A stretch of 46,551 nt of DNA from Octopus bimaculoides. Lineage: Eukaryota. Position 1 is the first letter of the stretch, and every line of letters starts with the position of its first letter. Shown piece by piece: positions 1-46,551 of this stretch. Location: the NCBI RefSeq assembly GCF_001194135.2, contig NC_069006.1:764517-811067 (forward strand), given 5' to 3'. The notes below the pieces were generated by a model that had not been told where the DNA came from, did not search any database, and saw only the letters and a program-made list of their open reading frames with translations. Made by a program: the position numbers and the translations under genes.

Positions 1-41
<41 letters not shown>

Positions 42-88
42 AGCTGTAATATGATTATATGTATGACAAACTGTGTGTGTATATACAT

Positions 89-151
89 ATCATCATCATT
101 TAATGTCTGCTTTCCATGCTGGCATGGGTTGGACGGTGTGACTGAGGACTG
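89..151 (-). mobile_element. Very short RTE 3' end
   Basis: catcatcatttaatgtctgctttccatgctggcatgggttggacgg is the reverse complement of the RTE terminus. Confidence 0.8.
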
Positions 152-498
152 AAATATATATATATGTAAAAATAAATATGTGAGTATATATATATACATA
201 TATACACACACACACACACACATACATACATACAAATGCATGTATGTATACATAGATATACACACAGACATGTGTTTGTGTGTATGCGTGTGTGTATATA
301 TATAGAGAGAGAGAGAAAGAAAGAGAGAGATGTATATACAACACCCCCACCATCCCTACATAACCTGATATATGAATATAAAAAAGAAACTATATTCTTT
401 CCATTGTTCTTATTATGGTTGTTGTTGTTGTCAGAGTTCCTGCTGTTACCTCAGCTGATGTCTTCGGATAGCAGGCAACGTATATAATAACATACATA

Positions 499-544
<46 letters not shown>

Positions 545-705
545 CTCACATGCATTTTCATATAAGTATATGTATTCATAATTTTTATATACACATGCGT
601 ACATATGCAGAAATGCACACACACACACACACACAAACATCTATATAAACACACAAACACGCATTTTCATATATTTACAGGAAAATATAATTTATATATA
701 TATAC

Positions 706-758
<53 letters not shown>

Positions 759-1497
759 AGCACACATATGCTGAAACACACATTAACATTCAGTAGGAGC
801 AACAGAGTGACTCAAAGGCCAAGAGTTTCATGCATTAGCTTTTATCAAACAATGTGTGTGTGTATTTCATATATATATGCGTGTGCTTATACACACACAT
901 ATTTTCAAATGTGTAAGTGTGTGTGTTTGTACATCCACATAGACACACATGCATACAAACAACCATACATATGTATACACAGATATGTATACACCCACTC
1001 ACAGCAGAAACAGTTTCTATTCAACATGTAGAAGGAGAACAACAAGAACACCAACAATAACATGACAGTAGTCTGAGTGTGTGTGTGTGTGTGTGTGTGT
1101 GTGTCTGTGTGTCACTGGTATCATAAACATGAAACATGAGTTGCTTTTAGTAAAACAATCTAGTGACTGCTGCTGTTCTTTACAGCATGTTGTCTGATCA
1201 TCATCATCATCAACATTGTCATCACCATCACTGTCAACTGCAACATGATCATCACCACCATCATCATCATCATCATTGTCACCATCATTATCAAGAGTAA
1301 CACAATTCTTTGACCTTGTTTATCATTGCCTTCTGACCTCTGGCCATTTGGATATGTTTATCAAGGGTCTCTCCATCACAAGAAGCGTTTTGGCCAGGTG
1401 ATGGGTTTCAAAAGGGATTCTCCCTTTTGCTAGCATCAGCATTGGTCAATCTGCTAAAGGTCAATGGGGCTGACCTTTCTATTAAAACTAAGACATA

Positions 1498-1779
1498 AGT
1501 CGTTGCCAGTGCCGCTGGACTGGCTCCTGTGCAGGTGGCACGTAAAAAATATCATTTGAGCGTGGCCATTGCCAGTACTGCCTGACTGACCTTCGTGCCA
1601 GTGGCACATAAAAGCACCCACTCCACTCTCGGAGTGGTTGGCATTAGGAAGGGCATCCAGCTGTAGAAACTCTGCCAAATCAGATTGGAGCCTAGTGCAG
1701 CCATCTGGTTCACCAGTCCTCAGTCAAATCGTCCAACCCATGCTAGCATGGAAAGTGGACGTTAAACGATGATGATGAT
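1498..1779 (+). mobile_element. RTE 3' UTR copy
   Basis: Two gtgc(c/a)(a/g)gtggcac units, then ggagtggttggcattaggaagggcatccagctgtagaaac ... gttaaacgatgatgatgat. Confidence 0.88.
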
Positions 1780-1879
1780 TCCTCTCTCAGATTCACACAC
1801 TTATTGCAGTGGTCCCTTCACTTTTCCTAGGCCCAGTAATAAACCGAGAGATATCCTTATATGTACCATTTAATGTCCT

Positions 1880-2085
1880 CTTTTCCAGGCTTACCTATGT
1901 CAGATGGAATTTGTTGAGGTAAATTTTCTGCAGCAGGATGCCCTTCCTGTCACCAACCCACACCTGTTTTCTCAGCAAGGTAATACTTTCCCATGGCCAG
2001 TAATGTTTTTGTCACAAAAACCTGGAAGTAAACAATCTCACTTGTATGATGGTAATGCTTCATTTCCAACCATCCTGTGATGAGA
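1880..2085 (-). mobile_element. Older RTE-related 3' end family (also ~3235-3350 +, ~18195-18420 +, ~28345-28525 +, ~30970-31092 -)
   Basis: Shared core gggttgg(t/a)(g/a)acaggaagg(g/a)catc...gtagaaa..ctgcctcaa across the listed copies, with a different upstream UTR from the main RTE family. Confidence 0.6.
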
Positions 2086-2089
2086 TCAT

Positions 2090-2296
2090 GTCTAGATCAT
2101 TGCTTCGCCCCCTTTTTTTCAGATGCGACACACCTAACTTCTTTTCAAAATTCGGTGGTACACCTGAACTAAAAACATAACTAAAAGTATAGGGAGAAAA
2201 AAAATTATATTCAGATTACACTGTGGCACACCTAGCATTATCTTGTGACACATCAGTGTTCAGTGGCATCAAGGGTTGCCAAGAACTGGTCTAGAC
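2090..2296. mobile_element. hAT (Charlie-type) MITE, degenerate
   Basis: 8-bp flanking duplication gtctagat (2090-2097) / gtctagac (2289-2296) fits the NTCTAGAN hAT-Charlie target. Degenerate CA...TG termini and internal tgtggcacac/gtgacaca motifs. Confidence 0.55.
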
Positions 2297-2316
2297 AAGG
2301 ACAGACTATCACAACC

Positions 2317-2664
2317 TCATCATCATCATTTAACGTCTGTTTGTTCATGCTGGCATGGGTTGGATGGTTTGACCTGTGCTGGCATGCTGGAAGGTTGCAC
2401 CAGACACCGGTCTGATTTAGCATGGTTTTCTCTGTCTGGATGCCTTCCTAATGCCAACCACTCCAAGAGTGTAACAGGTGCTTTTACATGCCACCGGCAT
2501 GGGTGCCATTTGCGTGACACCAGTATCTGCCATGGCTGCGATTTTGCTCAGCTTGATGAGTCTTCTTCTCAAGCATGACATAATGCCAAAGGTCTCGGTC
2601 ATTGCCTCCGTGAGGCCCAACACTCAAAAGGAACTCAGCCACTTTGCCCCTGTGAGGCCCAACA
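2317..2664 (-). mobile_element. RTE 3' end including the last ORF2 codons
   Basis: Minus-strand translations LGLTEAMT and DRDLWHYVMLEKKTHQ match the C-terminus at 17520-17595 (LGPTEAMAKDRVLWRYAVTAKTRQ). The (CAT)n tail is at 2317. Confidence 0.85.
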
Positions 2665-2716
2665 CACACACACACACACACACACATACATACATATGTC
2701 TATGTAGACACATGCA

Positions 2717-2842
2717 ACCGGCTTCTTTCAGTTTCTCTCCACCAAATCCACTCACAAGGTTTTGGTTGACTCAGGGCTATAGTAGAAGGTGCCATGCAGT
2801 GGGACTAAACCTGAAACCTCAAGGCTGGGAAGCAAGCTTCTC
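2717..2842 (-). mobile_element. SINE family A, 5' part
   Basis: gcttctttcagtttc..ccaaatccactcacaagg...gtgccatgcagtgggactaaacc. Confidence 0.85.
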
Positions 2843-2925
2843 CTGGCCTCTACCAATGTGTGTGTGTATGTATGTATGCATATGTCTATATGCGTGTCTA
2901 TATCTGTATATAGCTGCGCAATTCA

Positions 2926-3052
2926 AAAGCTTGCTTACCAACCAAGTACCTGGCAAGCAGACTTTTGTAAAAATGCTTTCCGCTGTAGTCTTGGGTCTGC
3001 CAAAGCTTTGCAAGTGGATCTGGAAGACAGACCTAAAAAGGAGTCCATCGTA
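2926..3052 (+). mobile_element. SINE family A, diverged 5' part
   Basis: aagcttgcttaccaacc ... ccaaagctttgcaagtggatctgg. Confidence 0.65.
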
Positions 3053-3532
3053 GACACCACACCAAACGTGTGCGCCTGTGTATATAAGCGTGTATATATC
3101 AACAGTGTGTGTTCACGTGTTTGTGTACATCTGTGCTTGCTTACTAGAATGTTATGATGTAGAAGCTGTGTTGTTGCTGTTGGCATTTCTCCTGCCAAAT
3201 AAATTGTCTGCTAGCTGTGTGCCATCAAAGCTAAAGAGAAATAGGAAATCCCTTACTTGGAAAACAGGTAAGGGTTAGCATCAGGAAGAGCATCCAGCTG
3301 TAAAGCAATGTCTCAACTTAGATATTTGTTTAACCTAGGCTAGCCTGGTAAAATGGAGGAAGAACAAATAAATGAACAGATATCCACACAAACACATCTA
3401 TATACATATATATATATATAAACATACACACACATTCATATAATCAATACCAGTATGAAAAAGTGAATACAAAATAAATGAATTGTAATATTCACCGACC
3501 CACCCACATATATACATACCTCTACATATGTG

Positions 3533-3583
<51 letters not shown>

Positions 3584-3676
3584 TACATATACATAGCTCT
3601 CTATACATTATACACATATGCACATCCACACATATCTATACATATATAATTCTATATATTTTATACATATACACAC

Positions 3677-3730
<54 letters not shown>

Positions 3731-4870
3731 ATTTTGTACATACCTCTCTATAATATACACATTAGAAATGTGTGTGTGTGTGTGTGTGTACATACTGACA
3801 CACCCACAAACAAACATCTTAACTATTTTCCAAAAGTGATGATAACCACAGCCTCTCATTATATCTTTTATAATAATAATAATCCAAGACAAGAGATGAA
3901 ACAATGTTTCTGCTTTCTGATTGGATAATAAAACTCTTCACTTTACTCCTTCTTCTTCATTCTTTCTTTCTTGTTTTTTTTTACATTCTTAATACCTCAA
4001 TTTCAAAAAAAAAAAAAAACCTCATAAAAAAAAAGAGAAAAAAAAAGAAGAAAACTTCTGCTTCCTTCTTTTCAATACAAAACTTTGCTTTATTTTGCTT
4101 GCCTCTTTGTTAGTCGTTGTTGCTGTTGTTGTTGTTGCAGAATTCAAGTTTCTTTCTTTCTAAATTTTATTTCGAAATTCCTTGTTCATATATTGTTTTT
4201 CAAAAAAAATACATATTCATTTATTTATTTATTAGCTAAAGAATTTCAGAATCATCTTCACATANNNNNNNNNNNNNNNNNNNNNNNNNNNNNNNNNNNN
4301 NNNNNNNNNNNNNNNNNNNNNNNNNNNNNNNNNNNNNNNNNNNNNNNNNNNNNNNNNNNNNNNNNNNNNNNNNNNNNNNNNNNNNNNNNNNNNNNNNNNN
4401 NNNNNNNNNNNNNNNNNNNNNNNNNNNNNNNNNNNNNNNNNNNNNNNNNNNNNNNNNNNNNNNNNNNNNNNNNNNNNNNNNNNNNNNNNNNNNNNNNNNN
4501 NNNNNNNNNNNNNNNNNNNNNNNNNNNNNNNNNNNNNNNNNNNNNNNNNNNNNNNNNNNNNNNNNNNNNNNNNNNNNNNNNNNNNNNNNNNNNTATTATT
4601 CTAAAATTTTTGAATAGTGAGTGTTTGTTTCTACCAAAAAAAATTTGAAATAATGATTTTCTTTTTACGAACATAAGCACAAGGCCACCACCACAAATTG
4701 TTTCGGAGAAGAAGAAGAAAGGAGATAAAGCAAGGGTTAGGGAGATTATGGGGCACGTCGGGTGTAGGGTCGATTATATTGACTACCGATTCCACTAACA
4801 GATGGGTTGGAATGCCACGGTTTTCTATTGACTCCTACCTCCTGCACTAATATTTCAATGAGTCTAAAGT

Positions 4871-5024
4871 TTGGCCAAATGGTTCAGAAGTTTGCTTCTG
4901 AACCATGTGGTTTCAGGTTCAGTTCTACTGCACAGAACTCTGGACCAGTGTCTTCTACAAGAGACCTGGGCCAATTGATGCCTTGAGAGTGAATTTGATT
5001 GATGGGAAACAGTTTGGAAACTTC
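4871..5024 (+). mobile_element. SINE family A, diverged, abutting a mariner MITE
   Basis: gaagtttgcttctgaaccatgtggtttcaggttcagttc ... ccagtgtcttctac ... gccttgagagtgaatttg. Confidence 0.7.
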
Positions 5025-5242
5025 TATGAGATGTTGAAAAGTTCCTGGCTTTGGGTCAAAAAGAAAATACAGGAGAATCAATCAACCATGATTTTATCCA
5101 ACCTATTCCCCTCTCACATTCACACACTCAGTAAGTGGTCCTTCAGTTTTTCTAAGCCCTGTAAAAGAACTTGGAAGGTTGGGCCTCCAACCAAGCCTTT
5201 TATGATACCCTTAAAGCCAAGACATTTTTAGTACCTCCTCAT
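5025..5242 (-). mobile_element. Mariner-derived MITE
   Basis: Imperfect TIRs (tatgagatgttgaaaagttcctggcttt / aaagccaagacatttttagtacctcctcat). The minus strand retains a decayed mariner transposase C-terminus (FYR-LEKLKDH..CVNVRGE.V type). A second copy starts at 46425. Confidence 0.75.
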
Positions 5243-5299
5243 GTGTGTGTATACATACACACACACATATATATACTAGACATAAATTTCATAAACTTC

Positions 5300-5742
5300 A
5301 AAATATAAATATCCACACCACCACACTCAGAGTTATAACTCTTATCTCGATTTGAATGTCATGGAGGTATTTAGAATGGCCAAACCTATTTCTGCAAATG
5401 TGCTAAGCACTGATGCTGATTATAGTTTAACCAATAGGCATAGGAGTGAGGTAAATGCAGTGAAAATAAGGGGATCAGTGGGGCCCCATTTAAGCAGCCT
5501 TTCAGAAATTGAACCTCCTTACGATACTCCCTAGGAGTTCATGGCATGAAATTCATTGTCATTGCTCCGATTTGGTCCAAAATAAGGGGGTCAGTGAGAC
5601 CCCAATTAGGCAACCTTATGACATTCCCTGGGATTAGGGGAGTTGCTGGTTTGAGTTTTGTTGTCCTTGCATCAATTGTCCAGGAGGAGTTAACAAACAT
5701 AAATGTGTAACAGACAGAGAAACATCACTCAAATTTATAATA

Positions 5743-5746
<4 letters not shown>
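5300..5746 (+). mobile_element. Putative Helitron/HINE-like non-autonomous element
   Basis: Two internal direct repeats (aaaataagggg.tcagtg.g.cccca.tta.gca.cc at 5463 and 5579), then acagacagagaaac and the end tttataataggat. The layout resembles core-repeat plus GACA-microsatellite elements. Confidence 0.4.
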
Positions 5747-5783
<37 letters not shown>

Positions 5784-5785
5784 CA

Positions 5786-6062
5786 CATGAGGGGTGTCTG
5801 AAAAGTTTTGAGCCTAACCTAGAATCAGGACTGCTATATAGTTGAAACAATTTTTTCTGGTAAGTACAGTCTTTTCGGAGTATTCTTGCTCATTTTCATG
5901 ATTCTGATATTTTAATTTTTTTTTTGTTGCCGATTTTTGAATAAACAATCTTTGAATTTACAAGGAAAATGGAGAAAACTGAGTATCGTGCTGTCATAAA
6001 GTAGCTTCATTTGAAAGGCATGACTCCATCAGAAATCCATGAAGATATGGTGAGATCCTTAA
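5786..6062 (+). mobile_element. Mariner transposon 5' end with a dead transposase N-terminus
   Basis: TIR-like catgaggggtgtctgaaaagttttgagcct. The ATG at 5969 gives MEKTEYRAVIK*LHLKGMTPSEIHEDMVRSL, a typical mariner HTH N-terminus with a nonsense mutation. Confidence 0.85.
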
Positions 6063-6235
6063 CACACAAACACAATACACACACANNNNNNNNNNNNNNN
6101 NNNNNNNNNNNNNNNNNNNNNNNNNNNNNNNNNNNNNNNNNNNNNNNNNNNNNNNNNNNNNNNNNNNNNNNNNNNNNNNNNNNNNNNNNNNNNNNNNNNN
6201 NNNNNNNNNNNNNNNNNNNNNNNNNNNNNNNNATA

Positions 6236-7000
6236 ATTCTCATTCCAGTCGTTAGGTTGCAGGCCATGCTGGGGCACTGCCTTGAAGAATTTTTAGTTGA
6301 ATGAATCAATCCTAGCACTCGTCTTTCTTTTTTAAAGCCTGGTACTTATTCTATCGGTGTCTTTTGCCAGTCTGCTAAGTCACAGGGACATAAACACACC
6401 AACACTGGTTGTCATGTTGTGAGGGGAGCGCAAACACAAAAACTCACACACACATACATATACACGATGGGCTTCTTTCAGTTTCCGTCTATGAAATCCA
6501 CTCACAAAGGCCTCGGTCAGCCTGAGACTAGAATATATATATATATATATCTATATATATGACGGGCTTCTTTTAGTTTCCATCAATCCAATCGTGTTAC
6601 AAGACTTTGGTCAGCCCAAGACTATAGTGGAAGACACTTGCTCAAAGTATTATGCAGTGGGACTGAACCCAGAACCATGTGGTTGGCAAGCAAGCTTCAT
6701 ACCACACAGCTGTGCCTGCACTTATATATATATATATTTTAACCATCACCATCAGTGGGATTGAACCCAGAACCATGTGGTTGGGAGGCAAGCTTCTTAC
6801 CACACAGACACGCCTATGCCTATTGTAGAAGTATGACCAATTTATTGAACATAAACTTTATAACAAAATCTTATATGGACCCCGAAGGGCCAGACGGGCC
6901 TTGGTTGAAAACCACTGTTCTAAAGTACTGTCAATGGATTTGAACCTGGAACTGCATTGTTACAAAGTCAAATTCCTTACCACACAGCCACGCCTGAGCA
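6236..7000 (-). mobile_element. Cluster of SINE family A pieces (body 6236-6530, 5' half 6561-6721, heads ~6753-6820 and ~6935-7000)
   Basis: Repeated gaacccagaaccatgtggttgg..agcaagcttc.taccacacag heads and the 3' domain ggccatgctggggcactgcc. Confidence 0.85.
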
Positions 7001-7281
7001 TCTCTGTTAGAAACATGTTATTTTAGTTATGCTTTTTTTCTTCTTATTTTTTGTTTTGTCTTTATTGCTTTTCTTTTCTGTCCCCAAAATAATAGATATA
7101 AAATGCAACAAACACATCAAAAAAATTAATTGTTTGGGGGGTGGGTTGTTGGAGGTGGGGCAGAGGGTGGGGATTCAAATGTTTTTAAAAAAAATTTTCT
7201 CAGTTTATATATTAATTTATTTTAATCAACTATTAATTAAAAATCATTTCCTTGGTTATATGCAAGAATATGCGTCGGTAT

Positions 7282-7320
<39 letters not shown>

Positions 7321-7584
7321 AACAAAATTTACGTGCATGTGTATACACACACACACACATGTATATATACATACTTCGATATTTCGGTGTATACGTCTAT
7401 ACGTACATGTGGGCATATATATATGTGTGCATACATAAGTGGACGAGTGTATGCTCCTATATGTATATGCTTGTGTGTCTATATATACATGTATGTGTGT
7501 GCATATGCATATGTAAGTGTGCATGTGTTTGCCTCTTATGTGTACACATGTATGTGTAAATATATATATATGTGTGTGTATATA

Positions 7585-7623
<39 letters not shown>

Positions 7624-7722
7624 GTGTGTGTATATATATATGTATATATATATATATATATACACACACACATGCATGTTTGCTTGCATGTGTCTCCCTC
7701 TCTCTGCTATTATACACATACG

Positions 7723-7766
<44 letters not shown>

Positions 7767-8360
7767 TATACAAAGAGAGATACAGAGAGTTAGGGAGACA
7801 GCAGAGTGTATGCGTGTGTGCATGTGTGTGTATTGTATGCATGGTGTCAGAGACTATATATACGCATGCATGCATGTATGTATGTTTCCTTCTAAACAAC
7901 GAACAAACGCAATCAAGGGAAATACTCTCCACACCACTTAATTAACATGTAAAGAGAAAATATCTTCTAACGACCAGCATGAAAAGATATTGTTGTTGAT
8001 GTCGTCGATGATGATAATGATGATGATGATGGTGTTGCTGTTGTTGCTGATACTGGGGTGGTTGTTTTGGGTAGTAATGTGCAGGGTGGAGAATCGGTAC
8101 AGGGGTGGAAGCAACTGTTTTCAAAGAGACAGTTTATTTGATCAACAAAATTACAAAACACAGTCTTTTTTATATTTGTTTAATTCTTTGTTTTTATTTC
8201 TTAATTTATTCTTGTTTTCTTTTTGTTTGGTTTTATTTATTGTTCTTGGTTAAAAAAATTTTTTAAATTAATACACAATGGAAAGTCCTGTGAGGAAAAA
8301 ACAGCTCAGAGCAGTTAGAGTGGAGGGCAAAAGGCTTTGTTTAATTTGTTACGGCTCTTT

Positions 8361-8745
8361 TACATTCTGAGTTCAAATCCACCGAGACAAGTTTTTGCCT
8401 TTCATCTTTCCTGGGTCGATAAAATAAAGTACCAGTCACGTACTGGGTTCATTATAATTATGCATTTAACTAACATGCACTTCCACCAAATTTTGGGCCT
8501 TCTGCTTAAATAATGTTAAGAATTTAGTGGCAAGTTGGCAGAAATGTTAGCACACTGAGTGAAATGCTTAATGGTATTTCGTCTGTTTTTACATCCGGAG
8601 TTCAAATTCCGCTGAGGTTGACTTTGCCTTTCATCCTTTCGGGGTCAATAAATTAAGTACAAGTTGTGTACTGGGGTCGATCTAATCGACTGGCCCCCTT
8701 CCACCAAATTTCAGGCCTTGTGCCTAGAGTAGAAAGGATTATTAT
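8361..8745 (+). mobile_element. Two SINE family B copies (~8361-8500 partial, ~8527-8745 full)
   Basis: tRNA-like head ggcaagttggcagaaatgttagcac, B-box gagttcaaattcc, core gactttgcctttcatcctttcggggtcaataaattaagtac, (att)n tail. Confidence 0.88.
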
Positions 8746-8825
8746 TATTAATTATAAGGCATTTATATGCACCCCAGTATAGTGGAGATAATCTTACTTC
8801 TCCCTCTCTCGATATATATATATAT

Positions 8826-9051
8826 CGTTGGTCTTCATGGAGGCAATGTAACTGATGCTGGTGTCATGTAACTACAACATAAAAAGCACCCGTTACACTC
8901 TGGGAGTGGTTGACATCAGGAAGGGCATCCTACTGTAGAAACCATACCAGATCAGACTGGAGTCTGGGAATCTGGTGTAGCCCTTCAGCTTACCAGCCCT
9001 GGTCAAACTGTCCAACCCATTCCAGCATGGACATCAAATGATGATGATGAT
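8826..9051 (+). mobile_element. RTE 3' UTR copy
   Basis: aaaaagcacccgttacactctgggagtggttgacatcaggaagggcatcc ... tccaacccattccagcatgg ... (gat)n. Confidence 0.8.
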
Positions 9052-9259
9052 AAGGCAGCGAGCTGGAAGAATCGTTAGCACACTGGGCGAAATGCTTAGC
9101 ACCATTTCATGTGTCTTTACATTCTGAATTCAAATTCCAACAAGGTCTTTGCCTTTCATCCTTTCAGGGTCAATAAATCAAGTACCAGTTATGCACTGGG
9201 GTCGATATAATTGACTAGTTCCCTTCCAGGCTTTGTGCTGTTAGTAGAAAGGATTATTA
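9052..9259 (+). mobile_element. SINE family B
   Basis: aaggcagcgagctggaagaatcgttagcac ... gcctttcatcctttcagggtcaataaatcaagtaccag ... agaaaggattatta. Confidence 0.88.
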
Positions 9260-9620
9260 CCTCTGCCCCTTCACGAAGGCAGAGGTATTGTTTTCAGTTG
9301 CATTTGTTTGTCCATGGACAAGATATCCCAAGAAGCACTGGATGGATTCAGATGAAACTTTCAGGGATGTTTGGCCTCATGACTGGCACAAACTGATTAG
9401 ATTTTGGAATCGATCCAGTACCAAACAAAGATTCAGGATTATTTTTCTGGCTTTTTTACTTAATTTTTGAGAGTGGTCGGGTTCATTTTTAGTATTCTCA
9501 TTTGTGAGAGCAGTCGAGTTTATTTCAGATATTCTCGTTCTAAAAATCATCTCTGGCCAATCGTTGAGAGGACGTTGGTGTTGCCTTGGCAGAGGTTTGC
9601 GCTCTCCGAGTGCTCTTATT
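9254..9620 (+). mobile_element. Helentron-associated non-autonomous element (HINE/DINE-1-like)
   Basis: 5' subTIR tacctctgcc (9258-9267) with its inverted copy ggcagaggta (9278-9287). 3' subTIR ggcagaggt (9588-9596) is followed by the hairpin gcgctc-tcc-gagtgc and a T-rich end. It is inserted in a TT-rich site. Confidence 0.75.
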
Positions 9621-10173
9621 ATTATCATCATCATCATTATCACTATTATTATAGGCAACAGACTGGCAGGAAAGTTAAAATATCTAACAAGATGCCTTGC
9701 AGTTTATAATAAGCTCTAGAGATCTTTATGCACTGAGTTCAAGCCCAGCCAAATTCAGAAATACCTTTCATTCTTCAGGGGGTCAGTGAAAACAGAAGCT
9801 GTGTTTTAATCAAAGGAGACTTCCATTCTGAACCAATAAATGAATAAATAAAAGTAAAGAATTTTATTGTCACAATTTCTTATTTAGATAAAATGTATCT
9901 TTGGAAATGGTTGCTTCCATCCATGTCGGGAAAAGTCACAATGAGGTTTTCTGCTATGTTTCAGTCACGGTGATGCTGATGGTGATGATGATGATGATGA
10001 TGGTGATTGTGGTAGTAGTGATGAAGGTGATGATGATGATAATGGTGGTGGTGATGAGGATGGTGGTGGTGGTAGTGATGATGGTGATCATGGTGGTGGT
10101 GATGGTGGTAATGATGATGATGATGATAACAATGATGGTGGTAGTGATGATGACAACAACAACAATAACAACA

Positions 10174-10205
<32 letters not shown>

Positions 10206-10428
10206 ATGGAAAGAAGAGACAAACTGAACTGATTTGAATATTAATCTGGAGGAAAAAAAAATGAATTTGAAATTGATCGAAACAGAAGCAGATATTGAAC
10301 TGGAAATAAATAAAATAAATTCAGAAAATCAAGAAAAAAAAAAGATAAAAGGAACAATAAAAACAACAACAAAATAGCAACAAAAAAACCCCCATTCCCC
10401 TCCCCCCTAAAATGCAAATTCTGCTGAC

Positions 10429-10531
10429 CTTAGACGACATTTATCGCCATATTTGTTACTGTTTGGTTGGTAAGAGGTGTCTTCACATTGTTCACAGTAT
10501 CGTCCATCAGCACATTCTCTCATTTCATGTC
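10429..10531 (-). CDS. Internal coding exon of a TNF-receptor-superfamily-like protein (part of cysteine-rich domains)
   Basis: Strong acceptor ctctttctttctctttttgcag| and donor AAG|gtcagc. Only one frame is open (phase 1 to 2): (G)HEMRECADGRYCEQCEDTSYQPNSNKYGDKCRL(R/S). The C-x2-C-x4-Y-x4-N-x5-C spacing resembles TNFR CRDs of the CD40/LTBR/RANK type (recognised from memory, not searched). Confidence 0.65.
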
Positions 10532-10605
10532 CTGCAAAAAGAGAAAGAAAGAGTAAGAGACGATGAGAGAGTGAGTTTTAGTGGGAGAATCAAAACTGAA
10601 GGAGA

Positions 10606-10667
<62 letters not shown>

Positions 10668-11288
10668 NNNNNNNNNNNNNNNNNNNNNNNNNNNNNNNNN
10701 NNNNNNNNNNNNNNNNNNNNNNNNNNNNNNNNNNNNNNNNNNNNNNNNNNNNNNNNNNNNNNNNNNNNNNNNNNNNNNNNNNNNNNNNNNNNNNNNNNNN
10801 NNNNNNNNNNNNNNNNNNNNNNNNNNNNNNNNNNNNNNNNNNNNNNNNNNNNNNNNNNNNNNNNNNNNNNNNNNNNNNNNNNNNNNNNNNNNNNNNNNNN
10901 NNNNNNNNNNNNNNNNNNNNNNNNNNNNNNNNNNNNNNNNNNNNNNNNNNNNNNNNNNNNNNNNNNNNNNNNNNNNNNNNNNNNNNNNNNNNNNNNNNNN
11001 NNNNNNNNNNNNNNNNNNNNNNNNNNNNNNNNNNNNNNNNNNNNNNNNNNNNNNNNNNNNNNNNNNNNNNNNNNNNNNNNNNNNNNNNNNGATTGTGTAT
11101 GTACATGAGCTTGCATGTGTGTGTGTGTGTGTGCATGCATGTGTTTGTGTGTGTGTGTGTGTCTGTGTGTGAAGGTCATAGAGAATGAATTGCTTTTTTT
11201 TTTCACTGTGAAAGAAAACTGAATGAGAAATCATTGACATGTGTTTCTATGTACGAGTGAGCATGCATGTGTGTGTGAGGCACATGCC

Positions 11289-11330
<42 letters not shown>

Positions 11331-11331
11331 A

Positions 11332-11500
11332 GGGAGCAAGTCAATTACTTCCACCCCAGTACGCGACTGGTACTTTATTTTACTGACCCTGAAAGAATAA
11401 AAGGCAAAGCTGAACTCGGTGGGATTAGAACTCAGAACATAAAGAGCTGCAAGAAATACCATTCTGACAGCATTCTGACAGTGCTCTAATGATTCTGCAA
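11332..11500 (-). mobile_element. SINE family B
   Basis: ccccagtacgcgactggtacttta...gaaagaataaaaggcaaagctgaactcggtgggattagaactcagaac. Confidence 0.8.
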
Positions 11501-11968
11501 TATAACAACATTAATAGTAATAATTGTTAATGATAATTAGTATAAAGACAAACCACTAAATAATCATCCGTAGCAACCATTTTCCGACATCAAAATGACA
11601 GTATTGTATTAATTATCGGCCCAGCAATGCCAAATTACGAGAACATTAATTGATATTAACATTAAAGTGCTAATTCAGGTGAATTATTATTATAGGTATA
11701 TTAACACTAATGAAATATAGGTGGTGGTGGTGGTGGTGGTGATGGAGGTATCAGCTTTTGGGGTTGTGGTAACTGAGTTAAAAGTGCCTTCTGTGATAGC
11801 TATGTATCACCGTGTAGATCAGACTTTAAACATGTTGTGATACACTGCTGGTGAAAATATGCTTCCTAGCATTGTTGTAGCTTTTGCATGATGCCTGCCT
11901 GCTGGTTGGTGTGGGCAGACCACTGCATACACACATATAGACATATGTAAATATTCTACTTGTTTTCA

Positions 11969-12138
11969 GTTCAAACCAGCCAGAGCTGGTCTCTCACACC
12001 TATCCTACAATGTCATTCTAAAAGTAAACAATCAGATCATTCGAAATCTCAGATCTATGAGATAATCCAGGATTAATTCAAAACAATGGAGATAAATAAA
12101 CTTAACATTTGATAAAATATTCTGAACAGTAAAGGGTT
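11969..12138. mobile_element. Probable TTAA/piggyBac-type MITE end
   Basis: Ends ctgaacagtaaagggtt (a CCCTT terminus on the minus strand). The internal sequence matches a repeat recalled from octopus assemblies, but there is only a single copy here. Confidence 0.35.
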
Positions 12139-12333
12139 CTCAGGGACATTCAGTGTTGTCTGAAGATGGGACAAGGATGGCTCTTTATAAGAAAACAGGT
12201 ACTACTCATTTTTGCCAGGTGAGTAGACTGCTGCAATGTGAAATAAAGGACACAATGCACCGCTGGGGATGGAACTCACGACCTGATGATCGTGAGCCAA
12301 AACACTCCTAACCACTAAGCTACACACTTTCAC
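12136..12333 (-). mobile_element. SINE family C, 5' part with tRNA-like head
   Basis: Minus strand: A-box tagcttagtggttagg, B-box-like gagttccatccc, then cagtctactcacctggcaaaaatgagtagtacctg. Its 12136-12185 end aligns with 46066-46112. Confidence 0.75.
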
Positions 12334-13299
12334 ATATATGTGTAATAAGATAAAAGTATAAACAAACAAAATAACTGGTATCGAGTTAGATTATAATACT
12401 TATGGCCGAGTTGGTGCATGAGAAGGAAGGAAATAAGGTGTGTAGAATTTCTTTTACAACTGTTTCGAGAACAGAAGCACAAGTGTTATATGATGTGCAA
12501 AACAAGAAGTTGCTATTCATATAGCAGCAATCTACTGCATTGTCAGAAGGAGAATGAGATAGAATTTCAGTAAGAAATGGTGGTTTACTATTATTGTGGA
12601 GTACAGAGTAAGATATGTACCTATTTCTTTCTGTCATTAGATGTGGCATTACTTGAATTATATATGTATATTAATCGAAGTATAAATCCACTAAAGCCAA
12701 TTTTCCATAGGATGTTAGGTGATCAGACTATTATTAAAGAACTATACTCATCAGAGTGGCTGATATGGCAAAAAATAGCAGCTGCTCTTCGTTACTGGCC
12801 ATGAGGGAGTGTCACGTGCAGTTTGTGGGTTTTGTGAAAGAGATGAAACAAAGTTGTGGCAGGTAACTAAGTGATGAGATTTCATCAACAGTTATGTCCC
12901 TTGTCCAAAAGATGTTGCATGTAAATGGTGACTACCAGTAAAAGTGATGCTTAGATTGGGTGGGGGGATGATAAGTGTAAGAGAGTTTTGGAGAGGGAGA
13001 AGAATTGGACAGGTGCCTAAACCTTTAAATTCGCATATGGGGGTATAGGCATATGCGAGTTTGTGAGTGTATGGTTTGGTGTGGTTAGAATTTTGCATGA
13101 CTCTTAGGTTGCGATAGTGGAAGGACCAATGGTGGAGGCCCTAGCATTTATAATTACAATGGAGCCCATAGGTAAGTGATTATATATTTTCTCTCATGTA
13201 GGCACAAGTAGAAAAGCTTGCTCTTGCAGTTTAGGTTAGATTCCAGGCGAAGTGAGTTCTTTTAATATAAATCTTTTCTTGGACAGGCATTGCACTCAC

Positions 13300-13308
13300 A
13301 TTCGACTC
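13300..13308 (-). other. Candidate 9-nt micro-exon
   Basis: gggctttccttttgcag|GAGTCGAAT|gtgagt. Confidence 0.35.
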
Positions 13309-13699
13309 CTGCAAAAGGAAAGCCCATCATGGCGGCAGCAGCAGCACTAACTTTGGTAAGGAGACAACAGTCTAGTGGCAGCTTATTTCAGTCTTCACTA
13401 TGACTAAAGGTGCAGTTCAACATTCTGCAAGATTAGCCTGGATTATTGGCGTTGTCGATGGTGGGGTGTTGAGGTGCTGGGAGGGGGGGGCGGATGCAGA
13501 GGACGTTTTTCACATCAAAGGCTTTATTAGATGAATAGTAATAATGAAAGCATCAGTGTGGCACAAATGTTGTTGTTGTTGTTGCTGTTTTAAGTGGTGG
13601 TGGTGCTGGAGGCAATATTGTAATTGTTGTTCTCATTCCTGTTAATGTGGTGGTCATGTCATCGATTAGGCACCCCCTTCCCCCTCATCAATTCTGATT

Positions 13700-13888
13700 T
13701 ATGTTAGCTTATGATGATCAAAAGGCACTTCCTACCAAGACCCATCTTGCCTCTTGAAGGATATCTAACACATTATCTAACGTAACCTTCCTTTTTGAAG
13801 ACGGTATACTGTAATTTCAAAGAATTTGGCTGTTATTTCTAGCAGGTTGTATGAACACATAGAGCCACCGTCGTTCATCGTTGGCTCA
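13700..13888 (+). repeat. Dispersed unclassified repeat family D (also ~21962-22170, ~23225-23350, ~32932-32972)
   Basis: Shared motif (ga)tttggctg(c/t)t(a/g)(t/c)ttctagc followed by ..cacatagag in several copies, all on the + strand. Confidence 0.55.
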
Positions 13889-14042
13889 AAAAATGGTACT
13901 GGTGATCCTGCTGAGGGCAGTAGTTAGTAATGCTGATGATGATGGCAGTGGTAATGGTGGTGGACAAGGCGGTAGTGATCATGATTGGGTTCACAAAGAT
14001 AGCTGGAGTTAGTGTGTATAGGTTTGGTTGTGTGTGTGTATG

Positions 14043-14116
<74 letters not shown>

Positions 14117-15542
14117 AGGTGGGGGGTTAGGGTGTATATGTATATTTGGTTAAGGAATATATATATGCATAAATGTTTATGGAGAGTGCATGTGTATATA
14201 TATATCTATATATGTGTATGTGTGTAAGTATATGCATATGTTTATATGTGTGTATATATGTATGAATGTGTATATATGTGTGTATCTATGCCTCTGTGTG
14301 TGTGTATATATATACACATACATACATAGAAGGGAGGCATGCACTAATGTAATGGTATATGAAGGAGAGGTGAGAGGAAAAGAAAAGAGGAGCGGGGGGA
14401 AGCTTGAGACAGAGAGGCTGAGGGGGAAGGATAAGCGGGGACGGAGTGGAGGAGATGGGTGTAGAGGAAAATGTTAGATGTGAGATGAAAGAGACGAAGA
14501 TTAGAGGAAACAAATAATGGAAGATTAACCAGAATCGTTGATTTATACATATTTAACTATGCGTGTACATACATACGTATACATATGGGTATATGTACGT
14601 ATATATATATATGTGTGTGTATGTGTATATATATATGTATATATATATGTATACATATATATGTATATTTATGATGNNNNNNNNNNNNNNNNNNNNNNNN
14701 NNNNNNNNNNNNNNNNNNNNNNNNNNNNNNNNNNNNNNNNNNNNNNNNNNNNNNNNNNNNNNNNNNNNNNNNNNNNNNNNNNNNNNNNNNNNNNNNNNNN
14801 NNNNNNNNNNNNNNNNNNNNNNNNNNNNNNATACCTACTCCTACAGCCTTTTGATATATGGTAAATTAAATGTGTATCTTTCTCTATATATTTACATTAA
14901 TATCTGTATTTATCTGTATACAAACACACACATATATATAGACACACATGTATACATATGTGTGTGTGTTTGCATGTACATACATACATGCATATGGAAT
15001 GTGTATGTGTATACAAATATATATATATATAGAAGCATGTATGAGTATATGCATATATATGTATATGTTGATATATATATGCTTATTTAAACATATATAC
15101 CTATGTATATATGTAAATATATATACATACATACACACACATACATAGAAATATATCTAAATATATACATATCTATATATATATATGCATGCACGCACAC
15201 GCACACATAGAAATATATCTAAATATATACATATATATATATATGCACGCACACACATGCCCATCAAATATATTTAAGCCTTTATATATTTACTCTGACC
15301 TTCACCCTCAAACTCCCCACCCCCTCTTCCTCTGTGACCTTATCATTACCCCGCACCCCACTACACCATGCACCCCCCCATATCAACACAATAGCCACTC
15401 TGGACAGACTATTGGTCTCTTCATCTTCAGGGTACACCACGACATCAACCACAACCACTATCATCATCATCATCATCACTTCTATATTTACCCTAGTATC
15501 GCTATTCTCATATGTGTGTGTGTGTACGTATATAAATGTGTA

Positions 15543-15580
<38 letters not shown>

Positions 15581-15681
15581 CATACGTGTGTGCATATGAA
15601 TATGTATACATACATAAAAGTATATATGTATATGTACACATGTATATGTACACATGTATATGTGAGCTACAAGTGTGTATA

Positions 15682-15728
<47 letters not shown>

Positions 15729-15957
15729 TTGTGTATGTACATGTGTGAATATATACATATATTATACTTATTTGTGTATATATATATGTGTGTGTGTGCT
15801 TGTGTATTTATAAATCCATGCCAGCATGGAGAATTGGCTTTAAATAATGTTGATACACACACACGGGGACACACACGGACACACACACGGGGACACACAC
15901 GGGGACACACACACACATATTGAGTTGGAATTTACAAAAAAATTATATATAAAAAAG

Positions 15958-15989
<32 letters not shown>

Positions 15990-16034
15990 AGAGAAATGTT
16001 ACAAAAACAAAATAGAAACTACACGTGGAAATGT

Positions 16035-16075
<41 letters not shown>

Positions 16076-16102
16076 GTATGTATCTATGTATATGTATACA
16101 TA

Positions 16103-16142
16103 TCATCATCATCATCATCATCGTTTAACGTCCGCTTTCCAT
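16103..16142 (-). mobile_element. RTE 3' terminus running into an N-gap
   Basis: (cat)n cgtttaacgtccgctttccat followed by Ns. Confidence 0.75.
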
Positions 16143-16595
16143 NNNNNNNNNNNNNNNNNNNNNNNNNNNNNNNNNNNNNNNNNNNNNNNNNNNNNNNNNN
16201 NNNNNNNNNNNNNNNNNNNNNNNNNNNNNNNNNNNNNNNNNNNNNNNNNNNNNNNNNNNNNNNNNNNNNNNNNNNNNNNNNNNNNNNNNNNNNNNNNNNN
16301 NNNNNNNNNNNNNNNNNNNNNNNNNNNNNNNNNNNNNNNNNNNNNNNNNNNNNNNNNNNNNNNNNNNNNNNNNNNNNNNNNNNNNNNNNNNNNNNNNNNN
16401 NNNNNNNNNNNNNNNNNNNNNNNNNNNNNNNNNNNNNNNNNNNNNNNNNNNNNNNNNNNNNNNNNNNNNNNNNNNNNNNNNNNNNNNNNNNNNNNNNNNN
16501 NNNNNNNNNNNNNNNNNNNNNNNNNNNNNNNNNNNNNNNNNNNNNNNNNNNNNNNNNNNNNNNNNNNNNNNNNNNNNNNNNNACATATATATATA

Positions 16596-17595
16596 TGTTT
16601 ATTCATCATAGTCCCCCAGACAATAGCAGAGGAATTCAAAACAGATTGCCCCTGGGAGCTCCTCTATGCTGATGACCTGGGCCTCATAGCAGAAACACTA
16701 CCGGAACTAGACAAGAAATTTCGGGCGTGGAAGCAAGGTTTAGAATCAAAAGACCTTAGAGTCAATGTAGCAAAAACCAAAGTTCTAGTAAGTAAGAAGG
16801 CGAACTCATCACACACCCCCTCAGGTAGATGGCCCTGCTCGATCTGTAGAAAAGGTGTAGGTAGAAACTCCATAAGATGCACCCAGTTTAAGCTATGGAT
16901 ACACAAGAGGTGCAGCAACATCAAAGGAAGATCAACTGGGAAGATAGCTTTCGTGTGCGGCAGATGCACAGGGGCAATAAACACCACAGATGCTCAGGAA
17001 ACAGATTCCATCACACTCCAGGGGGAGAAACTAGAAGTAGTTGATAGCTTCCCTTTCCAAGGTGACCAAGTCTGTAGTGGGGGTGGATGCTCAGAGAGTG
17101 TTACCACTAGAATAAGAATAGCCTGGGCAAAGTTTAGAAAACTTCTACCCCTACTGGTGACAAAGGTAGACTGTATGATGTCTGTGTGCAAACTGCCATG
17201 CTTCATGGCAGTGAGACATGGGTCGTGACTGTGGAGGACATGCGTAAGCTTGAAAGAAATGAAGCTAGCATGATCCGCTGGATGTGTAATGTCAGTGTGC
17301 GCACACGACAGAGTGTAAGTGTCATGAGAGAAATGTTGGACATAAGAAGCATCAGATGTGGCATGTAAGAGAGACATTGGCGTGGTACGGTCAAGTACTA
17401 CGGATGGACGAGGAGAGCTGTGTGAAGAAGTGCCACTCCCAAACAGTGGAAGGAATCCGGGGTAGAGGGAGACCCAGGAAGACATGGGATGAGGTGGTCA
17501 AGCATGGCCTTCGAACGTTGGGCCCCACAGAGGCAATGGCGAAAGACCGAGTCCTCTGGAGATATGCTGTGACTGCAAAGACCCGGCAAATAAAG
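16596..17595 (+). pseudogene. 5'-truncated RTE-clade non-LTR retrotransposon ORF2 (RT C-terminal half, PHD-type finger, C-terminal domain)
   Basis: WELLYADDL catalytic motif, LRVNVAKTKVLV, EKLEVVDSF..GD, RIRIAWAKFRKLLPLL, AMLHGSETW, WYGQVLRMDE, GRGRPRKTWDEVVK, DRVLWRYAV. Frameshifts at ~17165 and ~17375 and an in-frame TAA at 17366-17368. Confidence 0.93.
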
Positions 17596-18149
17596 TTAGT
17601 TCATGGCTCTATCCTACACCAGTTTTGCATAACCAGCCCCAGCCCATTCAAAAGTACCTTGGATTGTAGGGCGACTTGCTGTGCTTGAGGAGACCTATTG
17701 AGTCAAGTACATCAACATCAAAATGAAAACCAAATGAAAATTGTAATTGTGATACCTGTGCCGGTGGCACGTAAAAAGCACCATCCAAACGTGGCTGATG
17801 TCAACGCCACTTTGACTGGCTTCTGTGCTGGCGGCACATAAACAGCACCAACCGATAGTGGACATAGCCAGCCTCCTCTGGCTACCGTGCTGGTGGCACA
17901 TCAAAAGTACCCGTACATAAAAACACATCCATGCTGGTGCTGTGTAAATGCACGCATACAAGTGGCACATGGAAAGCACACACTGTAAAATGGTTGGTGT
18001 TAGGAAGGGCATCCAGCTGCAGAAACCATGTCACAGCAGACATTTGGAGTCTGGACTGCTACCAGCTGGCCAGTACCATGTCAGACCATCCAACCCATGC
18101 CAGCATGGGAAACAGATGTTAAATGAGGATGATGATGATGATGATGATG
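16596..18149 (+). mobile_element. RTE LINE 3' portion (ORF2 remnant, structured 3' UTR, (GAT)n tail)
   Basis: The ORF2 remnant is followed by a UTR ending ccaacccatgccagcatgg...gttaaatga(gat)n. The same terminus recurs in several other copies in the window. Confidence 0.9.
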
Positions 18150-18439
18150 TATATGAGTAACTGTGTATATGTGTCTGTGCGTACCTTTGTACAGCCATCA
18201 CGTGGTGTTTATAAACGAGCATCATTGTCATACAAGCGATGTCCATTTCCAGTTTTCCATTAACAACATGTCTGGACAGAGGGAAACGTCACCTTCCTTG
18301 GGAAACAGCTGAGGGTTGGAAACAGGAAGGACATCAACGCATAGAAATTCTGCCTCAACAAAGTCGCAAACTGTAGCGCAGCCCCACCCGAGCTGGAGGC
18401 ATGAGAAAGCTCTCAGGTCACACACAGTAAAGTGGTTTG

Positions 18440-18590
18440 TGTTGGGAAGAGCAGTCAACCGTGGAAGCGATGCCAAAGTAGACACTGGTGCATGATGCAG
18501 GCCTTCACCATATCAGCAGATCCTGTCAAGCTGTCTGACCCATACCAGCACAAAACATGGACAGTAAAAGATGATGATGATGATGATGAT
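18440..18590 (+). mobile_element. Diverged RTE 3' end
   Basis: ctgtcaagctgtctgacccataccagcac...ggacagtaaaa(gat)n. Confidence 0.6.
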
Positions 18591-19728
18591 ACGTTTTGCC
18601 GGTGGTGGTGAATTTGCCATTTAAAGGAGAGAGAATCGCTTCTCAGTTAAAGTTGAACTGCATGTTTAGATTTTAATTTTAAAATCCTTTAATTCTTTTT
18701 TCCTGAATTTTTCAAATTTTAAAGGTAAATTACGGACAACCCATGCCACTATAGAACATAGGACCCAGCATGAAATATGAGTGTTGTGTAGAGATGAAAG
18801 AGTTTCCTGCTTATCCACTGCCCTCTGCTCATTACCCTTTCATCCACCACCACCACCACCCATGTGGTCTCCATTTCATTACATCACCTGTGCACACCAG
18901 CCTAATGAGAAGCAACACCTGACCCATTCTTCTTCCTTTTCACCCCACCATCACATCACACTCTTCCTTCACAACACCTGTGTAAGGAGGGGTGGCACAG
19001 ACTCTGTCTATGTTCATTTGTCACCATTCTCCTTCTTTACTAATATCCATAACTCTCACCTCTCCTCCCATGCTTCATCACTCTTTGTTGACATCCTGCA
19101 CACACTTACTCATATCAATCGCTATCAATCGCCTTCCTTTACAATCACCTACGTTCATTCCTATTCCATTATACCAACTATGTTGCTTGTTCTATTCAAT
19201 ATCATTACCAGCAACCTGCATGCAGCTACAACTATTTTATATATGTACATACAAACATATCCCTTCATTTAGTCCATCTTTCCAGGCTAGCATGTATTAG
19301 AAAGGGATTAATTTCAGATAGGATTATAAACCTAGGTGCTCTCACTGTCACCAACCGTAACCTTTTTTTTTTTTTGAAGAGATTTCTTTTCATTCTACAG
19401 AACTTCAAAAGGTCAACAAGGAATGCAAACAACACACAGTAACAACTGAAACTCTTCTATATAAGCATTAACACATGCAGACACACACATACACATATGC
19501 ATATACATATATATATATGTATACTTATGTCTGTGTGTGTGTGCACACGCAAACACATGCCAGAGGATCTCCCCAAACTATACAGCAATATCTAAGCATC
19601 ATCCAAGCCTGATAAGATTATCTTTGAAGGAAAATAACCAATATCAATGTAAATAATCTCCACAAACCATGAATCCACGAATACTTTCCGCTTTGCAAGA
19701 ATGAAGGACAACTCTAAATAATGAGACC

Positions 19729-19807
<79 letters not shown>

Positions 19808-19879
19808 TAGAGTATACATACATGTGTTTACATATATACACATGCACACGCACAAACACACACTCAAACACATGGTGGG

Positions 19880-20010
19880 GTTTTATATATTTTCCACCAA
19901 AAGAGTGGGGTGAAGGTGGGCCACAACAAGACAGTTGACCAAGTGTTATGGAGTGGGATTGAACCTAAATTCACATGGTTGTGAAATAAACTGCTTAACT
20001 GCACAGCCAT
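19880..20010 (-). mobile_element. SINE family A, diverged 5' part
   Basis: gagtgggattgaacctaaattcacatggttgtgaaataaactgcttaactgcacagccat. Confidence 0.6.
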
Positions 20011-20045
20011 AATTACACACACATTACAGCTCCCATGTATATGTA

Positions 20046-20083
<38 letters not shown>

Positions 20084-20354
20084 CACATATATATATACGC
20101 ACATATATGCATGTACGTACATACACAAACACACCACACACATGCATAAACACATACAGGTCACACACATACACACAAGTATGTACATATACATATACAC
20201 ACATGCGTTCATATACACTCACCCATGCTGTAAGATATGAGGAGGCAATGTTCAATAGAGTAGGTTCTTGAGGTCATTGCTTGTAATGATTAATCAACTG
20301 TAGAACATGTCTACTATATACACAGGGATGTATATGCACACATATGTGTGTGTG

Positions 20355-20402
<48 letters not shown>

Positions 20403-20481
20403 TGTGTATACCTATATATGGATGCGTATGCACACACGTGTATGTATATATGTTTATATATCTGTGGATGCATATGCATAC

Positions 20482-20544
<63 letters not shown>

Positions 20545-20700
20545 GGAGAGTATACATACATCTATATATATGCATGATAAATATATACAAAATACAGATA
20601 TGTACATATAATACAAATATACATGTGTAATATATTTGGATGTATAGGAATATATATAGACAATAAATATATATACACTAAATATGTACATACTATATAT

Positions 20701-20744
<44 letters not shown>

Positions 20745-21145
20745 CTGAAAAGATCTTTTGCTCATCAGCAAATGTATGCATATTTACACATAAATATATG
20801 CATCCTCCATCTATTATATATGTGTGTGTGTGTGTATGTATATGTATATGTATACACAGACACACATATATATACATACGTGCACTTGCCTTTGCTGATG
20901 AGCAAAAGTAAAATGAAAATAACCCCCCCAAAAAACACACACAATCTTCTGTACCGCCACCACCACCACCACCACCACCACTGCCCACAAGATATATATT
21001 CTCCCCTCATGTACATCCCCCACATCTATCCAATGCTAATGTACCGTTGGACTGGTGAAGGAATCTCCTTGAAAATCTCCATATTGGTCAGTGAGTGGCC
21101 AGAACAGATATGTTTGGCATGTGTGTGCATATGGAGATTACATAC

Positions 21146-21176
<31 letters not shown>

Positions 21177-22182
21177 CGTACACACAAATATATAAGATGT
21201 ACTCACACAATATACATGCATACATATGTGTTTGTATATGTGCCTATATTGTTATCTCTCTCTCTCTCTCTCTCTCTGTCTAGGTATCTATGTAAATATG
21301 TACAGCCATGTGTGTATATTGAGATATGTGTATATATATATGTGTGTGTGTGTGTGTGTGCAAGTGTCTGTTAAATATGTTGAAGGCCCAAGACGGGTGG
21401 CGTTGGAGGAAAGGTCAAATCTGTGTCTTCTGTCCCCCCCCCCCNNNNNNNNNNNNNNNNNNNNNNNNNNNNNNNNNNNNNNNNNNNNNNNNNNNNNNNN
21501 CCCCCCCCTTCTCCCTTCTCGCTCTCTCTCTCCCTCCCTCCCTCTTCTCCTCTTCGTCCTTCCAGATGGTGGGAGGTGGGAGGTGGTCAGAAGAGTGAAG
21601 GCAACACTCTTTCAGCTGGTCTGCAATCATCTCCTTCCAATTACTGATCCACCACCACCACCGCCACCACACCACTGCCATCATCATCATCACCATTTCT
21701 TAATAACCACTGCTTTCACCAACACCACCAGAGTTACTATCATCACAATAACCACCACCACCACCATCACTACCACCACCATCACTACCACCACCACTCT
21801 AACAGAACCACCACCACCACCACCACCATCATCATAACTATAACAATCACCATAATCCACCACAGCCATCATCATCAGCATAATCAATATCACCCGCACC
21901 ACCACCATCTCCACCACTGCCGCCGCCACCGGTGCTGATTGTAGTGAAAATGGTTGTTCAGTAACCCTAGGTCAGTTCTGATTAAGCAAACTCCATCTAT
22001 GTCTATCACATCTTTTCAATAGGGGTGGGCATATCCTACCGCAACATTCAATCTATCATTGTCTTCTTTTTCCTTATTTTGTTTCCAAGATGAAAGAACC
22101 TGGTAAAATGAGGCAGATTTGGCTGTTGCTTCTAGCAGACGAAGCAACCACATAGAGGTTTGTGTGGTCTTTTTTTTTTAAA

Positions 22183-22552
22183 TCTTTTATTTGTTTCAGT
22201 CATTTGACTGCGGCCATGCTGGAGCACTGCCTTTAGTTGAACAAATCGACCCCAGGACTTATTCTTTGTAAGCCTAGTACTTATTCTAACGGTGTCTTTT
22301 GCTAAACCGCTAAGTTACAGGGATGTAAACACACCAACATCGGTTGTCAAGCAATGGGGGAGGGGACAAACACAGATACACAAATATACATATATATATC
22401 TACGACGGGCTTCTTTCAGTTTCCATCTACCAAATCCACTCACAAGGTTTTGGTTGGCCCAAGGCACTTGCCCAAGGTGCCACATAGTAGGACCGAACCT
22501 GGAACCATGTGGTTGGTAAGCAAGCTACTTACCACACAGCCACTCCTGCGCC
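22183..22552 (-). mobile_element. SINE family A, near full length
   Basis: From the tail ttgtttcagtcatttgactgcggccatgctggagcactgcc to the head accacacagccactcctgcgcc, with a small internal deletion. Confidence 0.92.
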
Positions 22553-22557
22553 TATAT

Positions 22558-22924
22558 CTTCTAAGTTTTACTTGTTTCGGTCATTAGACTGCGGCCATGC
22601 TGGGGCATAGCCTTGAAGAATTTTTAGTCAACTGAATCGACCCCCAGTACATATTTTCTTTTTGAAGCCTGGTACTTGTTCTATCAGTCTCTACTGCTGA
22701 ATCGCTAAGTTATGGGGATGTAAGCACCTGTTGTGAAGCGGTGGGTGGGTGGGGGTAGACAAATACAGATATGAAGTCACAGACACATGCAAATTATACA
22801 TATGTGTGTGTGTGTGTGAGTGTATGTGTGTCTGTGTATATATATATGTGTATGTGAGTATATATGTTTGTGTGTGTGTGTGAATGTATATGTATATGTA
22901 TATATGTGTGTGAGTGTGTGTATA

Positions 22925-22958
<34 letters not shown>

Positions 22959-23121
22959 GGATGGGCTTCTTTCAGTTTCCGTCTATCAGATCCACTCACC
23001 ATTCTTTGGTCGGCTCGAGGCTATAGTAGAAGATACTTGCACAAGGTGCCACACAGTGGGACTGAGCCAGGAACCGTGTGGTTGGGAAGCAAGCTTCTTA
23101 CCACACAGCCACACCTGCCCC
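22558..23121 (-). mobile_element. SINE family A, full length with an expanded internal microsatellite
   Basis: Same domains as the adjacent copy, with an ~170 bp (TG/TA)n insert at ~22790-22960. Confidence 0.9.
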
Positions 23122-23729
23122 TGGTGTATTATGCTTTGCGATTTGAGTGGAGGTGGTGGTGGTGGTGGCATTTTCAGGGGTAGCGAAGAATCATCTGTGG
23201 TGCTGTGTGAAATCCAGGGGTTGTGTTGTCGTGTATCTAGGAATACATTATGTAATTTGTCCTTCAACATATAACAAAACGATAAGAATGTATGGCCCTG
23301 AGAGAAGTTTGGCTGCTATTTCTAGCGGACTGAACAAATACACAGAAGCAACATGGTGTGTTGTGGAGGAAATTTTGCTTTGGATGGTGATGAAGAATTT
23401 CTCTTTGGGGTATTGTGGTGTGGATCTGAGGGTGGGGGGTTGTGATTGCGGGGACAGAAATATTCTGATGGTGGTGGTGGTGGTGGTGATGGTAGCAGTG
23501 GTGGTGCATGGTCTATACTAACGATCAGCTGATGGTAATGCAGTAGCAGCGTGACGATAGCGACGGCGTTACCAGAATCACCACCACCAACAACAACAAC
23601 AACGGCGGCAGCAGCAGCAGCTGGTCGGAACCAGAAATAATCAACAGAACTGAAGAAATAATCATAATCTTAATTCATCTTAATCTTGTAAGATGCCTAA
23701 AATATTACATACTTCTGTACACACACATC

Positions 23730-23770
<41 letters not shown>

Positions 23771-24034
23771 ATTTATATAAAATCACACATATATATAAAA
23801 ATACTATATATGTATTTATATATATAAAACTATATATTTATACATACATATATATACATATATATATACATACATATATATATACATACATATATAAAAC
23901 TATATATATGCATATATATATACATATATAAAACTATATATATGCATATATATATACATATATAAAACTATATACATATAAATATACAACTATATACATA
24001 TACATACAACTATATATATATAAAACTATATACA

Positions 24035-24076
<42 letters not shown>

Positions 24077-24384
24077 TAAAACATATATATATGCATACAT
24101 AAAACTATATATATACATATATATGAAACTATGCACACACACACACACACACATATGCATACACCTATACATGTGTGTGGGTGTGTGCGTGTATTTATCA
24201 TTGTTATCATTGTTTACATATGTACATATATCATCCTTTCGTTTGTTTTTCATGCTCAGGTTTTACAAATGAGAAAAATAGAATTCACTATTTACAGAGA
24301 AGAGCATTTATTTATTTAGTTTTGTTTTGTTATTTGCTAAAAAAAAACAAAAACTACAGCGACTCCATACTTTACAAATGTGGA

Positions 24385-25181
24385 TTAGCAACAGTAAGAG
24401 TACACCCAGTACATGTAAAACAGTGAATTAGCAACAGTAATGCCACACTTTTATAACAGTATATTAGCAAAAACAAAACGAATGAAACATTGTATTAACA
24501 ACAGCAAGGAAAACACAAGAAGGATACTGTATTAGCAACAAGAACACAAATAAAAGAGAGATGTAGGCAACAGCAACGAGAACTTCAAAAGGATGGCTTA
24601 TTAGCAACAAGTGGACAAACCAACTGATAACATGTTAGGAACATGAACACTAATAAGGAGGACAATGTGTTAGCAACAGCCACAAAAACATAACAAAACA
24701 ATGCATAAGCAACAGTAATAAGTGCACACTATGAAAAAGTGTATTAGCAACAAGTACAGAAATAAACAGTGTATTAGCAACCACACAACTATCAAACAAT
24801 AACACAAATATCAAAAAGCGTGTTAGCAACAAGTACAGAAATAAACAGTAACAAGAACACAAATATAGAAGGGTGTGTTAGCAACAAGTACAGATATTGT
24901 GTTAGCAACCACAAGAACACAACTATCAAGGAGTGTGTTAGCAACAAGTACAGAAATAAGCAGACAGTGTATTCGTAACAGTAACAAGAACACAAATACC
25001 CAAGGGTGTGTTAGCAACAAATACAGATATGAAGTGTGCTAGCAACACAAATATAAAAGAGTGTGTTAGCATCAAGTGCAGAAATGATAAAGACAGTATA
25101 TTGGCAACGGCAAAACTAGAACACAAATGTAAAAGAGTGTGTTAGCAACAAGTACAGAAATAAACAGTGTGTTAGCAACAG
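24385..25181. repeat. Irregular array of 23 TTAGCAAC-type motifs with variable spacers
   Basis: Counted by eye: 14 exact TTAGCAAC and 9 one- or two-mismatch variants, spaced ~24-55 nt apart. Sub-units aagtacagaaataaacag and aagaacacaaata are shuffled between spacers. Confidence 0.9.
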
Positions 25182-25614
25182 CACGAAGAACACAAAAAGA
25201 AACAATGTAAAACAGAAGCGACAGAGATGAAGTCTTTCACCTTCGTTATAAAATGTCTGATATGAATATCTCAACACCTCACACTGGCAGATATTGGTTA
25301 ATGTTTTGCACCTCAGCATGGGGGGGGGGTGAAGGGGAGGAGAGGGGGTAACAGGGGATGGCGAGAATAAAAAAAACAAGAAGCAAAACTAACAACAATA
25401 GCAACAATCAATGTTTCCTGTCTATTCGAAATGCAACACATATACCGATTCTGCCATGCATGCATATACGTTTACGCACGCATCACATACCAAATTTGCA
25501 GCACACACACACACACACACACCACATCATACTATGTTACATACCACATAACACACTATTGAACAATCATAGGCATAAGAAATATAATTAGCAACACTGT
25601 TTCATTTATGTTGG

Positions 25615-26100
25615 TTAATTAGTATTGTTGTTGTTGTTGTTTAATGCTGTTGTCATGGTTACTGTTGTGTTTTTTGTTGGTAGTAGTATTAGTAGTAGTA
25701 GTTGGTGCTCTTGTGGTTGGTTGTAATAGTAGTAGCATTGTAGTGTGACCGGTACTTCAAGCGGTGGTGTTGGTAGTAGTAGTTGTGGTAATAGTAGTAG
25801 TACTAGTAGTAGCAGATATGGTGTTGATAATAGTGGTAGTGGTGGTAATTGTGTTGGTGGTGGCAGAAGTGATGGCAGTAGTATTAGTGGTGGTGGTGAT
25901 AGTAGTTGTAGTGGTAGTAGTAGTAGTAGTAGTAGCATTAGTGGTGTTGATAGTTGGTAGGAGTAAGTGATGTTGGTGGTGGTAGTAGCAGAGATGGTAT
26001 TGGTGGTAGTAGTAGCAGTGGTGTTGGTAGGAGTAAGTGATGTTGGTGGTGGTAGTAGCAGAGATGGTATTGGTGGTAGTAGCAGCAGTGGTGTTATTCA
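25615..26100. repeat. (GGT/AGT)n low-complexity tract with an ~70 bp tandem duplication
   Basis: gttggtaggagtaagtgatgttggtggtggtagtagcagagatggtattggtggtagtag occurs twice (~25953 and ~26023). Confidence 0.85.
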
Positions 26101-26592
26101 TTAATTTTCGTCACATGTCTGTCTTTTGCAGTTGCTGTTCTACAATCAACGCACCCCCCCATCCCCCCATCACATCGCAACTACGACCACCACCCTACAC
26201 ACAGCCGTCCCCACCAACAGACCCCCCCCAACCTACCTCCACCACCGTCGTCATCAAGTTTGTAAACTCATTAAATATTTACTGTGACAGACTGTAATAA
26301 TAAGATTAAGCAACTGTAATGAGGGGCTCCAGCATGGCAGAGACGCAGAGACATGTCTGCTGCTGTTAGCGGTGGTGGTGGTGGTGGTGGTGGTGGTGGT
26401 GGTTCCAGAGGAAAGAACAGAGGTGGCGGAATCTAATGACAATGGTGATGATGATGATGATGATGCATAATTTGTAGCTGATGGTGTTATGATACTTTTT
26501 TTGGAAGTGATGGTGGTGGTGGTAGTGATGGTAGTGGTGCTGGTGGTGGTGCTGGTGGTGGTGATGGTGGTGTTAGTAGAGATGGCAGTGAT

Positions 26593-26736
26593 GGTATGCA
26601 GTGAAGTAGCTTGTTTTATCGCCCAACCCATGTGGTCTTCAGTTCAGTCCCACTGCAGGGCACCTAATATAAGCTCCTGGGCCAACCAAAGCCTTGTGAG
26701 TGGATTTGGTAGATGGAAATTGAAAGAAGCCCATTG
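26593..26736 (+). mobile_element. SINE family A, 5' half
   Basis: cagttcagtcccactgcagggcacc ... ggccaaccaaagccttgtgagtggatttggtagatggaaattgaaagaagcccattg. Confidence 0.8.
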
Positions 26737-26937
26737 TGTGTGTATATATGTATGCATAGAGGGCGGGTCGAAAATCCTACACAAAATAAGTTCAATATAC
26801 TCCGGAATAGTCTCAAAGACATGCTTCAATTTGTTTTTTCCAAATGGAATAAAATAAATAAAATAATGATGAATGCCACACATTCTTGTACATGAAGAAC
26901 AAAAGGAATAATAATAATAACAATAATGATAATAATA

Positions 26938-27047
26938 GTTTCAAATTTTGGCACAAGAACAGCGGTTCTGGGGGAAGGGGCCAAATTGGTTAACTGGTAT
27001 TTGTTTTATTGACCCCAAAAGGGTGAAAGGCCAAATTGATCTCAGCA

Positions 27048-27083
<36 letters not shown>

Positions 27084-27356
27084 TAATAATAATAATAATA
27101 ATAATGATAATAATAATAATAATGGCTTCGAATAATAATAATAATGGTTTCAAATTTTGCCACAAGGCAGCAATTTAGGGGGAGGGGATGAGTCAATTAG
27201 ACCAACCCCAGGGCTTGACTGGTATTTAATTTATCAACCCTGAAAGGATGAAAGACAAAGGTTGACCTTGGTGGAATTTGAACTCAAGGATGTAGCAGCA
27301 GACGAAATACTGCTAAGCAGTTTGTCCAGTGCACTAACGACTCTGCCAGCTCGCCA
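26938..27356 (-). mobile_element. Two SINE family B copies (26938-27051 partial, 27146-27356 full) separated by (AAT)n
   Basis: gaaaggatgaaagacaaaggttgaccttggtggaatttgaactc ... ctaacgactctgccagctcgcc. Confidence 0.85.
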
Positions 27357-27358
27357 TT

Positions 27359-27360
<2 letters not shown>

Positions 27361-27410
<50 letters not shown>

Positions 27411-27433
27411 TAATAATAATAATAATAATAATG

Positions 27434-27464
<31 letters not shown>

Positions 27465-27905
27465 TAAGAATCNNNNNNNNNNNNNNNNNNNNNNNNNNNN
27501 NNNNNNNNNNNNNNNNNNNNNNNNNNNNNNNNNNNNNNNNNNNNNNNNNNNNNNNNNNNNNNNNNNNNNNNNNNNNNNNNNNNNNNNNNNNNNNNNNNNN
27601 NNNNNNNNNNNNNNNNNNNNNNNNNNNNNNNNNNNNNNNNNNNNNNNNNNNNNNNNNNNNNNNNNNNNNNNNNNNNNNNNNNNNNNNNNNNNNNNNNNNN
27701 NNNNNNNNNNNNNNNNNNNNNNNNNNNNNNNNNNNNNNNNNNNNNNNNNNNNNNNNNNNNNNNNNNNNNNNNNNNNNNNNNNNNNNNNNNNNNNNNNNNN
27801 NNNNNNNNNNNNNNNNNNNNNNNNNNNNNNNNNNNNNNNNNNNNNNNNNNNNNNNNNNNNNNNNNNNNNNNNNNNNNNNNNNNNNNNNNNNNNNNNNTAA
27901 TAATG

Positions 27906-27942
<37 letters not shown>

Positions 27943-27977
27943 TAATAATGATAATGATAATAATAATAATGATAATA

Positions 27978-28014
<37 letters not shown>

Positions 28015-28019
28015 TAATG

Positions 28020-28071
<52 letters not shown>

Positions 28072-28082
28072 TAATAATAATG

Positions 28083-28113
<31 letters not shown>

Positions 28114-28133
28114 TAATAATAATAATAATAATG

Positions 28134-28188
<55 letters not shown>

Positions 28189-28211
28189 TAATAATAATAA
28201 TAATAATAATG

Positions 28212-28242
<31 letters not shown>

Positions 28243-28250
28243 TAAGAATC
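27361..28250. repeat. Long (AAT)n/(GAT) trinucleotide array spanning an N-gap
   Basis: Seen directly; the gap is at 27473-27897. Confidence 0.95.
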
Positions 28251-28869
28251 TAAAATGTCAGATGTCTTGATGTGTGACTAATGGCCCACCATGTATGTAT
28301 GTTTGTGTGTGTGTATGTGTGTGCATCTCCTTGTCTTGACATCATGTGACAGCCGTAAACCATCATTACCTTCAAAGGAGTGACATTGTTTATTCCCAGC
28401 CTTTTGTTGAAATCTGGTAAGGGTTGGTGACAGGAAGGGCATCTGTCTGTAGAGAAACTTGTCTCAATAAATTCTCTGCAGCCCATGCAAGTCTGGATAA
28501 GTAGACATGAGACAATGACGACGATGTGTGCGTGTGTGTCCGCTTCTAAGCTTGTTGATAAGTTAATTGGACAGTGATGGATTTGTTAAGCTTTTGATTG
28601 ACAAGAAAACTTATTAAATGAGAGAGACAGAAAAAATCAACAGGGCTTCTTCAAATTTGGTGCCAAGTCATGTTACATAAGCACATAAACATTTCATATA
28701 TTTATTGAAGGGGTCTTAGGCCAACAGGTTTTTTGGGGTCTATTGATACACCATAAGGCTAAGCCTCTAATAGATGAGATACCCTGGGTAATCCTATAAA
28801 CCAGCCTCCCCCATTTACATATATACCCTGTTCTACATCTTAGAGTGTGCTTTTTCTCCGGTTTTATGT

Positions 28870-29025
28870 TTTCTTTCAGTTTCCGTCTACCAAATCCACT
28901 CACAAGGCTTTGGTTGGCCTGGGGCTATAATAGAAGACACTTGCCCAAGGTGCCATGCAGTGGGACTGAACCCAGAACCATGTGGTTGGTAAGCAAGCTA
29001 CTTAATACACAGCCACTCCTGTGCC
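28870..29025 (-). mobile_element. SINE family A, 5' half
   Basis: ttctttcagtttccgtctaccaaatccactcacaaggctttgg ... cagccactcctgtgcc. Confidence 0.9.
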
Positions 29026-29083
29026 TATATATATACATGTATGTGTGTGTGTAGTGAGAGAGATAGAGAGAGAGAGATGTATA

Positions 29084-29476
29084 CTCTTTCACTTGTTTCA
29101 GTAATTTGACTGCGGCCATGCTGGAGCACCACCTGGAGTTGAGCAAATTGACCCCAGGACTTATTCTTTGTAAGCCTAGTACTTATTCTATCGGCCTATT
29201 TTGCCGAACCGTTAAGTTACGGGGACGTAAACACACCAGCATCGGTTGTCAAGCGATGTTGGGGGGACAAACACAGACACACACAAACATATACACACAC
29301 ACACACATATATACAACGGGCTTCTTTCAGTTTCCGTCTACCAAATCCACTCACAAGGCTTCGGTTGGCCTGAGGCTATAGTAGAAGACACTTGCCCAAG
29401 GTGCCACGCAGTGGGACTGAACCCGGAACCATGTGGTTGGTAAGCAAGCTACTTACCACACAGCCACTACTATGCC
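29084..29476 (-). mobile_element. SINE family A, full length and little diverged
   Basis: All domains are intact and many CpGs are retained. Confidence 0.93.
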
Positions 29477-29871
29477 TATATATATACATGTATGTGTGTG
29501 TGTGTAGGTAGAGAGAGAAAGAGATGTATATATACTTTTTATTTATAAAAAAATAATTATGTGAACTAACATGATCTTCCCCACCTCCCCTCCCAAACAT
29601 ATATAAAAACCCACATGTATCAACAAACATTTCTATCAAAAGACATGTATCTTCCACCTCGTTAACACCACCACCCCAGACACACACCTAAAACATAGAA
29701 AATTACTAAAAGATAGAATCTGGAAAAACATCTGGTGATTGGATTTCTGACCAAAGGTCAACTATTCAAATGACTTCACAAAACTGTCCTTTAACACCCC
29801 CACCACCTCCCAACTCCACCCCCATTCAAATATCTTGTGTTGACCATTCACTACTTTCTTTCAGCTATTAT

Positions 29872-29998
29872 TCGACTTTGCCTTTCATCCTCCTGGGGTC
29901 GATGAATTAAATACCAGTTACGTACTGGGGTCGATCTAATCGACTGGTCTGCTCCCCAAAAATTTCCTGACCTTGTGCCTAGCGTAGAAAAGATTATT
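29872..29998 (+). mobile_element. SINE family B, 3' half
   Basis: tcgactttgcctttcatcctcctggggtcgatgaattaaataccagttacgtactggggtcgatctaatcgactgg. Confidence 0.85.
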
Positions 29999-31246
29999 CA
30001 TCAACAGTTTTTTTACTCCCACGCTGATTAACAAACCCCAAACCCACCCCAACAACACACCCAAACCCCAGATATAGAATCACAAAACCCCAAATCCTCA
30101 GATCTTTTTGACAACGAATGCGAGAAAGTTCTCCAAAAATGGTAACAATAAAACAATTTAAAAAAAAAATTTACCGCACCCAAGTTAACAAAGAACTTAC
30201 TAGATCTACGAACTAAAATTTAGATTATTAGAAAATTAAAAAAGAATAAATTAAACTGATTAGAACTACCAGTGAAGTCATTCTTTTTCTTTTTTCAAAT
30301 ATACCCAACTGTACCAAGGATCTCACACATTTTCATATATATATAAGTATATGTGTGTGTATGTATGNNNNNNNNNNNNNNNNNNNNNNNNNNNNNNNNN
30401 NNNNNNNNNNNNNNNNNNNNNNNNNNNNNNNNNNNNNNNNNNNNNNNNNNNNNNNNNNNNNNNNNNNNNNNNNNNNNNNCTTGTACACAAAATGCAATGC
30501 AAAATATCCAATGATATGAAACTGTTAAGCATAAATAAACTGAATTTCTAATATTTCTATAAATTTTATAAACTGCCAAACAGAAGATGGAGTTTTCTTC
30601 TCTGCATAAATTTAACGATGAAAGTTCCATTCTTCCTTATATTATATTTTTTTCTGAAGAAACCAAATTGTGTTCCAAAACTTCACAACACAATGAACAT
30701 CTTCACTTCAATTCCAACCGTGTAGTTCTTTTCCATTTTTGAAGTGGAGAATAAAATGTGGCAATGTAGTCTTTGCTGCTTTTGTGATCCATTATGGTAA
30801 GTATTTATTCCTTTCTGGCCCACAAATGTGAATTCTACTGAAGCTGAGGAAGCAGCATTGTTCCTAGGAATGGTTGGAATTAAATCATTCAAATGATATA
30901 GTTCTTTGTAGCTTGATGTGGGATTCTTTATTTCAGCTAACAATGCAATAATTGATTCAGAAACCACCACCATCATTTTAATGTCCATTTGTCCACTCAT
31001 ACGGGGGACAAACAGAATTTGCTGAGGCAGACTTTTCTATGGCTAGATGCCTTTCCTGTCACCAACCCTAACCTTTTCACAAGCAAGGTTATATGCATAA
31101 GTATGCATACATACACTCCAGAAACAGCTGTCAAGTAAAAAACAATGCATTTTCTCCTTAGAATTCTGTATACTTTTTACTCTACATAAATTTGTCTATA
31201 TCTATCTATCTGCACACACACACACACACACATATATAGCAGCAGC

Positions 31247-31405
31247 TTTCACACAATATCAACCTGCCAAGTTCACTCATGATGTATTGGTTAGTCAGGG
31301 TAGGGGCTATAGTAGACAATATCTGCACAAGGTGTCGCACAGTGGAACTGAACCCAAAACCATATGGTTGCAAAGTGAGTTTCGTGATCACACTGCCATA
31401 CTTAC
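31247..31405 (-). mobile_element. SINE family A, diverged 5' half
   Basis: ggggctatagtagac...cacaaggtgtcgcacagtggaactgaacccaaaaccatatggttg. Confidence 0.7.
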
Positions 31406-33316
31406 AACCACTAATGTAGAACCTGCCTTCCCCCTCCAAAAAACCCCCAGCAGTTGATATTTTTCCATCAGCATCTTTCAACCAGACTTAATGCATGCTT
31501 GTTATTAGATTTGAACACAAATTATAATCAGACTGATACGAACTTCATACGACAATAACAGAATTAATCTCTAAATATGGTTTGTCCAAGTGACAGTTAT
31601 TTGAAAAGGAGATAACCATTTTGAAAATAAATCATGAATGATGGCAAAGTGAAAAGTTTGAATTTTAAGTCTAAGAGTAACAAGGGAAAATTACACAATA
31701 TATACATTTGATTTATATATATATTTTTTCTACTCATTACAATCCTAAATACACTTTCTAGTCGTAAGTTGTTGTGAGTAGAACCATTTCATCCTTATTT
31801 GAAATCACCAGCATGGCATAACCTCAGGCAAATCCATTACATAAAATTTCATCTAAAAAAAATTTCAATTTAATTCATTGACTAATGAATTCTAAATCTA
31901 TTTAAACCATAAATGCAAAAACATAGGAGGTGGGGGTCAGGTGGTGGCCCTTAACGAACATCTGAAAACAGGTGTTTGGAACATAACTTGGATGCTTACA
32001 CATAGGTACGTAAACTACACATGCACACATACATATAAATGCACAACTGATTAACACATACATCACCATTCACACACACACACACATATACATATACATA
32101 CACATGCATACACTACACAAGTATATCTAAAATACACACATACATGTATACAACACATGCATTCACTTGCATTTATATATACATACTTGCACACACAACA
32201 CATACATTACAATTCATATATAAATATATATATACATGCACACATATGCAAATATATACATGTATACACACACATACATACAACTACACACACACATGTA
32301 CACCTACACACATACACGCACGCAAAACCCATCAACCTTTTGTCTGATTTGACCCAATTTAGATATTTTTTCAATCAAAGCTTTTAATAAATTTGATTAT
32401 TGTAGTATTGATGTAGTGTTGGTAGTAGTAGCAGAGGTGGTGTGTATATGTGTAGTGGCAGTGGAGAGTGGCACTGGCGGTGGTTGCAAGAATGGTAACA
32501 TAGTGGTGATGGTGGTAGTGGTAATGAACCATTAAGTGTGGTGGTAGTAGCGGTGTCAGTGGTGGTAATGAACCATTAGCAGTGTAGTGGTAGTAGTAAC
32601 AGCAGCAACAATGGTGTGGGTGTTAGCAGGGTGGTGTTAGTAGTGGCAGTAATAATGCAGGAAGGAAGAGAATTGGTGATGGTAGTAATAGTAGTAGTGG
32701 TCATTGTAAAGGTGGTGGTGGTTGCTTGGTAGTGATGTCATAATAGTGGTAGTAGTATTCATTGTGTAGGTGGTCACTAATAGCAGCAGCAACAGTAAGG
32801 CTGGTGGTGGTGGTCATGTTGGTGGTGGTAGGATGCTGATGTAGCAGTCCTGGTGTTTGTTGTTCAGGTTGTAGTACGTAGTGGTTGTGATGCTGGTGAT
32901 GGTATTTCAACCTGTAATACAGTATGATGCACTTTGAGAGAAATACGACTGCTATTTCTAGCACAATGGTTTCCTTGCAGCAGTGGCACTGATATTGATG
33001 GTGGTGGTTGTGGTGGCAACAATGGTGGATGTGGTGATGGTGGTGGTTGTGCAGGTGGTTGTGGCGATGGTGATGACAGCAGTGGTTGTGGTGATGACAG
33101 CAGTGGTGGTAGTTGTGGTGATGGTGATGATGCTAAGTGGTAGAAAAGTGGAAAGCGTAGTGTCTGGATGTGTGCCAGGGTGTCTCAAGGTTGGTGGAGT
33201 ACATGTGTAGGTGGCCGGGAACAACTTTTCACACACACACACACATATTTATAAATAAACACATTCATATGTTAAGATGTATATATTTATGTGAATGCAA
33301 ACTGCATCTATATATA

Positions 33317-33362
<46 letters not shown>

Positions 33363-33460
33363 GTGAGTAGATACATTTCTTTTACAAGTACCATGAGATA
33401 AAAATATATATAACATGTTTATGCAAACATATCTCTATTATAAATAGATGAATACATATA

Positions 33461-33494
<34 letters not shown>

Positions 33495-33513
33495 CATGCT
33501 ATGGCATGTGTGA

Positions 33514-33822
33514 CACACTTTGGGAAAGTGTCCTCTACTATAGCCCTGGGCCAAGGAAAGCCTTACGAGTGGATTCAGTGGACAGAAACTGAAAGAAGTC
33601 CGTCGTATGCGTATATATGTGTTTCCTCTCCCACTACTGCTTGACAACTGGTGTTGTCGTGTTTATGTCCCTGTAACTTAGCAGATTGGCAAAAGAGACC
33701 AAGAGAATAAGCATTAGGCTTAAAAATGTAAGTACATGGGTTGATTCATTCAACTAAAAATTCTTCAAAGCAGTGCTCCAGCATGGCCACAGACTAATGA
33801 GTGAAAGAAGTAAAGGGTAAAA
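33514..33822 (+). mobile_element. SINE family A, headless body
   Basis: gggaaagtgtcctctactatagccctgggcc ... gcagtgctccagcatggccacag. Confidence 0.85.
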
Positions 33823-34117
33823 GCTAAAAGATGTATATACAGTGTAAAATGTGCTACTTATATATTTAACACATGGAGGACCTGCGTTGTAAATAAATTA
33901 ATATATACATACATATGTTTATATGTATGTGGGTGTGTCTTTGCGTCTGTGTTTGTTCCCCGACCATCGCTTGACAACCAGTGTTGGTGTCTGTATGTCC
34001 CCTGTAACTTGGCAGTTCAGCAAAAGACACCGATAGAAGAAATACAGTAATCCCTTGTCATATCATGCTTCACCTATTATGGTTTATCATTGAAGCCTAC
34101 ATCAATTCCTCTGTGGT

Positions 34118-34254
34118 ACAAGTTCTATATTTAAGAGATGAGGAATTATGTACATTATTTACATTTGACGGATATTTGTCCTCATCTTATTTGTTGTTAA
34201 CACAACATTTCGGCTGATAGACCCTCCAGCCTTCATCAGGTGTCTTGGGGAAAT
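34118..34254 (-). mobile_element. Penelope-like terminal-repeat fragment with a 12-bp target-site duplication
   Basis: Flanked by ttcctctgtggt at 34106-34117 and 34255-34266, and contains a hammerhead core of the kind typical of Penelope-like elements. Confidence 0.7.
34199..34244 (-). ncRNA. Minimal type I hammerhead ribozyme motif (slightly degenerate)
   Basis: Minus strand: GACAC CUGAUGA A GGCUG gagggucuau CAGCC GAA AUGU U GUGUU. Stem I is GACAC/GUGUU, stem II is GGCUG/CAGCC, and stem III is loopless. Confidence 0.7.
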
Positions 34255-35002
34255 TTCCTCTGTGGTGGTGTTTTGCATCTGCAATTTCCTCTTAATCCTG
34301 AAATCAATTGACATGTAACTGAACCTTTTCATGAATCGTTTTCGTTTATTTGCCCGAGATGGGTCTATGTTTATTGTGATATTTTAAGGTAGTTTCGAGC
34401 CATTTAGGGTCTTCTTTCAGCATGTGGCTAAGTCTGTGAATTTACTCGCTTGCCCTGAATATAAATTTATAGAAAAATAATTTTCAAAAATATACAGTAC
34501 TGTTTCTATTTTGTGGATTTTCACCTATTGCAGAGGGCTTTGGAACATAACATCCATGAGGGATTACTGTACTCGGCCTCCAAAGAACGAACCCTGGGGT
34601 TAATTTCTTTAACTAAAAAAACCTGTGCCCCAGCAGGGCCGCAGTCAAATGACTGAAACAAGAATAAAATATACACACGAGTCACCAGAAGTAATAACTT
34701 ACATGACTCCAATGACTCCAATAGAAATGTGGAGAGTCCTTTAATACATTATGATGATAGGAGACAAATCTGAATACGACAAGCTGGAGCCTTTTAGTTG
34801 TAACGTGAGAGTGTGTGTGTGTGTACAGATTTTCTTTTCCCACCTTTCCATGGTAGACTGGTTTTTCCCTTGGTACATCATCTCACTACTCATTATTGCC
34901 TTCCTTTGGCATTCACCTCCCTTTCGAGGATCAACTCTCCTGAAAGCCAAATCCAAGAAAAACTTGTGGTTGGGTAGTGGCGGTGGCAGCGATGGTCTGC
35001 AT

Positions 35003-35290
35003 CTCAGTCACTGGACTGCAGCTATGCTGGGGCACTGCCTTTGAGGGTTTAATGAAACATATCAGCCCCAGTGTTTATTTTCTCTTTTGCCAAACCATTA
35101 AGTAAAAGCCTTTATCTCACTCTCACGGCCATGCCTAGGTTATCTGCTAGCAGCCCGAATCGAAATATAGACCACATATTTGTAGAAGCCAAAACACTTG
35201 CCTAAGGTGTTGCCTGTAGAATTGAGCTCATGACCTCTTCAATGCGAAACAGATATTTTTTTGAACCACACCGTCACAGCCATGCCTGGG
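35003..35290 (-). mobile_element. Diverged SINE family A pieces
   Basis: gactgcagctatgctggggcactgcc and gtagaagccaaaacacttgcctaaggtg. Confidence 0.5.
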
Positions 35291-46530: not shown

Positions 46531-46551
46531 AAGGAATAGAGTGTATATATA

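What the first reader, a model, noticed from the sequence alone, without database searches (positions are those of the whole stretch)
24385..25181. Array of 23 TTAGCAAC motifs with variable spacers: branch-point/STAR-site cluster or RFX-site cluster?
Seen: a 9-10 nt core (GTRTTAGCAACA) recurs 23 times in ~800 bp while the spacers vary in length (~15-45 nt) and sequence. The array is most regular at 24740-25180 and decays leftward. The core appears better conserved than the spacers, unlike the simple repeats elsewhere. Established: on the minus strand the core reads UGCUAAC/UGCUAAU, matching the metazoan branch-point consensus (CURAY) and one mismatch from the STAR-protein (QKI/How/SF1) ACUAAY site. 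On DNA, TAGCAAC is an RFX X-box half-site. Inference: if the host gene is transcribed from the minus strand, as the TNFR-like exon suggests, this is a U-rich intronic tract with about 20 branch-point-like motifs (a splicing-factor sponge or decoy). Alternatively it is a homotypic RFX enhancer or an old minisatellite.
Basis: partly seen in the sequence, partly recalled or inferred. Interest (0 to 1): 0.7.

Follow-up and report, generated by a model that had tools for sequence, protein, structure and literature searches.

The report
Old octopus minisatellite with conserved core
An 840-base stretch of an octopus-like genome is a decaying tandem repeat of about 35 bases per unit, arranged in pairs and fours, whose 12-14-base core has changed less than the rest; nothing I could test shows it to be a cluster of splicing or transcription-factor sites, so it is most likely an ordinary minisatellite.

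Summary
TTAGCAAC occurs 14 times exactly, and 23 times with up to 2 mismatches, at 24385-25179. All copies are on the + strand, against 1.7 exact copies expected in the whole window.

The spacers are not unrelated. The array is 23 head-to-tail units, mean 35.8 nt. They alternate between an A type (core + AAGTACAGAAATAAAC) and a B type (core + AGTAACAAGAACACAAATATAAAAG). That makes about 12 dimers of 55-79 nt. The right half is a younger 133-nt higher-order repeat and the left half is older and decayed.

The core really is better conserved than the rest (column permutation p about 0.002). But B-type cores decay, and one is deleted by slippage.

The functional readings fail their defining tests:
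- No X-box is present, only same-strand half-sites.
- No ACUAAY occurs on the minus strand.
- The 'TNFR-like exon' has no Pfam match and no homologue.

No other copy of the array or its flanks lies in the window. No orthologue could be reached with these tools.

Verdict: a degenerate compound minisatellite with a conserved box, in a genome where tandem repeats are abundant. Interest is low. A selected cluster of binding sites is not excluded (about 10%).

The parts
24379..25215 (+). Whole array: 23 head-to-tail units of about 35 nt. Each starts with the box AGTGTRTTAGCAACA, and all are in the same orientation. Base composition on the + strand is A 47%, T 18%, G 18%, C 16%.
24355..24378 (+). 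Partial unit at the left edge. It is a B-type spacer end with no core before it, so the array starts inside a spacer.
   Evidence: family D8: 24366-24393 is 79% identical to 24725-24752
24379..24737 (+). Older left half: units 1-10, i.e. five A+B dimers with a period of about 69 nt. Spacers are close to random identity. Cores are TTAGCAAC x5, TTAGCAAA, TTAACAAC, TAGGCAAC, TTAGGAAC and TAAGCAAC.
   Evidence: (families D4, D7: spacing 69, 69, 74)
24738..25215 (+). Younger right half: units 11-23, organised as a 133-nt higher-order repeat (A1-B1-A2-B2) of about 3.5 copies. Spacers are conserved in register.
   Evidence: (period 133, 79% matches, score 364; period 55)
24823..24877 (+). Unit 13: an A unit fused to a B spacer that has lost its core. 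A 14-nt deletion lies between the direct repeats AACAGT...AACAGT. This shows that losing a core is tolerated and that indels arise by slippage.
   Evidence: read directly from the sequence
25587..25596 (+). Possible orphan core (ATTAGCAACA), 370 nt to the right of the array. Membership is uncertain.
   Evidence: E = 7.5, not significant on its own

Best explanation
This is a degenerate compound minisatellite with no demonstrated function.

How it formed (inferred).
1. A unit of about 35 nt was duplicated in tandem by replication slippage or unequal sister-chromatid exchange.
2. Neighbouring units diverged into an A and a B type.
3. The A+B dimer (about 69 nt) was then amplified, giving the left half.
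4. Most recently a 133-nt tetramer was amplified at the right end.
5. Since then the array has decayed by substitutions and by short deletions and duplications at microhomologies in its A-rich spacers.

Why the box is better kept (inferred, not shown). The 12-14-nt box GTGTRTTAGCAACA is the only part of the unit that is not low-complexity. I take its better preservation to come from array dynamics and uneven mutation. The A-rich spacers are prone to slippage. The box also serves as the register for unequal exchange, as described for conserved boxes at monomer junctions of satellite DNAs.

What is shown. The tandem, same-strand, hierarchical structure. The homology of spacers within each type. 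The age gradient from right to left. The slippage-type indels. The failure of the X-box and QKI site definitions.
For: - Regular head-to-tail units, all on one strand, mean spacing 35.8 nt.
- Two alternating spacer types. Twelve dimers align, with conserved blocks in the spacers as well (ACAGAAATAA, GAACACAAATAT).
- Periods of 30, 55 and 133 nt from Tandem Repeats Finder. The tetramer alignment is in register.
- Age gradient: non-core identity is 0.77 on the right and 0.47 on the left.
- Cores are not uniformly protected. B-type cores have 9/86 mismatches against 2/96 for A-type (Fisher p = 0.026). In the young repeat the B2 core is deleted once, mutated twice and intact once in four copies.
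- Indels are flanked by short direct repeats (units 13 and 19).
- Spacing is not a multiple of 3, so the array is not coding.
- The surrounding window is full of tandem repeats: 289 rows at score >= 30 and 26 at score >= 100. Octopus genomes are reported to hold 35-44% repeats, in O. minor dominated by simple repeats (14.7% of that genome) and transposable elements (PMC6279123).
- Conserved short motifs inside otherwise divergent satellite monomers, lying at monomer junctions, are a described phenomenon (PMC3694981).
Against: - The box is more conserved than whole-unit duplication followed by uniform neutral decay predicts. In the left half the spacers are almost at shuffled identity (0.58 against 0.50-0.53), yet A-type cores are 0.95 identical. 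The column permutation gives p about 0.002.
- No indel falls inside any of the 23 cores, although most left-half units differ in length from their neighbours (31-43 nt).
- My explanation for this (array dynamics, slippage-prone spacers) is inferred and not tested.
- No comparison across species or within a population could be made.
Confidence: 0.72

Rival explanations
1. The array is a selected cluster of about 20 same-orientation DNA sites for a sequence-specific DNA-binding protein. Candidates are an RFX monomer on RGYAAC half-sites or, more plausibly for an asymmetric 12-14-nt box, a multi-zinc-finger protein. It would act as an enhancer, silencer or insulator.
For: The box is conserved above the rest of the unit. 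Conservation peaks over about 9 nt and tapers on both sides, as a binding-site logo would. There are 21 RGYAAC half-sites.
Against: There is no X-box, even with degenerate consensus forms. All sites point the same way, whereas RFX binds inverted half-sites (PMC2375033). B-type cores decay and one is deleted in the youngest part. Copies made by duplication are not independent evidence of selection. No accessibility or binding data exist here.
Confidence: 0.09
2. The array is transcribed from the minus strand as part of an intron or a long non-coding RNA. The U-rich tract with 17 CUAAY motifs would then bind SF1, U2 snRNP or a STAR protein, acting as a sponge or branch-point decoy.
For: The minus strand is 47% U and carries UUGCUAAC/U 16 times, which matches yUnAy. 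The RNA would be less folded than shuffled versions (z = +3.1), so it would be open for binding.
Against: - There is no ACUAAY, the defined QKI/STAR core (PMC2697983).
- Only about 6 of 17 motifs have an AG 15-45 nt downstream.
- The proposed minus-strand exon has no Pfam or homologue support.
- No known RNA family is found in the window.
- A 5-nt match is expected by chance somewhere in a 35-nt unit on either strand.
Confidence: 0.05
3. The array is the internal or subterminal repeat region of a mobile element such as a DNA transposon, Helitron or MITE. It would then be one copy of a dispersed family, with the box as a transposase or replication-protein site.
For: Arrays of short protein-binding motifs with variable spacers are typical of transposon subterminal regions (own knowledge). 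Mollusc satellites are often carried by mobile elements (own knowledge). The window is full of mobile-element remains.
Against: - There is no second copy of the array or of its flanks in 46.5 kb, while a true dispersed SINE-like element has 6-13 copies there.
- The flanks carry no terminal inverted repeats.
- There is no inverted partner array: 0 cores on the minus strand in the window.
- An ORF read through the array has no relative among 5.8 billion proteins. This is weak evidence.
Confidence: 0.1

Closest known systems
Minisatellite (VNTR) with higher-order repeat structure
   Same: Head-to-tail units of 10-100 nt on one strand. Monomers are grouped into dimers and tetramers that are more alike than neighbouring monomers. 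There is an age gradient along the array, and the indels are of the slippage type.
   Different: Copy-number polymorphism, the usual hallmark, could not be tested. The array is short (about 0.84 kb) and much of it is decayed.
Satellite DNAs with a conserved box in otherwise divergent monomers (Meloidogyne satellites, CENP-B-box-like motifs; PMC3694981)
   Same: A short motif is kept while the rest of the monomer diverges. Simple and higher-order arrays occur together. The motif lies at unit junctions, where rearrangements occur.
   Different: The array here has a few dozen units at what appears to be a single locus, not a genome-wide satellite. The box has no similarity to the CENP-B box. Its role in exchange is inferred here, not shown.
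RFX X-box (RTNRCC N1-3 RGYAAC; PMC2375033)
   Same: AGCAAC fits the RGYAAC half-site. There are 21 copies.
   Different: The second, inverted half-site is absent in every unit. All half-sites are in direct orientation.
QKI/STAR response element (NACUAAY plus UAAY half-site; PMC2697983) and the branch-point sequence yUnAy
   Same: The minus strand reads UUGCUAAC/U, which contains CUAAY and UAAY.
   Different: G replaces the A of ACUAAY in every unit. Transcription, intronic position and a nearby 3' splice site are not established.
Su(Hw) site array of the gypsy retrotransposon and the Xist A-repeat (own knowledge, not tested here)
   Same: Both are arrays of a conserved core of about 12-25 nt separated by AT- or U-rich spacers of variable length.
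   Different: In those cases binding and function are shown by experiment and the arrays are conserved between species. Here neither is known.

Membership tests
Minisatellite / tandem repeat with higher-order structure | Head-to-tail units of 10-100 nt, all in the same orientation | tested here: met
   23 consecutive + strand profile hits at 24380-25193, spacing 35.8 +/- 6.8 nt
Minisatellite / tandem repeat with higher-order structure | Units are homologous over their whole length, not only at a shared motif | tested here: met
   Right half: A-type spacers 0.71 identical against 0.51 shuffled, B-type 0.57 against 0.47. Dimers and tetramers align in register. In the left half the spacers are only marginally above shuffled (0.58 against 0.50-0.53).
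Minisatellite / tandem repeat with higher-order structure | Multimers more alike than adjacent monomers (higher-order repeat) | tested here: met
   Tandem Repeats Finder period 133, 79% matches, score 364, and period 55. Families with spacing 69, 69, 74.
Minisatellite / tandem repeat with higher-order structure | Copy number varies between individuals | not testable with these tools
   No population or second-assembly data could be reached.
RFX X-box cluster | Two inverted half-sites, RTNRCC N1-3 RGYAAC | tested here: not met
   0 matches on either strand. 0 for RYYNYY N1-3 RRNRAC and for GYTNYY N1-3 RRNRAC. 2 for the loosest form, RYNNYY N1-3 RRNRAC.
RFX X-box cluster | RGYAAC half-site present | tested here: met
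   21 on the + strand, 0 on the - strand
STAR/QKI response element | Core NACUAAY with a UAAY half-site nearby, on the transcribed strand | tested here: not met
   ACUAAY 0 times on the minus strand; GCUAAY 16 times
Branch-point / 3' splice-site decoy | yUnAy motif | tested here: met
   CUAAC 10 times and CUAAU 7 times on the minus strand
Branch-point / 3' splice-site decoy | Pyrimidine tract and an AG about 15-45 nt downstream | tested here: inconclusive
   About 6 of 17 motifs have the next AG at +15 to +45. The strand is U-rich but also G-rich.
Branch-point / 3' splice-site decoy | Lies in an intron transcribed from the minus strand | not testable with these tools
   The only proposed exon (10410-10577, minus strand) has no Pfam match and no homologue. 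No transcript data are available.
Mobile-element internal or subterminal repeat array | Other copies with shared flanks elsewhere in the genome | tested here: inconclusive
   None in the 46.5-kb window. The source genome could not be searched.
Mobile-element internal or subterminal repeat array | Terminal inverted repeats or an inverted partner array | tested here: not met
   No inverted match between the flanks beyond microsatellite sequence. No core on the minus strand in the window.
Satellite DNA with a conserved box | A short motif significantly less variable than the rest of the monomer | tested here: met
   Best 8-10-nt window has 2-4 mismatches; column permutation p = 0.001-0.002. Pairwise identities.

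The most novel reading that the evidence does not exclude
The box GTGTRTTAGCAACA is kept by selection. The array would then be a working cluster of about 20 same-strand sites for one sequence-specific nucleic-acid-binding protein. That could be one of the many octopus C2H2 zinc-finger proteins on DNA, or an SF1/STAR-type KH protein on a U-rich minus-strand transcript. It would be analogous to the gypsy Su(Hw) array or the Xist A-repeat.
Probability: 0.1. Interest if true: 0.55.

Novelty: new member of a known kind. Interest (0 to 1): 0.15.

Why it matters
As it stands it matters little. It is one more minisatellite in a genome in which tandem repeats are abundant.

It is useful as a caution. 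A repeated unit multiplies any short motif it happens to carry, so 20 'sites' made by duplication count as one observation.

The one point worth keeping is the measurable excess conservation of a 12-14-nt box in the old half of the array. If orthologous arrays in other octopods keep the box while the spacers drift, this would be a rare non-model example of a selected homotypic site array. It would also give a concrete ligand-fishing target.

Tried and rejected
- Dispersed family within the window. BLASTN of the array and both flanks (word sizes 7-9) and a profile search found no other copy.
- Terminal inverted repeats or an inverted partner array. None found.
- Relatives through proteins.
  - An ORF read through the array (24653-24877, minus strand) had no hit at E <= 10.
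  - The 87-aa ORF spanning the right edge is not on record.
  - So no orthologous locus could be fetched.
- Host gene. The 'TNFR-like' ORF and nine other candidate ORFs had no meaningful Pfam match. The ORF had no homologue.
- Metagenome scan for three spaced GTRTTAGCAAC motifs. It gave 81 loci. Nearly all are regular tandem repeats, most of a single fixed period (14-54 nt), whose spacers are unrelated to these, and none resembles this array. They contain the 11-mer by chance and are not relatives.
- Known RNA families. None in the window.
- Structured RNA. The minus-strand RNA folds worse than shuffles. The 4-bp palindrome TGTT-AGC-AACA inside the box is broken in the roughly half of units that have A at the R position, with no compensating change, so a conserved hairpin is rejected (read from the sequence).
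- Coding repeat. Rejected because unit lengths are not multiples of three.
- Literature. Searches for octopus minisatellites or satellites and for the motif itself found nothing relevant.
- The 19-nt exact match to a SINE tail (22759-22777). Examined and judged too short to indicate an origin.

Full report
**Observation**

The motif TTAGCAAC occurs 15 times exactly in the 46.5-kb window, always on the + strand. Fourteen of these lie between 24385 and 25179. Dinucleotide-preserving shuffles give 1.67 on average and never more than 6. Allowing up to two mismatches gives 23 cores in 24385-25179: 14 exact, 7 with one mismatch and 2 with two.

Core starts are 24-55 nt apart, mean 35.8, sd 6.8. A profile of the unit finds 23 consecutive + strand hits from 24380 to 25193 and nothing significant elsewhere in the window.

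**Anatomy**

Cutting the region at each core shows that the spacers are not arbitrary. Units alternate between two types:
- A type: core followed by AAGTACAGAAATAAAC.
- B type: core followed by AGTAACAAGAACACAAATATAAAAG, or a variant beginning CCACA.

The repeating entity is therefore an A+B dimer of 55-79 nt. Twelve dimers align, and they show conserved blocks in the spacers as well (ACAGAAATAA, GAACACAAATAT).

Tandem Repeats Finder sees periods of 30, 55 and 133 nt in 24724-25158. The 133-nt period has 79% matches and a score of 364, the second-highest score among the window's arrays and the highest for a unit that is not simple sequence. Aligning 133-nt blocks shows an A1-B1-A2-B2 higher-order repeat of about 3.5 copies in the right half. 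In the left half the period is about 69 nt (families D4 and D7).

Non-core pairwise identity is 0.77 on the right and 0.47 on the left. A partial spacer at 24355-24378 shows that the array begins inside a unit (family D8).

Length differences sit at short direct repeats.
- Unit 13 lost its B core by a 14-nt deletion between AACAGT and AACAGT.
- Unit 19 lost 12 nt between two AAC triplets (read from the sequence).

This is the signature of replication slippage. Unit lengths are not multiples of three, so the array does not encode a protein repeat.

**Is the core better conserved?**

Yes, but unevenly. In dimer register:

| Part | Mismatches to consensus |
|---|---|
| A-type core | 2 of 96 cells |
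| B-type core | 9 of 86 cells |
| All other well-aligned columns | 121 of 521 cells |

Permuting columns, which corrects for having picked the best window, gives p = 0.002 for 8 nt and p = 0.001 for 10 nt.

To avoid artefacts of the multiple alignment I also aligned spacers pairwise within each type:

| Half | Spacer identity (shuffled) | A-type cores | B-type cores |
|---|---|---|---|
| Left | 0.58 (0.50-0.53) | 0.95 | 0.78 |
| Right | A 0.71 (0.51), B 0.57 (0.47) | 0.96 | 0.84 |

So a 12-14-nt box, GTGTRTTAGCAACA, evolves several times more slowly than the rest of the unit.

Three points weigh against reading this as site-by-site selection.
- B-type cores are significantly worse kept than A-type cores (Fisher p = 0.026).
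- In the youngest repeat the B2 core is the least conserved element. Its four copies are: deleted, TTCGTAAC, TTGGCAAC, intact.
- In the dimer pair d2/d3 the B cores differ more than their spacers do (read).

**Functional readings**

RFX.
- The X-box is two inverted half-sites, RTNRCC N1-3 RGYAAC (PMC2375033).
- The array has none, and none for the looser forms RYYNYY or GYTNYY N1-3 RRNRAC.
- It has 21 RGYAAC half-sites, all on one strand.

STAR/QKI.
- The defined element is NACUAAY plus a UAAY half-site (PMC2697983).
- The minus strand has no ACUAAY. It has GCUAAY 16 times.

Branch point.
- The minus strand does read UUGCUAAC/U 16 times and is 47% U.
- This is a 5-nt pattern copied along with the unit.
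- Only about 6 of 17 motifs have an AG 15-45 nt downstream.

Transcription from the minus strand.
- This was inferred from a 'TNFR-like exon'. The matching ORF (10410-10577, minus strand) has no Pfam match at E <= 1.
- The ORF shares no words with any of 5.8 billion proteins.
- No Rfam family is found in the window.
- The minus-strand RNA would fold less well than shuffled versions, z = +3.1.
- The small palindrome TGTT-AGC-AACA inside the box is broken in about half of the units without compensation.

**Context**

The window is a draft scaffold with 11 N gaps. It is crowded with micro- and minisatellites: 289 Tandem Repeats Finder rows at score >= 30. It carries a SINE-like element in 6-13 diverged copies. 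It also carries a LINE-type reverse-transcriptase and PHD fragment whose closest named relatives are from Octopus vulgaris and O. bimaculoides, at 65-80% identity. An octopod origin is therefore supported.

Octopus genomes are reported to be 35-44% repeats, in O. minor dominated by simple repeats (14.7% of that genome) and transposable elements (PMC6279123).

The array and its flanks have no second copy in the window. The flanks carry no terminal inverted repeats.

**Search for relatives**

No tool here searches eukaryotic genomes by DNA.
- The protein route failed.
- A metagenome scan for three spaced boxes returned 81 loci. Nearly all are regular tandem repeats, most of a single fixed period, with unrelated spacers. 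They are chance carriers of the 11-mer.

**Explanation**

The best-supported account is a compound minisatellite. A unit of about 35 nt was duplicated in tandem and diverged into two types. It was then amplified as a dimer, and later as a tetramer at the right end. Since then it has decayed by substitution and slippage.

The conserved box is real. I attribute it, by inference, to two things:
- Uneven mutation. The spacers are A-rich, low-complexity and prone to slippage.
- The box acting as the register for unequal exchange. This has been described for conserved motifs at monomer junctions of satellite DNAs (PMC3694981).

Confidence in this account is 0.72. The rivals are a selected DNA site cluster (0.09), a mobile-element repeat region (0.10) and a minus-strand RNA sponge or decoy (0.05).

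**Novelty and verdict**

This is a new instance of a well-known kind of sequence. Interest is low (0.15). The most novel reading still open is that the box is a selected binding site repeated about 20 times (probability about 0.1). The comparisons and assays listed under next steps would settle it.

Noticed in passing
window 16620-17690 (+): Fragment of a LINE-type retrotransposon: the end of a reverse-transcriptase domain followed by a PHD finger. The closest named relatives are from Octopus vulgaris and O. bimaculoides (65-80% identity). It is interrupted upstream by an N gap (16143-16582).
   Followed up: partly
window 22560-22745 and 22960-23140; other copies e.g. 6248-6710, 22185-22553, 28871-29467, 33516-33814, 44556-44929: A dispersed SINE-like element in two halves, with 6 and 13 further matches in the window at 72-89% identity. 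The two halves are often separated by a TG/TA microsatellite.
   Followed up: partly
It has no Pfam match at E <= 1 and no homologue among 5.8 billion proteins. It lies next to a TG microsatellite and an N gap.
   Followed up: yes
window 25620-26100 and 26340-26590: G/T-rich blocks made of (TGG/TAG/TGT)n, including a 70-nt unit duplicated at 98% identity (25953-26095). Strand composition flips from the A/C-rich array to these G/T-rich blocks within 400 nt. No inverted homology to the array was found.
   Followed up: partly
window 25017-25035 and 22759-22777: A 19-nt exact match (ACAAATACAGATATGAAGT, E = 1.4e-4) between unit 18 of the array and the tail of a SINE-like copy 2.2 kb upstream. It could be chance or a hint at where the A-type spacer came from.
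   Followed up: partly
window 25382-25408 and 25587-25596: (AGCAACAAT) x3 and an isolated ATTAGCAACA lie 170-370 nt to the right of the array. They may be relics of still older units. Neither is significant on its own.
   Followed up: no
window 4265-4593, 6086-6232, 10668-11090, 14677-14830, 16143-16582, 21445-21500, 27473-27897, 30368-30479, 38347-38635, 42792-43265, 45045-45129: Eleven runs of N: the window comes from a gapped draft scaffold. Most gaps are flanked by microsatellites, so repeat arrays in this region may be under-represented or collapsed.
   Followed up: no
loci L001-L081 (metagenome contigs): A scan for three spaced GTRTTAGCAAC motifs returns 81 unrelated microbial or environmental tandem repeats, most of a single fixed period (14-54 nt). 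This shows how easily a very large database yields 'arrays' of any 11-mer.
   Followed up: yes
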